A stretch of DNA of 64,000 nucleotides from Planctomycetota bacterium (GTDB lineage Bacteria; Planctomycetota; SZUA-567; H5-PLA8), in NCBI GenBank assembly GCA_038227875.1, contig JBBRPR010000015.1, positions 95,675 through 159,674 on the forward strand, in the 5' to 3' direction. The notes beneath the pieces are model-generated. The model saw nothing but the letters and a program-made list of their open reading frames with translations. It did not search any database and was not told the DNA's origin. Every line of letters starts with the position of its first letter. The stretch's first letter is position 1. Below, one piece after another: positions 1-64,000 of the stretch. The position numbers were made by a program, and so were the translations under genes.

Positions 1-18
1 GATTCTGGAGTTTTAAAC

Positions 19-675
19 ATGGCCGACCGCAGACCGCAAGACAAGAAGCCAAAGGGATCAGGCAATCCCAACCGCATCAACCGCCTGCTCGTGAAGAAGG
101 TGGAAGCGGATTACAGCAAGATGACCAACATGGTCCTCCTGGTGAACTTGAAGGTCACCAGCGAAGAGAACCAGGAAATCCGCAACACGCTGCGCGAGAG
201 CAAGATCAAGCTGCGCATGGTCCGCAACCGCCTCTCAATGAAGGCGTTTTCGGAACTGGGCCTGAAAGACGCGCAGAAGCTGTTCCTCGGACCGACCTGC
301 ATCGTCGATGCGGACGATCCGGTGACGGCCGCGAAGGTGGCCTGCGACCTGGTCGGCAAGTACAAGAACTCGCTCAAGCTGGCGGGCGGAATTCTCGAAG
401 GCAAGCTGCTGGACGCGAAGGAAGTCGAAGCGCTGGCGAAGTCGAAGACCAAGCCGCAACTGCTGGCCGATGTCGTCAGCATGACCAAGAGCCCCGGCGC
501 GCGCATCGCGGGAGCCCTCAAGGGACCCGGCGGACGCCTGGCCGGAGCGATCAAGGCGCTGGTCGAGAAGTTGGAGAAGGGCGAAGCGGCCGTGGCCGTA
601 GCGGCGGCTCCGGCCGAAGCTGCTCCGGCGGCAGCAGCACCGGCGGCGCCTGCGGGCGACGTTAAGCCGGCGTAA
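19..675 (+). CDS. rplJ: 50S ribosomal protein L10
   Basis: L10 motifs (LRMVRNRL..KAF, LFLGPT, GGILEGK, KTKPQLLADVV..KSPGARIAG), GGAG RBS, directly upstream of rplL; N-terminal extension and Ala/Pro tail. Confidence 0.95.
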   Translation: MADRRPQDKKPKGSGNPNRINRLLVKKVEADYSKMTNMVLLVNLKVTSEENQEIRNTLRESKIKLRMVRNRLSMKAFSELGLKDAQKLFLGPTCIVDADDPVTAAKVACDLVGKYKNSLKLAGGILEGKLLDAKEVEALAKSKTKPQLLADVVSMTKSPGARIAGALKGPGGRLAGAIKALVEKLEKGEAAVAVAAAPAEAAPAAAAPAAPAGDVKPA

Positions 676-862
676 GTGTTGGACACAATCTTCTGGTGAA
701 GGCTGCGTTGGCGTGGTGTCAACGTGGGAATGACGGGGATATTGACCGGGGGCAGGGCTTACGCCGACTGACCGGAACGACCCGAGGTAATGTACGCAAG
801 CTTTGCTTGCGAAGAGGCAACAAGCTAAAGCTTGTTCTACGTGGAAAAGGGAGGTTACAGTC

Positions 863-1264
863 ATGGCGGATTTCGCCCCCGAAATCAGTGAATTGGGTGA
901 CAAAATTGTCGGTCTGAGCTTGCTTCAGGCCAAGTCGCTGGCCGACTACCTGAAGGAAAAGCACGGCATTGAAGCCGCGGCGGGCGTTGCGGTTGCCGCT
1001 GCTGCACCGGCTGCTGCTGGTGGCAAGCCGGCCGAAGCCGAAGCCAAGGCCACGCTCGACGTGATCCTGACCAAGGTTGCCGATTCGACCAAGAAGATCT
1101 CGGTCATCAAGGTTGTCCGCGAGATCACCGGCCTGGGCTTGAAGGAAGCCAAGGACGTGGTCGACAAGGCACCGCAGGTCGTCAAGCCGGGCGTTCCTCG
1201 CGAAGAAGCAGAAGCGATGAAGGCCAAGCTCGAGAAGGAAGGCGCCACGATCGATCTGAAGTAA
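863..1264 (+). CDS. rplL: 50S ribosomal protein L7/L12
   Basis: KISVIKVVREITGLGLKEAKDVVD motif and Ala-rich hinge; GGAGG RBS before ATG 863 (the ORF-track start at 803 is too long). Confidence 0.97.
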   Translation: MADFAPEISELGDKIVGLSLLQAKSLADYLKEKHGIEAAAGVAVAAAAPAAAGGKPAEAEAKATLDVILTKVADSTKKISVIKVVREITGLGLKEAKDVVDKAPQVVKPGVPREEAEAMKAKLEKEGATIDLK

Positions 1265-1299
1265 GATCGTTCGCCGCACTCCTGCTCGTACCACAAAAC

Positions 1300-1350
1300 A
1301 AAGACTGGAGACGCATCGGCATCCTGCCGTGTGCGTCTCCGTCTTTTTGT
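1300..1350 (+). terminator. Intrinsic terminator after rplL
   Basis: GGAGACGCATCGGCA-TCC-TGCCGTGTGCGTCTCC stem followed by GTCTTTTT. Confidence 0.75.
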
Positions 1351-1413
1351 TCACCGTTTCAGCGCAACTTTACGCCTTCCCGCGTCGAATCCCGGCGTTA
1401 AGATGGCCATTGC

Positions 1414-2361
1414 ATGCGCGCCTTTATCCTTCTCCTATTTTTGACGCTGCTCTCCACCATGGCGCTCCACGCCGCCGACGACCTCGCGCCGGGAGCCGTT
1501 GCCGCGCCGTTTGAAATCATCGGCGATCGCCTCTTCATTCCCGCGACGCTCAACGACGACGCCAGCTGCTCCTGCCTGCTCGATACAGGGTCTGAAGTCA
1601 CGCTGCTCAACCGGGCGCGCGTCACCGTCAAGAATCTGCGCTACGGCGCGTTTGATCAGCTGCAAGGCGCGTTCGTGGGGAATTTCCGTTCGCAGCCCGC
1701 TACGCTTAAAAAATTCGCGCTGGGCAAGGACGGCAAGCAGCAGTTCGAAAGCTGCGCCATTGGCGTGATCAACCAGGGCAAAGGCACGCAGCTCGAACAG
1801 ATCGACATGATTCTCGGCATGGACCTGTTGAGCCACGCGCGCTTTACCATCGACTTCAAACACAGCCGCGTGATTTTCTGGCCGCCGAACTCGGTCCTGA
1901 CGAAACCCGCCGACGGCATCGAGCGCATCCAACTCGCCACGCATCGCGGCCTGAAAGAGGAAGGCACACGTCCGCGCATCCTGGCGCGCCTCAACGGCAA
2001 AACCGCCGCGGAGTTTTTGGTCGACTTCGGCGCTGACACCCCGCTGTATGTGGCGACGCATGATTTCAAGGAGCTCGGTTTCGATCCCGCCGGCGAAGCC
2101 AGCGGCTCGATGGAACTCGCCACGCCCGCGCCGATGACGCTATTTTTTTACCGCCAGTTCTGGCCGAAACTCGAATTCAGCACGATGGCCTTCGAACGCG
2201 TCGAGGGCCGCATCATCGCCGCCGCTCAGGCGCCCGCGAGCGTCCGCAACGACCTGCAGACGATGTACAACATCCTCGGCACGCCGTTCCTGAAAACGCT
2301 CGATGCGGTCCACATCGATATGCCGGGAAAGCTGGTCTCGTTCGATCGGGCGAAGAAGTAA
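1414..2361 (+). CDS. Secreted retropepsin-like aspartyl protease, two domains
   Basis: Signal peptide; LLDTGS...ILGMD first domain and FLVDFGA...ILGTPFL second domain. Confidence 0.8.
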   Translation: MRAFILLLFLTLLSTMALHAADDLAPGAVAAPFEIIGDRLFIPATLNDDASCSCLLDTGSEVTLLNRARVTVKNLRYGAFDQLQGAFVGNFRSQPATLKKFALGKDGKQQFESCAIGVINQGKGTQLEQIDMILGMDLLSHARFTIDFKHSRVIFWPPNSVLTKPADGIERIQLATHRGLKEEGTRPRILARLNGKTAAEFLVDFGADTPLYVATHDFKELGFDPAGEASGSMELATPAPMTLFFYRQFWPKLEFSTMAFERVEGRIIAAAQAPASVRNDLQTMYNILGTPFLKTLDAVHIDMPGKLVSFDRAKK

Positions 2362-2362
2362 A

Positions 2363-2496
2363 AGATGGGATCGGGGATCGGGCATCAGGCATCGGTCGTT
2401 AGGAAGTCGCTGTTTTCAAACTTGGCGCAGTGCCGATGAGAACAGTTTCAATTCTCACGAATGAATTCACCCGCTGACCGATGCCCGATCCCATCT
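2363..2496. repeat. Inverted heptamer array (GGGATCG/GGCATCR)
   Basis: agatgggatcggggatcgggcatcaggcatcggtc at 2363-2397 and the reverse-complement copy gaccgatgcccgatcccatct at 2476-2496, between convergent genes. Confidence 0.8.
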
Positions 2497-2498
2497 GT

Positions 2499-3683
2499 TC
2501 AGAACTTCCCGACCACCGCGCCGCCGCTGGAGTTCAACAGACGTGATCCGCCCTTCGCCAGCGACTTCAATGCTTTGGCGTAACGGGGGAAGGCGGAGGT
2601 TTTCATCAGAGCGACCACCGCGCCGCCGAAGCCGCCGCCGGTCATGCGCGCGCCGGGGCAGGCGCCATTTTTCTTGTTGAGCTCCGTGCAGCGCTCGACG
2701 ATGGCATCGAGTTCCGGGCAGCTCACTTCGTAGTCGAGCTGCAGGCTGGCGTGGCTGAGTGAGAGGAGGCGGCCGAGTTCCGGGATGTCGCCGCGCGTCA
2801 GGGCTGCGGCGAACTGCGCGACGCGCTGGCTTTCAGTAACGATGTGGCGCACGCGCTTGCTCTCGTTGGCGGTGAGTTTGCCCGAGAATTTGAGCAGGTG
2901 ATCGACGGTCACGGTGCGCAGCGATTTCTGGCCCATCAACTTCGCCGCGTGTTCGCATTCCGCGCGGCGCTTGTTGTATTCGCTCGAAGCGAGCTTGTGG
3001 CGCACGCCGGTATCAAAAAGTGCGAAGCTGTAACCGGTCAGCGAAATCGGAATGTTGATCACGTCCAGCGAGCGGCAGTCGAGCAGCAGCGCGTTGCCGG
3101 GTTTGGCGCGGGCGACGACGGTCTGATCCATGATCCCGCAGCGCACGCCGGCGAATTTGTGTTCGGCTTCCTGGCCGACGAAGGCGAGCTTCTGACGGTC
3201 CATGGTTTTTCCAGCCAGGGTCAGCAGCGCTAGACCGGTGGAAATCTCCAGCGCCGCGCTGCTCGAAAGGCCTGCGCCCTGCGGCAGATTGCCGGTGACA
3301 AACAAATCGCCGCCGGCGAGCTTGATGCCGCGCCGTGTCAGCGCCGCCGCGACGCCGCGCACGTAATTGCTCCAATGGAGCGCCGCGTTTTTTACCGGTG
3401 TAATATTTTTGAGCGGAAATTCATCGCGGGGCGTGCCGTGTCCGCTGGCGGCGATGACATCGGAGTAGACCGCGATTCGCGGCGCAGCATTGGCGCGGAA
3501 GAGGACCGTGGTGTGTTCGGAGACCGCGATCGGCAGCACGAGCCCGTCGTTGTAGTCGGTGTGCTCGCCGATCAGGTTGCTGCGTCCAGGCGCGCGTGCG
3601 GCGCGGATGGCGGAACCTTTGCCAAATTGCTTTTCAAACGCCGCAATGAGCGCTGCACGGTTGGAGCTCGAATTTTTTGTCAT
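2499..3683 (-). CDS. galK: Galactokinase
   Basis: APGRSNLIGEHTDYN signature, GAGLSSSAA GHMP motif, GARMTGGGFGG. Confidence 0.95.
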   Translation of the reverse strand: MTKNSSSNRAALIAAFEKQFGKGSAIRAARAPGRSNLIGEHTDYNDGLVLPIAVSEHTTVLFRANAAPRIAVYSDVIAASGHGTPRDEFPLKNITPVKNAALHWSNYVRGVAAALTRRGIKLAGGDLFVTGNLPQGAGLSSSAALEISTGLALLTLAGKTMDRQKLAFVGQEAEHKFAGVRCGIMDQTVVARAKPGNALLLDCRSLDVINIPISLTGYSFALFDTGVRHKLASSEYNKRRAECEHAAKLMGQKSLRTVTVDHLLKFSGKLTANESKRVRHIVTESQRVAQFAAALTRGDIPELGRLLSLSHASLQLDYEVSCPELDAIVERCTELNKKNGACPGARMTGGGFGGAVVALMKTSAFPRYAKALKSLAKGGSRLLNSSGGAVVGKF

Positions 3684-3727
3684 GCGCTATCCATTAACAT
3701 GGAGCGCGCGGAAAGGAAAGAGTGCTT

Positions 3728-3774
3728 TTGCAGGCGGGACGCCTGCCCCACAATTGCAGGCGTCCCGCCTGCAA
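3728..3774. repeat. REP-like inverted doublet
   Basis: Perfect 19-bp inverted repeat TTGCAGGCGGGACGCCTGC-(9 nt)-GCAGGCGTCCCGCCTGCAA; each arm is itself a hairpin (GCAGGCG-GGA-CGCCTGC). Confidence 0.75.
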
Positions 3775-3779
3775 GTGCT

Positions 3780-3900
3780 GACCTCTGGGCCCCGGGGCCC
3801 AGAGGTCGTGCGAAAATTTTTGCACAGGTCAAAATGACCCTGGTGACCATTGTCACTAGGGTTGGGAACCTGGTATTAAATTTAATACCTGGTTAAAACC
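3780..3900. repeat. Array 1 of fixed-length (18-bp) variable palindromes with conserved 5-bp flanks
   Basis: Cores 3785-3802, 3808-3825, 3841-3858, 3872-3889; flanks GACCT/AGGTC, -/AGGTC, GACCC/GGGTT, AACCT/TGGTT. Confidence 0.85.
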
Positions 3901-3910
3901 AAGCACTCAC

Positions 3911-4834
3911 TCATTTCGCGTGCGTCGTTACAGCTGACTTCGCGTTTAAGAACGATTCGAGATCCGATTCGTTTACGGCTGGCTCGCCGGGGCTGACGTT
4001 GTTCAGCTTGCCGCTCTTCATCCACTCTTCCAGGCGGTCGATTTCGCGGAAGAGGTGATCGAAGCTGTCGGCGACGAAGAGCAGCGGCTGGAAATGATCG
4101 ATTTCGAAATACTGATTCACAACCCATTCGAGCTGAAACGGATAGCGCTGCACCAGCGGCGATTCGATCGCGTGCTCGATTTCCCCGAAGGAACTGAGCA
4201 GACCGCTGCCATACACTTTGAGGTCGCCGTTGTCCTTCATTAGCCCAAATTCAATCGTGAACCAGAAGAAACGCGCCATCGCCTTGATGATGCTTTCGAC
4301 GTGACGGACCTGATCGTGCTTGTCGTCTTTGCCGGCGACGATGTCGGCGGCCGTGTTCGCGACCTCGCCGAAGCGGACCAGCACGTCGGCGAAACGGCGG
4401 TGCGTATGCATCGGCACGTGGCCGGCGACGTCGTGGAAAATATCGGGTTCAGGGAGGTAGTCGAGCGTCTGGTTGTCACGGATGGTGATCGTGGTCGGGA
4501 ATTCGCGGTTGCGCAGGCAATCGAAAAATAAAAACGCCGGGACGTAGCCGCTCACGGCTTTGGCTTTAAATCCACTGAGCGGTTCGAGGAATTTGTTGAT
4601 CTCGTCGAGGTGCGGGATGTTGTTGGGATTGAGCGCGAGGTTGTTGACGCCTTCGAGAAACTGCGAGTGCGCGTACTTTCGCCACTTGGGCAGAATACGC
4701 GCGTAGAGTCCGCGCCACGCCTCCTGATTCGCTTCGCTGTAGAGTTCGTACGGCTGCCGGATGAACAGTGCGCCGTGTTTGCGCTCTTCTTCGATGAACG
4801 GCGCTTTGGTGGTCGTGAGGCCGGGGGCGGTCAT
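3911..4834 (-). CDS. phhA: Phenylalanine 4-monooxygenase (pterin-dependent aromatic amino acid hydroxylase)
   Basis: LDYLPEPDIFHDVAGHVP (Fe-binding His pair), WFTIEFGL, YGSGLLSSFGE. Confidence 0.9.
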   Translation of the reverse strand: MTAPGLTTTKAPFIEEERKHGALFIRQPYELYSEANQEAWRGLYARILPKWRKYAHSQFLEGVNNLALNPNNIPHLDEINKFLEPLSGFKAKAVSGYVPAFLFFDCLRNREFPTTITIRDNQTLDYLPEPDIFHDVAGHVPMHTHRRFADVLVRFGEVANTAADIVAGKDDKHDQVRHVESIIKAMARFFWFTIEFGLMKDNGDLKVYGSGLLSSFGEIEHAIESPLVQRYPFQLEWVVNQYFEIDHFQPLLFVADSFDHLFREIDRLEEWMKSGKLNNVSPGEPAVNESDLESFLNAKSAVTTHAK

Positions 4835-4954
4835 GAAGTTGGCTCCTGGCTTTTAGCTCTTGGCTCTTGGGCGCAAGCGGCGGGGCGAGCCTCGTCACTA
4901 GTACTCTACTACACGACTGGGGCTCGGGGCAACTTCGTACTTGGTGCGAGGACG

Positions 4955-5893
4955 TCAACGCCGTTTGGCTTTGCGTTCTTTGAGCTTTTCGAGCACGGAG
5001 TAGGGGATCTTGAGATTGTTGGCGACGCCGGAGGCCAGTTCCACGGCGGTGTTTCCGCGGCCGGGTTCGGCGTGGAAGTCACTGCCGCCGGAGATGGCCA
5101 GGTCGTACTTCGCCGCCAGGCGCGCGCACAGTTCCGTGTCCTGGGGCGTGTGTAAACTGTAATGGACTTCAATGCCATCCATGCCCTTTTTCTTCAGATC
5201 GGCGACGAGTTCATCGAGCTCCGCTTCGTCCTTCGCTTTCAGGTACGGTGGGTGTGCGAGAATCGCCAGGCCGTCGGCGCTGTGGATCTGCTGGATCGAT
5301 TCCTCTGGGCTGGCTGCGAAGCGCGTGAAGTACGCGGGGCGGCCCTTGGAGAGAAACTTGTCGAACGCTTCCTGCTTGTTCTTGACGTAACCCTTCCGGA
5401 TCATCACCGCGGCGATGTGGGGGCGGCCGACGCTCTTGGTATCCAGCGCACCGCCGCCGTCGCCGTTGTCGACGCAACCGGCTTCCTCTTCCACTTCCTG
5501 CATGGTGATGGGCATGCCCAGTTCGTTGAGACGCTGGACGATCTGCGGATTGCGGATCTTGCGGCCGTCGGAAAGTTTCTTCAAGAACGAACGAAACGCC
5601 TGGCTGGATGGATCGACGAACAGTCCAACGATATGCATCGTGCCGCGCGCGTACTCGGCCGAAATTTCCACGCCGGAGATTGTTTCCACACCGTGGAGCT
5701 TGCCCATGTCGTGAAACGTGCGTAAACCCGCAACTGTATCGTGATCGGTCAATGCGAGTGCACGGAGTTCGAGTTGCTTGGCGAGTTCGATGAGCTTAAC
5801 GGGGGTCATTCTGCCGTCGGAGGCAGTGGAGTGGCAATGGAGGTCGATCCAATCTTTCGGCAAAGATGTGACCCTCAGTGGATGCCACCTCAC
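4955..5893 (-). CDS. PHP-domain metal-dependent phosphoesterase (TrpH/YciV-like)
   Basis: IDLHCHSTASDG, ALTDHDT, GVEIS, GRPHIA, LAHP, GGSDFH motifs; start may instead be TTG 5863. Confidence 0.9.
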   Translation of the reverse strand: MRWHPLRVTSLPKDWIDLHCHSTASDGRMTPVKLIELAKQLELRALALTDHDTVAGLRTFHDMGKLHGVETISGVEISAEYARGTMHIVGLFVDPSSQAFRSFLKKLSDGRKIRNPQIVQRLNELGMPITMQEVEEEAGCVDNGDGGGALDTKSVGRPHIAAVMIRKGYVKNKQEAFDKFLSKGRPAYFTRFAASPEESIQQIHSADGLAILAHPPYLKAKDEAELDELVADLKKKGMDGIEVHYSLHTPQDTELCARLAAKYDLAISGGSDFHAEPGRGNTAVELASGVANNLKIPYSVLEKLKERKAKRR

Positions 5894-6004
5894 TAGATAA
5901 GTGATTACCCGAGAAACGCCAGCGAAAGCGAAGGGTTTCGAGAGTGTAAATTCGATCTTTTCGAGGAGAGCGGCTGAATTTGAGCGGAATGAAATATATA
6001 CAGC

Positions 6005-6403
6005 TTAAGACTCGGAATTTTCTTCCAATCTGTATGCATCGTGAAACAGTTCGCGGATACAAAATGAGCCGTTCAAGCGTTCTCCACTTAGCATGAATTT
6101 AAAGAGACGGTCGGTCGAGCGCAACCAATGCAGACTGCCCTGATCCACGCGCACGACTGAACCGCGATCGCCGGAGACTGCGCCTTCAACATTCAAATAC
6201 GTGCGGCGATGGTCCGCGTTCAGTTTCAGCGTCGATCCCGATGACGGAAAAACGTCTTCGCAGGTCGTGAACGCTTTGAGCACGCGGTCGTTCTCGTCGC
6301 GGCCGTCGTTGAGTTGCAGCAGCAGATCGTAGTGATCGGGATGGCCGGACCATCCCGTGTGGTGGAGAACAACGAAGCGCAATCCGGGCGGATTGGAACT
6401 CAC
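6005..6403 (-). CDS. Stand-alone LigD 3'-phosphoesterase (PE)-like protein
   Basis: FVVLHH..HYDLLL, DHRRTYL..EG.VSGDRG.V..VD.G pattern; GTG start overlaps the proA stop (GTGA). Confidence 0.7.
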   Translation of the reverse strand: MSSNPPGLRFVVLHHTGWSGHPDHYDLLLQLNDGRDENDRVLKAFTTCEDVFPSSGSTLKLNADHRRTYLNVEGAVSGDRGSVVRVDQGSLHWLRSTDRLFKFMLSGERLNGSFCIRELFHDAYRLEENSES

Positions 6404-7692
6404 GTGCGGAGCTGGCCCGAGCCGTCGCCGAGCCACTTGTACGTGGTGAGCTCTTCCAGGCCCATCGGTCCGCGTGCGTGGAGTTTGTCGGTGGAGATGC
6501 CGATTTCCGCGCCGAGCCCGAATTCGAAGCCGTCGTTGAGACGCGTCGACGCATTCACGAAAATGCAGGCGCTGTCGATCATGTTCTGGAAACGCCGGCC
6601 GTGTTCGGGATTGGTGGTGACGATCGTCTCGGTGTGGCGCGAGCCGTGCTTTTCGATGTGGTCGGCGGCATCTTCGAGCGAGTCGACGACTTTCACAGAG
6701 AGGATACGGTCGAGGTATTCTGTGTCGTAGGTGCTCTCGTCGGCATCCTTGATCGCCGCGCCGGCAAGTCCCGCGGCCGCGAGTATGCGGCGCGATTCCG
6801 GACAGACGCGGAGCTGGCAGCTTTTTTCGATCAGCAGGCGTCCGGCATCGGGGAGAAAACGTTCAGCGACGGCTTTGTGGACGAGCAACGTTTCCGCCGC
6901 GTTGCAGACGGAGACGCGTTGGAGCTTGGAATTGAGTGTGATCGTTCTGGCCAGATCGAGATCGGCTTCATTGTCGACGTAAACGTGGCAGACGCCCTTG
7001 TAGTGCTTGATCGTGGGAATCGTGGAGTTCTCGGCGACAGCGCGGATCAGGCTTTCGCCGCCGCGGGGAATCGCCAGATCGATCTGTGCGTTCATCTTCA
7101 GCAGCGCGTTGACCGCGGCGCGATCGGCGGTTTCGACGACATTCACCGCCGCTGCCGGGACGCCGGCCTTGGCGATACTGGCACGAAGCACTTTGGCCAG
7201 TGCGCGGTTGGTGGAGAGCGCTTCACTGCCGCCACGGAGGATGCTGGCGTTGCCGGCCTTCAGGCAGAGCGTGGCGGCTTCGACGGTGACATTGGGGCGC
7301 GATTCAAAAATGATCAAGATCACGCCGATCGGCACGCGCACGCGGCGGAGCACCAGGCCACTGGGGCGCGTCGAGCGCGAGAGCTCCTGGCCGACCGGAT
7401 CGGGGAGCGCGATTACCTGCTGGATACCTTCGGCGAGTTTCTCCAGGCCGCGCGAATCGAGCTTCAAGCGGTCGAGCATCGGACCGGCGAGCCCCTTTTC
7501 GCGGCCGCGGGCAAGGTCTTCGGCATTGGCCGTTTCGATCGCGGAGCGTTCCTTGATCAGCGCTTCGACACAATACTGCAGCGCGGCGTTTTTCTGTTCG
7601 GTCGACACCGTGGCAAGCGTCCGCGCGGCTGTGCGGGCTTCACGGGCGAGCTTCAGCATGTCGGCGGCGATATCGGTGACGGCTTCAGGCAT
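6400..7692 (-). CDS. proA: Gamma-glutamyl phosphate reductase
   Basis: RVPIGVILIIFESRPNVT, IPRGGESLI, VCNAAETLLVH, EIGISTDKLHARGPMGLEELT; start set at ATG 7692. Confidence 0.96.
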   Translation of the reverse strand: MPEAVTDIAADMLKLAREARTAARTLATVSTEQKNAALQYCVEALIKERSAIETANAEDLARGREKGLAGPMLDRLKLDSRGLEKLAEGIQQVIALPDPVGQELSRSTRPSGLVLRRVRVPIGVILIIFESRPNVTVEAATLCLKAGNASILRGGSEALSTNRALAKVLRASIAKAGVPAAAVNVVETADRAAVNALLKMNAQIDLAIPRGGESLIRAVAENSTIPTIKHYKGVCHVYVDNEADLDLARTITLNSKLQRVSVCNAAETLLVHKAVAERFLPDAGRLLIEKSCQLRVCPESRRILAAAGLAGAAIKDADESTYDTEYLDRILSVKVVDSLEDAADHIEKHGSRHTETIVTTNPEHGRRFQNMIDSACIFVNASTRLNDGFEFGLGAEIGISTDKLHARGPMGLEELTTYKWLGDGSGQLRT

Positions 7693-7727
7693 GGCGATCC
7701 GGTTCTTTCCTCTGACTCGATTGACGC

Positions 7728-8129
7728 TTACTCGTGGTAATGAAGTACGACCAGTAAACACGCGTTTCCGGGAATCACATTTAACCCGGCCTTGCGCGCC
7801 TTATCAACCGCAGCCTTGCTTTCCGCGCCGGGCTGCATCCAGACGTTCTTGACGCCCGCCGCGATCGCGTCGTCCATCACTTTTTCCGTGACGGTCGGCG
7901 GAGTGATCACGGAGATCGATTCGACTTTTTCCGGAAGCGATTTCAGGTCCGGAAACGCCGGGTGACCGAGAATCTCTGTCGCGCGCGGATTGACCGGATA
8001 CGCCGTGCGTCCGTCCTGGAGCAGGCAGCGGTAACATTTGTGCCCGTATTTTTCCGGATCGTTGCTGGCCCCGACGACGGCGAAGGACGGCGCGGCGAGG
8101 AACTGCTTGATTTGTTTGTCGATGGACAT
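7728..8129 (-). CDS. CoA-binding protein (YccU-like)
   Basis: AVVGASNDPEKYG, YPVNP, VWMQPGAES, NACL motifs. Confidence 0.9.
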   Translation of the reverse strand: MSIDKQIKQFLAAPSFAVVGASNDPEKYGHKCYRCLLQDGRTAYPVNPRATEILGHPAFPDLKSLPEKVESISVITPPTVTEKVMDDAIAAGVKNVWMQPGAESKAAVDKARKAGLNVIPGNACLLVVLHYHE

Positions 8130-8218
8130 GGTCGTGGCTCTTAGCTCTTAGCTCTTGGCTGTTGGCTCTTGGGCGCAAGCGTTAGTCGCTTCGCCTGGAG
8201 TGGAGGGTTGACGGTTGG

Positions 8219-8965
8219 TTAAATGGAGAAGTCCTGCGCTGGGCGCTTCATACCGACCATGTGGATACCGCACTCGCTCTTGCCTGTGCCAGTCCAGCGG
8301 CCGGCGCGTTCTGGCGCGTTCTCGCCGACGGGAACCGTGCAGCAAGTTGGCGAGCAGCCGATGGTCTTGTAGCCCAGAGCGTGCAGTGGATGTTGCGGAA
8401 CCTTGTGTTCCTTCAAGTACGCGATGGTCTGCTCGCGCTTCCATGTGGCCAGCGGATGGACCTGGAAGACGCCGTCGAGACGCCGGTCAATGATGCGCGT
8501 GTTGGCGCGGTCGGCCCCCGCGTCGCGCCGCAAGGCGGAGATGCGCGCGCCGTAGCCTTTCAGCGCCTGTTCAATCGGTTCGACCTTGTTGATGCGGCAG
8601 CATTCCGTCTTGTTGCGCTCATACAATTTGTCGTCGCCATAAAAGCGAATGAAATCTTCGCGCGTGATCGGCGACTTGGCCGTGATCAGATTGACCTTGT
8701 AGCGCTCCATCACCTGATCGCGGAAGTCGAGCGTCTCTTTGAAATGAAATCCGGTGTCGACAAAGATCAACGGCACTGTCGGATCGATTTTGCTGAGCAT
8801 ATCGATGAGCAGCATGCCGCCGAGCTGAAACGAGGTGCTCATACACAACGTCCCGCGAAACTGTTCGACCGACCAGCGCAGAATTTCTTCCGGCGTGGCG
8901 GATTCAAACGCGACGTTCTGCGCTTCGAGATCGAATGACTTTTCGGGTTCGGCGATGGCACTCAT
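8219..8965 (-). CDS. cysH: Adenylyl/phosphoadenylyl-sulfate reductase
   Basis: STSF, FVDTGFHFKET, CCRINKVEP, GYKTIGC..C, ERAGRW...KSECGIH. Confidence 0.92.
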   Translation of the reverse strand: MSAIAEPEKSFDLEAQNVAFESATPEEILRWSVEQFRGTLCMSTSFQLGGMLLIDMLSKIDPTVPLIFVDTGFHFKETLDFRDQVMERYKVNLITAKSPITREDFIRFYGDDKLYERNKTECCRINKVEPIEQALKGYGARISALRRDAGADRANTRIIDRRLDGVFQVHPLATWKREQTIAYLKEHKVPQHPLHALGYKTIGCSPTCCTVPVGENAPERAGRWTGTGKSECGIHMVGMKRPAQDFSI

Positions 8966-9032
8966 GGATCAGCTCCGTTCTTCCCTCTATCGTACAATAT
9001 GGGAACGCAGGCGCAAGAAAGAGCCTCTAAAT

Positions 9033-9172
9033 CTCACGCAAAGATGCTAAGAACGGCGGGAATGGGGTTTAGGGAATCGGGATTCGCGATGCGGAAGCGC
9101 GACGAGTCCCGAATCCCCATTCCCGAATCCCGGTCGTTAGCTGTTCTTGGCGACTTTGCGGTGTTGCGTGAG
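9033..9172. repeat. Nested inverted repeats (outer CACGCAAAG type, inner GGGAATC/G heptamers)
   Basis: ctcacgcaaagatgctaagaacggc / gctgttcttggcgactttgcggtgttgcgtgag enclosing gggaatggggtttagggaatcgggattc / gagtcccgaatccccattcccgaatccc. Confidence 0.7.
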
Positions 9173-9180
9173 TGAGCAGT

Positions 9181-9966
9181 TCAGGGCGCGTCGGGCTTCC
9201 AGAATTCCACCCACGTCGTGTTCGTGTGCCGGATCCGCACGTCTTCCTTGGGCAGCGGAATCTGGCCTTTGGGGTGGGGGACGACTTTGGTGGTGCCGGC
9301 GACGGTCTTGGGCAGCGGCGGCTGGAACTGCCAGAACCAATTGCTCTGCTGGTACGGAGCCAGGCGGTGCGCGCGGTAGTAGTTCAGCCACGTGCGCTGA
9401 TCGGGCGGCAGGTCGACGGCCATCATCTTGACCAGCTCGCGGTGAGCGATGCCGGCGATTTCGGGGAAGTCTTCGTCGACGCGCAGCTTCATGATCAGGC
9501 GCGGTACGTACGAATCGTCGCCGAGGTCCCAGAGTGCTCCAACGGCTTCGATGCCCACGCGGGTCTGATCCCAGCGGGCGATGTGGCGCAGCGTCGGCAC
9601 GGCACGGACGTCGCCGGCGGCGGAGAGCGCCTGCATCACGCGGATCTGCAGAAAGCGGTCGTCTTCTTTCTTCAGGCGTTCCATCAGGAAGTCGAACATC
9701 GCCGGATCGTTGGAGCGCTGGATAACGTCGAGCGCTTCCAGACGTTCGGCGCGCGAACCGAGCGTGGCCTTGCGCATCAGGTATTCGCGGTCGGAAAGTT
9801 GCGCGGTGTCGCGGGGCGTGGTGGTCAGAATGCGGTCACGGTCGCCCAGCACCACCTTGGGCTTGCCGCTGGAATCCGGAGCGGAGCCGACGTAGGCGGT
9901 ACTCGGCGCACACGACGGCAACAAAGCCAGCGTGGCGGCGGCAACAAACAGGCGAATCGGGTTCAT
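9181..9966 (-). CDS. HEAT-repeat lipoprotein
   Basis: Lipobox-like LLPSC; HEAT/PBS-like repeats (IRVMQALSAAGDVRAVPTL, AVGALWDLGD). Confidence 0.7.
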   Translation of the reverse strand: MNPIRLFVAAATLALLPSCAPSTAYVGSAPDSSGKPKVVLGDRDRILTTTPRDTAQLSDREYLMRKATLGSRAERLEALDVIQRSNDPAMFDFLMERLKKEDDRFLQIRVMQALSAAGDVRAVPTLRHIARWDQTRVGIEAVGALWDLGDDSYVPRLIMKLRVDEDFPEIAGIAHRELVKMMAVDLPPDQRTWLNYYRAHRLAPYQQSNWFWQFQPPLPKTVAGTTKVVPHPKGQIPLPKEDVRIRHTNTTWVEFWKPDAP

Positions 9967-10086
9967 TGGGAACAGAGTCTAACCCCTACGCAAAAATCCT
10001 CAAGGAACTGTCGCACCGCATGCTTTCAACGGCGTAACCTGCGATACGGTATCGGCAAAGTACAGACGCCGCTGGCGCGAATCTTA

Positions 10087-11298
10087 TCAATCGACTTTGG
10101 AGAGATCTTTCATGGCCTTGAGAAGTGAGTCGACTTCGTGCGCGGTGTGCGAGGCGCTCATACTGATCCGCAGGCGCGCCTGGCCGCGTTTGACTGTCGG
10201 AAAGCGGATTGCCGGGACGTAAAATCCCGCCTCGAAAATGCGCCGCGACCATTCCACGGCGCGCTGTTCGGACTCGGTGATCACGGGCACAATCGGGCCG
10301 CTGCCTTCCGGGCACATCAGGCCGATTTCTTTGAGACCCGCGCGGATTTTCACGGCCAGTTCCAGCACGTGCGTGCGGCGCTGCGGTTCCTTGTCGATCA
10401 GTTCCAGCGCGGCGTTGGCTGACGCCGCGGAGACCGGCGAGAGCGCCGTAGAGAACATGTACGGCCGGCCGGCGTGGAGGATCGTCGAAATGATTTCGTG
10501 GCGCGCGCAGATAAAGCCACCCTGACTAGCCAGCGCCTTGGAGAGCGTGCCCAGCGCGATGACGTGACGCGGCAGGCCGCGGTTGGCGGCGGTCATCTCT
10601 TCCAATCCGCCGCGGCCGTTGGGTCCGAGAATGCCGGTGGCGTGCGCTTCATCGAGCAGCAGCAGGGCGCCGGCGGCGTCGGCGATCTCGACGAGGTCCT
10701 CCAGCGGGGCGGTGTCTCCGTCCATCGAGTAGATCGATTCGGCGATGATCAGACAGCGGTTGCCGCGCTCTTTTTCGAGCAGCTTATCGAGGTCTTCCAT
10801 ATCGTTGTGCTTGAAGACGCGCAGCCGCGCACCGGATAGTTTCGCGCCGTCGAGCAGCGAGGCGTGGCAGAGCCGGTCGACGAGAATCGTGTCGGCTTCG
10901 TTGGTCAGCGCAACGATGGTTGCGACGGAGGCTTGGAATCCAGACGGGAAGACGAGCGCGCCTTCGCTCTGCTTAAACGCGGCGAGGCGGTTTTCGAGCC
11001 ACTGGTGTTCGCTCTTGTAACCGGTGATCAGCGGACTGGCGCCCGAGCCGCTGCCGCTGGCGTGGAGCGCTTTTTCAGCGATCTCCGCGATGTGTGGGTG
11101 GCCAGCGAGGCCGAGGTAATCGTTGCTCGCAAACGAGACCACCGACGCGCCGTTGATCTTCAGGTGGACGCCGTGGCCTTCCACCATTTTCAGTTCGCGC
11201 GCGAGGCCCTCATCGGACCACTGCTGCAGGCGCTCCAGAAGGTACTGGTCCCAGGGGTGAGGTTGATCGGGTTGCGTCATGTTGGTTTTCAGCTCCAT
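10087..11298 (-). CDS. bioF: 8-amino-7-oxononanoate synthase
   Basis: FASNDYLGL, DRLCHASLLDG, ESIYSMDGD, DEAHATG, GTLSKALASQGG (PLP Lys). Confidence 0.92.
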   Translation of the reverse strand: MELKTNMTQPDQPHPWDQYLLERLQQWSDEGLARELKMVEGHGVHLKINGASVVSFASNDYLGLAGHPHIAEIAEKALHASGSGSGASPLITGYKSEHQWLENRLAAFKQSEGALVFPSGFQASVATIVALTNEADTILVDRLCHASLLDGAKLSGARLRVFKHNDMEDLDKLLEKERGNRCLIIAESIYSMDGDTAPLEDLVEIADAAGALLLLDEAHATGILGPNGRGGLEEMTAANRGLPRHVIALGTLSKALASQGGFICARHEIISTILHAGRPYMFSTALSPVSAASANAALELIDKEPQRRTHVLELAVKIRAGLKEIGLMCPEGSGPIVPVITESEQRAVEWSRRIFEAGFYVPAIRFPTVKRGQARLRISMSASHTAHEVDSLLKAMKDLSKVD

Positions 11299-12453
11299 TT
11301 ATTCACAGGGGACCCAGGCGTCCTTGCAGTAAACAACATCTCGAATGGTCGGTGCGATTGCGCGGGCCAGCGCCGCGTAGCCGGCGTCGTTCATGTGGAC
11401 GCCGTCGATGAACAGGGAGGGATCGCTGGGCAGATCTTCGGGCGTGATGTAGCGCGACGAGGCCGTGGCAGAAGCTGTCTGCAACAGACATTTATCGAAG
11501 TCGAGAATTCCGCGATAAAGATCGGCGCGCGACGCCGCTGGAAAAGCGTGTAGGCGGTTAGCAGCTTGCTTGCGCGCAAGCGGTGACAGGTTTTGCGGTT
11601 CCGCGCGAAGCGGAGTAGCCAGGCCTAGTACTACCGGCGATACGCCGCTGTCCTGGCAGAGCTTCAACTCTTGCGTCAGAGTGGCGGTAAATTTGTTGAT
11701 GACGTCGACGCGGAATGTTTTCAGGCCTTTGCGCTGGTCCAATTCTTCGTCGGATGGCGGGGAAGGGCGGGGGGTGACCAGGTCGCGAATGTACTCCGCC
11801 ACGCGGCAACTGCCGGTTTTTTGATACGTGTTGGCGAGATTCGCGAGGAGCTTGTTCTTCTTTGATTTCTTCGCCGGCTGCGACATGTAGTGGCCCCAGT
11901 CGGGCCAGCCGCTCCAGATGATGACGATGTCGGGATTCAGGCGCGGCAGATCCTCTTTTAAGATCTGGAGTTCGTTCTCGGAATTGTTGCCCGGCACGCC
12001 GGCGTTGATCACTTCGATTCTCGTGCCGGGGAGCAGCGTCGTCAGCTCCGCCTCAAGCTGCGCGGGATAAGCCTTTCCGTCCGTCGATGCGCCCCAGCCA
12101 AACGTGGTCGAGGAGCCGAGGCAGTAGACGCGGAGCCGTCCCGGCTTGCGTTCGTTGCCGAGCGTGGGTTCCGGGCCGCGGAAACCGAGGCTGTTGACGG
12201 AGAGTTTTCCCAGGCGCGCGCCACGGCCTTCGACGGTGTCCGCGTAATCAATGTCGCTCAGCGGCTGAGGCGCCATGCGGCTGTTGTCGAGCTTGGCCCA
12301 CTTGCGCGGGATGATGTACGTCTTGACCGCTTGCGCGCAGAGTTCGAGCAGGACCATCGCGAGCAGCAACGCGATGCCGGAACGGACGATCCGTTTCAGC
12401 GGAAACGCTGGCACTGCAGGCGCAGCAGGCAAAGCGGTGGCGGCAGAAGTCAT
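11299..12453 (-). CDS. Membrane-anchored SGNH/GDSL hydrolase family protein
   Basis: N-terminal TM helix, NSLGFRG, CLGSSTTFG, INAGVPG, DGVHMN. Confidence 0.8.
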   Translation of the reverse strand: MTSAATALPAAPAVPAFPLKRIVRSGIALLLAMVLLELCAQAVKTYIIPRKWAKLDNSRMAPQPLSDIDYADTVEGRGARLGKLSVNSLGFRGPEPTLGNERKPGRLRVYCLGSSTTFGWGASTDGKAYPAQLEAELTTLLPGTRIEVINAGVPGNNSENELQILKEDLPRLNPDIVIIWSGWPDWGHYMSQPAKKSKKNKLLANLANTYQKTGSCRVAEYIRDLVTPRPSPPSDEELDQRKGLKTFRVDVINKFTATLTQELKLCQDSGVSPVVLGLATPLRAEPQNLSPLARKQAANRLHAFPAASRADLYRGILDFDKCLLQTASATASSRYITPEDLPSDPSLFIDGVHMNDAGYAALARAIAPTIRDVVYCKDAWVPCE

Positions 12454-12498
12454 GGAGTGCGCGTTATATCACGCGGCGGAGCGGGGTCGATGAAGACT

Positions 12499-13374
12499 TC
12501 ACTTTTTTCGGCCGAGAAAATAGACGTTCGACGCCGTGCGGTCGACGTTGCGCGAACGGGCGGCGAAGAAATCCAGAAACTTGTACGGCCACAGCAGCCA
12601 CCCCAGCGTGAAGCGGACCGCGTTGTAGAGGACGAAACTCGAGAACGCCGATCCGATCAGCGTCGGCGTGATCGCGACGTAGGCCGAGAAGGGTCCACCG
12701 CACGCGCCGGATTCGAGCGTCTCGAATCCGGAGAATTCGGCCTGCAGACCTTCGCGCGTCCAGCGTTTTCGGTCGAGCGGGTCGGGATGCGTGGGAAACA
12801 TGAACGGCACAGAGATGTACGCGATGCCGCCGGGTTTGAGTACACGCGAAATCTCCGCGATGCAGGCGTGCGCATCGCCGACATGTTCCAGCACGGACGT
12901 GCAGATGACGCCGTCCACGGACGCGTCAGCGAAGGGCAGGTTCTGGATGTCGGCGATCAAGTCGATGCTCGGATTTGACGCCGTGTGATCGGCGGGGAGC
13001 ATCAGATCCACGTTCACGACCCTGTCGCCCCAGATTGAGGCTTTCGAGCCAAGATTCAGCACCAGCGGCCCGGTTAGCAGTTCACGGACCTTGGCGTGGC
13101 GTGTGGATTCGAAGGGATCGTAAATCGGGTTGGGCGGAATGAGCGCCCGGGCGAGGCGATTCTGCCGCAGGCCTTCGTGCGGCGCTTTGAATCCCGCCAC
13201 GCGCGCATCGAGTGCCGCGACGCGCTCCGGCTTGAGCATCCGCGGGACGCCTTGCAGAAATTCGAAATTCGCGCCGCACGCCGCGCATTTGACGCGGTTC
13301 GCTTCGGACACGATCCGGCCGTGGCAGGCAGGGCAGGCGAGCTGTGGAGTCAAGGCATCGGGGGCCGTGGGCAT
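12499..13374 (-). CDS. Class I SAM-dependent methyltransferase with Trm112-like zinc-ribbon N-terminus
   Basis: LACPACHG..CAACG..F...GVPRM; VLNLGS, LPFADASVDGVIC..VLEHV, RVLKPGG. Confidence 0.85.
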   Translation of the reverse strand: MPTAPDALTPQLACPACHGRIVSEANRVKCAACGANFEFLQGVPRMLKPERVAALDARVAGFKAPHEGLRQNRLARALIPPNPIYDPFESTRHAKVRELLTGPLVLNLGSKASIWGDRVVNVDLMLPADHTASNPSIDLIADIQNLPFADASVDGVICTSVLEHVGDAHACIAEISRVLKPGGIAYISVPFMFPTHPDPLDRKRWTREGLQAEFSGFETLESGACGGPFSAYVAITPTLIGSAFSSFVLYNAVRFTLGWLLWPYKFLDFFAARSRNVDRTASNVYFLGRKK

Positions 13375-13494
13375 GCGCCAAAGATGATATGAGCAGGCGG
13401 GAAATGTTGCGAGCTTCGAAATTCCTAAGACTGCAAAGACGGCATGAAGTGCGGCTTGCAAAAACGGGATAGATGGAAGATAAGGTGCCATCTT

Positions 13495-15594
13495 ATGGCA
13501 GAACCGGAAACGAAATCCCGCGACGGCGAAACTGCGCCTGCAGAGAAGGACACGCCCAAGCGCAGCCTGTTTTCTTACGCGGGATTCAACACGCTATTCG
13601 CCGGTTCGCTGTGCGGCACGCTGGCCGACCGGCTCTACCAGATGTCGCTCGTCGCCGCCGCGCTGATCATTTTCGCCGATCCTACCGAACAATCGAATAT
13701 TGGACCGCAGAAGGTCGCGCAGATTCAGATTGTCGGCACCATTCCGGGGTTGTTGTTGTACGCCGCCACCGGGTCGCTGGTCGATTCCTACGATCGCCGC
13801 CGCCTGATGATGTTCATTAAGGGCTTGAAAGTATTCGCGGTGCTGCTGCTGGTTCCGCTGCTCTGGAGTGTCATTCAACTCGACCCGAAAAATCCCAACC
13901 AAGCCTTGCAGGCGCTGCTGAAGAGCAAATGGATCTGGTGTCTGGGTACGGTGGTGCTGCTGAATTTCATCTCCGTGCCGTTTTCACCCTGCCGCGCTGC
14001 CGCCATTCCCGATGTCGCTCCGGACGAACACCGCTCGCTCGGTGCGAGTTTGATGGCGACGACCGGTCTGATCAGCTTACTCGTAGGTACGTTTGTCGGT
14101 GGCGAACTGGCGGCCAGTTCACTTGGTCCCGCGCGCACGGTTCTGATCGCATCGGGCCTCTATGCCGTGGCTTCGTTTCTGTTCTCACGTTTGCCTGACG
14201 CCGTCGCGGTTCCTGGAAACAAGCGCCCGAAGCAGGGCGATCCTAAGGAAGCGGTTCCCGAAAATGCGGGCCTTGCCGGCTATTTGGCCGGAATGTGGGA
14301 AGGCATTGTCTACTGCGCGAAGCGGCCGGCTGTGCTCGGATTGATCTATTTTGAGACGGCGTTCTGGACCGTCGGATCCGCGTTTTACGTGCTGGTTCTG
14401 TTTCACGCCGAGAACGTGTTGAAGCTCGTCGGCAAGGAAGAGACGCTCTTCTTCAGTCGCGCGCTGGGGTGCGCAGGCGTGGGATTGTTCGCCGGAGCGA
14501 TCGGGATCGGGAAAGTGTGCCGCAAGGTCAGCCCGATTGTCACGTACACGCCGGCGTTCATCTTGATCTCCTGCGGGCTGTATGGCGTGTTCCACTCCCA
14601 ACCGGAACCGGGCGTGGGCGGAGCGCCGGGCTGGGTCTATCCCCTGATGTTCGGACTGGGACTGGGTGGCGGGCTGGTGCTGGGCCGCGTCGACGCCGAT
14701 GTGCTGGCGACCGCCGATGCCGAAATCCGCGGCCGTGTGTTCTCGCTGAAAGCGATGGCGTTCGCTGCAACGATTTTGATCACGATGCTGACGATTACCG
14801 AAGCGGGCCTGCCGAAGGAAGACATCGCAAAAATTATCAAGTGGATGCCGCGCGCGCTTTTCCTGTCGCTGCCGCTCGTGTTTCTCTTGAGTTGGATCAT
14901 CGACATCGCCATCTGGTCCAAGCGCGGTGATTCGGAGTTGCCCGGGCCGGTGCATCGCTTTGGCTATCGTGTGCTGCGTCTGATCGGGCGGATTCTGTTC
15001 AAGATTTTCTTTCGCTACGAAGTTCAAGGGCGCGAGAATGTTCCGCTGACCGGGCCGCTGGTGCTCGCCGCCAACCATGCCAGTTTCATCGACCCGATTC
15101 TGCTTGGCTGCACCACCGACCGGCTGGTGCAGTACATCATGTACGCCTCGTATTACCGCTCATTCGCCCATCCGATCTTCCGCTTCCTGCGCTGCATCCC
15201 TGTTGACGAAAAGGACAGCCTTGGCGCGTTGAAGGCGGGCGTTCATTCGTTGAAGGAAGGTGCGTGCATCGGGATTTTCCCGGAAGGCCGCGTCTCTGCC
15301 GACGGCAAGCTCAACCCACCGATGCGCGGCGCGCTGTTTCTGGCGCAGCGTTCCGGAGCTCAGGTCGTCGTCGTGGCATTGAAGGGCAACCACGACGGTC
15401 TGCCGCGTGGCGCGTGGTTTCCGCGCTTTAAAAAGATCATGCCAATCATCGGCAAGCCGTTCACAGTGGCCAAGACGCTCTCGAAAAAAGAGACCGCGGA
15501 ACTCACCGACAACATGATGGCCGAACTTGCCACAAAGCTCGGCACCGAGCCGCCCGAGAAAACTGCCGATAAGATTCCCGAAAAAGGTGAATAA
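13495..15594 (+). CDS. MFS transporter (LplT-like) fused to a PlsC-family acyltransferase
   Basis: Multi-TM MFS domain with GSLVDSYDRRRLM motif A; C-terminal NHASFID and IFPEG acyltransferase motifs. Confidence 0.85.
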   Translation: MAEPETKSRDGETAPAEKDTPKRSLFSYAGFNTLFAGSLCGTLADRLYQMSLVAAALIIFADPTEQSNIGPQKVAQIQIVGTIPGLLLYAATGSLVDSYDRRRLMMFIKGLKVFAVLLLVPLLWSVIQLDPKNPNQALQALLKSKWIWCLGTVVLLNFISVPFSPCRAAAIPDVAPDEHRSLGASLMATTGLISLLVGTFVGGELAASSLGPARTVLIASGLYAVASFLFSRLPDAVAVPGNKRPKQGDPKEAVPENAGLAGYLAGMWEGIVYCAKRPAVLGLIYFETAFWTVGSAFYVLVLFHAENVLKLVGKEETLFFSRALGCAGVGLFAGAIGIGKVCRKVSPIVTYTPAFILISCGLYGVFHSQPEPGVGGAPGWVYPLMFGLGLGGGLVLGRVDADVLATADAEIRGRVFSLKAMAFAATILITMLTITEAGLPKEDIAKIIKWMPRALFLSLPLVFLLSWIIDIAIWSKRGDSELPGPVHRFGYRVLRLIGRILFKIFFRYEVQGRENVPLTGPLVLAANHASFIDPILLGCTTDRLVQYIMYASYYRSFAHPIFRFLRCIPVDEKDSLGALKAGVHSLKEGACIGIFPEGRVSADGKLNPPMRGALFLAQRSGAQVVVVALKGNHDGLPRGAWFPRFKKIMPIIGKPFTVAKTLSKKETAELTDNMMAELATKLGTEPPEKTADKIPEKGE

Positions 15595-15600
15595 CGCTGC

Positions 15601-16725
15601 TTACTTCCGTCCCGCCAGCAGCGGCTTCAGCGCTTCGAATTCGGTCTCTGCAATCAACTGCACGCCGTACGCGCTGGGGTGCATGTCGCCAGGTGACTTG
15701 GCAGTCTTGTCGCTGTTCTCGGTTTCCAGGCGCTTTTCCACATCAGCCAGCGGAATCTTGCGTTCTGCGGCGACATCGCGATGCGCCTGCCAGTAGGCAC
15801 CGTATTGTTTCTGTAATTCCGGATGGCCGCTAACGAACGTGCCTGTGCCGAGCACGATCTGAATGCCAGGATAGTCGCGCTGCAGGTTGTCGCAGAGCGT
15901 GCCGATCAGCTTCTTGAATTCGTCCGCGGGATAAAAGCGCGAATCGTTCCCGCCGTACCGGATCACGGCGATGTCCACCTTCTTCAGGTTTTCGTGGATG
16001 ACCTTGTCGTAGCGCTTGGAATCGAGCAGGTCCTTGATGTACTCGCCGTCCGCTCCGACATTGAGGTTGCGCACTTTCAGGGCGGGGAATTCCTTGACGA
16101 TACGGGCATCCAGCAGCGCGTTGACTCGTTCCGTGAACGGCAAGTACGACGTAATCGTGATGCTGTCGCCGATATGCAGGATGACAGTCTCGGACTTGTC
16201 CGGCGCCGATGAACCCACGGACGTTAGTGCGATAGTGCGGAATGCGCACGAACCGGGAGCCTCGCCGTCGAGCCGCACCGCGACAAACGCGTTGTCGGGA
16301 AGTTCGCCCGCATCAAAGACCAGCGTTTCCGTGCGCCATTCTTTCGATGCTGGCAGCGGGCAGCACGATGTCGCCCAGCTTTTCGAGACCTCCGCGAATT
16401 TTGGATCGGTTGAGGCGGCGGGCTTGAATGTCATTGCCGCTGCGTCGCCTTTGTACTCCACCGACAGATGGTAGAGCGTCTCGTGTTTCAGTTTAAGATT
16501 GTATTGCGTTGCGCCCGCCGCCGCTTTTGGGGTCTTGCGCGTCAACACCAGCGCTTTCTTGCCATCCACATCGGCCACAACCGCGGTCCGGTCATTGTCA
16601 TTGGCCAGATCTGACCAGCCATTTACGCCGTCCGCGAAATCCCCGTTCTTTATGACATTTTCGCCGGCGGCAGCGAAACGCATGGAAACAACTATCACGC
16701 TTAAACAATAAAGAACGCGGTACAT
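15601..16725 (-). CDS. Secreted SGNH hydrolase with an N-terminal carbohydrate-binding-like domain
   Basis: Signal peptide; NVIKNGDF..G..GW (CBM4/9-like); GDSIT, GGND, DMHP. Confidence 0.8.
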   Translation of the reverse strand: MYRVLYCLSVIVVSMRFAAAGENVIKNGDFADGVNGWSDLANDNDRTAVVADVDGKKALVLTRKTPKAAAGATQYNLKLKHETLYHLSVEYKGDAAAMTFKPAASTDPKFAEVSKSWATSCCPLPASKEWRTETLVFDAGELPDNAFVAVRLDGEAPGSCAFRTIALTSVGSSAPDKSETVILHIGDSITITSYLPFTERVNALLDARIVKEFPALKVRNLNVGADGEYIKDLLDSKRYDKVIHENLKKVDIAVIRYGGNDSRFYPADEFKKLIGTLCDNLQRDYPGIQIVLGTGTFVSGHPELQKQYGAYWQAHRDVAAERKIPLADVEKRLETENSDKTAKSPGDMHPSAYGVQLIAETEFEALKPLLAGRK

Positions 16726-16838
16726 GGAACCTCCAATTTGCTGCAGGGCGTACGTAAGAGGGGTTAACACTGATATAGCCTTTTGAGATAATGAGAACGA
16801 GTGTAAATAAAAGGTCGCGCGGCCAATCCCTTTTCCCC

Positions 16839-16867
16839 TTGACTTCACTCACCTTGCGCGATTTAAT
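16839..16867 (+). promoter_or_regulatory. Sigma70-type promoter upstream of rpoB
   Basis: TTGACT (16839-44), 17-bp spacer, TTTAAT (16862-67). Confidence 0.75.
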
Positions 16868-16873
16868 AGCCAA

Positions 16874-17110
16874 CGTTGGGCTGATTGGCACTCGGGCGTC
16901 GATGGGTTTCCCCCTGCTTGCCGCAAGCCTAAACCCTCAGGGAAACCCTCGCAGTACGAGTTTTCACCTGCGCCGTCGAGGCCCGGGACGAATGAAAACT
17001 CGAAAAGAAAGAGTGCGACCATTAGCAGGTCGGTAGACTGTTTTAGCAGAAAAGCTTAGGGACTACAGAGCGTGCTTAAACGAGCACTCTTCTGTATAGT
17101 CCCTTTTTGT
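16874..17110 (+). ncRNA. Putative structured rpoB leader RNA or small RNA
   Basis: Several complementary stems and a possible pseudoknot between the promoter and a terminator; no family recognised. Confidence 0.5.
17058..17110 (+). terminator. Intrinsic terminator/attenuator in the rpoB leader
   Basis: AGGGACTACAGAG.GTGCTT-AAAC-GAGCAC..TCTG..TAGTCCCT followed by TTTT. Confidence 0.7.
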
Positions 17111-17245
17111 CATTTCTGAATTTTGTTTTTTGTTAGTGTTTCGGCGCAGTGCAGTGCGTACAAGCGGATTCGTCCAAGTCGAAAAACGGTTGAACTTGAA
17201 GTTCAAACGTGTAACGAAATAGAAAACAGGAGCGCAAAGAGCCTC

Positions 17246-20959
<3,714 letters not shown>

Positions 20960-21054
20960 GCGGCATCGCAAACCGGCAATCTGTAAAGATGTGCAGTACC
21001 TGTGACATTGAACACTGAATAATAAATGGAAGATGGCAGCCAGGAGACATTCTG

Positions 21055-25302
<4,248 letters not shown>

Positions 25303-25339
25303 GTAAAGCAACGCAGGCATCCAGCCTGCATAAAGAACT

Positions 25340-25376
25340 CGGGCGGGAGATTCGCAAGAATCTCCCGCCCGTTTCA
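25340..25376 (+). terminator. Intrinsic terminator after rpoC
   Basis: CGGGCGGGAGATTC-GCAA-GAATCTCCCGCCCG followed by TTTC. Confidence 0.85.
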
Positions 25377-25394
25377 TTAGCGGCCTTACGGCCG

Positions 25395-25424
25395 AGGGGC
25401 CAGGGGTCAGGGGCCAGGGGTCAG
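25395..25424. repeat. Heptamer tandem repeat (AGGGGYC)x4
   Basis: aggggcc-aggggtc-aggggcc-aggggtc-ag; same unit occurs at 51647-51664. Confidence 0.85.
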
Positions 25425-25516
25425 AATAGAGCGGCAGCAAGGCGAGCTTGCCCGCGCTGAGTCATTTGGAGGGTCTACCTCAGCCGGATGCGTATCTTCA
25501 CTTCCGCACGCTACCT

Positions 25517-26308
25517 ATGCTTATCCTCTTCCTAAAACTCCTCGGCGCGCCGATCCTAATCGCCCTCGCCAGTCTGATCGGTAAATCACACGGCCACCGC
25601 GCAGCGGGATTGATTAGTGGACTCCCCGTGATCGGCGGCCCGGTAATTCTCTGCGTCTGGATGCAGCAGGGCCCGGAGTTCGCCATGAACTCCAGCTACG
25701 CGCTTCCCGGCGGACTCTTCGCCCTTAGCGCGCACCTGCTCGTCTTTCAGCGGCTCTCGAAGCGTTGTAACTGGGTCGTCTGTCTGCTCAGCGGCTGGGC
25801 CGCGTTCGTCCTCGTCGGCGCGATGATCGCGTACGTGAAGTTATCCGCGCCCGTGGCTTCCGTGCTCGGATTGAGCTCCATCTGCGTGCTTGACCTGCTT
25901 CTGCCGCGCGTGAATGTGAAGACCACTTTGCCGTCGCTGGGAAAAATTGAACTGATCGGCCGGATGCTCGCCGGATTGACGCTGGTGGTCTTGATCACGG
26001 GCCTGGCGCGCCAGGTCGGCCCGCTGCTGACGGGACTGTTCACGGTCTCTCCCGTCACGGGCTCGGTGATGCCCGCGTTCACTCTCGCCAACGCCGGACC
26101 GGACGCAATGGTCGTGCTGTTGCGCGGCTATCTCTCCGGGCTCTTCGGACTCGGAGCGTGCTTCATCGTCCTGGCACCGCTGATCCCCATCATGTCCTGG
26201 TGGTCGCTGCTCCCTGCCGCCGCCGCCTGCATGCTGGCGAGTCTGGCCTTCTCCACAATCATTCAACGCAACCGCACTGAGCCCGCGATTCCCAACGCAG
26301 TGGACTAA
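25517..26308 (+). CDS. Hypothetical polytopic membrane protein (two internal repeats)
   Basis: About 8-9 hydrophobic segments; G..AAGLISGLPV and GPLLTGLFTVSPV repeated halves. Confidence 0.7.
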   Translation: MLILFLKLLGAPILIALASLIGKSHGHRAAGLISGLPVIGGPVILCVWMQQGPEFAMNSSYALPGGLFALSAHLLVFQRLSKRCNWVVCLLSGWAAFVLVGAMIAYVKLSAPVASVLGLSSICVLDLLLPRVNVKTTLPSLGKIELIGRMLAGLTLVVLITGLARQVGPLLTGLFTVSPVTGSVMPAFTLANAGPDAMVVLLRGYLSGLFGLGACFIVLAPLIPIMSWWSLLPAAAACMLASLAFSTIIQRNRTEPAIPNAVD

Positions 26309-26494
26309 TCGCATTTAGCTTCCACACGTGTAGGAATCGATATATTTGCGGGCTCGGTGGAGTATCAGCACCGAATGCTGCGGCGCGACGGCTGAGAAGT
26401 TGATTACGTGGACCAAAGGATGGACTTCATTCGGGCGCTGTGGTTACTATAGTGAGGCACCATCTGGTTTGAAGATTGCTCCCCGGAGTAAGCG

Positions 26495-27814
26495 ATGACC
26501 GAGATTTCTCCAGCCCGCGCCAGAGAGGATGAAAAGGCTTCCGACGCGGAGCTCAACAAACTGCAGTGGTCCACGCTCGCGTACTATTTACACGAAACGA
26601 ATCCTGACAACGGGCTCGTGCGCGACAAAACCGATCCCAATGCTCCGTGCAGTATCGCCGCGATTGCGATGGCGTTGGCTACGTTGCCGGTGGTCATCGA
26701 ACGTGGCGCTTACTTTCGTCCATTCGCGGCTAAAATTGCGCGGCGCCGGTTGAAATTTCTCTACGAACTTCCACAGGGTCCAGAGCCCGATGCCGCCGGG
26801 TACAAAGGATTTTTCTATCACTTTCTCGACATCGAGACCGGGCGGCGCGCCAACGGGTGCGAGTTGTCCACCATCGATTCAGCACTGCTCTTCGCGGGTA
26901 TGTTGACGGCCGCGACGTATTTCGATCAGGACACGCCGGTGGAGGCCGAAATTCGATTTCTCGCCGATGCAATCTACCGCCGCGCAGATTGGGATTGGGC
27001 GCGCGATGGCGGCGCCACGCTCACGCACGGCTGGATGCCGGAATCCGGATTTCTGCCGTACCGCTACCAGGGCTACGACGAAGGCATGCTGCTGTATATC
27101 CTGGGCCTGGCATCGCCGACCTTTCCATTAGCGCCGGAAAGCTACACGGCGTTCTGTTCCACTTATGAATGGAAGACGCTGTACGGCCGCGACGTGCTCT
27201 ATTCCGGACCCTTGTTCACGCATCAACTTTCGCAACTGTGGATCGATTTTCGCGACATCCAGGATGCCGCGATGCGTGAACGAGGAAGCGACTATTTCAA
27301 GAACTCGCGCGAGGCCACGTACGTTCAGCAAGCGTACGCGATTCATAACCCTCAGCAATTCGCCGGTTACGGGGAGCATTGTTGGGGCATTACGGCGTGC
27401 GATGGCCCTGGCCCGGTCACGCGAATAATTGACGGCGTCGAGCGGCGCTTTTTCGAATATGTCGCGCGCGGCGCTCCGTTGGGACCTGACGACGGCACGG
27501 TCGCACCGTGGGTCGTGGCGGCGTCGCTGCCGTTCGCGCCGGAAATCGTCATGCCCACTCTCCGCAACTTTGCCACATTGAAACTCGGCGGCGATGACAG
27601 GCGTTACGGCTTTATGCCCTCGTTTAACCGCACCTTTACTATGGACAATGCGATTGGCTGGTGGGTGACGCCCTATTTCTTTGGCGTCGATCAGGGCCCC
27701 GTCGCTTTGATGATTGAGAATTATCGCAGCGGACTGATTTGGAATATCATGCGCCGCTGCCCGTATATTATTACCGGTTTGCGCAAAGCCGGTTTCAAAG
27801 GCGGATGGTTGTAA
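26495..27814 (+). CDS. Glucoamylase-family / GH144-like glycoside hydrolase
   Basis: NGLVRD, GYKGFFYHFLD, ELSTIDSALL, GPLFTHQ, WGITACDGP, IENYRSGLIW. Confidence 0.8.
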   Translation: MTEISPARAREDEKASDAELNKLQWSTLAYYLHETNPDNGLVRDKTDPNAPCSIAAIAMALATLPVVIERGAYFRPFAAKIARRRLKFLYELPQGPEPDAAGYKGFFYHFLDIETGRRANGCELSTIDSALLFAGMLTAATYFDQDTPVEAEIRFLADAIYRRADWDWARDGGATLTHGWMPESGFLPYRYQGYDEGMLLYILGLASPTFPLAPESYTAFCSTYEWKTLYGRDVLYSGPLFTHQLSQLWIDFRDIQDAAMRERGSDYFKNSREATYVQQAYAIHNPQQFAGYGEHCWGITACDGPGPVTRIIDGVERRFFEYVARGAPLGPDDGTVAPWVVAASLPFAPEIVMPTLRNFATLKLGGDDRRYGFMPSFNRTFTMDNAIGWWVTPYFFGVDQGPVALMIENYRSGLIWNIMRRCPYIITGLRKAGFKGGWL

Positions 27815-27935
27815 ACGAAACACTTTTTAAACACTCCTCGCAGCATCAAGCAAGAAATCTCAAGTCCTCCAGCAGTTCTTTGCGTCTTTTCGTCTTTGCG
27901 AGAGAATAAGGAACCACTTCAAAAACGGAGCGTCC

Positions 27936-30035
27936 ATGATTCCAGCCGCAGTTCTTCTCACCGCGTTGCTTGTCCTCTTTTCCGTCGCACACGCGGCCGA
28001 CTATCCGCCGTCCAAAGTCGATTCTGCATCAGACGACTTTCACGGCGTGAAAGTCCCCGATCCCTACCGCTGGCTCGAAGACGCTAAGTCTCCGGACGTT
28101 CAAGCGTGGATGAAAACGCAGAACGCTTTTGCGCGTGAGCGGCTTAAGACGCTTCCCGGCCGCGATGCCATCGCCGACCGGCTGCGCAAGCTCTACTACG
28201 TCGATGATCTCGGCGTGCCGCAGCATCAGGGGAGCCGTTACTTCTATTGGCGCCGCCACGCCAATAAGGAAAAGATGATCGTTTATTGGAAGGAAGGCAA
28301 GGATGGCGCCGAGCAGGTGCTCTTTGATCCCAACGGTTGGTCGGCCGATGGCAGCGTCTCGCTCGGCGCGTACTCGATCACCGAAGACGGCCGCACGGTC
28401 GCTTATACCATTCACCAGAATAACTCCGACGAAGCCACGCTTTACGTCATGGACGTCGCGACGGGAAAGAAATCCGACGTCGACGTGATCGAGGGCGCGA
28501 AATACGCGCACGCCTCGTGGACGCCCGACGGCAAAGGCTTCTACTACACATACCTGCCCAGCGGCCCGGAGATCAAGACATCCGAACGCCCCGGCTTTGC
28601 CGAGGTTCGCTTTCACAAACTCGGCGACAACCCGAAGACTGACAAACTCGTTCACGAACGCACCGGCGATCCGACCAAATTCATCGGCGCTGGGCTCTCC
28701 CGCGACGGCCACTGGCTCACGCTCTCGATTCAGAACGGCTGGACCAGCAACAAGGTCTACTTTAAGGACGCGCGCGACGAGAAGGCCGATTGGAAACCGC
28801 TCGCCACGGACAAGCCGTTCCTCTACCACGTCTTCGATTGGAAGGACCAGTTCTATGTTGTCACCAACGAAGGCGCGGCGCGCTCACGAGTCTTTAAAGT
28901 CGATCCCCAAAATCCCGCCCGTGACCAGTGGCGCGAAATCGTAGCCGAACGGCCCGACGCTACGCTCGAAGAAGCCAGCATCGTCGGCGAATGCCTCTCG
29001 CTGCGTTACCTGATCAACGCCACGACCGAACTCCAGGTTCGCGATCTCGAGGGCAAAGTCATCCGCAACGTCGCGTTGCCTGGCGTCGGCACGGCCGGCG
29101 GTCTCTATGGAAAAGAGGACGAAGACGAAGCGTACTACGTCTTCGTCTCGTTCACGACACCGCGGCAGGTCTACCAGACCAGCGTGAAAACCGGCGAGTC
29201 CAAGCTCTGGACGAAGCTCGAAATCGACGTCGACCCTGCGCCGTTCACGGTCGATCAAGTCTGGGTGACGTCCAAAGACGGTACGAAGGTCTCCATGTTC
29301 CTGGTTCATCGCAAGGATTGGAAAAAGGACGGCGATAATCCCACCTTGCTGTACGGTTACGGCGGCTTCAACGTGGCGATGACGCCGAGCTTCAACTCCG
29401 GCATCTATCCGTGGCTGGAGAAGGGCGGTGTCTACGCGGTCGCCAATTTGCGCGGCGGCAGTGAATACGGTGAAGAGTGGCACCGGCAGGGCATGCTGGA
29501 GAAAAAGCAGAACGTCTTCGATGATTTCGCCGCGGCCGCGCAGTATTTGATCAATGAGAAGATCACGCGTCCCGAACGCCTCGCGGTCAACGGCGGTTCG
29601 AACGGCGGACTGCTGGTCGGTGCGTTCACCGTCCAGCATCCGGATCTTTGCAAATGCGTGGTCTGCGAAGTGCCGCTGCTCGACATGGTCCGCTACCATT
29701 TGTTCGGCTCAGGCAAAACGTGGGTTGCCGAATATGGTTCCGCGGACGACGCGAAGTTGTTCCCGGCGATCCTCGCCTACTCGCCGTACCATCACATCGT
29801 GGCCGGCACGAAGTACCCGTCGCTACTGATGCTCTCCGCCGACAGCGACGACCGCGTCGACCCGATGCACGCGCGGAAATTTGTTGCGGCGCTTCAAGCT
29901 GCGAGTACGGGCGGCCCGGTGCTGATCCGCATCGAGACGAATGCCGGACATGGCGGTGCCGACCTGGTGAAGGCGGCCGTCGAAAAAGGCGCCGACAAGT
30001 TTGCGTTTATTTTTGAGCAACTCGGCGTGAAGTAG
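27936..30035 (+). CDS. Prolyl oligopeptidase (S9A), secreted
   Basis: [31 protein letters not shown] catalytic Ser, DDRV, AGHG. Confidence 0.95.
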
Positions 30036-30041
30036 CACCGC

Positions 30042-31874
30042 CTACTTGGAAGCGTCGCGAATCTGCAGGCTGTAGATCGTTGATCCGGAACGGTTGGTGC
30101 CGATGCCGAGTTTCGTGGCATCGAGAACGCGCCACGGAAATTCCTTGCTTTCCGGCGCGGCCTGTTCGAATATCCAGGTCGCTTGAGCGTCGTGAAAGTT
30201 ATCGAGGAACAGCCGCGCGGAGTCGTTGCGGATTTCCACGATGGCCGTGTGCCGCTTGCTGAAGTCGAAGGAGCCCAAATTGGTCCAGCGCGGCGCGCGG
30301 TCCAAGGGTGAGCCAAGCAGGCAGCCGTGGGTCAACGCGCTGATCATCAGCACGACGGGCCGGCCGTGCGACGGGAACATCAGCGCCAGTTCTCCGCCGA
30401 CCGCGCCGAATTCGAACTTCACGTCGTAATCTTTCGGCAGGTCGTACGGCACGCCAATCCGCGCGAACCGGGACGGTTCCGAAATCAGCGCGCCATTCAC
30501 CACTTTCCATTCGCCAGCCACGCTCTTTCGCGGATCGACAAGCTGCAGAATGTCTTTAAAGCCGGCCTTATCTTTCTCGACCGGTTTCGCAACTGGACCT
30601 TCCGGTGCGCGCGCCACTTGAGTTGGTACGGCCGGCGCTGCCGCGGGAACTTCTGAGGGCAGGGGCGGGGGAAGCTCCTTGCTGGTCCACTGCGGAACTG
30701 TCTCCTCGCTGGGTATCTGCGCAGTGACGGGAATGTCGGTTGGCGCAATCACTTCCGCCGGTTTCGAAAGCACCGCGCGTACGACAAACAACAGCAGCAG
30801 CAGCGCGCATCCGCCGCAGACCGCCAGCACCTTCGCGCCGAAGGAGACGCCGCTCAGTTTTTCCGAGAGCGAAATTGAGCCCTCCGGACCCGAGGGCACG
30901 GCCGGATTCAGGCCCGAGCGCGGCAGAATGCTGGTCATCTCCGCCGGCAGTTCGCCCGCCGCAGGATCCTTGCCCGCGGCCAGCGCTTCGAGATCTTCGA
31001 GCAACTCCGCACAATTCGCGTAGCGGCTGTCGGGTTCCTTGGCCATCATGCGTTGAATCACGCGGACAACATTGTCCGGAATCCCCGGCGTGATGTCCTG
31101 CGGATTGGGCAGCTTTTCTATCAGGTGTTTGCTGACGACCACCGCCGCCGTCGACCCGCTGAATGGCGTCTGTCCGGTGACCAGGTGATAGAGCGTCGCG
31201 CCCAGCGAGTAAATGTCCGTACGGCCATCGAAATCGGTTTTGCCCATCGCCTGCTCGGATGAGATATAATACGGCGTGCCCAGCACCGTCCCGGTGCCCG
31301 TCAGAAACGATTGTTCGTGATCGGCGGCGATGTCCTTCGACAAACCCAGATCGAGAATCTTGACCACGCCCTCGCCCGTGACGAACAGATTCCCCGGTTT
31401 GATGTCGCGGTGGATGATGTCGTGCGCGTGAGCGTGCTCCAGCCCGCGCGCCGCCTGCGTGATGTAAGTCAACGCGCGTTCACACGAGAGACGCTTCTTC
31501 TTCTCCAGGATGGAATCCAGCGGCTTGCCGTCGCAGCGTTCCATGGCGTAGAAATGGAAGCCGTTCTCTTCGCCCAGCGCGTACGCCTGAATGATATTGG
31601 GATGATTGAGCTTCCCGATCGCCTTCGCTTCGCGCTGAAACCGCGCCACCGCGTTGGGGTGGTTGACCTTGTCCAGCGGCAGCACCTTCAGCGCGACGAT
31701 TCGCTGCGCGATCACGTCCTCCGCCAGGAAGACAGCGCCCATACCGCCTTCGCCGATCTTCTTGATCAGCGAGTAGTTCCCGAGTTTCTTGAGCTTGCTG
31801 AGGTTGGAACTCTGTGACGATGCGCTCAGCTTGGACAGGTCCAGCGCGCTCATCGCATCGGGTTTCGGTTCCAT
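30042..31874 (-). CDS. Membrane-anchored Ser/Thr protein kinase
   Basis: IGEGGMGAVF, VALK, HRDIKPGN, DLG, DIYSLG; TM helix and C-terminal extracytoplasmic domain. Confidence 0.92.
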   Translation of the reverse strand: MEPKPDAMSALDLSKLSASSQSSNLSKLKKLGNYSLIKKIGEGGMGAVFLAEDVIAQRIVALKVLPLDKVNHPNAVARFQREAKAIGKLNHPNIIQAYALGEENGFHFYAMERCDGKPLDSILEKKKRLSCERALTYITQAARGLEHAHAHDIIHRDIKPGNLFVTGEGVVKILDLGLSKDIAADHEQSFLTGTGTVLGTPYYISSEQAMGKTDFDGRTDIYSLGATLYHLVTGQTPFSGSTAAVVVSKHLIEKLPNPQDITPGIPDNVVRVIQRMMAKEPDSRYANCAELLEDLEALAAGKDPAAGELPAEMTSILPRSGLNPAVPSGPEGSISLSEKLSGVSFGAKVLAVCGGCALLLLLFVVRAVLSKPAEVIAPTDIPVTAQIPSEETVPQWTSKELPPPLPSEVPAAAPAVPTQVARAPEGPVAKPVEKDKAGFKDILQLVDPRKSVAGEWKVVNGALISEPSRFARIGVPYDLPKDYDVKFEFGAVGGELALMFPSHGRPVVLMISALTHGCLLGSPLDRAPRWTNLGSFDFSKRHTAIVEIRNDSARLFLDNFHDAQATWIFEQAAPESKEFPWRVLDATKLGIGTNRSGSTIYSLQIRDASK

Positions 31875-32057
31875 AGGCGCACTTTCAAGCGAGGCTCAAA
31901 CTGCTGCGTTTTCACTAGCTCGCAAATAAAATACCGCATTGTGCATATGTTTACAATATAAATCGTAGAAAGGAGTTAGGAGAATGATATCAAGAGTGAC
32001 AAAACACCATAAAGCGTCGGATTTCGCGCCCTGTGTCGTGAATCACAACCTTACATC

Positions 32058-32393
32058 TTATTGAACTTGTTTAGGCTGTTCGACGCTGGCCGGAACTGCC
32101 GCTGCGGGAGCGGGCGCGCCGTGCGTGGCATTATGAGCCTCGGCGTGAGCAACGACTTCGGCCTTCGACGCTCCCGTGAACGCGATGAACAACGCGATCG
32201 GCCAGAAGGTGAAGAGGAAGACGAAACCCAGCGGACCAATGCCGCTCTCGAGCACCTTCTGCGCCTTGGCGTCGTGGCTGTCGCCAAATCCGACCGCTGC
32301 TTCGTGGTAGCTCATGTGAACGCAGAACGCCGTGATCGACAGGCCGATGATGAAGTAGACGACGATGGACCACAGCAAAATTGGATGCATCAC
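32058..32393 (-). CDS. Small hypothetical membrane protein
   Basis: Two TM segments ending in FWP; GGAG RBS; start GTG 32393 or ATG 32390. Confidence 0.6.
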   Translation of the reverse strand: MMHPILLWSIVVYFIIGLSITAFCVHMSYHEAAVGFGDSHDAKAQKVLESGIGPLGFVFLFTFWPIALFIAFTGASKAEVVAHAEAHNATHGAPAPAAAVPASVEQPKQVQ

Positions 32394-32447
32394 GCAGCTC
32401 CCCGATACGGCAAATCTACCCTTGCCCGCACGGATTGCAACCGCCGC

Positions 32448-34616
32448 CTACTTCGACTGTGCGTAGTAGATCCCCGTCCACTCGCGGCTGGGCGGGTTGA
32501 CGTGCATGTGCCGGCAGCGCTCTGCCAGCACGGAGCTGGGTCCGTCACTGAGCTGCGGTTCGAGCAGCGCCCGCGCGCCGTTGAAATCGCGGCTCAAATA
32601 GAGTTCAAACGCCTGTTCGTAGTTTTTGATCTGCGCCAGCGGCAGCGCGGTCTCACCGGACTTGGCCAGGAGCTCGTAGACTTTCAACCCCTTTGATTTT
32701 CCTTTCACGGCCACAATATCTATGAGTCGGAACATGAAATGCGCGTGGCACTCCGCCTGAATCACGTCGCTGACCAGGATCGTCGTGCCGTAAACTTTAT
32801 TCAAGCCTTCCAGGCGCGAGGCGAGGTTCACGCCGTCACCCATCGCGGTGTAGTTCATCCGATCCGGCGCGCCGAAGTGGCCAACCATCACGCGGTCCTT
32901 GTGCAAGCCAAAGCGAGTCTCGAATGGCGGCAAGCCCTTCCATTCCGGCGACGCGAAGAGCTCCGTCAAGAGGCGCCGGCAATCCAGCGCCGCCTGACAC
33001 GCCAACTGCGCGTGGTTGTCCACAGGCAGCGGCGCGTTCCATAACGTCATCACCGCGTCGCCAATGAATTTGTCGACCGTGCCGTGCTGCGCCTGGATCG
33101 CGTTGGTCATCAGCTGCAGGTAACGTCCCAGCGCGTGCGCCAGGTCGTCAGGCGTGAGCTTCTCCGAAAGCGTCGTGAAGTCTTTGACGTCGGAGAACAT
33201 CATCGAGATCTCGGCCAGTTCACTGCCGAGGACGGGTTCAGCGCGCATGTGGTAAAGCTCACGCACCAGCGTCACGGGCACGTATTTGCTCATCGACCGC
33301 ATCGCCGTCTTCGCTTGCTCCAAACGATCCATGACGACGTGAACGTCTTCGATGCGCGGCTCGGCGCGGGAGGCGCTGAATTCGAAATCGCCCATCCGGC
33401 CCGTTTCCTTCACGATCGTCGCAAGGTCATGCTTGACGATGCGCAGCGTCAGGATGCCGCCGAGCAGAATGATGATCATCACGCCCAACGCGTACTTCAA
33501 GATCTGGAGCCGGGCTTCAAGCAGGCCGGAGAGATACGTTTTTTCCGGCGCGACGATGCCGACGATCCAGTCCCATCCTCCGTTCAAAGCCTGAAAGGTG
33601 ACGAGATAGCGTTCGCCGTTGACTTCGAATTCCCCGGGAACGCTCAGCACGCCGGCGCTGGTATCGATCTTTTTCAGTTGATCCAGCTTGAGCGCGGCGG
33701 CGATCTCTGGTGGCAGTTGCGTACTCAGGAAGCGGTATTTGTTTTCGTTGGGAACGTCGTACAGCGTGTCGGTCGGCGTCAGCGGTACGACCAGATAACC
33801 CTGGTCGTCGCAGAGGAAGACGCGGTGCGGATTGATTTGCCCGCTGGCATCGATGCCGGAATTGACGATGCGGCTGAGTTCGTCGAGTGAGAGCGAGGCG
33901 CGCAGGACGCCCATGAACTTCCCGCTTGCGTCGGGGATGGATTGTTGAATGGTGACGAAGAATTTCTTTTCGGCGCCGGGAATGGGATGAAGGTCGCTCC
34001 AGATCGGCCGCTGAAAAAAATCGTCTTTCGCCGCGGTGGTGAACGTCTTTTCCAGAGTCGGATCCTTGCGCTGCGCCCCCGCTTCAGCCGCGAAAGGAGC
34101 CGACAGAAAATCGCCCTCCTCCGTGCGCTGCCGAAGTTCCGAGACAAACGCACCGCCTTTCTGGCTGGTAAATCGCGTATCGATGTGTCGGACGCCGGCT
34201 GTGCTTGCACGCATCACATCCACTTCACCACGGCCATCCGCGGCGATGATCGCGTCGCCGTCTTTCGTGCTTCCCATTTTCTTGCCGTACGTGAAGGCGA
34301 TGTCGTAGAGATCCGGATTGGAAAGCAGTTCCGCGTAGAGCGCCGGCTCGAGGTCGAGCGGTTCTTTGATCGTCAGTGAGCGCTGCTTGACCTGGCGCGC
34401 AATCTTCGAGACAGAATCCTGTGCGCGCTGAAAAAACTGCTCCGACCGCGCAGCGATCTGCGCGCCGGTGTTGTCGCGCAGCCGCTTGCCGCTTTCGATC
34501 AGCGACTCGCGCGAGCCCCTGAAGAAAAGGTAGAACAGCGCCGCCAGCAACAGTGCCAGGCCGCAGAGCGTAGCCACGAAAATGACGTTGAGCGTGGGCC
34601 GAAACACGCGACTCAT
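32448..34616 (-). CDS. Class III adenylate/guanylate cyclase with a periplasmic Cache-like sensor
   Basis: Two TM helices; MFSDVKDFTTLSE, VDKFIGDAVM, YTAMGDGVNLASRLEGLNK. Confidence 0.9.
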   Translation of the reverse strand: MSRVFRPTLNVIFVATLCGLALLLAALFYLFFRGSRESLIESGKRLRDNTGAQIAARSEQFFQRAQDSVSKIARQVKQRSLTIKEPLDLEPALYAELLSNPDLYDIAFTYGKKMGSTKDGDAIIAADGRGEVDVMRASTAGVRHIDTRFTSQKGGAFVSELRQRTEEGDFLSAPFAAEAGAQRKDPTLEKTFTTAAKDDFFQRPIWSDLHPIPGAEKKFFVTIQQSIPDASGKFMGVLRASLSLDELSRIVNSGIDASGQINPHRVFLCDDQGYLVVPLTPTDTLYDVPNENKYRFLSTQLPPEIAAALKLDQLKKIDTSAGVLSVPGEFEVNGERYLVTFQALNGGWDWIVGIVAPEKTYLSGLLEARLQILKYALGVMIIILLGGILTLRIVKHDLATIVKETGRMGDFEFSASRAEPRIEDVHVVMDRLEQAKTAMRSMSKYVPVTLVRELYHMRAEPVLGSELAEISMMFSDVKDFTTLSEKLTPDDLAHALGRYLQLMTNAIQAQHGTVDKFIGDAVMTLWNAPLPVDNHAQLACQAALDCRRLLTELFASPEWKGLPPFETRFGLHKDRVMVGHFGAPDRMNYTAMGDGVNLASRLEGLNKVYGTTILVSDVIQAECHAHFMFRLIDIVAVKGKSKGLKVYELLAKSGETALPLAQIKNYEQAFELYLSRDFNGARALLEPQLSDGPSSVLAERCRHMHVNPPSREWTGIYYAQSK

Positions 34617-34861
34617 CGCCAAGTCTATGCATCTCCGCGCAGAGTGAATCTCGTCCAACAGTGAAATCGTGATTATTAGAATACGATAATGGATGAAAGT
34701 ATTCCATGAATTCGGCATTGGGAATGAAGTTTGCGTATTCAATCGATTTCATATCGAACTCGAAGTTATTTCGGAAAATGTGCTTTTGAGCACCTTCCAA
34801 ATTTGGCGTTCGAATCGGTTGCGGGTTACAATCATGCCAGTGGAATCTATGGAGAGTAATG

Positions 34862-36346
34862 ATGAGCACACGTAAACGGGTCGTTATCATCGGCGGCGGA
34901 TTCGGAGGGTTAAATGCCGCTCAATCGCTGGCTAAATGCGACGTGGATGTCACGCTGATCGATCGCCGCAACTTCCATCTCTTCCAACCCCTGTTGTATC
35001 AGGTCGCGACGGGCGGACTCTCGCCGGCCAACATCGCCGCGCCGATTCGCGGCGTGCTTCAAACTCAGCGCAACACGCGCGTGTTGATGGACGAAGTCAC
35101 GCAGATCGACCCCCGCGGCAGCAGCGTTCGCTTGAAGGGCGGGGAAGTGGTTGGATTTGACTACCTCATTGTCGCCGCCGGTGGGCGCAACGATTACTTT
35201 GGCCATCCGGAATGGGAACAGCACGCGCATGGCATGAAAACCGTCGAGGACGCGACCATTCTCCGCCGCCACATCTTTAAGGCGTTCGAAGACGCGGAAC
35301 TCGAAACCGACCCGCAACGTATCGCGTCGCTGCTGACGTTCGTGGTTGTCGGCGCAGGTCCGACGGGTGTGGAGTTGGCCGGCGCCATCGCCGAGATCGC
35401 GCGCGACACACTGCATCAGAATTTCCGCAAAATCGATCCGGCCAGCGCGCGGATCGTTCTGCTGGATGGCAGCGATCGCGTCTTACCGGCGATGCACCCG
35501 GCGCTCTCCGAACAGGCGCGCCAGCGCTTGATTGGCCTCGGCGTGGACGTGCGATTGAAGGCCAAAGTCGTGCGCCTGGAAAAAGGCCTCGTCGAAGTGG
35601 AATGCGACGGCCAGAAGCAGGTGCTGCTGGCAGAAACCAAAATCTGGGCTGCCGGCGTGCGAGCCTCTGTCCTGGGCGAGATTCTGGCGCAAGCCTGTGG
35701 CGCGCAGATCGACCGCGGTGGCCGCGTAATTGTCGGACCGGAATTGAACATCCCGGGATTCGAAAATGTCTTTGTGATCGGCGATCTTGCCAATGCCAAG
35801 GACAAGAACGGAAAGCCGCTGCCCGGACTCGCGACCGTGGCGATTCAGCAGGGCAAGTACGTCGCGAAATCAATTCGCGCGCGCATCAAAAGCAAACCCG
35901 TCGCGGCCTTCACCTACTTCGACAAAGGCACCATGGCCACCATCGGCCGCGGCGCTGCGGTCGCTCAAATTGCCGGACTGCGCATCGGCGGCTGGATCGC
36001 GTGGGTAATGTGGCTCTTTATCCATCTGATGTACCTCGTTTCCTACAGCAACCGTATTCTGGTGATGGTGCAGTGGGGCTGGAGCTACTTCACCTTCGGC
36101 CGATCGGCGCGCCTGATCACGGGCTCGGAGGCCGATGCCCTCACGGCGACGCAACTCGGGCCGCCCCATCCCGCCGTACCGCAGACGAAGCCCGCTCCGG
36201 CCGACGCGAATCCGCAGAACCCAACGCCGTCGAGCAACACGGGCAGCAGCACGTCCGCGCGCTTGCGCAATCCGCGTGCATTGCAGGTTGAATTCGCGGC
36301 GCGCAGCGTAGAGAATGCGCCCAAACAAGGGGATACCAGTGGATGA
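34862..36346 (+). CDS. ndh: Type II NADH dehydrogenase
   Basis: VVIIGGGFGG, HLFQPLLYQVATG, VVVGAGPTGVELAG, FVIGD, KGTMATIGR. Confidence 0.9.
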   Translation: MSTRKRVVIIGGGFGGLNAAQSLAKCDVDVTLIDRRNFHLFQPLLYQVATGGLSPANIAAPIRGVLQTQRNTRVLMDEVTQIDPRGSSVRLKGGEVVGFDYLIVAAGGRNDYFGHPEWEQHAHGMKTVEDATILRRHIFKAFEDAELETDPQRIASLLTFVVVGAGPTGVELAGAIAEIARDTLHQNFRKIDPASARIVLLDGSDRVLPAMHPALSEQARQRLIGLGVDVRLKAKVVRLEKGLVEVECDGQKQVLLAETKIWAAGVRASVLGEILAQACGAQIDRGGRVIVGPELNIPGFENVFVIGDLANAKDKNGKPLPGLATVAIQQGKYVAKSIRARIKSKPVAAFTYFDKGTMATIGRGAAVAQIAGLRIGGWIAWVMWLFIHLMYLVSYSNRILVMVQWGWSYFTFGRSARLITGSEADALTATQLGPPHPAVPQTKPAPADANPQNPTPSSNTGSSTSARLRNPRALQVEFAARSVENAPKQGDTSG

Positions 36347-37362
36347 CGACTGCCACACGGGCCGGGCCGCTGGAAAATGCGGCGGCCAAAACCGCGCCGT
36401 TGCTCGACGTCAATAATCTCACCAAGCACTTTCCGATTCGGCGCGGGCTGCTCGGCAGCGTGGCGGGATATGTTCAGGCCGTCACGAATGTCTCTTTCAG
36501 CATCGGCGTGGCGCAGACGCTCGGCCTGGTCGGCGAGTCGGGATGCGGCAAGACCACGGTGGGCCGCTCGCTGTTGCGGCTGATCGAACCCAGCGGCGGA
36601 TCGCTGCACTTTAACGGGCAGGATCTGATGGCGCTGAGCCAGAAGGAACTGCGCCCATTCCGCAAGCAGATGCAGATCATCTTTCAGGATCCGTATTCCA
36701 GCCTGAATCCGCGCATGACCGTCGAACAGATCATCGCCGAAGGCCTGGTCGTTCACGAGATGGCCAGCAGCGCCGCCGAACGCCGCCAGATCGTCCTCGA
36801 ATTGCTCCGCCGCGTCGGCCTTCCGCCGCAGGCCATCGAACGCTACCCGCACGAGTTTTCTGGCGGTCAGCGCCAGCGCATCGGCATCGCGCGCGCTCTG
36901 GCGGTGAAGCCGAAGTTCATCGTCTGCGACGAAGCGGTGAGCGCGCTCGACGTCTCCGTCCAGGCGCAGATCATTAATCTGTTGATGGAACTGCAGGCCG
37001 AGCAGCAGATCAGTTACCTGTTCATCGCGCACGATCTTTCGGTCGTCGAGCACATCAGCCAGCGCGTTGCCGTGATGTATCTCGGCCATGTCGTGGAAAT
37101 CGCCGACACGAAAGATCTCTACGCCGACCCGCGCCATCCCTACACGCGGGCCCTGCTTTCAGCCGTGCCCAAACGCACTCCGGAAGAAGCGAAGAACCGC
37201 CAGATTCTCGGCGGCGAGCCGCCCAGCCCGATCAATCCGCCACCCGGCTGTCCATTCGCGCCGCGCTGTCCGCTGGTGCAGCCCAGCTGCAGTGAAGCGC
37301 TCCCGCAGCTTGAACAGATGGGGGCGCCGGGACATTGGGTCCGCTGTCCGTTGGTGAAGTAA
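36343..37362 (+). CDS. Oligopeptide/dipeptide ABC transporter ATP-binding protein (OppF/DppF-like)
   Basis: GESGCGKT, FQDPYSSLNPR, FSGGQRQR, CDEAVSALD, HPYT, CPFAPRC. Confidence 0.92.
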   Translation: MTTATRAGPLENAAAKTAPLLDVNNLTKHFPIRRGLLGSVAGYVQAVTNVSFSIGVAQTLGLVGESGCGKTTVGRSLLRLIEPSGGSLHFNGQDLMALSQKELRPFRKQMQIIFQDPYSSLNPRMTVEQIIAEGLVVHEMASSAAERRQIVLELLRRVGLPPQAIERYPHEFSGGQRQRIGIARALAVKPKFIVCDEAVSALDVSVQAQIINLLMELQAEQQISYLFIAHDLSVVEHISQRVAVMYLGHVVEIADTKDLYADPRHPYTRALLSAVPKRTPEEAKNRQILGGEPPSPINPPPGCPFAPRCPLVQPSCSEALPQLEQMGAPGHWVRCPLVK

Positions 37363-37463
37363 AAAGCTTTGGGTTTTTAGCTTTGAATCAGCAACTGCCG
37401 CTTCGCGACAATCGCGACTCAAAACTAAAAACCCATATCTGAATAAGTATTGGGGCGCAACAC

Positions 37464-37733
37464 TTAGCGCTTGTTAATTTCGACGGGCCCCAGCTTCACA
37501 ATCGGATCGTCGCGGCCTTCCACTCTCACTTCCTTCGTGGTCGAGGAATTTCTGTCGCCGCCCGAGTTCGAAACCGTCTCGGTCTTGGTTTCGATCTTGG
37601 TCTTTTCATTGCCGTTGTCGTCGATCTTCGTTTCTTTCTTAACTGTCGTGTGCGTCGTCGTATCGCCGCAACCCGTGAGAAGCGTGCTGCCGGCAAGCGC
37701 TGCGATGAAAAAGAGCGGAGTCAAAGTTTTCAT
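37464..37733 (-). CDS. Small hypothetical lipoprotein
   Basis: MKTL..LLTGC lipobox, AGGA RBS, Thr/Lys-rich mature part. Confidence 0.7.
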   Translation of the reverse strand: MKTLTPLFFIAALAGSTLLTGCGDTTTHTTVKKETKIDDNGNEKTKIETKTETVSNSGGDRNSSTTKEVRVEGRDDPIVKLGPVEINKR

Positions 37734-37821
37734 TGGAATTCCTGCTTTCGAAGAGGAGTCACGATTAAACGTCTCCGCGAAGCGCCTGGACATCCAGGCG
37801 CTTCGCGGCTTTGCCAAACGG

Positions 37822-37983
37822 CTAGTCGATCTTGCGGCCGGTGACCAGGCTGACGAGGAAGAGAATAATGAAAATGACGAACAGCGTGTGCGCGATGTAC
37901 GCCGACGTACCCGCAATCCCGCTGAAGCCCAGCACACCTGCGACGATAGCAACGACGAGAAAGGTCAGAGTCCAGTGCAACAT
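37822..37983 (-). CDS. DUF1328 (YtjA-like) small membrane protein, 53 aa
   Basis: Translated by hand: [62 protein letters not shown]; below the ORF-track length cutoff. Confidence 0.88.
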
Positions 37984-38261
37984 GATTTGATCTCCTTAAA
38001 GATGTTTGAGCGCCGTCCGGGCGCAAAAGAGATAAATGCAAGTGTCAGGCCACTGGCGATTTGAAGAGGTCCCTATGATATATGCGATAGACGTGTACAG
38101 ATGCGGTTGAATCCCGGTCGTAAGGTCCCGAAAATCGGTCGAACTTTCCGTAAAGCGGTTGGCGAAGCGCCGCACGCCGGTGAACTGTCTTGCGAAGGAC
38201 GCCAAGAGGTGGTAAACGCTATGGATTCTATGGGATAATGCGGAGGTCGCGCGTGGCGGGA

Positions 38262-40265
38262 ATGTCCGGTGAGTTGGTCGTGATTTCGGGGCGCTACAAG
38301 GGCCACCGTATTCCGCTGAACAAGGACACGCTCCGCATCGGCCGCGACCGCGTCTGCGAGATCGCGCTCGACGACGAAGCCGCCAGCCGCGTCCACTCCG
38401 AAATCGTCCGCGAACGCGATGGCTTTCTCCTCCGCGACCTGCGCAGCACCAACGGCACCTTCCTCAACGGCGCGCGCGTCACCGAAGCCCGCCTGCAGAA
38501 CGGCGATCGCGTCGGCGTTGGCGACACGGTCATGCTCGCGCAACTGGAAGAAGACACGTCCAGCAAGACGCTGCCGCAGATCGTCTTCTCCAAGGATCAA
38601 AAGGGGACCAGCGCACGCTTCAAGCTGAGCCTCAACGACACGCGCTTCCTGGAATTGAAGGAAGGCACGACGATCCCCGACGCGCAGCGTCACTTCACCA
38701 AGCTCTACGAATTCATGGTCGACGTCGCCGTCATCCTCCATCTGCCGGCCTTGCTGGAACGCGCGCTGATGCATTTCTTCGGTGCGTTCACCGCCGACCG
38801 CGCGCTGGTGCTGCTGCTGACGCCCGACGGCCAGCCCGGTGTCAAAGTCGCCAAGCTGCGCGAAGGCGTGACCGGCAGCGACAACATCTCCATCTCGCGC
38901 ACGATGGCGCACCAGCTTCTGGAACAGAAGGAAAGCTTCCTCTCGATCGACGCGGCCAGCGACGAGCGCCTCGCCGCCTCCGTGTCGCTTCACCAGATGC
39001 GCGTCTTCTCGATCATCGGCGCGCCCTTGAAGGTGAAAGACAAAGTAATCGGCATGGTCTATCTCGACACCATCGCCGGCGGGCAGCCGTTCTCCGAAAT
39101 GGACCTGAAGCTCTGCACCGCCATGGCGCTGCAGCTGGCCATCTGCATCGAAAACACGCGCCTCTACACCGAACTGCTCGACGCCGCCGAATTCAACAAC
39201 TCGGTGCTGCGTTCGCTGGCCTCCGGCGTCATCGTCGTCGACGTCACCGGCCGGGTCCTGCGCATCAACCAGGCCACGCTCACCATTCTGGAGAAGGAAG
39301 AATCGCAGCTCGTCGGCCACACGCTGAGCGACGATGCGGATCTCGCCGAACTCCACCGCGTCATCCAGGCGACGCTGAGCACCGGGCACGCTGAAGACCG
39401 TTACGAAGTGCTGGTGCGCGCCTCCAGCAAGACCATTCCGCTGGGATTGTCGACCTCGGTGCTCGCCGATCACACCGGCAAGACCATCGGCGTCGTCGCC
39501 AACTTCCGCAACCTCGCCGGCATCCGCAAGCTCGAAGAGCAGGTCCGCCGCTCGCAGCATCTCGCCGCGCTGGGCCAGATGGCGGCCGGCGTAGCGCACG
39601 AAATCCGCAACCCGCTCAATTCGATCCGCGGCTTCGCGCAGCTGGTTCAGGAAGGCGCCGCCGCCGATCCCAAGCAGGCCGAGTACACACAGATTATTCT
39701 TGAAGAAGTCGACCGCATGAACCGCATCGTCCAGGACCTGCTGGACTTCTCGCGCCAGCGCGACCTGACTCTCGTGCCGCTCTCGCTGCCCAAGCTCGTC
39801 AGCGATCTGGTCCGCGACATGCAGTCCGACGCGCAGGACCTGAAGGTGGGGCTCCTCGCGATCGAAGACGAACGCGTGCTGCCCAATGTCTTCGGCAACG
39901 GCGATAAGCTGCGCCAGGTCTTCCGCAACATCATTCTCAACGCCATGCAGGCGTGCAAGGCCGGCGGCAAGGTCACGATCACCTTCGGCCTGACCGAAGC
40001 GCCCGCCGAGCCGCCGAAGACGCCGGAAGCCGAAGCCCGCGCAACGCGCCGCGAAGTCACGGCCTCGATTGAAGACACCGGCTGCGGCATCGACCTGGCC
40101 GTGATCTCAAAGATCTTCGACCCCTTCTTCACGCAGAAAGACAGCGGCACCGGCCTGGGCCTCTCGATCTCGCAGAAGATCATCGAACAGCACGGCGGCC
40201 GCATCGACGTGCGCAGCGAGTTGAACAAAGGATCGACGTTCACCGTCTATCTGCCCGCCGTGTAG
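38262..40265 (+). CDS. Cytoplasmic sensor histidine kinase with FHA-GAF-PAS domains
   Basis: FHA (IGRD..SRVH..DLRSTNGTFLNG), GAF, PAS, AHEIRNPL, DTGCGI, GTGLGL. Confidence 0.9.
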   Translation: MSGELVVISGRYKGHRIPLNKDTLRIGRDRVCEIALDDEAASRVHSEIVRERDGFLLRDLRSTNGTFLNGARVTEARLQNGDRVGVGDTVMLAQLEEDTSSKTLPQIVFSKDQKGTSARFKLSLNDTRFLELKEGTTIPDAQRHFTKLYEFMVDVAVILHLPALLERALMHFFGAFTADRALVLLLTPDGQPGVKVAKLREGVTGSDNISISRTMAHQLLEQKESFLSIDAASDERLAASVSLHQMRVFSIIGAPLKVKDKVIGMVYLDTIAGGQPFSEMDLKLCTAMALQLAICIENTRLYTELLDAAEFNNSVLRSLASGVIVVDVTGRVLRINQATLTILEKEESQLVGHTLSDDADLAELHRVIQATLSTGHAEDRYEVLVRASSKTIPLGLSTSVLADHTGKTIGVVANFRNLAGIRKLEEQVRRSQHLAALGQMAAGVAHEIRNPLNSIRGFAQLVQEGAAADPKQAEYTQIILEEVDRMNRIVQDLLDFSRQRDLTLVPLSLPKLVSDLVRDMQSDAQDLKVGLLAIEDERVLPNVFGNGDKLRQVFRNIILNAMQACKAGGKVTITFGLTEAPAEPPKTPEAEARATRREVTASIEDTGCGIDLAVISKIFDPFFTQKDSGTGLGLSISQKIIEQHGGRIDVRSELNKGSTFTVYLPAV

Positions 40266-40295
40266 CGAATGTCGAAAATTGAACGTCGACTGTCG

Positions 40296-40333
40296 AATGA
40301 AACGCGCCGCTGAAAGCGGCGCGTTTCATTTTT
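40296..40333 (+). terminator. Intrinsic terminator
   Basis: AATGAAACGCGCCGCT-GAA-AGCGGCGCGTTTCATT followed by TTT. Confidence 0.8.
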
Positions 40334-40520
40334 GAAGGGTGGCCTGGCCCCTCGGGCCGGGTTGCGTTCGCAACAAGAAGCTCCAGGACGGACTTGCCCA
40401 TCTCAAGAACACGGGACTTCGAAGCGCTCTCGGACAGTCGTTGCCACTCCCTGAATTCAATTTCTGTCCTGGAGCTTCTTGTCGCCAAGCGACCCGGCCC
40501 GAGGGGCCGAGCCACCCTTC
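40334..40520. repeat. 187-bp element with about 58-bp imperfect terminal inverted repeats (REPIN/MITE-like)
   Basis: GAAGGGTGGCCTGGCCCCTCGGGCCGGGTTGCGTTCGCAACAAGAAGCTCCAGGACGGA versus the reverse complement of 40463-40520. Confidence 0.8.
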
Positions 40521-40723
40521 GTCCCACTCGTGAGTAGCACATTCTTTCGTATTCGTCACACGCTGAGCGAAATCTGTTTCCCGAACTTCGCCGACACGAG
40601 TCGAGCATTTTTTAAATTTTCCCGGGACTAAATCAGACGCAGTTGCGGTCGGATAGCTGGAAGCAGTTGATGGCAACCCCAGCCGCGCGATGACGCGCAA
40701 AACTTTTAAAGGAGGTCGCAGAC

Positions 40724-40963
40724 ATGAAAACTCTGCTGAACGTGACGTGGATTGCATGCATGGTCATAAGCCTGAGCGCCGGGGCTTGTGATACCGGTTC
40801 CAGCCCCGCGCCGAAGAATTCCGAAGTGAAGAGTACCGAAAAGGAAGCGACGACGGATTCGCGCCCATCCACCGCGAAGGATCAGCCGAAGCAGGAGACG
40901 CGATACAAGTCGACGGATCGTGGCTACTGGTCGGATCGGCAAGCCGCGATGGGCTATGATTAA
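40724..40963 (+). CDS. Small hypothetical lipoprotein
   Basis: Strong AAGGAGG RBS, signal peptide with SAGAC lipobox. Confidence 0.65.
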   Translation: MKTLLNVTWIACMVISLSAGACDTGSSPAPKNSEVKSTEKEATTDSRPSTAKDQPKQETRYKSTDRGYWSDRQAAMGYD

Positions 40964-41001
40964 GGGAAGCAAGATCGCGTGCGAGGGGCACGCGGTTTTC
41001 G

Positions 41002-41050
41002 CATTCCCATTCCCCATTCCCCATTCCCCATTCTCCATTCGCCATTCCAT
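41002..41050. repeat. Heptamer tandem repeat (CCATTCC), about 7 units
   Basis: cattcccattccccattccccattccccattctccattcgccattccat directly after the imuB stop. Confidence 0.85.
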
Positions 41051-42663
41051 CACTCGAACACCCCGTGCACAAACCACTGCTCGCTTTCGCGGCTCTGAAA
41101 AATCCAGTACTGAGCCTGGCGTGGTGAGGCAGCGAGATAGTAGTCGCGAGCGATGCCGCCGCGCCACCACCCGGTTTCGATCCGCTCCGGGCCGCTGAAC
41201 GCCGCGATGGGAATGCGTTCGCCTTTCCATTCAAAGCTCTGCGGCGCGGTGTGCTCGTCAGGCCACTCGACGTGAATCGCCGCCGGTTCGGGCAGCAGGT
41301 TGAGCGGCCGGGCGGAGAACTCCGCGCGGGGCGGCCGCGGCTCGGCCTCCTGCGGCGCGCGGTCCTGTTCGCAATCGGCCAGCGCGTAGGCATGCTCCGG
41401 CTGCGCGTCGTCGGCGGGACTGACGCGGAAGACCGAATCGCGGCCGCAGTGCGTGCGGATGCGATCGAGCGTCAGGGCCAGGCCGCTGGGCGCACCGCGG
41501 GGTTTGGAGAAGAGAGCCAGTTGCTCGGCGTTCAGCAGTTCGCTCGACGTCACCCAGACGGAGAGCGCACAGAAGCCGGCGTCGACGTCGATCGTTTTTG
41601 AAAACGCGCCCCCGCTGCCGGTCTGCTTCCCACGCTCCGAGGTGAAGCTCAGATCCTCCAGGCGCGTGCGGACCAGTTGGAGCAGATGTTTTTTCGACGC
41701 GCTGCTGCGGAAGAGATGCACTTCCAGCAGCACCGGTTCGGCCGCTTCGCGGTAGAGCCAGCAGTCGAGCGACCGCGCGCCCCGGCAGCGGCGGTGGAGT
41801 TCCCGGACGACGACGGCCAGGCGCCGCTCCAGCGAATGGAGCAGCAGTTCGCGGTCGGTGATGGGATACTCGAACGACTGCGCCGAATAGACTTCCGGCG
41901 GCGGCCGCAGCCACGGCTGGGTTTCCGGCGCGAGTCCCAGCGCCTGATCGAGCCGCTCGAGCAGTTCTGGACCGAAACGACTGGGCAGTGCGGCGCGCGG
42001 TTGCTTCAGCACATCGCCGATGGTCTGCAGCCCCAGTTTCCCCAGCCACGCGATCGCCGCCGGCGGCAGCCTCAATGCCGAAAGCGCCAACGGTGCCAGC
42101 GCCTCGGCCAGCGCGGAATCGGGAGCTTGCGGCACGACCGTGCGGTGCGGGCCGTAATGCGCCAGCGCCCACGCGGCACCCAGCGTCGGGGCGATCGCGG
42201 CGCGCGCGCGGAGCTGTTGTTGCGCCAGGCTTTTGAGCGCCAGGCTCAGCAGATTCTCTTCGCCGTTGAAAACCTGCTGGCAGCCGGTGATCTCCAGCAG
42301 CAGCGACTGCGGATGTTCGCCGACGCCCGGGCCGCACTGCTCCAGGCCCGTCCACGGCGAGAATCGCCCGGCCCACGCCGCGAGTTTCTCCAACGCGGAA
42401 CGGTCCCGCGCGCGATCGATTTCAGTGACCAGCAGCGGCGGTGCCAGCGCCGTGGCTTCGGAAACGCCCATGCCGCGCAACACGCCCAGCGCACTGGCCT
42501 CAAGCGAACACGCCACCAGCCGCGGACCGTGCGCGCCGCGTTCGTGAACCGCCGCGGGTTTGCCGCGCAGTTCTGGCTCCGTGCGCAAGAGCCGTTGCAT
42601 CGGCCAGCGCGGAAAGTAGAGGCACAAAAAGCGCCGGCAGGAAGGCTGCGACAGCTCGCTCAT
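41050..42663 (-). CDS. imuB: ImuB, catalytically inactive Y-family polymerase
   Basis: LCLYFPRWP, RFSP, LLLEITG, RFGPELLERLDQALG, GPERIETGWW..ARDYY, WFVHGVFE. Confidence 0.9.
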   Translation of the reverse strand: MSELSQPSCRRFLCLYFPRWPMQRLLRTEPELRGKPAAVHERGAHGPRLVACSLEASALGVLRGMGVSEATALAPPLLVTEIDRARDRSALEKLAAWAGRFSPWTGLEQCGPGVGEHPQSLLLEITGCQQVFNGEENLLSLALKSLAQQQLRARAAIAPTLGAAWALAHYGPHRTVVPQAPDSALAEALAPLALSALRLPPAAIAWLGKLGLQTIGDVLKQPRAALPSRFGPELLERLDQALGLAPETQPWLRPPPEVYSAQSFEYPITDRELLLHSLERRLAVVVRELHRRCRGARSLDCWLYREAAEPVLLEVHLFRSSASKKHLLQLVRTRLEDLSFTSERGKQTGSGGAFSKTIDVDAGFCALSVWVTSSELLNAEQLALFSKPRGAPSGLALTLDRIRTHCGRDSVFRVSPADDAQPEHAYALADCEQDRAPQEAEPRPPRAEFSARPLNLLPEPAAIHVEWPDEHTAPQSFEWKGERIPIAAFSGPERIETGWWRGGIARDYYLAASPRQAQYWIFQSRESEQWFVHGVFE

Positions 42664-42669
42664 GACGCA

Positions 42670-43398
42670 TCACGATCCGGCCAGCGCAACAGCCGCCACG
42701 GAAACGTCGGAAACGCCGCAGACAGTGGGAAGCGGAAGCTGCAGTGGAGCAGGGGAGGGCCGCGCCTTGGTCATGCCGCCGCGCACATGCAGCACGTTCA
42801 GCCCGATCGTTCGGCGCGTGCCGATCGAGACGGTCAGCGCGCAAGGTTGCCCGGGTTCCATCACGCGCAACCGCAGCGCCGCCCAGCACGGCTTGCGCAC
42901 GGCGTCGGTCGGGCGGACGAGAAAACCCTGCCCGCCGCCGCGTTCCACCGCGAGTTGGAAGCGGCGGTAGACCATGTTGTCGCCGCTGCGCGTGGCCAGA
43001 AAACTCGCCCCGATTTCCGCGCAGCGCAGCACCTGCGTGAAACACCAGCCAGTCTGCTGCAGCGTCGGGCGGAGCAGGATAAGTCGGCTGAGATCCAGCC
43101 CCAGCGCCATCGCCGCGGGCGGATAGAAGGTGCGATGCGGATCGACCACCGCCCACGCGTTGCCCCGTTCGATGGCGCTCCTGGCGAGCGTCAGCAGCAG
43201 GGTCAGCGCGCCGGCGCCGTCCTCCGCGAGCACCTCCGTCAGCGCTCCCAAGGGCAGTCCGCCGCCGGGAAGAATTTCATCCAACTCCTTGATTTGACTG
43301 GGAATGCAGGCGCGTTGAACGGCCGCAATCCCCTGCCGTTCCAGCCCCTTAATCTGTCCGGCCAGCGTCTCGATCAGCGCGCGTTTGTCGGCATCCAT
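42670..43398 (-). CDS. imuA: ImuA, RecA/SulA-like accessory protein
   Basis: LDEILPGGGLPLGALTEV, FYPPA, RRFQLAVERG; directly upstream of imuB. Confidence 0.88.
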   Translation of the reverse strand: MDADKRALIETLAGQIKGLERQGIAAVQRACIPSQIKELDEILPGGGLPLGALTEVLAEDGAGALTLLLTLARSAIERGNAWAVVDPHRTFYPPAAMALGLDLSRLILLRPTLQQTGWCFTQVLRCAEIGASFLATRSGDNMVYRRFQLAVERGGGQGFLVRPTDAVRKPCWAALRLRVMEPGQPCALTVSIGTRRTIGLNVLHVRGGMTKARPSPAPLQLPLPTVCGVSDVSVAAVALAGS

Positions 43399-43418
43399 GG
43401 CAGATCCCCATCACCTAA

Positions 43419-43435
43419 ATTATACCAAATATGGT
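43419..43435 (-). promoter_or_regulatory. Extended -10 promoter of imuAB overlapped by a palindrome (candidate operator)
   Basis: Minus strand TG-G-TATAAT (43427-43419); ACCA-AATA-TGGT at 43424-43435. Confidence 0.55.
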
Positions 43436-43471
43436 GGGATGCAAGCAGGACTTAATAAAAACCTAAAGTGT

Positions 43472-43687
43472 AAATTCAAAATTCAAAAAAAATTCAAAAA
43501 CGCACGCTCTGGGAAATGGTTTGGGCTGAGTTCCTTGTTTCCCTCGGGAACGAATTCGTTCCCTGGTTAATTTCCAGCATATGGACAGCTGTCCATATGC
43601 TAACCGACCTTGTCGTAAATTTACGACGAGGTCCGCCGCTCATCCATGGCACATCATTTCCCGCGTGTGTTTTTGAATTTTGAATTG
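43472..43687. repeat. Array 2 of 18-bp variable palindromes enclosed by long inverted repeats
   Basis: Cores 43546-43563, 43580-43597, 43611-43628; outer IR aaattcaaaaacgcacgc..gggaaatg / catttccc.gcgtgtgtttttgaattt. Confidence 0.85.
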
Positions 43688-43727
43688 GCCGTTTGACTTT
43701 TCGCTCGCTTCGCCGCTTACTCAACGC

Positions 43728-44270
43728 ATGGCTGGGACACTGACGTTGATTCTCGGTGGCGTGCGCAGCGGCAAAAGTTCTCATGCGGAGAAACTGGCGG
43801 CGGCGCATGGCGGGCAGGTGCTGTACGTCGCCACCGGCGAGCCGCACGATGAAGAGATGGCCGAGCGGATTCGCAACCACCGCGCGCAACGACCGGCGGA
43901 GTGGACAACGCTGGAAGCGCCAACGCGCACCGGCAACGCCATCGCCGCCTTCAAGCCCGAACCAGCCGTGATTCTGCTCGATTGCATGACCCTGCTGGCC
44001 GGCAACGCGATGGCCGTGCTCAGCGAGCCGTACTCCTCCAACACGGCCGAAAATCTCGTCCAGATGGAGGTCACCCGTCTGCTGGACGCACAGCGCGCGA
44101 GTTCCGCCGACTGGCTGATCGTCAGCAACGAAGTCGGCCTCGGCGTCGTGCCGCCCTATCCGCTCGGCCGCGTCTATCGCGACGCACTCGGACGCGCCAA
44201 CCAAAGCCTCGCCGCCGCCGCCGACACCGTGCTCTTCATGATCGCGGGTATTCCGATGAAGGTTAAATAG
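43728..44270 (+). CDS. cobU: Bifunctional adenosylcobinamide kinase / cobinamide-phosphate guanylyltransferase
   Basis: LILGGVRSGKSSHAE, YVATG..DEEMAERI..H..RP..W.TLE, VSNEVGLGVVP, RD.LG.ANQ. Confidence 0.93.
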   Translation: MAGTLTLILGGVRSGKSSHAEKLAAAHGGQVLYVATGEPHDEEMAERIRNHRAQRPAEWTTLEAPTRTGNAIAAFKPEPAVILLDCMTLLAGNAMAVLSEPYSSNTAENLVQMEVTRLLDAQRASSADWLIVSNEVGLGVVPPYPLGRVYRDALGRANQSLAAAADTVLFMIAGIPMKVK

Positions 44271-44299
44271 CAGCACAAGCAAAAGCGTTCGAGCTGGGT

Positions 44300-45112
44300 A
44301 TGATAGCCGCAATGCAGCCTCAGTTTTTACCTCTGCTCGGAACGCGCATTGCTTCGGTCACCTACGCCGAAGCGGTGGAACAGATCGTCGAACGCGCCGC
44401 GCCGGGGAAAGCGCACGCGTATGTCTGCGTGGCGAACGTGCATAGTGTCTCAATGGCACGGCGCTCGACCGATTTTCGCGCGGTGCTCAACGGTGCGATG
44501 CTGACCGTGCCCGACGGCAAGCCGCTGATCTGGGCGCACCGCATCCTCGGCGGACGGAAACTCACCGAACGCGTGTATGGGCCGACGTTGATGCTGAAAG
44601 TCTGCGAAGTGGCGGCGGAGCGCAAACTCCCCATTTATCTGTACGGCGGCAAACCCGGCGTCGTCGAGCATCTCGCTCAGACCTTGACCACGCGCTACCC
44701 GGGCTTGCCCATCGCTGGCACGTACTCGCCGCCGTTTGGTGATCGCGCCGACGATGATCCATCGCTGCTTCAGGAAATTGATGCGATCAACCGCAGCGGC
44801 TGCCGACTGCTCTTTGTTTCACTCGGCGCGCCGAAACAGGAAATCTTCATGCATCGCCACGTCGCGCGGATTGAGCCGCTGCAGATTGGCGTGGGCGCGG
44901 CGTTCGATTTTCATACCGGCAGCGTGCCGCAGGCGCCGGAATGGATGCAGGACTCCGGGCTCGAGTGGCTCTTCCGCTTCTGCGCCGAACCCCGGCGGCT
45001 CTGGCGGCGCTACCTGTTTTACAATCCGTATTTCATCGCGCGACTGGCGCTGCAGAAGATCGGACTCGACGGCCCCAGCCGCGAGTTGGAAAGGTCTGGT
45101 CTGCAGCGATGA
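44300..45112 (+). CDS. WecB/TagA/CpsF-family glycosyltransferase
   Basis: VPDGKPL, RVYGP, VSLGAPKQE, GVGAAFDF, AP.WMQ..GLEWLFR...EPRRLWRRY. Confidence 0.92.
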   Translation: MIAAMQPQFLPLLGTRIASVTYAEAVEQIVERAAPGKAHAYVCVANVHSVSMARRSTDFRAVLNGAMLTVPDGKPLIWAHRILGGRKLTERVYGPTLMLKVCEVAAERKLPIYLYGGKPGVVEHLAQTLTTRYPGLPIAGTYSPPFGDRADDDPSLLQEIDAINRSGCRLLFVSLGAPKQEIFMHRHVARIEPLQIGVGAAFDFHTGSVPQAPEWMQDSGLEWLFRFCAEPRRLWRRYLFYNPYFIARLALQKIGLDGPSRELERSGLQR

Positions 45113-46725
45113 GCCAGCCGGCGGCACCCACTCAGCCCATTCAACAGAACGCGTGGAAAGCCGCCCTCGTCGGCCGCTGGGTGGTGCTCGCGCTGCTGGC
45201 GGGGCATCTGCTGCTGCGTCAGACGTTCGCGCATTTAAGTTTCACGAGTCTCATTCAGCTGGCCACCGACCACCATCTGCCGACGGAAGGCTCGCCACGT
45301 CCCACGTGGGTGCCGGGATTTTTCGATCGGCTGTACCTCACCGAAGTCTGCATGGTGCTACTGCTGCCGCTCGCTTTTTACGTCTGGAATTACGCGCGCG
45401 CGCATCCCAACGAAGCGACCCCCGGACAGGAAGACGCCTCGCGTCGGTTGGGGTTGCCTTTTCTGGCGGCGCTCGCGTTTCTCTTGTGGGGTGCCAGTCA
45501 CGCGTTGGCGGCGGTGCTGTTGCCCAGCGGAACGCTACCGGATCTGCCGCCGGGTTTCGCGGCGCATCCGATTCCCGATTGGTACCTGGTCTTCCGCCAG
45601 AGCGCGCTGAGCGGCTACGCGCTGTTTTTTATGTACACGTTCCTATTCTTCCGCAATTTCTGGCGATTCACGACGGTCGCTGCAGTGGTCGCGGTGGCCG
45701 TGGCAATCGCCTGCGCCGTGCTGGATTGGCGCGGCTACCTGGGCGAGTGGAATATTCAAGGCACGCTCTTTGGCCAGGAGACACTGGCGCTGGCGATGCT
45801 CGCCATGTTCGTGGTCTTCGCGAATTTCAACGCGCTGCCTCTCCGCGCCGCGGCGTTATTGGTGATCGCTTTCGTGGGTTGGCGGCAGACGTTCCGCTTT
45901 CAATCCGGCGTTCCGATTTCCATCGCCGGAGCGCTGCTGCTCTACCTTTTCGTCGGCGTGTTGGTGCTCCAACGCGGCCAATCGCGGACGCTCAAACGCG
46001 CCGCCGCCTGCCTGATCCTGCTCGCCGCGATGGCCATCGGCTACAAAGCGCTGCGCAGTACCACGTCGACGACCTCGGCGGAAGTGGCGTCGAAAGTCAG
46101 CTCCTGGTCGCCGCAGATCTACCGCGATCTTCTGAAAATTTACGATACGACGACCGGCCCCGCCGATCCCGCTAACCCGATGATCTCCCGCCGTCCACCG
46201 TACGTGGCGATGACCGATCCGGAAGTGTACAAGCTGCAGGCCGTCTACGTCGCCACGCCGTCGGTGAACTCCGCCGACATCGTCTGGCGCATTTTTGTCT
46301 GGCGCAAGAAAGCCGCCGACTGGTTCCATGGCCGCCCGCTGATCGGCGCGGGTGTCGGGCAGCCGTGGTTCTACGAAGCGCTCTACCACACGAATTACCA
46401 TTACGGCGAGGAACGAGAGGGCCTCGACCCGCACAACAGCTTTCTGAATCTGCTCTACCGCTACGGGCTGATTGGACTGGCGCTGGTGCTGGCGACGATG
46501 TTCCTCGTGGTCGCGTACGCCGTAAAAGCGCTGCGCCGCCGCATCCAGGGCGACGCGCTTTTGGAAGGTTTGCTGCTCTACTTTTTCTTCTCAGCCACAT
46601 TCGCGTTTTTCAACAACGCGCTGGAAGGCCCGTCGTACGCGCTGCCGTTCTGGATCTCGCTGGGCCTGGTCTACGCCCGCGCGTGGCAGGTCACGAACAT
46701 GAGCGCACCGGAAAAGTCTTCATAA
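45109..46725 (+). CDS. O-antigen ligase/polymerase-family membrane protein
   Basis: Many TM helices; R..VW...PLIGAG.G and PHNSFLNLLYRYGLIG motifs; ATGA overlap with the upstream gene. Confidence 0.8.
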   Translation: MSQPAAPTQPIQQNAWKAALVGRWVVLALLAGHLLLRQTFAHLSFTSLIQLATDHHLPTEGSPRPTWVPGFFDRLYLTEVCMVLLLPLAFYVWNYARAHPNEATPGQEDASRRLGLPFLAALAFLLWGASHALAAVLLPSGTLPDLPPGFAAHPIPDWYLVFRQSALSGYALFFMYTFLFFRNFWRFTTVAAVVAVAVAIACAVLDWRGYLGEWNIQGTLFGQETLALAMLAMFVVFANFNALPLRAAALLVIAFVGWRQTFRFQSGVPISIAGALLLYLFVGVLVLQRGQSRTLKRAAACLILLAAMAIGYKALRSTTSTTSAEVASKVSSWSPQIYRDLLKIYDTTTGPADPANPMISRRPPYVAMTDPEVYKLQAVYVATPSVNSADIVWRIFVWRKKAADWFHGRPLIGAGVGQPWFYEALYHTNYHYGEEREGLDPHNSFLNLLYRYGLIGLALVLATMFLVVAYAVKALRRRIQGDALLEGLLLYFFFSATFAFFNNALEGPSYALPFWISLGLVYARAWQVTNMSAPEKSS

Positions 46726-46782
46726 GCCACATTTAGCGCAAGTCCGCAGGCGGGTATTCGTACCTTATAGTGGTGGAACTTC

Positions 46783-48123
46783 ATGGGGATTCCTGTGCGA
46801 ATTATTGCGCTCACGCTTTTCATTACTGTCTTGAGCGCCGCGACCTGCGCCGAGCCCGCGAGCACGTCTTCGGATGCGGAGATCGAGCGGCAGGTGAAGC
46901 TGCTTGGATCGGATGATTTTGGCGAACGCGAAGCGGCTGAACAAGCGCTGGCGAAATTTGGCATTCTTGCGGAGCGCGCTCTGCTCGCTGCCGAGAAGAG
47001 CGTCGATGCGGAAGTGCGCAGCCGGGCGGCGCGGTGTCTGGTGGGCGTGCGGTGGCAAAAGGTGCTCAAAGAGGAGTCTGCATTTCTGGCCGGATTCGGA
47101 CCTGTGTTTGGCGCATCCAAATCTGGCGGCCCGGCGCCGATCTTATCGGATGAGCCTGCTTCACCACCGAAGGCGGTCGTGGAAAGCGAAGACCGGATTC
47201 TCGATTGGTTGGCGCGTGCGCAGGAAAAGGACGGGCATTGGGATGCAAAAAAGTACGGCGCGCAAACGGACGCAGACGTGGCTCAGACAGCACTGGCGTT
47301 AATGGTATTTTTGAATGCCGGACATTCTGAAAAAGCAGGAACCTACAAGGCCAATGTGAAACTGGCCGTTTCCTGGTTGCGCCAGCAGCAGCGCGAGGAC
47401 GGAGCGTATGCAAAGCCGGGCGATTCCGTCGACGGCATCACGCATGCCCTGGCAGGCGACGCAATGGCTCAAGCCGGAGGTTTCGCGCGCACCAAGGATA
47501 CGCTTGAAAGCGCACAGAATGCAGTTTCGTATTCCATCGAAAAGCATCAACACCAAACCGCTGATGGCCCGTCGGGATTTACGAGAACCGCTGGAGCAAC
47601 CGATGCCGACCTGCTCACGACGCTTTTCTTTATAATGCAATTGAGGTCCGCGAAAATCTCTCAGCTGCGCGTGCCCGTGGAATCGCTAAACGGCATCTAC
47701 CTATTCCTGGCAACCTGTGAGGCTGCGGACGGAAAGGGGTACAGCTTTCTCCCTGGAAAGCCATGTTCCCCCAAAGCCACGCTCACCGGCTGCGCTGTGG
47801 CGATACTTACGGGGACGAAGAAAGAAGACATTGAATCGGTTGTCGAGCTGGCCGCGAAAGATTTTGTGCCCAGTGACGGTCGCGAAAATTCCGATGCCTT
47901 GTTTTCCTATCTGGGCACGTATGTCATGTTTCAACAGGGTGGAGTCCTATGGAAAAGCTGGAGCGATGCGGTTAATGCAGACATCAAGTCCAAGCTTGTT
48001 TCAACAGGTCCCAATGCAGGTTCGTGGAATCCCTCTGGCGTGTGGGCTTCGGGCGGCCGCGTGCTGACGACGTCCTTGCATGCTCTTTGCTATGTCTATT
48101 ACCGCCGTTTTCCACAACCATGA
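46783..48123 (+). CDS. Secreted HEAT-capped prenyltransferase/squalene-oxidase-repeat protein (paralog 1)
   Basis: Signal peptide; LGSDDFGEREAA module; WLARAQEKDGHW, TALALMVFLNAG, GSW.P...GGRV.TT. Confidence 0.75.
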   Translation: MGIPVRIIALTLFITVLSAATCAEPASTSSDAEIERQVKLLGSDDFGEREAAEQALAKFGILAERALLAAEKSVDAEVRSRAARCLVGVRWQKVLKEESAFLAGFGPVFGASKSGGPAPILSDEPASPPKAVVESEDRILDWLARAQEKDGHWDAKKYGAQTDADVAQTALALMVFLNAGHSEKAGTYKANVKLAVSWLRQQQREDGAYAKPGDSVDGITHALAGDAMAQAGGFARTKDTLESAQNAVSYSIEKHQHQTADGPSGFTRTAGATDADLLTTLFFIMQLRSAKISQLRVPVESLNGIYLFLATCEAADGKGYSFLPGKPCSPKATLTGCAVAILTGTKKEDIESVVELAAKDFVPSDGRENSDALFSYLGTYVMFQQGGVLWKSWSDAVNADIKSKLVSTGPNAGSWNPSGVWASGGRVLTTSLHALCYVYYRRFPQP

Positions 48124-49487
48124 GATCCGTCATGCGAGTCCCGCTGATGTCGTTTCTGGCACTGATATTTTCCGCTTACGGTGCGGAGCCCGCGAACACG
48201 CCTCCGGACGCGGAGATCGAGCAGCGGGTGAAGCTGCTCGGGTCGGATGATTTTAACGAGCGGCAGGCGGCGGAGCGTTCTCTGGAAAAAATCGGCGACG
48301 CGGCGGAACGTGCGCTGCAGGCCGCAGAAAAAGGCGACGATGCGGAGACGTGCATCCGGGCGACGCGGCTGCTGGTGAATGTCCGCTGGAATCGGGGCTG
48401 CAAAGAGGAAGCGGCTTGGCTGGCGAAGCTCGGGCCGACGCTGGGGACTTCGCGGCCGGGGGATAAGGCCAGCGGCGTGATTGATTCCACTAAGGTCGGG
48501 GATGACCCGAATCATGGCGGGACGGATGTTTGGCTTGCATCCAATCAAGAAGCGGATGGTCACTGGGATTCGAAGAAATTCGGGGCGCAGAGCGACGCGG
48601 ACATCGAGCAGACGGCGCTCGCGTTGCTGGCATTTTTGGGCGCCGGTCACTCGGAGCGTGTCGGCAGGTACAAAACCAACGTGAAAAACGGCCTCGATTG
48701 GCTGCGAAAGTTGCAGCGTGAAGATGGTGCGTTTACCAAGCCCGGCCAGCCGGTCGACGGGATTGCGCACGCGCTGGCTGGATTGGCAATGGCAGAAGCC
48801 GCCGGAATGGGAAACTTGAAGCCATCAAAAGACAGTGCGCAGTTGGCATTTCAATACTCGACGGCAAATCACCAGGTCGGCACTGGCTCCGACCTGTCGG
48901 GATTCACTCGAGCAGCTCACAGCACCGATCCCGATCTGTTGACGACGATGTTCTTCACGATGCAGATGAAGTCCACAAAGATCGCCGGGTTGAAGGTCGG
49001 GGCTGAATCGTTTGATGGCGCGCTCAAATTTCTGAAACTCTGTGAGGCAGGTAGCGGAAAGGGCTACAGTTTCACGCCAGGCTTGAATCCATCGCCGAAA
49101 GCCACGTTTGCAGGATGCCTCATCGGTATGTCTATGGGCTATACGAAAGATCAATTTGAATTGGCCGCTGCTCATGCATTTGAGGGGTTTCGGCCCGTAT
49201 CAGGCGAAGAGGACTGCGACGCTCTAATGACCTACATTGGCACCTTGGTAATATTCAACGTTGACAACCACTACCAATTCACCGCAATTGATGGGGAGGG
49301 AAGAGGTCTTTGGAAACTTTGGAACGACACCATGATTAAAAATCTGCAGAAACAAATGATTCAGGACGGACCCGCAGCCTGCTGGAATCCCACCGGCACG
49401 TGGGCCAGCGGCGGACGCCTGCTGGCCACCGAGCTTCATTGCCTCAGCCTTGAAATTTATTACCGCTACAAACAACTGAAACGCTAA
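48120..49487 (+). CDS. Secreted HEAT-capped prenyltransferase/squalene-oxidase-repeat protein (paralog 2)
   Basis: Colinear similarity to paralog 1; WLASNQEADGHW, TALALLAFLGAGH, LSLEIYYRY; ATGA overlap (alternative start 48132). Confidence 0.75.
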   Translation: MRSVMRVPLMSFLALIFSAYGAEPANTPPDAEIEQRVKLLGSDDFNERQAAERSLEKIGDAAERALQAAEKGDDAETCIRATRLLVNVRWNRGCKEEAAWLAKLGPTLGTSRPGDKASGVIDSTKVGDDPNHGGTDVWLASNQEADGHWDSKKFGAQSDADIEQTALALLAFLGAGHSERVGRYKTNVKNGLDWLRKLQREDGAFTKPGQPVDGIAHALAGLAMAEAAGMGNLKPSKDSAQLAFQYSTANHQVGTGSDLSGFTRAAHSTDPDLLTTMFFTMQMKSTKIAGLKVGAESFDGALKFLKLCEAGSGKGYSFTPGLNPSPKATFAGCLIGMSMGYTKDQFELAAAHAFEGFRPVSGEEDCDALMTYIGTLVIFNVDNHYQFTAIDGEGRGLWKLWNDTMIKNLQKQMIQDGPAACWNPTGTWASGGRLLATELHCLSLEIYYRYKQLKR

Positions 49488-49490
49488 CAT

Positions 49491-50288
49491 TCACGACACG
49501 CCCAGAATATACCGTGCCGCCGGGGAGAGCCGGTCGTACGTTCGCTTGAGCAGGCGCGCGTTCTGGTATTCGCCTTTGTCCCAGTACTTGCCGGAGACCA
49601 TGTACGGAAAAATGGCGCGGCGGCGCTGGCCGTTTTTGTTGAGCGTGCCGCTGTGCCAGGTGTGGCCGTTGTAAACTAGCACGCTGCCGGCCGGCGCGGA
49701 CATAATGATCTGTTGGGGATGCGCGTCGGACGCGTCTTTCATCGTCGTCTCCGGGCGTCCAGTCCAGCGGTGCGAACCGGGAACCACGCGCGTCGCGCCG
49801 TTTTCGGGCGTGAAGTCATCGAGCATAAACGCAGCATCGGCGGATTGATTGGGATTGTGAGCGTCGTGGTCCTTGCCCCAGTAGTCCGGATGCAGGCCCT
49901 GCTGCTTGCCTTCAAAATTCGGTAGCGGTTCGCGCGCGCTCAACGCCTGCAGGTGGAACTCGCCCTGAATGACGTGGTAGACAGCGGCGAGATACTTCGG
50001 ATGCGTGTAGACGCGGTCGAAAACTTCGCCCTTGTTCGGCAGATTGCCGATGCGCAGCGCGCCGACTTCCTGATGGTAGTCCAGCCCCGCCGCCGCGCCT
50101 TCTTTCTGCGCGAGCGCGTCATAAGCGTCGCGAAGTTCCTTGAGCCACGCCGCGTCGATCAGGCCGGGGAAGAGGAGATATCCTTTTTCGTCCAGACCCT
50201 GCTTTTCAGCGGAAGTGAGCGTGGTCTCGGTGACGCCCAGGGCGGCAAGGGCGTCCTGAATCGTGGCGACATCGCAGGTGGCATTCAT
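49491..50288 (-). CDS. Phytanoyl-CoA dioxygenase family Fe(II)/2OG enzyme
   Basis: LHPD (HxD), LDDFTPENGATRVVPGSH, AGSVLV..TWHSG..N...RR. Confidence 0.88.
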   Translation of the reverse strand: MNATCDVATIQDALAALGVTETTLTSAEKQGLDEKGYLLFPGLIDAAWLKELRDAYDALAQKEGAAAGLDYHQEVGALRIGNLPNKGEVFDRVYTHPKYLAAVYHVIQGEFHLQALSAREPLPNFEGKQQGLHPDYWGKDHDAHNPNQSADAAFMLDDFTPENGATRVVPGSHRWTGRPETTMKDASDAHPQQIIMSAPAGSVLVYNGHTWHSGTLNKNGQRRRAIFPYMVSGKYWDKGEYQNARLLKRTYDRLSPAARYILGVS

Positions 50289-50685
50289 TCAAAGATCTCC
50301 CATGAGGAATTGGTTTCGCGTTGAGTTTTTCGCATCGGCTGCATGACGGGGATAGTACTCTGTGGGAGGCCCCGATGTAAATGCACGGGAGTTGGTTTGT
50401 GATGGACAAAAACGGGGCCAAGTTTTCCATGCCTCCCTTTCCGATAAAGCTAAAAAGTGAATCGCGAGGGCGGCATTTGCAGTGACTTATAGGGGGATAA
50501 ATGGTTATGGGCGATTGCTCATGAGCAACACATTTCAGCAGGAAGATTTGAAGAAATATTCAGGCGAATGCGTTGTTTATATAGAAGAGAACAGTGTGTG
50601 AATCAGGTCGAGAAAGCGTGAAATCGGGCAAACTTTTTGGACGTCTGCGCCGTAGATGTCAGTGAAGCGCGACGAGGAATCAATC

Positions 50686-50907
50686 ATGAACATTACGACG
50701 CTCAGAGCAGGTGATGCAGTACGACGCAGGCATGCATGGGACGGAACGCTGAATTCCGGTACTCCCGTAGGCGAGGTGTTGACGGTCGTGAAAGTGATGC
50801 CGTGCGATACATTTTCGATCTGCCAGCTTTCCGACGGTTCCAGCGAGTTCGATTTTAATCTGCACAAACCCGCCGCCAAGATGCACAGCGCTCGCTTCGC
50901 CTGCTGA
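50686..50907 (+). CDS. Small hypothetical protein
   Basis: GAGGA RBS, 73-aa ORF in an otherwise empty gap. Confidence 0.45.
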   Translation: MNITTLRAGDAVRRRHAWDGTLNSGTPVGEVLTVVKVMPCDTFSICQLSDGSSEFDFNLHKPAAKMHSARFAC

Positions 50908-51001
50908 ACGAGATCCCGCCGCAGGTCCGCGATTGCATTGACAATTCGCTCCGCTCCGCAAACACTATCGAAAAGTGTAGCGTGTTTCCTTCGAGCTAGG
51001 A

Positions 51002-51670
51002 GTGATTGCCGTGCAACTTAACCGCGAACCTGCGGCTTCCAAACAGGACGACGAAGACCTGCGCCTGCTGGCGCATCAGATTTCCTCCTGCCACATCATC
51101 TGGACGGAGGTCTGGCACGGCACCGGAGCGGGCAAGCCAGCCAATCCGTTCATGGCGCTGATCCAGGAGGAGCACCGCCGCAATTTTGACCTCTGGCACG
51201 AAGAGGACAAGGCCCGCGCGCCCGACGCTACGGACGCTCAGATCGCCACCGTGAAGCGCAGCATCGACAAGCTCAACCAGCAACGCAACGATCACATCGA
51301 GAAGCTCGACGAGTTTCTCTACGCGCAGTTGCTGGCGCGGAAGGTCAGTGCGCCGGAAGATGCGCCGTGGAATTCCGAGACGCCCGGCAGCGTGATCGAC
51401 CGGCTCTCGATCCTGAGCCTCAAAGTTTTCCACATGCGCGAGCAGACCGAACGACTCGACGCGACACCCGCTCACATTCAAAAATCACGCGAACGCCTGA
51501 CGGTCCTGACGCGTCAGCACGAAGATCTGACGGCGGCGCTGCAGGTCCTATTCAATGAACTGTTCGCCGGCCGCAAGCAGATGAAGATTTACCGGCAGTT
51601 CAAGATGTACAACGACCCGGACGCGAATCCGGAGATTTACAAAAGCAGGGGTCAGGGGCCAGGGCGGTGA
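51002..51670 (+). CDS. DUF4254-like protein
   Basis: NFDLWHEEDKAR, KRSIDKLNQQRND.IE, NSETPGSVIDRLSILSLK, YRQFKMYND. Confidence 0.8.
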   Translation: MIAVQLNREPAASKQDDEDLRLLAHQISSCHIIWTEVWHGTGAGKPANPFMALIQEEHRRNFDLWHEEDKARAPDATDAQIATVKRSIDKLNQQRNDHIEKLDEFLYAQLLARKVSAPEDAPWNSETPGSVIDRLSILSLKVFHMREQTERLDATPAHIQKSRERLTVLTRQHEDLTAALQVLFNELFAGRKQMKIYRQFKMYNDPDANPEIYKSRGQGPGR

Positions 51671-51673
51671 AGT

Positions 51674-51748
51674 AATTTTTAATTTTGAATTTTTAATTTT
51701 GAATTGAGGTCGCTGCGGCAACAATTCATAATTAAGAATTAAGAATTC
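51674..51748. repeat. AT-rich inverted heptamer array (AATTTTK / AATTAAG)
   Basis: aatttttaattttgaatttttaattttgaattg ... caattcataattaagaattaagaatt between convergent genes. Confidence 0.8.
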
Positions 51749-51765
51749 TAAATTCTTTAATACGG

Positions 51766-52848
51766 TTAAATCGGCACCGGCACTTCTTCCAGAATCTCTG
51801 CTAGGATCGAATCGCTGTCCTTCCGGCTGCCGCCGGCGTCGCGGCCTTTTTCGATGATGCGGTGGCCGAGGACGGGTCGGGCGAGGCGCTTGACGTCGTC
51901 GGGCGTGCAGAAGTTGCGGCCTTCGACGACCGCGTGAGCTTGCGCGGCCCATTTGAGCATCTGGCAACCGCGCGTCGAGACGCCCAGCGCCAAACCCTTG
52001 TGTTCTCGCGTGCGTGTGGCGATTTCTAGAATGTAATCGCTGATCGCATCGACCATGCTGACCTGATCGACGATCTGCTGTAGCTGCACGACTTCCGCGG
52101 CGGTGATTACCGGCTTCATGTTGTCGATCGGGCGCGCGAGACGGTGGCCCTTCAGAATGTTGCGTTCGCTATCGCGGTCCGGGTAGCCGATGGGCACGCG
52201 CAGCAGAAAGCGGTCGAGCTGCGCTTCGGGCAGCGAGTACGTGCCGGCGTATTCGATCGGATTCTGCGTCGCCAGCACCATGAACGGCCGCGGCAGCGGA
52301 TGCGTGATGCCATCGACGGAAACCTGCGCGTCGTTCATCGCTTCCAGCAGCGCCGACTGCGTGCGCGGCGAAGTACGGTTGATTTCGTCGGCGAGCACCA
52401 CGTTGGCGAAAAGCGGGCCGTGGTGGAACTTGAAGCGCGTTTCTTTCTGGTCGAAGACGGAGATGCCGACGACATCGGACGGCAGCATATCCGGCGTGAA
52501 CTGGATGCGGCGGAATTCGCAGTCGATCGAACGGGCCAGCGCGCGAGCCAGCGTGGTTTTGCCGACGCCGGGCACGTCTTCGATCAGGATGTGGCCGCCG
52601 GCGAGCAGACCGACGAGCGTGAATTTGACCGTCTCGCGTTTGCCCAGGATTGCGGCTTCGATGTTGCTGATCAGCGCAGAAATTTTCTGGCGCACCGCCG
52701 GCGAAGCGGCTCCGGCCAGCACTTCCTGCGGAACACTGCGTTCAGCTCCGTTGGCGTCACTCTTACTGGCGTTGGCCAGATGGAGCGCCGCCTCTTGCGG
52801 TGTGAGGGGCGTCAGAGGGGATGCGGCCGAACCAAACGCGCTGCTCAT
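51766..52848 (-). CDS. moxR: MoxR-family AAA+ ATPase
   Basis: HILIEDVPGVGKT, RIQFTPDMLPSD, LADEINR, ATQNPIE..GTY.LPEAQLDRF. Confidence 0.93.
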   Translation of the reverse strand: MSSAFGSAASPLTPLTPQEAALHLANASKSDANGAERSVPQEVLAGAASPAVRQKISALISNIEAAILGKRETVKFTLVGLLAGGHILIEDVPGVGKTTLARALARSIDCEFRRIQFTPDMLPSDVVGISVFDQKETRFKFHHGPLFANVVLADEINRTSPRTQSALLEAMNDAQVSVDGITHPLPRPFMVLATQNPIEYAGTYSLPEAQLDRFLLRVPIGYPDRDSERNILKGHRLARPIDNMKPVITAAEVVQLQQIVDQVSMVDAISDYILEIATRTREHKGLALGVSTRGCQMLKWAAQAHAVVEGRNFCTPDDVKRLARPVLGHRIIEKGRDAGGSRKDSDSILAEILEEVPVPI

Positions 52849-53048
52849 GGAGTGTCGTATCTCAAGTGCGAAACCGATCGTGTGCAATCAACATAGGATA
52901 TAGGAATTTTACCGTTCTGACAAGGAGGAAGGCCACTCGGCAGGATGGCAGTGGCAGTAAGCAGTCTCGCAAAATTCAGCCGTTGCCCATGGCCTGCCGA
53001 GACTGCTTCCTGCTATTGCCTTCTTGCCGGCCGCATCCTTGCCCAGCG

Positions 53049-54602
53049 CTACAATGGAATATTCCCATGCTTCTTCGGCGGGTTTGTGTCGCGCTTGGTG
53101 GAGAGCATGCGGAAGGCCGCGGCGAGTTTCGGACGCGTCTGCGAGGCCTCGATTACTTCGTCAACGTAACCGCGCGCGGCGGCGACGTAGGGATTGGCAA
53201 ACTTTTCGCGGAACAGCGCTTCGAGTTCCACCGCTTTGGCGGCGGGATCCGCGGCTTCCGCGATCGCTTTCTTGTAGAGAATTTCGACGGCGCCCTTGGG
53301 GCCCATCACGGCCATCTCGGCCGTCGGCCACGCGAAATTCAGGTCGCCGCGGATGTGCTTGGAGTTCAGCACGTCATACGCGCCGCCATACGCCTTGCGC
53401 GTGATCACCGTGATGCGCGGGACGGTGGCTTCGCAGTAGGCATAGAGCAGTTTGGCGCCATGCTTGATGATGCCGCCGTGTTCCTGGCGGACGCCGGGCA
53501 GGAAGCCGGGCACATCTTCCAGCGTGAGGATAGGAATGTTGAAGCAGTCGCAGGTGCGGACGAAGCGCGCGCCTTTCAGGGCCGCGTCGATGTCCAGGCA
53601 GCCGGCCAGATGCGCGGGCTGATTGGCAACGACGCCGATCACTTCGCCATCGAGATGGATGTAGCCGATCACCAGGTTGGGCGCGTAAAGCGGTGCGACT
53701 TCGAAGAACTGATTATCGTCGCCGATGGCGCGGATCGCGTGGCGGATGTCGTAGGGCTTCTTCGGATCGTCCGGGACCAGAGTATCGAGTTCTGGTGACG
53801 TGCGCGCCGTCGAGTCGCCGGTGCTGCGGCGGGGCGGGCGTTCCTTGTTGTTCTGCGGCAGAAAGTCGAGCAGCTTGCGCGAGAGTTGCAACAGTGCCAG
53901 ATCGTTGGGCGCGGTGAGGTGTGCGACGCCGGATTTCGTAGCGTGCGTCAACGCACCGCCGAGCTCTTCGAACGAGACGTCTTCGTTGGTCACGGTCTTC
54001 ACCACGTTGGGGCCGGTGACAAACATGTAGCTGGTGTTCTCGACCATCAGCGTGAAATCGGTGATCGCCGGCGAGTAGACCGCGCCGCCCGCGCACGGTC
54101 CCATGATCAGGCTCAGCTGTGGGATGACGCCGCTGGCAAGCGTGTTGCGCAAAAAGATGTCCGCGTAACCGCCGAGCGAGACGACGCCTTCCTGGATGCG
54201 CGCGCCGCCGGAGTCGTTGAGGCCGATCACCGGCGCGCCGACTTTCAGCGCCTGGTCCATCAGCCGGCAGATCTTCGCCGCATGCGCTTCGCCCAGGGAT
54301 CCGCCGAGGACCGTGAAATCCTGGCTGAAGACGAAGACCGTGCGTCCGCCGATCGTACCGAATCCCGTCGCCACGCCGTCGCCCGGCACAACTTGTTTAT
54401 CGAGACCGAAATCGACGCAGCGGTGTTCGACCAGCAGGCCCTGCTCCTGGAACGAATCGGGATCGAGCAGCGCGTGAATGCGTTCGCGCGCGGTGAGCTT
54501 GCCCTTGGCGTGTTGCGCCTTGATGCGTTCGACGCCGCCTCCCGCGAGAGCGGCTTCACGGCGGCGTTCCCGTTCGTGTTTGCGTTTCTCGGCCGGATTC
54601 AT
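53049..54602 (-). CDS. pccB: Acyl-CoA (propionyl/methylmalonyl-CoA) carboxyltransferase beta subunit
   Basis: [51 protein letters not shown]; substrate not certain. Confidence 0.85.
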
Positions 54603-55378
54603 GGTCGGGTTTGACGACTCCTTAAGTTGTGGCGTTTGCGGAACCAGACGGCCATCATGATGTTTAGCGCGAAAATCGCCAGCGCAGCCAGTACATAAGT
54701 TGTCGTCGAGTGACCGCGCGAGAACAGCGCCGTCAGGGTTCGTCCGGACGGCCCGAACAGTTCCGGCGCGGTGAAGGTCCATGTCGCCGACTGCGCATCC
54801 GATTTCGGAGCGTTGCTTTCGAGCAGCGGACCGGGGCCTTTGAGCGTGAACGTGAGCGTGATCTCCGAACCGAATTGTTTCACATCGTCGGCCGTGCTGT
54901 CGGTGATCGGTGAAATGCGGCGGGAGAATTCCAGTTCGCCGGGCTTTTCGACGAGACTGATGTTACTGAGCGGCGAGCGCTTATTGGCCGCCCACACCAC
55001 AAGGCTGCGGATGTCGTCGAACGTGTAGGTGGCAGTGGTGGTGACGCGGCCGTTGCTGGACGCCTGATTGTATTTCAGCGCGATTTTCGGCGGCAATTCC
55101 TGGCTTAAGTATTTCTCGCTGAACATCTCCGCCGCCGCGCTGGCCCGCGCGTCGTCGGGACGTTCGAGGATCAGCGTTGCGGTGCCGGAACGGTCGGCAT
55201 GGATGTCGAGGGATTCGTCGTAGCGGACGCATCCAGCGGTGAAGAGCAGGAGGAAGGAGAGGAGCGCTAAGTTCCATCTTCCAATTCCCTGCGCGGGCGT
55301 GACGAGGCTACCTTTTGCTTTCTTCCATTTTCTCAATGATCTCGCCCGTCTCGTTACCTTCCATGTGGCCATCGGCAT
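54599..55378 (-). CDS. LppM-like lipoprotein with a C-terminal TM anchor (start uncertain)
   Basis: LLLFTAGC lipobox then [27 protein letters not shown]-terminal TM helix. Confidence 0.65.
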
Positions 55379-56750
55379 AACTGTGAATGTAATCGAAGAG
55401 TGAGTCCTGCGTCACGCGAACTTTCGCGCCCATCTTTAAAGTAGGAATTTCGAACGGATCATTGGCGAGAACGCCTTCGATGGCGCCGTCGTTGTTCCAT
55501 TTCGTCACTTCAACCCACATCCATTCGATGCCATCAGTCGGAGTTTTAAAAGGCGCCTTGAGCATGAGATGTTCACCGACGGGCAGGCCAGTTTTCCAGA
55601 GTTTGAATTCGTTCTTGATCTTCTCCGTCGCGCGCGCTTTTGCGGCGACGAGCGTGGCATCAGTGTCCTTGACGTAACGGATGGCGTCTTCCCCACCATA
55701 GATTTGTTGAATCAATGCCACCTGGCGCTGCTGTGTTCCGGCACCGAGGCTGGCGGGAAAATTAATTTCCAGCAAGCGGTTCTTGGCGTCCCCGTCTTGC
55801 GTGGGAACCAGTGACAGTTGAATGGCGGCGATTCCCGTGGCTTTCGGCCGGAAGCTTTTCGTCAGGGACGCGCGAAGATCACCATTTTTCAGGGCGGCTA
55901 CATCTACGTTTAAAATACCTGGGATATCAATGCGACCCTTTTCTGCCATGGTCTGGCAGACCAAATTGACGACATTAAGCATGGCTGGCGCATCGGATTT
56001 GGTGAGATCTTCGACGCAGACGTCGGGCAATCCGAATTTGTCCATGCCAAGTGTCACCAGTCGTGAAAACTCGCCATTTTGATACATGTGAACATTAACG
56101 TGGGACGAGAGGTCAGGAAATTCCTCTTTCCAAGCCGCGACCCGCTGCTTCCTCCACGTCTCGCGTGCGTATGCCAGTCGTGAATTTTCATCCCAGAGGT
56201 ACCCGTGAGTTTCTTCGGCCAGGTCCAGCATCAACGACTGCGCTTGTTTCAATGCGGACAGTGCTTCTGGCTTGGGAGCATTGAAGTCGACCACGATCAC
56301 ACGCCTGCTGGCGGCGAGACTTTTCTTGTCGTCATCGCTAAGTCCACGCGATGCATATTGCAGCCGTGATTCCTCAGGTGGCATGTAGTCTGCAATCGGC
56401 ACTGGCGTAATCTGGCATGCGGCGTGGGCCTCCGATGTGGCTTCTACATTTTCAATGAATTTGATCTTTGTGTATTTTTCTGCGGTCCATTTTTTCAAGA
56501 GCGCGGCAGGATCTGTCTTCGTATCTGCCGAAACATAAACGGCGATCTGAAAACTCACCGCATCGGCAAAGAGGTTTCCGGCCGTGATCGGTTTTCCTCG
56601 AGCCGGTTTTTCTGGTGTTGCGATCACCTCGGCTCGTCCGACGGGATCGGAGGGGGGCAAAACCGGTTTCCGAGTTGGCGTGCTGCTCTTTGAAAAGTAA
56701 GTGGCACCCACCGCGATCAGGACGAACAAAAGAATGCGAAGTCCGCGCAT
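55308..56750 (-). CDS. DUF2314 (YegJ-like) domain protein
   Basis: N-terminal anchor; TLGMDKFGLPD; C-terminal KAPF..EWMWVEV..G.LANDP..DY..GN. Confidence 0.75.
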   Translation of the reverse strand: MRGLRILLFVLIAVGATYFSKSSTPTRKPVLPPSDPVGRAEVIATPEKPARGKPITAGNLFADAVSFQIAVYVSADTKTDPAALLKKWTAEKYTKIKFIENVEATSEAHAACQITPVPIADYMPPEESRLQYASRGLSDDDKKSLAASRRVIVVDFNAPKPEALSALKQAQSLMLDLAEETHGYLWDENSRLAYARETWRKQRVAAWKEEFPDLSSHVNVHMYQNGEFSRLVTLGMDKFGLPDVCVEDLTKSDAPAMLNVVNLVCQTMAEKGRIDIPGILNVDVAALKNGDLRASLTKSFRPKATGIAAIQLSLVPTQDGDAKNRLLEINFPASLGAGTQQRQVALIQQIYGGEDAIRYVKDTDATLVAAKARATEKIKNEFKLWKTGLPVGEHLMLKAPFKTPTDGIEWMWVEVTKWNNDGAIEGVLANDPFEIPTLKMGAKVRVTQDSLFDYIHSYADGHMEGNETGEIIEKMEESKR

Positions 56751-56940
56751 AGTCCTCTCCCATAAATTGATAATTTAGTAAATTCATCATTCAAGAAACG
56801 GCGTGAAATTCAACGGGTATAGCGCAAAATCCTACAACAATGCACACGTTCTTTGTTATTCGAAACCTGTTAAAAATAATGGGTCCGACGTTCGCCGACT
56901 CCCTTTACTATTCACAAACGTGTCGATTTTGGAGAAACCT

Positions 56941-57600
56941 ATGCGACTGATTTTCGTGATGATGCTGACGGTATCTGGATTTTTAACCGCCCGCGGTGGC
57001 GAACCAGCGACGGTTCCTGAATCGAAAGAAGTTCCGGAAGTAAAGGCGACGGAGCAGGAGGCGGCGGCGTACCGCGAGGCGATCAAGAATCTCGGCTCGA
57101 ACGAATTCGAAACGCGCGAGAAAGCGACCAGGGAGTTGGAGACAGCCGGCAAAAAGGCGCGGCCGTTTCTCGAAGCGGCTCAAAAGAGCGAGACAGATGC
57201 GGAGATTCACGAGCGCGTCGGAAAGATCTTGAAGAAGTGGCAGATGGTTGAAGGCTTCGTAACGCTGCCCAGCGGACTGCGCTACAAAGTGTTGAAGGAG
57301 GGTTCTGGCGACCAGCCGGCCGCGACGGACACCGTGACCGTTCAATATGTGGGGCGATTGGAGGACGGTACGGAGTTCGACAGTTCCTATAAACACGGCG
57401 GCAAGCCTATCTCGTTTCCGGTTAACCGTGTAATCCCCGGCTGGACCGAAGGCCTGCAACTGATGAAGCCCGGGTCAAAATACACGTTGATCATTCCCTC
57501 CAAGCTTGCGTACGGCGAAACGGCGCCGCCGGGCAGCGGGATTGGGCCGGGCGCGACGTTGATCTTTGATGTGGAGTTGATTGCAGTGCAGAAGCAGTAG
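56941..57600 (+). CDS. FKBP-type peptidyl-prolyl isomerase with an N-terminal HEAT-like module
   Basis: LPSGLRYKVLKEGSG, YVGRLEDGTEFDSSY, VIPGWTEGL, LIFDVELI. Confidence 0.92.
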   Translation: MRLIFVMMLTVSGFLTARGGEPATVPESKEVPEVKATEQEAAAYREAIKNLGSNEFETREKATRELETAGKKARPFLEAAQKSETDAEIHERVGKILKKWQMVEGFVTLPSGLRYKVLKEGSGDQPAATDTVTVQYVGRLEDGTEFDSSYKHGGKPISFPVNRVIPGWTEGLQLMKPGSKYTLIIPSKLAYGETAPPGSGIGPGATLIFDVELIAVQKQ

Positions 57601-57784
57601 CGGACAGACTGCGTCAAATCATAGAGCTAGCAAGCCCCAGGAATAGCAGTCAGAAGTAGCACAGTGTACTATCGCGGATTTCGTGCTGCTCCCGGCATTT
57701 TCTTGTCATCTGGCCCACCAGCAGTGTACGCGATAGTAACACAGACTGCCGTAGATCCGCCGGCCCGATCCCGAGGCAAAACCG

Positions 57785-60631
57785 ATGCGTACTTCAACGT
57801 TGTTTTCACTGGCTCTGGCGATGGCGTGTGCAGTCTTCAGTGCACCACGCTTGTCTGCTGCTGATGTCGATGAATTCAAAGTCAAACGCAAGGACGTCTT
57901 CGAATTTACGCAGACGCCGCAGGTGAGTCGCAACGGCGATGTGCTGACGATTACGTTCGGCGTGAAGGATTTCTGCGACGCTTCGGTTGCGATTGAAAAT
58001 GCGGACGGCACCATCGCCTGCCATGTCGCCAGCGGCGTGCTGGGCACGAACGCGCCGGAGCCCTTTCAGAAAAATAGCCTGAAGCAGTCCGTCGAATGGG
58101 ATGGCAAGAACGATCAGGGCGTGCTGGTCATCAATTCCGCGCCGCATACTGTCCGGGTTTCCCTGGGCTTGAAGCCGGTGTTCGAGAAAAATTTGTACTG
58201 GTCGCCGTACAAGCGCATCTCACAGGCCGCGCCGGCTTTGGCCGCCTCGGAAGAAGGTGTGTTTGTCTACGAAGGCGCGGGCGTGGACTCGCTGAAGCTC
58301 TTCGATCACGAAGGCAAATACGTCCGCACCGTCTATCCGTTTCCCGCCGACAAGCTCAACGATGTCAAAGGACTGGAGTGGCGCGATTTTCCCAATGGCC
58401 TGCATCTGCCGTGGAAGCACAGCATCTATGAGCAGACGCTGCTGACGTCCGGCAACAACGCCAGTTGGTTCGACGAGTTGGGCCGCAGTGGGCGCGGCGC
58501 GTCGGGCCTGGCGGTGCGCGGTAAGAATGTCGCGCTGGCCTTTCAAAAGCTCAACCACTTCAGCACCGACGGAACCAGCGGCGGCGTGGAATTGACCGGC
58601 GGCGCGACGAGCATTGAACTGAACAAGCTGATCGTCGGACCCAGCAGCATCGCGCTCTCGCCGGATGCCAAAACCGTTTACATGGCCGGCTATTCCTACC
58701 GCGAAGTTTCCAACTTCGACACGCAGCACGTGGTCATGCGCATTTCAATGGACGGCGTGGAGCCCGCGAAGGTTTTCGCCGGCGCCAGCGGCATGGCGGA
58801 AGGGCGCGCTCAAGGCAACGGCACCGAACCGGGCAAGTTTGGCAATGCGACGTCGGTGGACTGCGACGCGGCGGGCCGCGTTTACGTCAGCGATTTCATG
58901 AACGATCGCATCCAGATTTTCTCGCCCGACGGCAAGTACCTCAAGGAACTCAAGACCTTCAAGCCGGCCCTCGTCCGACTCAACCGCAAGAACGGCGAAA
59001 TCTATTGCTTCTCGTGGACCATTCCCTCGTGGATGTGGTCGGCCAGCAAGCCGGCCGACGCCGACGTCTGCGTCACGCGGTACGGTGGGTTCGACGATCT
59101 GAAGCAGATCGCCCGCTACGAAATTCCCGGCGCCGACGGAAAGAAGATGACCTTTAAACCGTATTGGAGCACCCATACGGGCATGCCGTACCCGCTGTAT
59201 TTCTCCGGCGAAATCGATTCGTGGTGCGACACGCCCACGATCTGGTTTGGCCGCGACTGCCGCAACGACGCGGAGCTGGGCGTGCACGGCGGCAACGGCG
59301 GCCAGGCGCAGCTCTGGGAAGATTGCGGCATCAAGATCTACCGCGAGAAGAATGGCAAGCTGGAATTGATCAGAGACTTTGGCAAGGAGACAGTCAAGGA
59401 AGCCGTCCGGGCCAAGCCACCGTCGAACGCGATTCAGCATTGCTACGTCAATCCGGTCAACGGGCATCTATTCGTCGCCGAAGCCGACAGCGCGCCGACC
59501 TGCAAGGCCAGCAGCTTCTGGCTGGAGATCAATCCGGATACGGGTGAATCCAAGCTGATCAAGCTTCCGTTCAACCCGGTTGACGCGACCATCGACATGA
59601 ACGGCTACGCGTACCTGCGCAACACGAATGTCATTGCGCGCTACGACATGAAAGACTGGCGTGAAATTCCGTGGGACTACGGCGAGGAATTTGACCAGGT
59701 CGGTCGCGACGGCGGCATCGGCGGCCACTCGACGGCGGTGACATCGGGCCTGGTGCTGCCGTCCCAATCGCCGGTCTGTTACCACCAGGGCGGCATCGCG
59801 GTTTCGCCCAAAGGTTACGTGATCGCGTCGTGCGCATACCACTTCACGGGCCTGAGCCACATGGTCGGCGAATCGACCGTCGACGTGAAAGGCCTGTCGA
59901 CGATCGGCAAACCGTACCAGCCGAAAATGTTTCCCGGCCGCGCGCTGAATTCGACCACGCCCTGCATCCATGTCTGGGACAAGCACGGCAAGTTGGTTTA
60001 CGAGGACGCCGTGCCGGGCATCCACCAGGTCGACGGCGTGGCGATGGATCGTCGGGACGCACTCTACTTCATGCACACGCCCGCGCGCGTGGTCGATGGC
60101 AAGCCGTACATCAATTCCATGTCCGAAACGATGACCAAGATGTTCCTCGGCCGCGGTAAGGTGATCAGCTCCGGCGACACACCGATGGTGCTGGATTCCG
60201 CCGGCACGCCGACACGCCCGCAGGACGGCACGGGCATCTGGGTAGAGCACGCCGACTGGTTCTACGGCGGAGTGGGCTTCGCCGGATTCAACGCGTCGCA
60301 GGCCGGCGGCGGCTGCGCGTGCTGGTTCTCGCGCTTCTGCCTGGACAACTACGCGCGCTCGTTCGTTCCCGAGCCGCAGCAATTCGGCGTCGGCGTACTG
60401 GACTCCGCCGGCAATCTGATCCTGCGCATTGGCCGCTACGGCAACGTCGACAGCGCCGGCCCCAAGAGCGCCGTGCCGCTGGGCGGCGACGAAGTCGGAC
60501 TGTTTCATCCGCTCTACGTCGGAACGTACTCGGATCGCCGGTTGTTCATTTCCGACTACGGCAATGGGCGAATTGTGTGCGTGAAGCTGGATTACAACGT
60601 GAATGAGAAGGTGGGGGTGCCGGAGAAGTAG
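57785..60631 (+). CDS. Large secreted NHL/beta-propeller protein with an N-terminal Ig-like (FlgD-like) domain
   Basis: Signal peptide; VEWDGKNDQG; NHL repeat (GRVYVSDFMNDRIQIFSPDG); C-terminal RIGRYGNVD, LFISDYGNGRI. Confidence 0.75.
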   Translation: MRTSTLFSLALAMACAVFSAPRLSAADVDEFKVKRKDVFEFTQTPQVSRNGDVLTITFGVKDFCDASVAIENADGTIACHVASGVLGTNAPEPFQKNSLKQSVEWDGKNDQGVLVINSAPHTVRVSLGLKPVFEKNLYWSPYKRISQAAPALAASEEGVFVYEGAGVDSLKLFDHEGKYVRTVYPFPADKLNDVKGLEWRDFPNGLHLPWKHSIYEQTLLTSGNNASWFDELGRSGRGASGLAVRGKNVALAFQKLNHFSTDGTSGGVELTGGATSIELNKLIVGPSSIALSPDAKTVYMAGYSYREVSNFDTQHVVMRISMDGVEPAKVFAGASGMAEGRAQGNGTEPGKFGNATSVDCDAAGRVYVSDFMNDRIQIFSPDGKYLKELKTFKPALVRLNRKNGEIYCFSWTIPSWMWSASKPADADVCVTRYGGFDDLKQIARYEIPGADGKKMTFKPYWSTHTGMPYPLYFSGEIDSWCDTPTIWFGRDCRNDAELGVHGGNGGQAQLWEDCGIKIYREKNGKLELIRDFGKETVKEAVRAKPPSNAIQHCYVNPVNGHLFVAEADSAPTCKASSFWLEINPDTGESKLIKLPFNPVDATIDMNGYAYLRNTNVIARYDMKDWREIPWDYGEEFDQVGRDGGIGGHSTAVTSGLVLPSQSPVCYHQGGIAVSPKGYVIASCAYHFTGLSHMVGESTVDVKGLSTIGKPYQPKMFPGRALNSTTPCIHVWDKHGKLVYEDAVPGIHQVDGVAMDRRDALYFMHTPARVVDGKPYINSMSETMTKMFLGRGKVISSGDTPMVLDSAGTPTRPQDGTGIWVEHADWFYGGVGFAGFNASQAGGGCACWFSRFCLDNYARSFVPEPQQFGVGVLDSAGNLILRIGRYGNVDSAGPKSAVPLGGDEVGLFHPLYVGTYSDRRLFISDYGNGRIVCVKLDYNVNEKVGVPEK

Positions 60632-60647
60632 TAGGAGTCAACACGGT

Positions 60648-61244
60648 CTACGATACAGGTACAACCCAAGACTGTAAATATGTTTGAATTTCCGCATCAG
60701 TGAACTTTCCTTGGGATAATTTCGATTGAATCCGGCGGGCGTCGTCGCCCGGCTCCAGTATCGATTGCATTGCCGCAATGCGTTCTGGATCAAGCGAAAC
60801 TATGACGGATAGCGTTTGTGCAATCTTTCGAGCTTCGAACAATGCCTTCGCAACAATTAATAAACCTAAGAAGGCAAAGAATCCAAGAAACCCTCGCGCT
60901 GCTCCAATGCTTTCGGGGTTGAAAGCGCTATTTTTTCCGCCAATGTAGCAGGCGCCGAAGGCAAATAGCGCAAACATTATAAAACCACCGATGGCCACTA
61001 CGGAATTGAATATGAGCACTTTCTTAGAAGCTTTACCACCCTCGTTTGGTGAAACGCGTTTCGCGCAAGATGAACAGCGCCAGTCTTTCACGGTCGCGGC
61101 CGGAAGTAGTGGAATAAAAAACAAACCGATCATCACGGTATAGCGTGTATTTTCACCCGTACGAACACACTGTTCGTGGGGACAATAGATTTGTTCATTT
61201 CCTAATATTTTTGGGAAATATCGGCCGACTGTAATGAGTAACAT
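60648..61244 (-). CDS. Hypothetical membrane protein with a zinc-ribbon-like N-terminus (lower GC)
   Basis: CPHEQC..LFFIPL..CSSC motif, two TM helices, GAGG RBS. Confidence 0.65.
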   Translation of the reverse strand: MLLITVGRYFPKILGNEQIYCPHEQCVRTGENTRYTVMIGLFFIPLLPAATVKDWRCSSCAKRVSPNEGGKASKKVLIFNSVVAIGGFIMFALFAFGACYIGGKNSAFNPESIGAARGFLGFFAFLGLLIVAKALFEARKIAQTLSVIVSLDPERIAAMQSILEPGDDARRIQSKLSQGKFTDAEIQTYLQSWVVPVS

Positions 61245-61300
61245 GGGCTACCTCACAATTATTTTAATCAAAATTCAATTCAACTTTGTTTAGGCATCCT

Positions 61301-61999
61301 CTACCCGCATGCCCACGTGAACGCGACGAGGTTGTCCGTCGCGCAATGGAAAACGTGGCCGCAGCCGCAATCTCCAAAGGTGTGCTGGAGATGATCATTG
61401 GAATCTATTTGGAAAACATAGCTCATCGGTTTGCGGCATTTTTTACACTTGGGATATTCTGGTCCTTGAGCCCATGCGGGCCAACCCAGCAGTTTGTCGC
61501 CAGTCGCAGTGCTGTATCGCTCAACGAGTTGGTCCATGGCGGCGGCATTGTCTGAAAACTCACTTCCAAGCTCAATCCAGGACGGGGCATCGTCGTATTT
61601 CTTCCAGCCGGTAATACTTCGGACGGAGTACCCACCCGAAGGCAGTACGATTCCACTGGGTTTGCCCGTGGGTACAATAACTCGAGCGAATACGGATTTT
61701 GAGAACGCCTGAAAGCCCAAACAATCGTTAGATTCGGAATTAGTGCAGAAAAATAATTGCAGTAAGCCCTTAAATGCAACCTTCGCGCCTTGAGGCAATT
61801 CTGCGCTATTTAGTTGCAGGAAGAATGCGAGCGGTTTGTTGCAAACTTTACACACAGGCCACGGTTCACCGTCGGACAACCATGGCCTTCCGGAAAACTT
61901 TGAGCCTTGAACACTCTTGTCCTTCTCGACTGTCTCAAGGGTCCAGCAGGGTCGTACTAGTGATTTCAGGTTCTTGTCTAGTGCCGCCAATGTGCTCAT
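61301..61999 (-). CDS. DUF1963 / YwqG-family protein
   Basis: SKFSGRP..WP.C..C..PL.F.LQL, KLLGWP.W.Q, FQIDS, FGDCG. Confidence 0.8.
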   Translation of the reverse strand: MSTLAALDKNLKSLVRPCWTLETVEKDKSVQGSKFSGRPWLSDGEPWPVCKVCNKPLAFFLQLNSAELPQGAKVAFKGLLQLFFCTNSESNDCLGFQAFSKSVFARVIVPTGKPSGIVLPSGGYSVRSITGWKKYDDAPSWIELGSEFSDNAAAMDQLVERYSTATGDKLLGWPAWAQGPEYPKCKKCRKPMSYVFQIDSNDHLQHTFGDCGCGHVFHCATDNLVAFTWACG

Positions 62000-62014
62000 T
62001 AGCTACCCTCCCGC

Positions 62015-63553
62015 TCACAAATTCTTATACCGATCCAAATTCCGATACTGAATCGCCTCACTCACATGCGTCGCGTCGATCAGCTCCGCCGCTTCGAGAT
62101 CCGCGATCGTGCGCGCCACCTTCAAGATTCGACCATACGAACGCGCGGAGAAGCCCAGCGTGTCGACCGCGTTTTTCAACAGCGCGCCGGCGTCCTTGTC
62201 CGGCTTGCAATACGACTGAACCTGCCGCTCGTTCATCGCGGCGTTGCTGTGCGTTGAGGTCCCGGCGAAGCGCTTCTGCTGGACGGCGCGGGCGGCGACG
62301 ACTTTCTCGCGGATCTCGGCGCTCGACGGGCCCGTCCGATCGCTCGACAGTTCGTCGTATGGAACGTGCGGCACTTCGATGTGGAGGTCGATGCGGTCGA
62401 GCAGCGGGCCGGAAACTTTTGAGAGGTAGCGCTGCACCTGAATGTCCGTGCAGCGGCACGCCTTCTTCGGGTCGCCATAGTGGCCGCACGGGCAGGGGTT
62501 CATTGCTGCCACGAGCATGATGTTGGCCGGAAACACGCACGTCGCCGCCGACCGCGCGATGGTGATCTTGCGGTCTTCCAGCGGCTGGCGCAGCGCTTCC
62601 TTTACCTTGCCGTCGAATTCGGGAAACTCGTCGAGAAACAAAATGCCATTGTGAGCCAGCGAGATCTCGCCGGGCTTCGGGTCGACGCCACCGCCGACCA
62701 GGCCAGGGTAGCTGGTGGTGTGATGCGGATCGCGGTACGGCCGGCGCGTTTTCAGCGGTTCTTGCGTCGAAAGTTTTCCCGCCACCGACCAGATCTTCGT
62801 CGTCTCCAGCGCTTCGGCCAGCGAGAACGGCGGCAGGATTCCGGCCATGCGTTTGGCGATCATCGATTTGCCGCTGCCTGGCGGTCCAATCAAAAGTAAA
62901 TTGTGTCCGCCCGCCGCCGCGATGGTCAGCGCGCGCTTCACGGCCTCTTGGCCGCGGACGTCGGAGAGATCGAACATGCCTTCCGGCGACGGGCGGTTGA
63001 AGAGATCGTCGATGTCCACTTTCACCGGATCCAGCGTCGCGACGCCGTTGAGCATCGCCGCCGCTTCGGGAAGCGTCGACGGCGCGAACACCTGCAGCCC
63101 ATCGACCACGGCGGCTTCGGCGGCGTTCTCGGGAGGGACGAAGATGCCGCGCTTTTTCATCTCACGGGCTTGGAGCGCGAAGAGCAGCGCGCCTTTGACC
63201 GGGCGGAGTTTTCCATCCAGCGCCAGTTCGCCGACGTACAAATAGTCATCCAACTGATCAGCTTTGAGCTGCTCGCTGGCGGCCATCAGCGCGAGGGCAA
63301 TGGGCAGGTCGTAGAGCGGGCCTTCTTTGCGGCTGTCGGCCGGCGCGAGGTTGATGGTGACGCGCTTGTTGAACGGCCACGCGTATCCGGCGTTGGTCAT
63401 CGCCGCGCGAACGCGGTGCATCGATTCCTTCACGGCAGCGTCAGGCAGCCCGACGAGCTGTTCTTTGGGAATGCCCGGCGAGAGATCCACTTCGACTTCA
63501 ACAGTCGTGGACTCCACGCCCTGCGCGGCGGCGGAATGAACTTTGGAGAGCAT
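62015..63553 (-). CDS. comM: YifB/ComM Mg-chelatase-like AAA+ protein
   Basis: VGLPDAAVKES, INLAPAD.RKEG..YDLPIA, GPPGSGKS, SLAHNGILFLDE, SGPLLDRID. Confidence 0.93.
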   Translation of the reverse strand: MLSKVHSAAAQGVESTTVEVEVDLSPGIPKEQLVGLPDAAVKESMHRVRAAMTNAGYAWPFNKRVTINLAPADSRKEGPLYDLPIALALMAASEQLKADQLDDYLYVGELALDGKLRPVKGALLFALQAREMKKRGIFVPPENAAEAAVVDGLQVFAPSTLPEAAAMLNGVATLDPVKVDIDDLFNRPSPEGMFDLSDVRGQEAVKRALTIAAAGGHNLLLIGPPGSGKSMIAKRMAGILPPFSLAEALETTKIWSVAGKLSTQEPLKTRRPYRDPHHTTSYPGLVGGGVDPKPGEISLAHNGILFLDEFPEFDGKVKEALRQPLEDRKITIARSAATCVFPANIMLVAAMNPCPCGHYGDPKKACRCTDIQVQRYLSKVSGPLLDRIDLHIEVPHVPYDELSSDRTGPSSAEIREKVVAARAVQQKRFAGTSTHSNAAMNERQVQSYCKPDKDAGALLKNAVDTLGFSARSYGRILKVARTIADLEAAELIDATHVSEAIQYRNLDRYKNL

Positions 63554-63860
63554 GTAAGAAGAGTAAAGCGCTGAGTGAGAAGTGGAAAGTGGAAAGACAA
63601 TGTGAGCGGGAGATTAGCTTCCAAGTCGAGGCAATATTCCCCCCAGTCGGAATTTTTGACCGGGCGTCAGTTATAAAAAAATTCTGAATGGACTCACGGT
63701 CACGGAAGTCTTTGGCGTTCAAAAACTTCGATATATTTGCCCGGCCGGACCTCAACTTTCCGCTCGAAAAACTCTTGAAATAGGGAAGGCGAGCGCCAAT
63801 ATAGCGCACCATGTCCATAACAATGTGCAGGAGATCGTTCTCCTCTTAAACAAGAGCTCC

Positions 63861-63900
63861 GGCTTGGGAAGCCAACGCTCTGCCACTGAGCTACGCCCGC
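63861..63900 (-). pseudogene. 5' half of tRNA-Gly(CCC), probable att-site remnant
   Basis: GCGGGCGTAGCTCAGTGGCAGAGCGTTGGCTTCCCAAGCC gives the acceptor 5' strand, D arm and anticodon arm; no TTCRA T-arm or 3' acceptor strand follows. Confidence 0.8.
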
Positions 63901-63941
63901 AGTAACGACTTATAGAAATGATTGACTTCGGTGCGCCATTC

Positions 63942-63977
63942 TGGTATGCCAATCACCATAGGTTGGTATGCCAATCA
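63942..63977. repeat. 14-bp direct repeat TGGTATGCCAATCA x2 (integrase arm-type site candidate)
   Basis: Exact copies at 63942-63955 and 63964-63977 (22-bp period) next to the tRNA fragment. Confidence 0.7.
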
Positions 63978-64000
63978 ATCCGAGGGGTCATCATGGCAAA

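Follow-up and report, generated by a model that had tools for sequence, protein, structure and literature searches.

The spacer between phhA and galK carries a dense block of short palindromes, and the question it raises is what these palindromes are: the variable units of an array, or copies of a repeat dispersed through the genome. A preliminary description had favoured the first answer, reading the block as four loopless cores of exactly 18 bp, unrelated to one another and held between constant linkers, and likening it to CRISPR/TIGR arrays. We examined the window, that is, the whole stretch of 64,000 nucleotides that was analysed, and scanned the draft genome from which it comes (9.34 Mb, 176 contigs, 59.6% GC).

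The spacer (3684–3910) is bounded on one side by the stop codon of phhA, encoding phenylalanine hydroxylase (3911–4834, minus strand; Biopterin_H, E = 1e-44), and on the other by the start of galK, encoding galactokinase (2499–3683, minus strand; GalKase/GHMP); genes for a PHP-domain protein and an aspartyl-protease-like protein also flank the locus. All four cores that had been described are present, at 3785–3802 (perfect), 3808–3825 (one mismatch), 3841–3858 (two mismatches) and 3872–3889 (perfect), with the DGGTY and RACCH flanks and the centre spacings of 23, 33 and 31 bp as claimed. The outer inverted repeat said to close the block was likewise found, with 17-nt ends at 3711–3727 and 3901–3917 that are 82% complementary and enclose the locus. 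Neither end had any other match across the genome; the outer repeat is therefore unique to this locus, and the block is not a repeated MITE. Inside it, positions 3726–3779 hold a conventional REP-type hairpin doublet of a different family, with 19-nt arms (3728–3746 and 3756–3774) that are 100% complementary across a 9-nt loop; the arm has 61 matches in the genome at two or fewer mismatches, and the segment as a whole gives 40–60 short BLAST matches elsewhere in the genome.

The palindromes themselves do not end at 18 bp, because the flanks belong to them. Unit 1 (3780–3807, centre between 3793 and 3794) is a perfect 14+14 loopless palindrome in an ACC-N20-GGT frame, with a predicted RNA hairpin of −25.3 kcal/mol. 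Unit 3 (3837–3862, centre between 3849 and 3850) is a 13+13 palindrome with two mismatches, and unit 4 (3867–3894, centre between 3880 and 3881) is a 14+14 palindrome with one T/T mismatch at ±10, which a repeat finder scored as a 17-nt-arm palindrome at 94%. Unit 2 (3804–3829), around the core with one mismatch, is degenerate: its right arm is in frame and ends with GGT at 3827–3829, the end of unit 1 overlaps its outer arm on the left and has taken the place of its left foot, AGGTC is directly repeated on either side of the core, and a BLAST search of the genome with this unit returned no other matches. GGT stands in frame in all four units, and ACC too in three of them. The supposed linkers are thus not separate constant parts but the outer stem of each palindrome, and the true unit, which the earlier reading had mis-delimited, is a loopless palindrome of 26–28 bp with the frame ACC-N20-GGT. 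Units 2 and 3 meet at the junction GGTCAAAATGACC (3827–3839), composed of a unit end, 5 nt of A/T and the start of the next unit; it has 19 exact copies in the genome, counting either orientation, against none for a reversed control, and it or its complement is the commonest linker joining adjacent units genome-wide. Beyond such short junctions, the repeat finder reported no direct repeat family at locus 1. The locus is a mosaic of a REP doublet of another family and four units of the 26-bp family.

Genome-wide counts define the length of the unit to the base. Up to a half-length of about 8, the numbers of maximal perfect loopless palindromes decrease at the rate expected by chance; a second peak then appears at half-lengths of 13, 14 and 15 (54, 28 and 19 copies), where chance would give fewer than one. 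The preliminary description had predicted a sharp peak at 18 bp; the sharpness held, but the value is 26. Perfect 9-nt arms starting with ACC were counted for every gap between 0 and 20: a gap of 8 gives 130 of them, and no other gap more than 9. Among the 2160 ACC-N20-GGT sites, complementarity of the ten inner pairs is bimodal, with a background mode at 2–3 of 10 and a second group of sites pairing at 10/10 (80 sites), 9/10 (75), 8/10 (75) or 7/10 (41). Perfect sites at other spacings are few or absent (ACC-N16, 0; N18, 2; N22, 1; N24, 0), and CCA-N20-TGG gave none.

Aligning 310 copies with at most one mismatch in 13+13 yielded the consensus ACCyTnnnGnmAA for the left arm and TTknCnnnArGGT for the right. 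The 26-bp unit, which a frequent R...Y pair extends to 28, consists of an ACC foot, a variable ten-pair stem and centre, and a GGT foot, with the centre usually AATT; predicted hairpins range from −10 to −25 kcal/mol. In a logo of the 310 copies the flanks are near background, with nothing conserved outside ±14, and arm complementarity is at background beyond ±16. We also considered nested insertion into pre-existing palindromes, to which flank complementarity of 46%, 35% and 32% at ±14 to 16 weakly pointed, and set it aside.

Two trivial explanations can be dismissed. Chance does not account for the palindromes, as had been argued: the window holds four perfect 18-mer palindromes, all of them in loci 1 and 2, against about 0.35 expected from base-composition arithmetic (0.26 per pair at 60% GC). 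Nor is locus 1 a hairpin artefact of assembly, as separate assemblies of reads from the likely source sample contain 3550–3892 and 3869–5000 with no differences. Other contigs carry strain variants within unit 3, with A at 3842 in runs X1, X3 and X4 and G at 3851 in X1 and X3; on one molecule, where we infer that they co-occur, the two would together make unit 3 a perfect 26-bp palindrome.

The genome contains about 270–420 units (271 in the ACC frame, 424 by a wider definition), present on 66 of the 87 contigs of at least 30 kb. The anticipated recurrence at fixed length throughout the genome is therefore borne out, with several hundred copies, but the proposed array grammar is not: the 424 units form 368 clusters, of which 318 are single units, 44 doublets and 6 triplets, which makes arrays exceptional, and the largest clusters hold 3–4 units. 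The cores, described as unrelated, have partly conserved positions in common, and most turn up again at other sites in the same frame. Six cores from the two loci were tested, and five of them recur, in 3–7 copies: the unit 4 core GGTATT...AATACC occurs seven times in the genome, GGGAACGAATTCGTTCCC (the core of unit B1 at locus 2) five times, the unit 1 core three times and the unit 3 type three times, and the core of unit B2 has three related copies; the unit 2 core has just one weak look-alike elsewhere. Single-linkage clustering at a Hamming distance of 2 or less placed 225 of the 310 copies in one cluster, and arms sorted by their inner five bases combine a small repertoire of inner and outer segments in many ways. 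One subfamily, marked by TTTG, has 29–30 near-identical copies with a true asymmetric loop in the same 26-nt frame, lying in unrelated flanks and in both orientations.

A second locus with the same organization, reported 40 kb away, was found at 43542–43633, between divergent genes. Unit B1 (43542–43567) has a perfect 18-bp core (43546–43563) and a right arm in frame, with its left outer 4 nt degenerate; unit B2 (43576–43601) is a perfect 13+13 palindrome of an AGC...GCT variant; and unit B3 (43606–43633) is a 14+14 palindrome with one mismatch in the ACC...GGT frame (−18.1 kcal/mol). These units lie within a composite element of about 215 bp (43473–43686) that has inverted AT-rich ends, with an end motif at 43493–43507 and its complement at 43663–43677. 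Paralogues of the composite on three other contigs (C17:42530–42930, C70:16300–16640 and C12:96480–96830) hold units in the same positions but with different symmetric centres. The end motifs number 61+50 in the genome, with 8 paired within 900 bp, and only 27 of the 424 units lie within 300 bp of a composite end. Two units present in the composite copy on C15 are missing from that on C20, the only with/without pair that we found; because three other paralogues also have the two units, the difference most simply reflects a deletion in C20 and was rejected as evidence of insertion, so that neither an insertion polymorphism nor a target duplication was demonstrated. At gathering thresholds, no Rfam family matches locus 1 or locus 2; the sole Rfam match in the window is a tRNA at 63826–63900.

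The two arms of a unit vary together. A pattern with 14 bases fixed and six pairs free matched the genome 56 times (42 distinct), and 303 of the 336 free-pair cells were complementary, whereas re-pairing arms among copies left 138.8 ± 9.5 of 336 paired, and none of 500 shuffles exceeded 170; a reversed control pattern had no genome matches. Leave-one-out counts gave 73–97% pairing at every inner position, and positions −3 to −10 show three or four Watson–Crick pair types. For the 271 ACC-frame members, arms differ at 1.28 of 10 positions within a copy as against 5.65 between copies, and 20 of the 57 distinct perfect arms can be turned into another perfect arm by changing a single symmetric pair. 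Across the family there are about 180 distinct arms. Mismatches are most often seen at ±1, 2, 9 and 10 and seldom at ±3–5 and 11, and this unevenness means that a structural or protein constraint is also at work. With the TTTG subfamily left out, 21 copies have a symmetric non-consensus state at ±1 and 9 an asymmetric one, although these symmetric centre variants fall in few subfamilies and so may reflect only 4–6 events.

The 26-bp family is expanded in this lineage only. A sub-pattern of the unit has 56 matches here and 0–2 in each of 16 same-family genomes, none in 24 other relatives, and any match at all in only 4 of 400 genomes sampled across the phylum, one of the four being non-palindromic; for the TTTG subfamily, 30 matches were found here and none in the 16 same-family genomes. 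At locus 1 itself, galK relatives among the genome contigs compared are at most 48% identical, and the best metagenome relative (L089, 72%) lacks palindromes and has another gene upstream. Among the matches listed for viral contigs, 18 of 80 are near-palindromic; in so large a collection, where palindromes abound, homology is unproven, and we did not accept these matches as homologues or as a source of the cores, since they could come from a general palindrome pool. One 58-kb viral contig of cyanobacterial type carries four identical in-frame units.

We searched for an enzyme that might move or copy the units, the preliminary description having suggested a search for co-occurring genes such as RAYT or other HUH transposases or recombinases; no gene is linked to units at the loci examined. 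Y1_Tnp (PF01797) has 8 matches at 7 loci, including IS200-type genes; one gene, at C24:22406–22975, is RAYT-like (NF047646, 75.9 bits against a cut-off of 80 bits), and another, on contig C108 (10658–11179), is class-3-like, with the NHVH, W-T and Y..DEQ motifs of PMC6006769 as read by eye. No unit lies within 600 bp of any of the 7 Y1/HUH loci. All of these have other hairpins of their own at their flanks, the C108 gene a different 22-nt repeat, and we therefore rejected a link between the family and the RAYT, IS200 or class-3-like genes. Of 23 genes with units on both sides, none is transposase-like in its first 60 residues. At 88% completeness, the draft may lack a cognate gene.

Together, these results make it reasonably probable, in our judgement, that the block at locus 1 belongs to an orphan, lineage-specific, REP/BIME-like family of hairpin repeats, the arms of which evolve in concert, probably through template switching during replication. 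The 26-bp hairpin itself would be the unit that spreads, as in REPs and cyanobacterial small dispersed repeats. Symmetry of the arms would be kept mainly by quasipalindrome template switching, in which one arm is copied from the other as the DNA replicates; of the ideas in the preliminary description, such inverted copying is the one that we retain, as the favoured explanation for the strict symmetry. Copying, rather than selection on each copy, would also keep the centre symmetric where a hairpin cannot pair, with hairpin or protein constraint acting on top of it. Where transcribed in 3′ untranslated regions, the hairpins probably serve as barriers at the 3′ end or as weak terminators, like REPs, to judge only from their position and stability.

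A bolder reading, which we hold only tentatively, is that the palindrome is a self-symmetrising micro-element: a 26-bp sequence that disperses without a linked HUH transposase while its arms, even at the centre where a hairpin has no pairing, are continually rewritten from one another. Such rewriting would diversify the family into hundreds of different perfect palindromes. If this reading were true, the units would rank, with the cyanobacterial small dispersed repeats, among the smallest mobile DNAs known, and would offer a natural genome-scale record of a template-switch or dedicated arm-copying activity.

The placement of units relative to genes bears on a third account, in which they are independently evolved terminators or stabilising hairpins of mRNA 3′ ends, complementary through selection on the RNA and not mobile. 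Gene contexts were taken from our own simple codon-usage gene caller (6362 genes, 85% coding). About 88% of units are intergenic, mostly just downstream of genes, with a median of 58 nt from the upstream stop to the unit centre and many at 12–30 nt. The 310 aligned copies lie between tandem genes in 162 cases (57% of intergenic length), between convergent genes in 76 (17%) and between divergent genes in 30 (26%), with 36 in called coding sequence and 6 at a contig edge; by these calls, units are enriched between convergent genes and depleted between divergent ones. Their position just past stop codons and between convergent genes is consistent with terminators, as are the stable hairpins, the fold of locus 1 RNA, which is far better than that of shuffles (z = −11.25), and, on the sense strand, a TTTT downstream of 26 of the 162 oriented copies, compared with an AAAA upstream of 14.

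Other features of the same copies make the terminator account improbable. Most units differ from intrinsic terminators in having no U tract, as TTTT lies within 12 nt downstream in only about 16% of the oriented copies. Neither a fixed 26-bp length with a common ACC...GGT foot nor identical units at many loci is expected of independent terminators, the 30 copies between divergent genes include those of locus 2, and the units are missing from same-family genomes. Selection at the RNA level was rejected: on the sense strand G·U mismatches are not in excess over A·C (53 versus 39), loop orientation in the TTTG subfamily is unbiased (9 versus 6), and centre positions that are unable to pair also covary. 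Consensus scans for promoters and terminators gave nothing useful at either locus, and no sense-strand terminator was found at locus 1.

The units also resemble sites for a dimeric DNA-binding protein, such as 26-bp crossover sites of a serine recombinase (invertase or resolvase) or sites of a nucleoid protein. They have twofold symmetry and conserved outer and central positions, and a length of 26 bp with a central AT step is the architecture of hix and gix sites. The relative G006 has two perfect copies in mobile-looking contexts, one of them about 30 bp beyond a small ORF that comes after a resolvase gene and the other adjoining primase/helicase genes. We nevertheless regard this account as distinctly unlikely. 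A dimer that binds duplex DNA needs no complementarity at positions it does not contact, yet such complementarity is present here, which rules out a simple operator model. The congeneric genome G012 has an identical palindrome in an unrelated context without a resolvase. Three serine-recombinase genes (PF00239) are present in the genome, two of them small, and the 4-kb stretches around these two hold no family palindrome with arms of at least 11 nt; this, together with the hundreds of copies, sets the units apart from serine-recombinase crossover sites (hix, gix and res I). The units lie mostly at 3′ ends, and hundreds of active crossover sites would be expected to scramble the chromosome. The adjacency to a resolvase in G006 has no parallel in G012, nor near the two of this genome's three serine-recombinase genes that were examined; we treat it as coincidence and rejected a link to serine recombinases.

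Least credible by far is the CRISPR/TIGR-like array first proposed, where a 9-mer would be taken up or mutated by an enzyme and written out, together with its reverse complement, with constant linkers on either side. It is in keeping with the clustering of different palindromes, with junctions that recur, like the one joining units 2 and 3, with the diversity of the perfect palindromes (92 distinct among 117) and with a symmetry suggesting that one arm is copied. Its linkers, however, are the bases of stems, its cores are related and recur at other loci, the clusters are mostly single with no long arrays, no linked gene was found near the units examined, and the viral matches are ambiguous.

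Reading the block as part of a concertedly evolving hairpin repeat turns an apparent new array system into a family of familiar kind and stops a false lead. What it offers instead is a family that shows with unusual clarity how palindrome arms evolve in concert, with hundreds of copies and single symmetric steps between perfect units, that is fixed in length to the base and that underwent a burst in one lineage without a recognisable transposase. With strain-resolved data, the family could be used to measure natural quasipalindrome correction and to seek whatever spreads such tiny elements. For annotation, the units mark 3′ intergenic regions and should not be labelled as operators, CRISPRs or small RNAs.

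Among known systems, the likeness to CRISPR and TIGR arrays is superficial and lies in the alternation of constant and variable segments of fixed length; here there are no near-identical direct repeats around unique spacers and no long arrays, the variable parts of the units are related to each other and repeated elsewhere, and no cas or tas gene was seen nearby among the neighbours examined, which at locus 1 are the four named above. A closer parallel is with the small dispersed repeats (SDRs) of Nostocaceae, which Elhai et al. 2008 reportedly described as mobile elements of only 21–27 nt that share a hairpin structure with compensatory changes and are often nested in other repeats; SDR5 is said to sit in HIP1 sites, and we know of no enzyme for SDRs. 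By description alone, the 26-bp units are like them in being tiny hairpin repeats with compensatory changes and nesting, and, again by description, are set apart by their occurrence in another phylum and by the lack of any target motif that we could find. SDRs are cited in PMC3116915 and PMC5861425; in the literature we found no description of a 26-bp ACC-N20-GGT family.

The arm copying that we favour has a counterpart in quasipalindrome correction by template switching, described in PMC7202029 and PMC8794818 from E. coli genetics and comparative work, in which imperfect inverted repeats become perfect and seemingly compensatory pairs arise in a single event. Such a route agrees with the symmetric steps of a single pair that separate perfect units; it is, however, a mutational process and not a family of elements, and for the present units it is only proposed here. 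Repeats of the same phylum offer another comparison. According to PMC6006769, class 3 TnpAY1 genes in Planctomycetes and Acidobacteria are bordered by unusual secondary structures, and hairpin repeats without a GTAG tag reach hundreds of copies in some genomes of these groups. The 26-bp units are also hairpins without a GTAG tag, in a genome with a class-3-like gene, but they are not preceded by a CnGA foot and none lies within 600 bp of that gene.

The nearest relatives in kind are the REP/BIME repeats, characterized in PMC3733652 as palindromic repeats of 20–40 bp that are extragenic, high in copy number and mainly located after genes, sometimes overlapping a stop codon, that occur singly or clustered and form mosaics and species-specific families, and of which GTAG- or CGTC-tagged families are associated with RAYTs. 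The present family shares the 26–28 bp units able to form stem-loop hairpins, the high copy number, the extragenic location mainly downstream of genes, and the clusters that mix units with other motifs, as in the mosaics at loci 1 and 2. It differs in that its units have no unpaired GTAG or CGTC tag, the conserved ACC and GGT being paired, and in that no RAYT or other Y1 gene in this 88%-complete draft is flanked by units. The units are, moreover, loopless and often perfectly symmetric, and hence without orientation, and they show much higher diversity with strict covariation of the arms. Given the lack of a tag and of a cognate RAYT, we file them as an orphan, untagged REP-like family. Untagged REP-like families are said in PMC3733652 to occur in several phyla; perfect loopless symmetry, base-exact length, diversity with covariation and a burst in a single lineage distinguish the one described here. 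The match to REP/BIME, which the preliminary description had named as an outcome counting against its own proposal, is thus one of kind, intergenic and mainly downstream of genes, and not a match to a described family.

An array on the 63% GC viral contig L300 (8852-9160) comes nearer to constant linkers plus variable palindromes, the arrangement proposed in the preliminary description, than any feature of the window. We found five constant 28-nt repeats separated by 32-nt segments, each with its own different AT-centred quasi-palindrome, one of which has the ACC...GGT frame of the main palindrome family; the related phage contig L301 carries three copies of the same constant repeat, and its two palindromic segments differ from those of L300. 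With its period of 60 nt, the array stays in frame inside a 144-aa open reading frame (ORF), for which no Pfam match was found. The array lies immediately upstream of the phage terminase large-subunit gene, with portal and HNH genes nearby and a Proteo-phage-1 RNA downstream, and may represent a terminase recognition region.

Within the source genome, the hairpin doublet at window 3726-3779 belongs to a conventional REP-type family with members genome-wide (around 61 arm matches), its inverted copies, with arms GCAGGCGGGACGCCTGC, being separated by a 9-nt loop. A second loopless palindrome family of around 38 bp (about 30 matches, for example C2:109523, C3:42982 and C9:111895) has the core GTGGTYGCAAA|TTTGCRACCAC flanked by GCAAAACC/GGTTTTTG and has the GCAAA|TTTGC centre in common with the main family. 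Composite elements, found at window 43473-43686 and at C17:42530-42930, C70:16300-16640 and C12:96480-96830, have inverted, AT-rich ends consisting of AATTCAAAA repeats followed by ACGCACGC, and enclose several hairpin units and a conserved module of around 30 nt. Across the genome the end motifs occur 61+50 times, the majority unpaired.

In the relative G006 (L170:2541-3595), a 222-aa resolvase gene is followed by a 109-aa ORF and, around 30 bp past it, a perfect 26-bp unit. An identical palindrome in the congeneric G012 has unrelated neighbour genes, including an Xre-type HTH gene.

The 58-kb viral contig G419 (40% GC) carries a perfect 26-bp palindrome in the ACC...GGT frame in four identical copies (L293-L296), with complementarity extending 1-5 bases further into flanks that differ in sequence between copies. 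Because HIP1-type GCGATCGC sites are present, the contig probably derives from a cyanobacterium or a cyanophage, and its palindromes may be akin to the Nostocaceae small dispersed repeats.

Seven Y1/HUH transposase loci in the source genome (C24:22406-22975, C108:10658-11179 and one each on C72, C9, C3, C79 and C43) are each enclosed between long inverted repeats of 27-91 nt (82-96% complementary), and these repeats contain hairpins of their own; class 3 motifs are present in the C108 gene. Such hairpin-bearing inverted-repeat brackets around a Y1/HUH locus resemble the layout of a REPtron.

Follow-up and report, generated by a model that had tools for sequence, protein, structure and literature searches.

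Two genome-wide repeat families meet in the imuA-cobU spacer of a planctomycete, one of them sharing its frame with palindromes inside ParB-like genes

The window analysed here is a stretch of 64,000 nucleotides from a Planctomycetota bacterium, in which an imuA-like gene (42670..43398, minus strand; weak RecA-family Pfam match) and cobU (43730..44270, plus strand; Pfam CobU, 6.5e-57; ORF open from 43680, likely ATG at 43730) are both transcribed away from the spacer that separates them. An imuB-like gene for a Y-family polymerase (41050-42663, from Pfam and ORF data) follows the imuA-like gene. The spacer holds three palindromic units, found where the initial annotation had located their cores and with the 34 and 31 bp centre spacing that it had reported. 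Unit 1 (43542..43567) has a 26-bp frame, degraded at its left end, around a perfect 18-bp core (43546-43563) with the central 12-mer AACGAATTCGTT, and its intact 26-bp form is present at two other loci (C20 and C30). Unit 2 (43576..43601) is a perfect 26-bp palindrome with AGC...GCT ends and the central 12-mer GGACAGCTGTCC, and unit 3 (43606..43633) is a 28-bp palindrome with one T/G mismatch, which contains the 26-bp frame ACC...GGT at 43607-43632 and the central 12-mer CGTAAATTTACG, its closest copies differing at one position. The class of each unit comprises 5 copies. Only four perfect palindromes with arms of at least 9 were found in the 64-kb window, all of them at this spacer or at the locus that had been described first (locus 1, 3711..3917), where units with the same frame occupy 3781-3806, 3837-3862 and 3868-3893 next to other hairpins; moreover, 8 windows of 26 bp had at least 11 of 13 pairs, whereas 30 shuffles averaged 1.2 (maximum 4). 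The GACCT/AGGTC and TGGTT flanks said to be common to both loci are real and correspond to the ACC...GGT frame that is conserved throughout a 26-bp family found across the genome.

An inverted repeat does enclose the three units, as had been noted, but its arms are longer than the estimated 35 bp or so: they extend over about 43458-43523 and 43650-43701 and pair in three segments of 19 nt (95% complementary), 32 nt (78%) and 13 nt (85%). A long stem crowned by three hairpins, the structure originally envisaged, was predicted with RNA parameters for the plus strand (-104.7 kcal/mol, z -10.0) and the minus strand (-94.8 kcal/mol, z -7.5) and with DNA parameters (-57.2 kcal/mol, z -9.1), and in each case none of 200 shuffles folded as well.

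Rather than a local operator array, the locus is a combination of two repeat families that are spread over the genome, called T (the outer arms) and P (the palindromes). The left terminal T arm (43466..43507, plus strand), a family member by sequence, consists of AATTCAAA-type heptads followed by an A-run and half of a GC stem, and pairs with 43663-43692, the right terminal arm, which lies in inverted orientation (minus strand) and matches C15:139335-139351 with 1 mismatch. Between the arms and the palindromes lie a left inner backbone (43508..43541, plus strand), whose segment 43511-43523 pairs with 43650-43662, and the shortened remnant of a second conserved interior T module (43634..43662, plus strand; ...CTCATCCATGGCAC...). 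A short linker (43568..43575, plus strand), part of ...CTGGTTAATTTCCA..., separates units 1 and 2. The whole locus aligned over its full length with C17:42550-42920, C70:16300-16630 and C19:49990-50310, in identical module order. It belongs to both families and is homologous to the other composites; the four-composite alignment shows the left backbone to be homologous to its counterpart in the other three, covers the remnant module, shows the linker to be conserved and places a different apex at the position of unit 2 in the other copies. Positions 43466-43692 are a single copy of a composite non-coding repeat of about 227 bp. The earlier idea of a carrier of palindromic units thus gained substance, since the outer arms are a multi-copy inverted-repeat family and carrier plus palindromes recur together at three other loci with the order kept.

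The T element is lineage-specific. Its 17-mer core (allowing 1 mismatch) had 46 occurrences in this genome (G000) and 0-1 per genome in 40 relatives; a reversed control gave 0. Each element has two inverted terminal arms made of A/T heptads, an A-run and a GC stem half, and 11 inverted pairs were found to bound 104-307 bp of interior that varies widely from copy to copy. For 39 of 57 arms, the outer neighbour is a co-oriented gene whose end falls a few tens of bases short of the arm, and the element as a whole reads like a bidirectional-terminator hairpin. Inspection by eye of the 11 paired elements revealed no target duplication, and no partner transposase with ends like those of T was found. 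The outer arms of locus 1 are of a different kind and not T-type. As for the history of the spacer itself, a protein-guided scan for imuA in JGI metagenome contigs returned one distant locus (30% identity), and contigs of four runs contained short pieces of a relative about 93% identical, none of which bridged the imuA-cobU spacer; no empty site was found. One joint, 'skip 43514>43671', is not assignable to this locus because its 20-nt side lies within the repeated arm.

The P units are strictly 26-bp palindromes, present in a few hundred copies in this genome, with an ACC...GGT frame, a centre that is mostly AATT and 8 variable intervening pairs. The frame ACC-N8-AATT-N8-GGT was counted 178 times, against 0 in a reversed control and 0-8 in 60 relatives. 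Depending on the criterion, tallies ranged from 178 to 227 units of 26 bp, the comparison of cores below being based on 225 units and the count of genomic contexts on 242 loci. The genome contains 217 perfect palindromes with arms of at least 10 and 117 with arms of at least 13, where base composition predicts about 13 and 0.2, and the length is fixed, since 195 framed hairpins measured 26 bp versus 1-14 at each of 24, 25 and 27-30 bp. By context, 126 of the 242 loci are tandem, 51 convergent and 29 divergent, and 33 fall inside crude gene calls (209 lie outside them). Within tandem spacers the upstream stop codon is the nearer gene end in 88 cases versus 38, at a median of 36.5 nt; this bias fits REP-like 3' elements at least as well as it fits sites on which a protein docks. 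Units are clustered, 45 of 66 adjacent pairs being 26-41 bp apart, and array spacing peaked broadly at 31-37 bp without the clear 10.5-bp periodicity expected of helical phasing. Their flanks are rich in T upstream and in A downstream, where an intrinsic terminator has the reverse arrangement, and a tally of the eight commonest centres gave 146 of 195, or about three quarters, as self-complementary.

It had been proposed that the symmetry of the units is actively maintained. This was overstated, as 118 of the 178 framed units have one or more of the 8 variable pairs mismatched (60, 52, 34 and 20 units have 0, 1, 2 and 3 mismatches, respectively); what does hold is that the two arms of a given unit resemble each other far more closely than do arms taken from different units, for which the mean difference is 4.67 of 8 positions. 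No shared family was visible, from N-termini compared by eye, among 8 genes with P units on both sides. The genome has 8 Y1_Tnp matches, and the RAYT-like genes are flanked by other inverted repeats; neither P-family units nor T arms were found within 3 kb of 7 of these loci (one unrelated 16-bp palindrome lies inside the match at L005), and a RAYT link was rejected on these grounds. Integron attC sites were likewise discarded, the P units being too short for the dimensions generally known for attC. A degenerate P pattern searched across 185,579 species gave 41 matches, all palindromic in the free positions. We make no cross-domain claim of a universal palindrome from these, at least one match (a Bacteroidaceae locus, L033) being an ordinary terminator hairpin by eye; nor could the cyanobacterial matches be demonstrated to involve homologs of the ParB-like proteins described next (pairwise E 0.16).

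The palindromes also have a wider match, missed at first because it lies outside the window, namely sites within an expanded family of ParB-like genes. This genome encodes about 13 solo paralogs of a ParB/Noc/KorB-like protein: a protein query gave 15 matches in it, and matches in only 4 of 150 other sampled Planctomycetota genomes, and a profile search recovered 18 ORF pieces at about 13-14 loci. Pfam gave no match for the paralog at E 0.01, and a PHROG ParB-like family matched at 8e-17. An AF2 model (pLDDT 81, residues 142-152 disordered) had as best Foldseek matches ParB, Noc, KorB and Spo0J-parS structures (E 1.5e-5 to 3.5e-4), and the paralogs are accordingly predicted to consist of a ParB N-terminal domain followed by an HTH DNA-binding domain. 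Of the two CTP-pocket motifs, GxxR reads GRHR, with G73 and R76 invariant in 26 homologs, and the box III motif reads KENQR/ENQR, one residue short of ENxxR. The genes have no neighbours in common and possess their own conserved promoter cassette.

Within each paralog gene, the stretch coding for the disordered, hypervariable linker immediately ahead of the HTH contains a P-type 26-bp palindrome of the gene's own. At all 14 loci of this genome that cover the linker, the best 26-bp palindrome lies there (8-12 of 13 pairs), and in six full-length genes the sole windows, out of 159 segments, with at least 11 of 13 pairs are at that spot. Paralogs align at 88% in nucleotide sequence across promoter and N-terminal domain, and this homology breaks off just ahead of the palindrome and HTH. 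Outside this genome the linker palindrome was found in 9 of 13 homolog genes examined, homologs in other phyla included. In G206, which has 21 framed units (control 1), three paralogs each have their own AAATTT-centred intragenic palindrome; in G210, with only 1 framed unit genome-wide, 3 of 3 paralogs have distinct perfect 26-bp palindromes; and the palindrome is present in 1 of 1 paralogs of G141, 1 of 2 of G208 and 1 of 2 of G086. Distant homologs in G113 and G137 showed no palindrome, and G003 has 6 P-like framed hairpins yet no homolog at E 1e-4.

The P units share frame, length and many cores with these intragenic sites. The central 12-mer of 75 of the 225 units is common to a paralog site (control mean 33.8, sd 14.7; 4 of 2000 resamplings reached 75), 21 of the 225 have an identical inner half-site versus 0.3% in the control, and the 12-mers of abundance ranks 1, 2, 5, 6 and 8 are those of paralog sites. 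The remaining 150 units have a central 12-mer not common to any recovered paralog site, among them the classes GGCCACGTGGCC and GGCCAATTGGCC (14 copies each) and the three of the imuA-cobU locus (AACGAATTCGTT, GGACAGCTGTCC and CGTAAATTTACG), whose half-sites depart from the nearest one of a paralog at 2-3 of 10 positions. The central 12-mers come in 72 distinct forms versus only about 10 distinct paralog sites, so that one protein per site type would require either degenerate recognition or paralogs missing from the assembly; completeness of the genome is 88%, and contig ends cut across 4 of the paralog loci or lie right at them. Clean covariation of HTH and half-site was not seen among 11 paralogs: C27 and C32 have a palindrome in common and different HTHs, and C11 and C27 have an HTH in common and different palindrome apices.

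From these correspondences in sequence, we favour, with a probability of about one half, the reading that the P units are docking sites for the paralogs, comparable to parS, OB or NBS. The roughly 13 solo ParB/Noc/KorB-like proteins would dock on P units, arrays would bring differing site types next to one another, and the carrier element, as it was copied, would have taken entire arrays to further intergenic positions. A more elaborate version, which we offer tentatively, is a combinatorial multi-ParB system in which about a dozen diversified chromosomal ParB/KorB-like clamps, each specified by the 26-bp palindrome of its own gene, load at intergenic arrays, hundreds in number, in which sites of different paralogs adjoin and which are duplicated on the terminator-like carrier repeat. 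No description of such an arrangement of T, P and ParB-like genes was found in the open-access literature searched.

Explanations centred on the spacer itself fit poorly. The element does sit in a divergent promoter region, and each palindrome could in principle be the operator of a separate regulator of imuA/imuB or cobU, a reading we regard as extremely improbable given that P units and the entire composite recur at many unrelated loci, and that 0 of 4 imuA orthologs in relatives have such palindromes upstream, having instead another short motif in common that adjoins the imuA start. It does not regulate either imuA or cobU, and its proximity to SOS genes is best taken as coincidental, as had been suspected. 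It is also decidedly improbable that this is a structured non-coding RNA gene or a bidirectional terminator or insulator with the hairpins as RNA helices: the predicted fold is very stable on both strands, the T arms have the A-run, GC stem and T-run of a terminator just after stop codons in most cases, and one terminator-like match falls on unit 1, but with both flanking genes pointing away there is no transcript to terminate here. Furthermore, no Rfam 15 family matched (best E 0.8; best scores 21.1 and 16 bits, where the gathering scores are 70 and 113), a search of 43350-43780 gave no sigma-70-like promoter, and the palindromic loop centres and the strand symmetry of the units suggest that the constraint acts on DNA. 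Coverage in one RNA run amounted to 148 nt of imuA, part of the gene only.

Two other accounts address the family as a whole. P units might be REP/BIME-like repeats, selfish or acting in RNA as 3'-end hairpins that stabilise or punctuate transcripts, without a ParB-kind partner, able to spread, kept symmetric by hairpin-templated repair and present inside the ParB-like genes through secondary invasion of a permissive disordered linker. This account, doubtful as we judge it, agrees with the intergenic, clustered distribution of the units, their closeness to upstream stop codons, a mismatch spectrum that resembles decay, the likeness of arms within a unit and the predicted disorder and hypervariability of the host linker, and untagged REP-like families are described in the available text of PMC3733652. 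Against it, the intragenic palindrome keeps the same gene position and 26-bp length in homologs of genomes lacking P amplification (G210 and G141), which makes repeated independent invasion unlikely; the flank bias is opposite to that of a terminator, a GTAG or CGTC tag is absent, the RAYT-like genes have other repeats around them and no P unit nearby, and self-complementary centres are not needed in an RNA hairpin. Alternatively, the paralogs could mobilise the units in a REPIN-RAYT-like manner, a ParB/Srx-fold N-domain nuclease or HTH targeting copying each palindrome type into new intergenic sites. Having a palindrome type in each paralog, paralog matches to the most abundant 12-mer classes, joint expansion of P units and paralogs in G000 and G206 and solo genes with their own promoter cassette would all suit such a mechanism; the palindrome, however, lies within the gene, whereas REPs flank a RAYT gene, neither a target duplication nor a footprint was observed, and the fold matches CTP-clamp ParBs with a conserved GxxR, which leaves this idea improbable. 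We know of no ParB-fold protein that transposes DNA.

Docking sites for ParB-like proteins have parallels in known systems. KorB and Noc have many palindromic sites per replicon. BisD of ICEclc is, in the available text of PMC12409273, a ParB-like CTP clamp that loads at a 23-bp palindrome, bisS, located within the genes inrR and ssb. As in KorB-OB (RK2), Noc-NBS (Bacillus) and BisD-bisS, the paralogs described here have a predicted ParB N-domain and an HTH, and the sites are palindromic, many per replicon and, as with bisS (PMC12409273), in part inside genes. Unlike these systems, which each have one protein, this genome has its dozen or so solo chromosomal paralogs; the sites number in the hundreds, measure 26 bp and fall into many distinct types, differing types are packed 26-41 bp apart, sometimes on a second repeat, and each gene holds its own site in the linker-coding segment. 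The T element resembles MITEs and elements of the Correia type, as the latter are generally known, in its conserved inverted ends, its length of 104-307 bp, its tens of copies and its restriction to one lineage; it differs in that no target-site duplication was visible in the 11 pairs and no matching transposase was found, in interiors that vary widely and in ends made of an A-run, stem and T-run that usually abut stop codons. Those ends fit the pattern and position of an intrinsic bidirectional terminator, whereas the flank bias of P is the reverse. P units resemble the REP/BIME and REPIN-RAYT repeats (PMC3733652; see also 10.1101/2021.07.10.451892 and PMC8266576) in being short, palindromic, high-copy and intergenic, mostly near gene 3' ends, in mosaic arrays, with lineage-specific amplification and several sequence classes per genome. 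REP elements have a conserved unpaired GTAG or CGTC tag at one end according to the available text of PMC3733652; P units, unlike them, are untagged, strand-symmetric true palindromes of fixed length, and the candidate partner has a predicted ParB fold and a site inside its gene.

These results spare the palindromes between imuA and cobU a mis-annotation as SOS or cobalamin operators, and they account for assembly breaks of this lineage at ParB-like genes. If the paralogs do dock on P units, the genome would hold a ParB-type site repertoire that ranks, among those known to us on bacterial chromosomes, with the largest and most diversified, and there would be a concrete protein partner for untagged palindromic repeats, the origin and role of which are raised as an unsettled matter of REP research in the available text of PMC3733652. 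ParB-type specificity could then diversify within one genome through a linked site-plus-HTH module. Were the combinatorial system also true, parS-like repeats would organise the chromosome, or punctuate transcription, at the scale of the whole genome, and site and HTH would diverge jointly as a module of specificity.

A read of the sequence from 43200 to 43950, combined with a repeat search, located three palindromes in the spacer between the imuA-like gene and cobU: unit 1, whose core is a perfect 18-bp palindrome (43546-43563), unit 2, a perfect 26-bp palindrome (43576-43601), and unit 3, a 28-bp palindrome that is perfect except for one T/G mismatch (43606-43633). Their centres lie 34 and 31 bp apart, and all three are enclosed by a long imperfect inverted repeat (~43458-43523 versus 43650-43701). 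The predicted single-strand fold is one long stem topped by three hairpins, with energies of -104.7 kcal/mol (z -10.0) for RNA of the + strand, -94.8 kcal/mol (z -7.5) for RNA of the - strand and -57.2 kcal/mol (z -9.1) with DNA parameters; in each case, 0 of 200 shuffles was as stable as the native sequence. The palindromes, their spacing and the enclosing arms with their three-hairpin stem, all described in the initial annotation, were thereby confirmed. The flanking genes point away from the element, the imuA-like gene on the - strand (242 aa, with a weak match to RecA; a gene for a Y-family polymerase comes next) and cobU on the + strand. Perfect palindromes with arms of at least 9 numbered four in the whole 64-kb window, two at this locus and two at locus 1 (3711-3917), and eight 26-bp segments had at least 11 of 13 positions paired, compared with a mean of 1.2 and a maximum of 4 in 30 shuffles. 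Locus 1, a mosaic array, lies between a galK-like gene and one resembling aromatic-amino-acid hydroxylases. It comprises three units of the ACC...GGT frame, a hairpin with a 19-bp stem (3728-3774) and a palindrome of 18 bp (3808-3825), and its outer arms of 17 nt are of a different type from those of the imuA-cobU element. Three other 26-bp near-palindromes (25343-25368, 37779-37804 and 51733-51758; 11-12 of 13 pairs) lack this frame and are probably ordinary hairpins.

When the locus was compared by BLAST with its own assembly (9.34 Mb, 176 contigs, 88% complete), the arms were found to recur throughout the genome. The 17-mer core of this arm family, hereafter T, occurred 46 times with at most 1 mismatch, compared with 0 for the reversed control in the same genome and 0-1 in each of 40 relatives. 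Common to the T copies are A/T heptads, an A-run and one half of a GC stem. Eleven inverted arm pairs bound elements of 104-307 bp, with no target duplication seen by eye in any of the 11. Their interiors vary by copy: some are near-empty, amounting to a plain hairpin of A-run, stem and T-run, some contain palindrome arrays, and about 15 contain a second conserved module. This module (~90 nt at ~15 loci, e.g. C38:3528-3707 and C4:42717, starting with ...GGTGCCA.GGATGCG...) is often present as an inverted pair, and a mere remnant of it is left in the window copy. In 39 of 57 cases, the gene lying outward of the T arm was co-oriented and stopped a few tens of bases short of the arm, indicating that the T carrier usually begins directly after a stop codon.

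The window element aligned end to end with three further loci (C17:42550-42920, C70:16300-16630 and C19:49990-50310), and all four composites, of which the window copy is the shortest, share the module order left arm, backbone, palindromic units, conserved linkers, second module and right arm. Palindromic units at homologous positions differ through symmetric changes of the apex, as in unit 3, which reads ...GTCGTAAATTTACGAC... in the window versus ...GTCGACCATGGTCGAC... in the C17 copy. The earlier proposal of a carrier of palindromic units was thus borne out, the arms being a repeat family and the composite recurring at three more loci. The window locus is one copy of a two-family composite repeat, and since only 19 of 227 near-perfect palindromic units (P units) had a T arm less than or equal to 400 bp away, the T and P families that it combines are independent.

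The genome contained 217 perfect palindromes with arms of at least 10 and 117 with arms of at least 13, compared with about 13 and 0.2 expected from base composition by our own calculation. P units begin with ACC, end with GGT and are mostly centred on AATT; ACC-N8-AATT-N8-GGT occurred 178 times (reversed control, 0) and 0-8 times in each of 60 relatives, a tally that takes in one unpublished genome (G017) on which no result depends. Their length is fixed, with 195 framed hairpins of 26 bp and 1-14 at each of 24, 25 and 27-30 bp; unit 1 belongs to this family despite its degraded left end, intact versions being found at two other loci. Mismatches in the 8 variable pairs were absent from 60 units, and 52, 34, 20 and 12 units had 1, 2, 3 and at least 4, respectively, while arms taken from different units differed at a mean of 4.67 of the 8 positions. 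The suggestion that symmetry is actively maintained therefore went too far: symmetry is strongly favoured, but it is not absolute. According to crude, purpose-made gene calling (6367 genes), 126 of 242 P loci were in tandem spacers, 51 in convergent spacers, 29 in divergent ones (a minority including the window locus), 33 within genes and 3 at the edges of contigs. Of the tandem set, 88 versus 38 lay closer to the upstream stop codon, with a median of 36.5 nt.

A search of 185,579 species with a degenerate P pattern returned 41 loci, all 41 palindromic at the free positions and several inside HTH-encoding genes. One such gene of this genome (C31:44231-45286) encodes a protein with 15 matches in the same genome, whereas of 150 other sampled genomes of Planctomycetota only 4 had any; a profile search recovered 18 ORF pieces at ~13-14 loci, 4 of them broken by contig ends. 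Pfam gave no hit for the paralog at E 0.01, and in PHROGs the matches were to a family without a name (7e-26) and to 'ParB-like partition protein' (8e-17). An AlphaFold2 model built from 26 homologs (pLDDT 81) predicted a ParB N-domain, then a disordered stretch (residues 142-152), then an HTH domain and lastly a small domain at the C-terminus, and its top Foldseek ranks were ParB, Noc, KorB and Spo0J-parS structures (E from 1.5e-5). The DNA of the disordered stretch was a P-type 26-bp palindrome (8-12 of 13 pairs) in 14 of 14 loci covering it, differing from locus to locus (e.g. CAGGCAAATTTGCCTG, CATATGGTAAATTTACCATATG, ATGGGGAAAATTTTCCCCAT, GCCGCCAATTGGCGGC, GTGGTTGCAAATTTGCAACCAC), and among 159 segments of six full-length genes, windows with at least 11 of 13 pairs occurred only at that spot. 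The peptide there is hypervariable and the N-domain nearly invariant; nucleotide homology among paralogs (80-88%, including ~190 bp of promoter region) stops just before the palindrome and HTH. No neighbouring genes were common to the paralogs. Short TGATGAA-type repeats follow several of them, and two (C15:40521-41645 and C14:65917-66984) carry PEPVEGAC-like N-terminal low-complexity repeats.

Similar genes were found elsewhere. In a Bacillota MAG (G210), 3 of 3 paralogs had a perfect 26-bp palindrome of their own at this gene position, and palindromes were present in 1/1 homologs of G141, 1/2 of G208, 1/2 of G086 and 0/2 of G113/G137; with the G206 paralogs included, 9 of the 13 homolog genes from outside the window genome had one. 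G206, labelled Terriglobia, held 21 framed units in a few classes (control, 1) and three paralogs each bearing its own AAATTT-centred intragenic palindrome, which points to horizontal spread or a binning problem; its ParB-like paralogs, counted as 3-4, are 44-51% identical to the query protein. For the cyanobacterial pattern hits, homology to the ParB-like protein could not be demonstrated, and G003 had no homolog at E 1e-4 despite six P-like framed hairpins; both results count against a link between P units and the ParB-like proteins. P units are the same kind of sequence as the intragenic palindrome of the ParB-like clade, across phyla, and in the window genome they partly match the paralog sites. 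The central 12-mer was the same as that of a paralog site in 75 of 225 P units outside the paralog genes (control mean 33.8, sd 14.7; 75 reached in 4 of 2000 resamplings), and 21 of 225 had an identical 10-nt inner half-site, versus 0.3% in a control. A paralog was present for the classes ranking 1, 2, 5, 6 and 8 in abundance; classes of 14, 14, 8, 6 and 6 copies, and the three classes at the window locus (5 copies each), had none.

Several other explanations for the palindromes were considered. Their neighbourhood with SOS genes had been thought possibly coincidental, and this was supported: in four relatives whose imuA orthologs are 48-54% identical, such palindromes were absent upstream of the gene in all four, which disfavours operators kept at this position, and the locus is unrelated to imuA or cobU regulation. 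A short T/A-rich motif (...ACCTAAATTATACCAAATATGG..., 43405-43440) adjoining the imuA start outside the repeat element, with look-alikes directly upstream of imuA in 4 of 4 relatives examined, is a candidate for the SOS (LexA) box or the promoter of the imuA-imuB operon; as an SOS box it is a better candidate than the palindromes. An Rfam search matched no family. Intrinsic termination was disfavoured for the P units, whose flanks are T-rich upstream and A-rich downstream and whose centres are self-complementary in about three quarters of cases, a feature that is dispensable in an RNA hairpin. This genome also has numerous ordinary hairpins with loops of the GNRA type; 11-bp stems abound in it whatever the loop size (240-529 for each loop length of 3-8 nt), and many of the loops are of the GAAA/GCAA type. 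RAYT-linked REPs were likewise discarded, because P units and T arms are absent within 3 kb of the Y1-transposase genes at the 7 loci examined, where other inverted repeats flank these genes, and P units lack the GTAG or CGTC tag described as typical of REPs (PMC3733652). The four intact IS200/RAYT-like genes (L001-L004; C72:36218-36556, C9:158303-158644, C79:279-614 and C3:47816-48160) are each flanked by ~90-130 bp inverted repeats containing a TTGTCC...GGACAA hairpin, a separate low-copy system of 8-12 hairpin copies.

Under the preferred reading, the palindromes would be parS-like docking sites of the ParB-like paralogs, with site and HTH diverging jointly as a specificity module. Its chief competitor sees them as a hairpin repeat of the REP/BIME kind, which invaded a permissive linker in ParB-like genes. 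That view is favoured by the preference of P units for gene 3' ends and by the many classes lacking a recovered paralog site; against it, the position and 26-bp length of the palindrome are conserved in genomes without amplified P units. The closest worked example for such docking sites is BisD-bisS of ICEclc, in which BisD is described as a ParB-like CTP clamp that loads at bisS, a 23-bp palindrome located within genes, and as acting at a distance (PMC12409273). Arrays such as that of the window locus would then put the sites of several paralogs side by side, and may have spread through copying of the T element.
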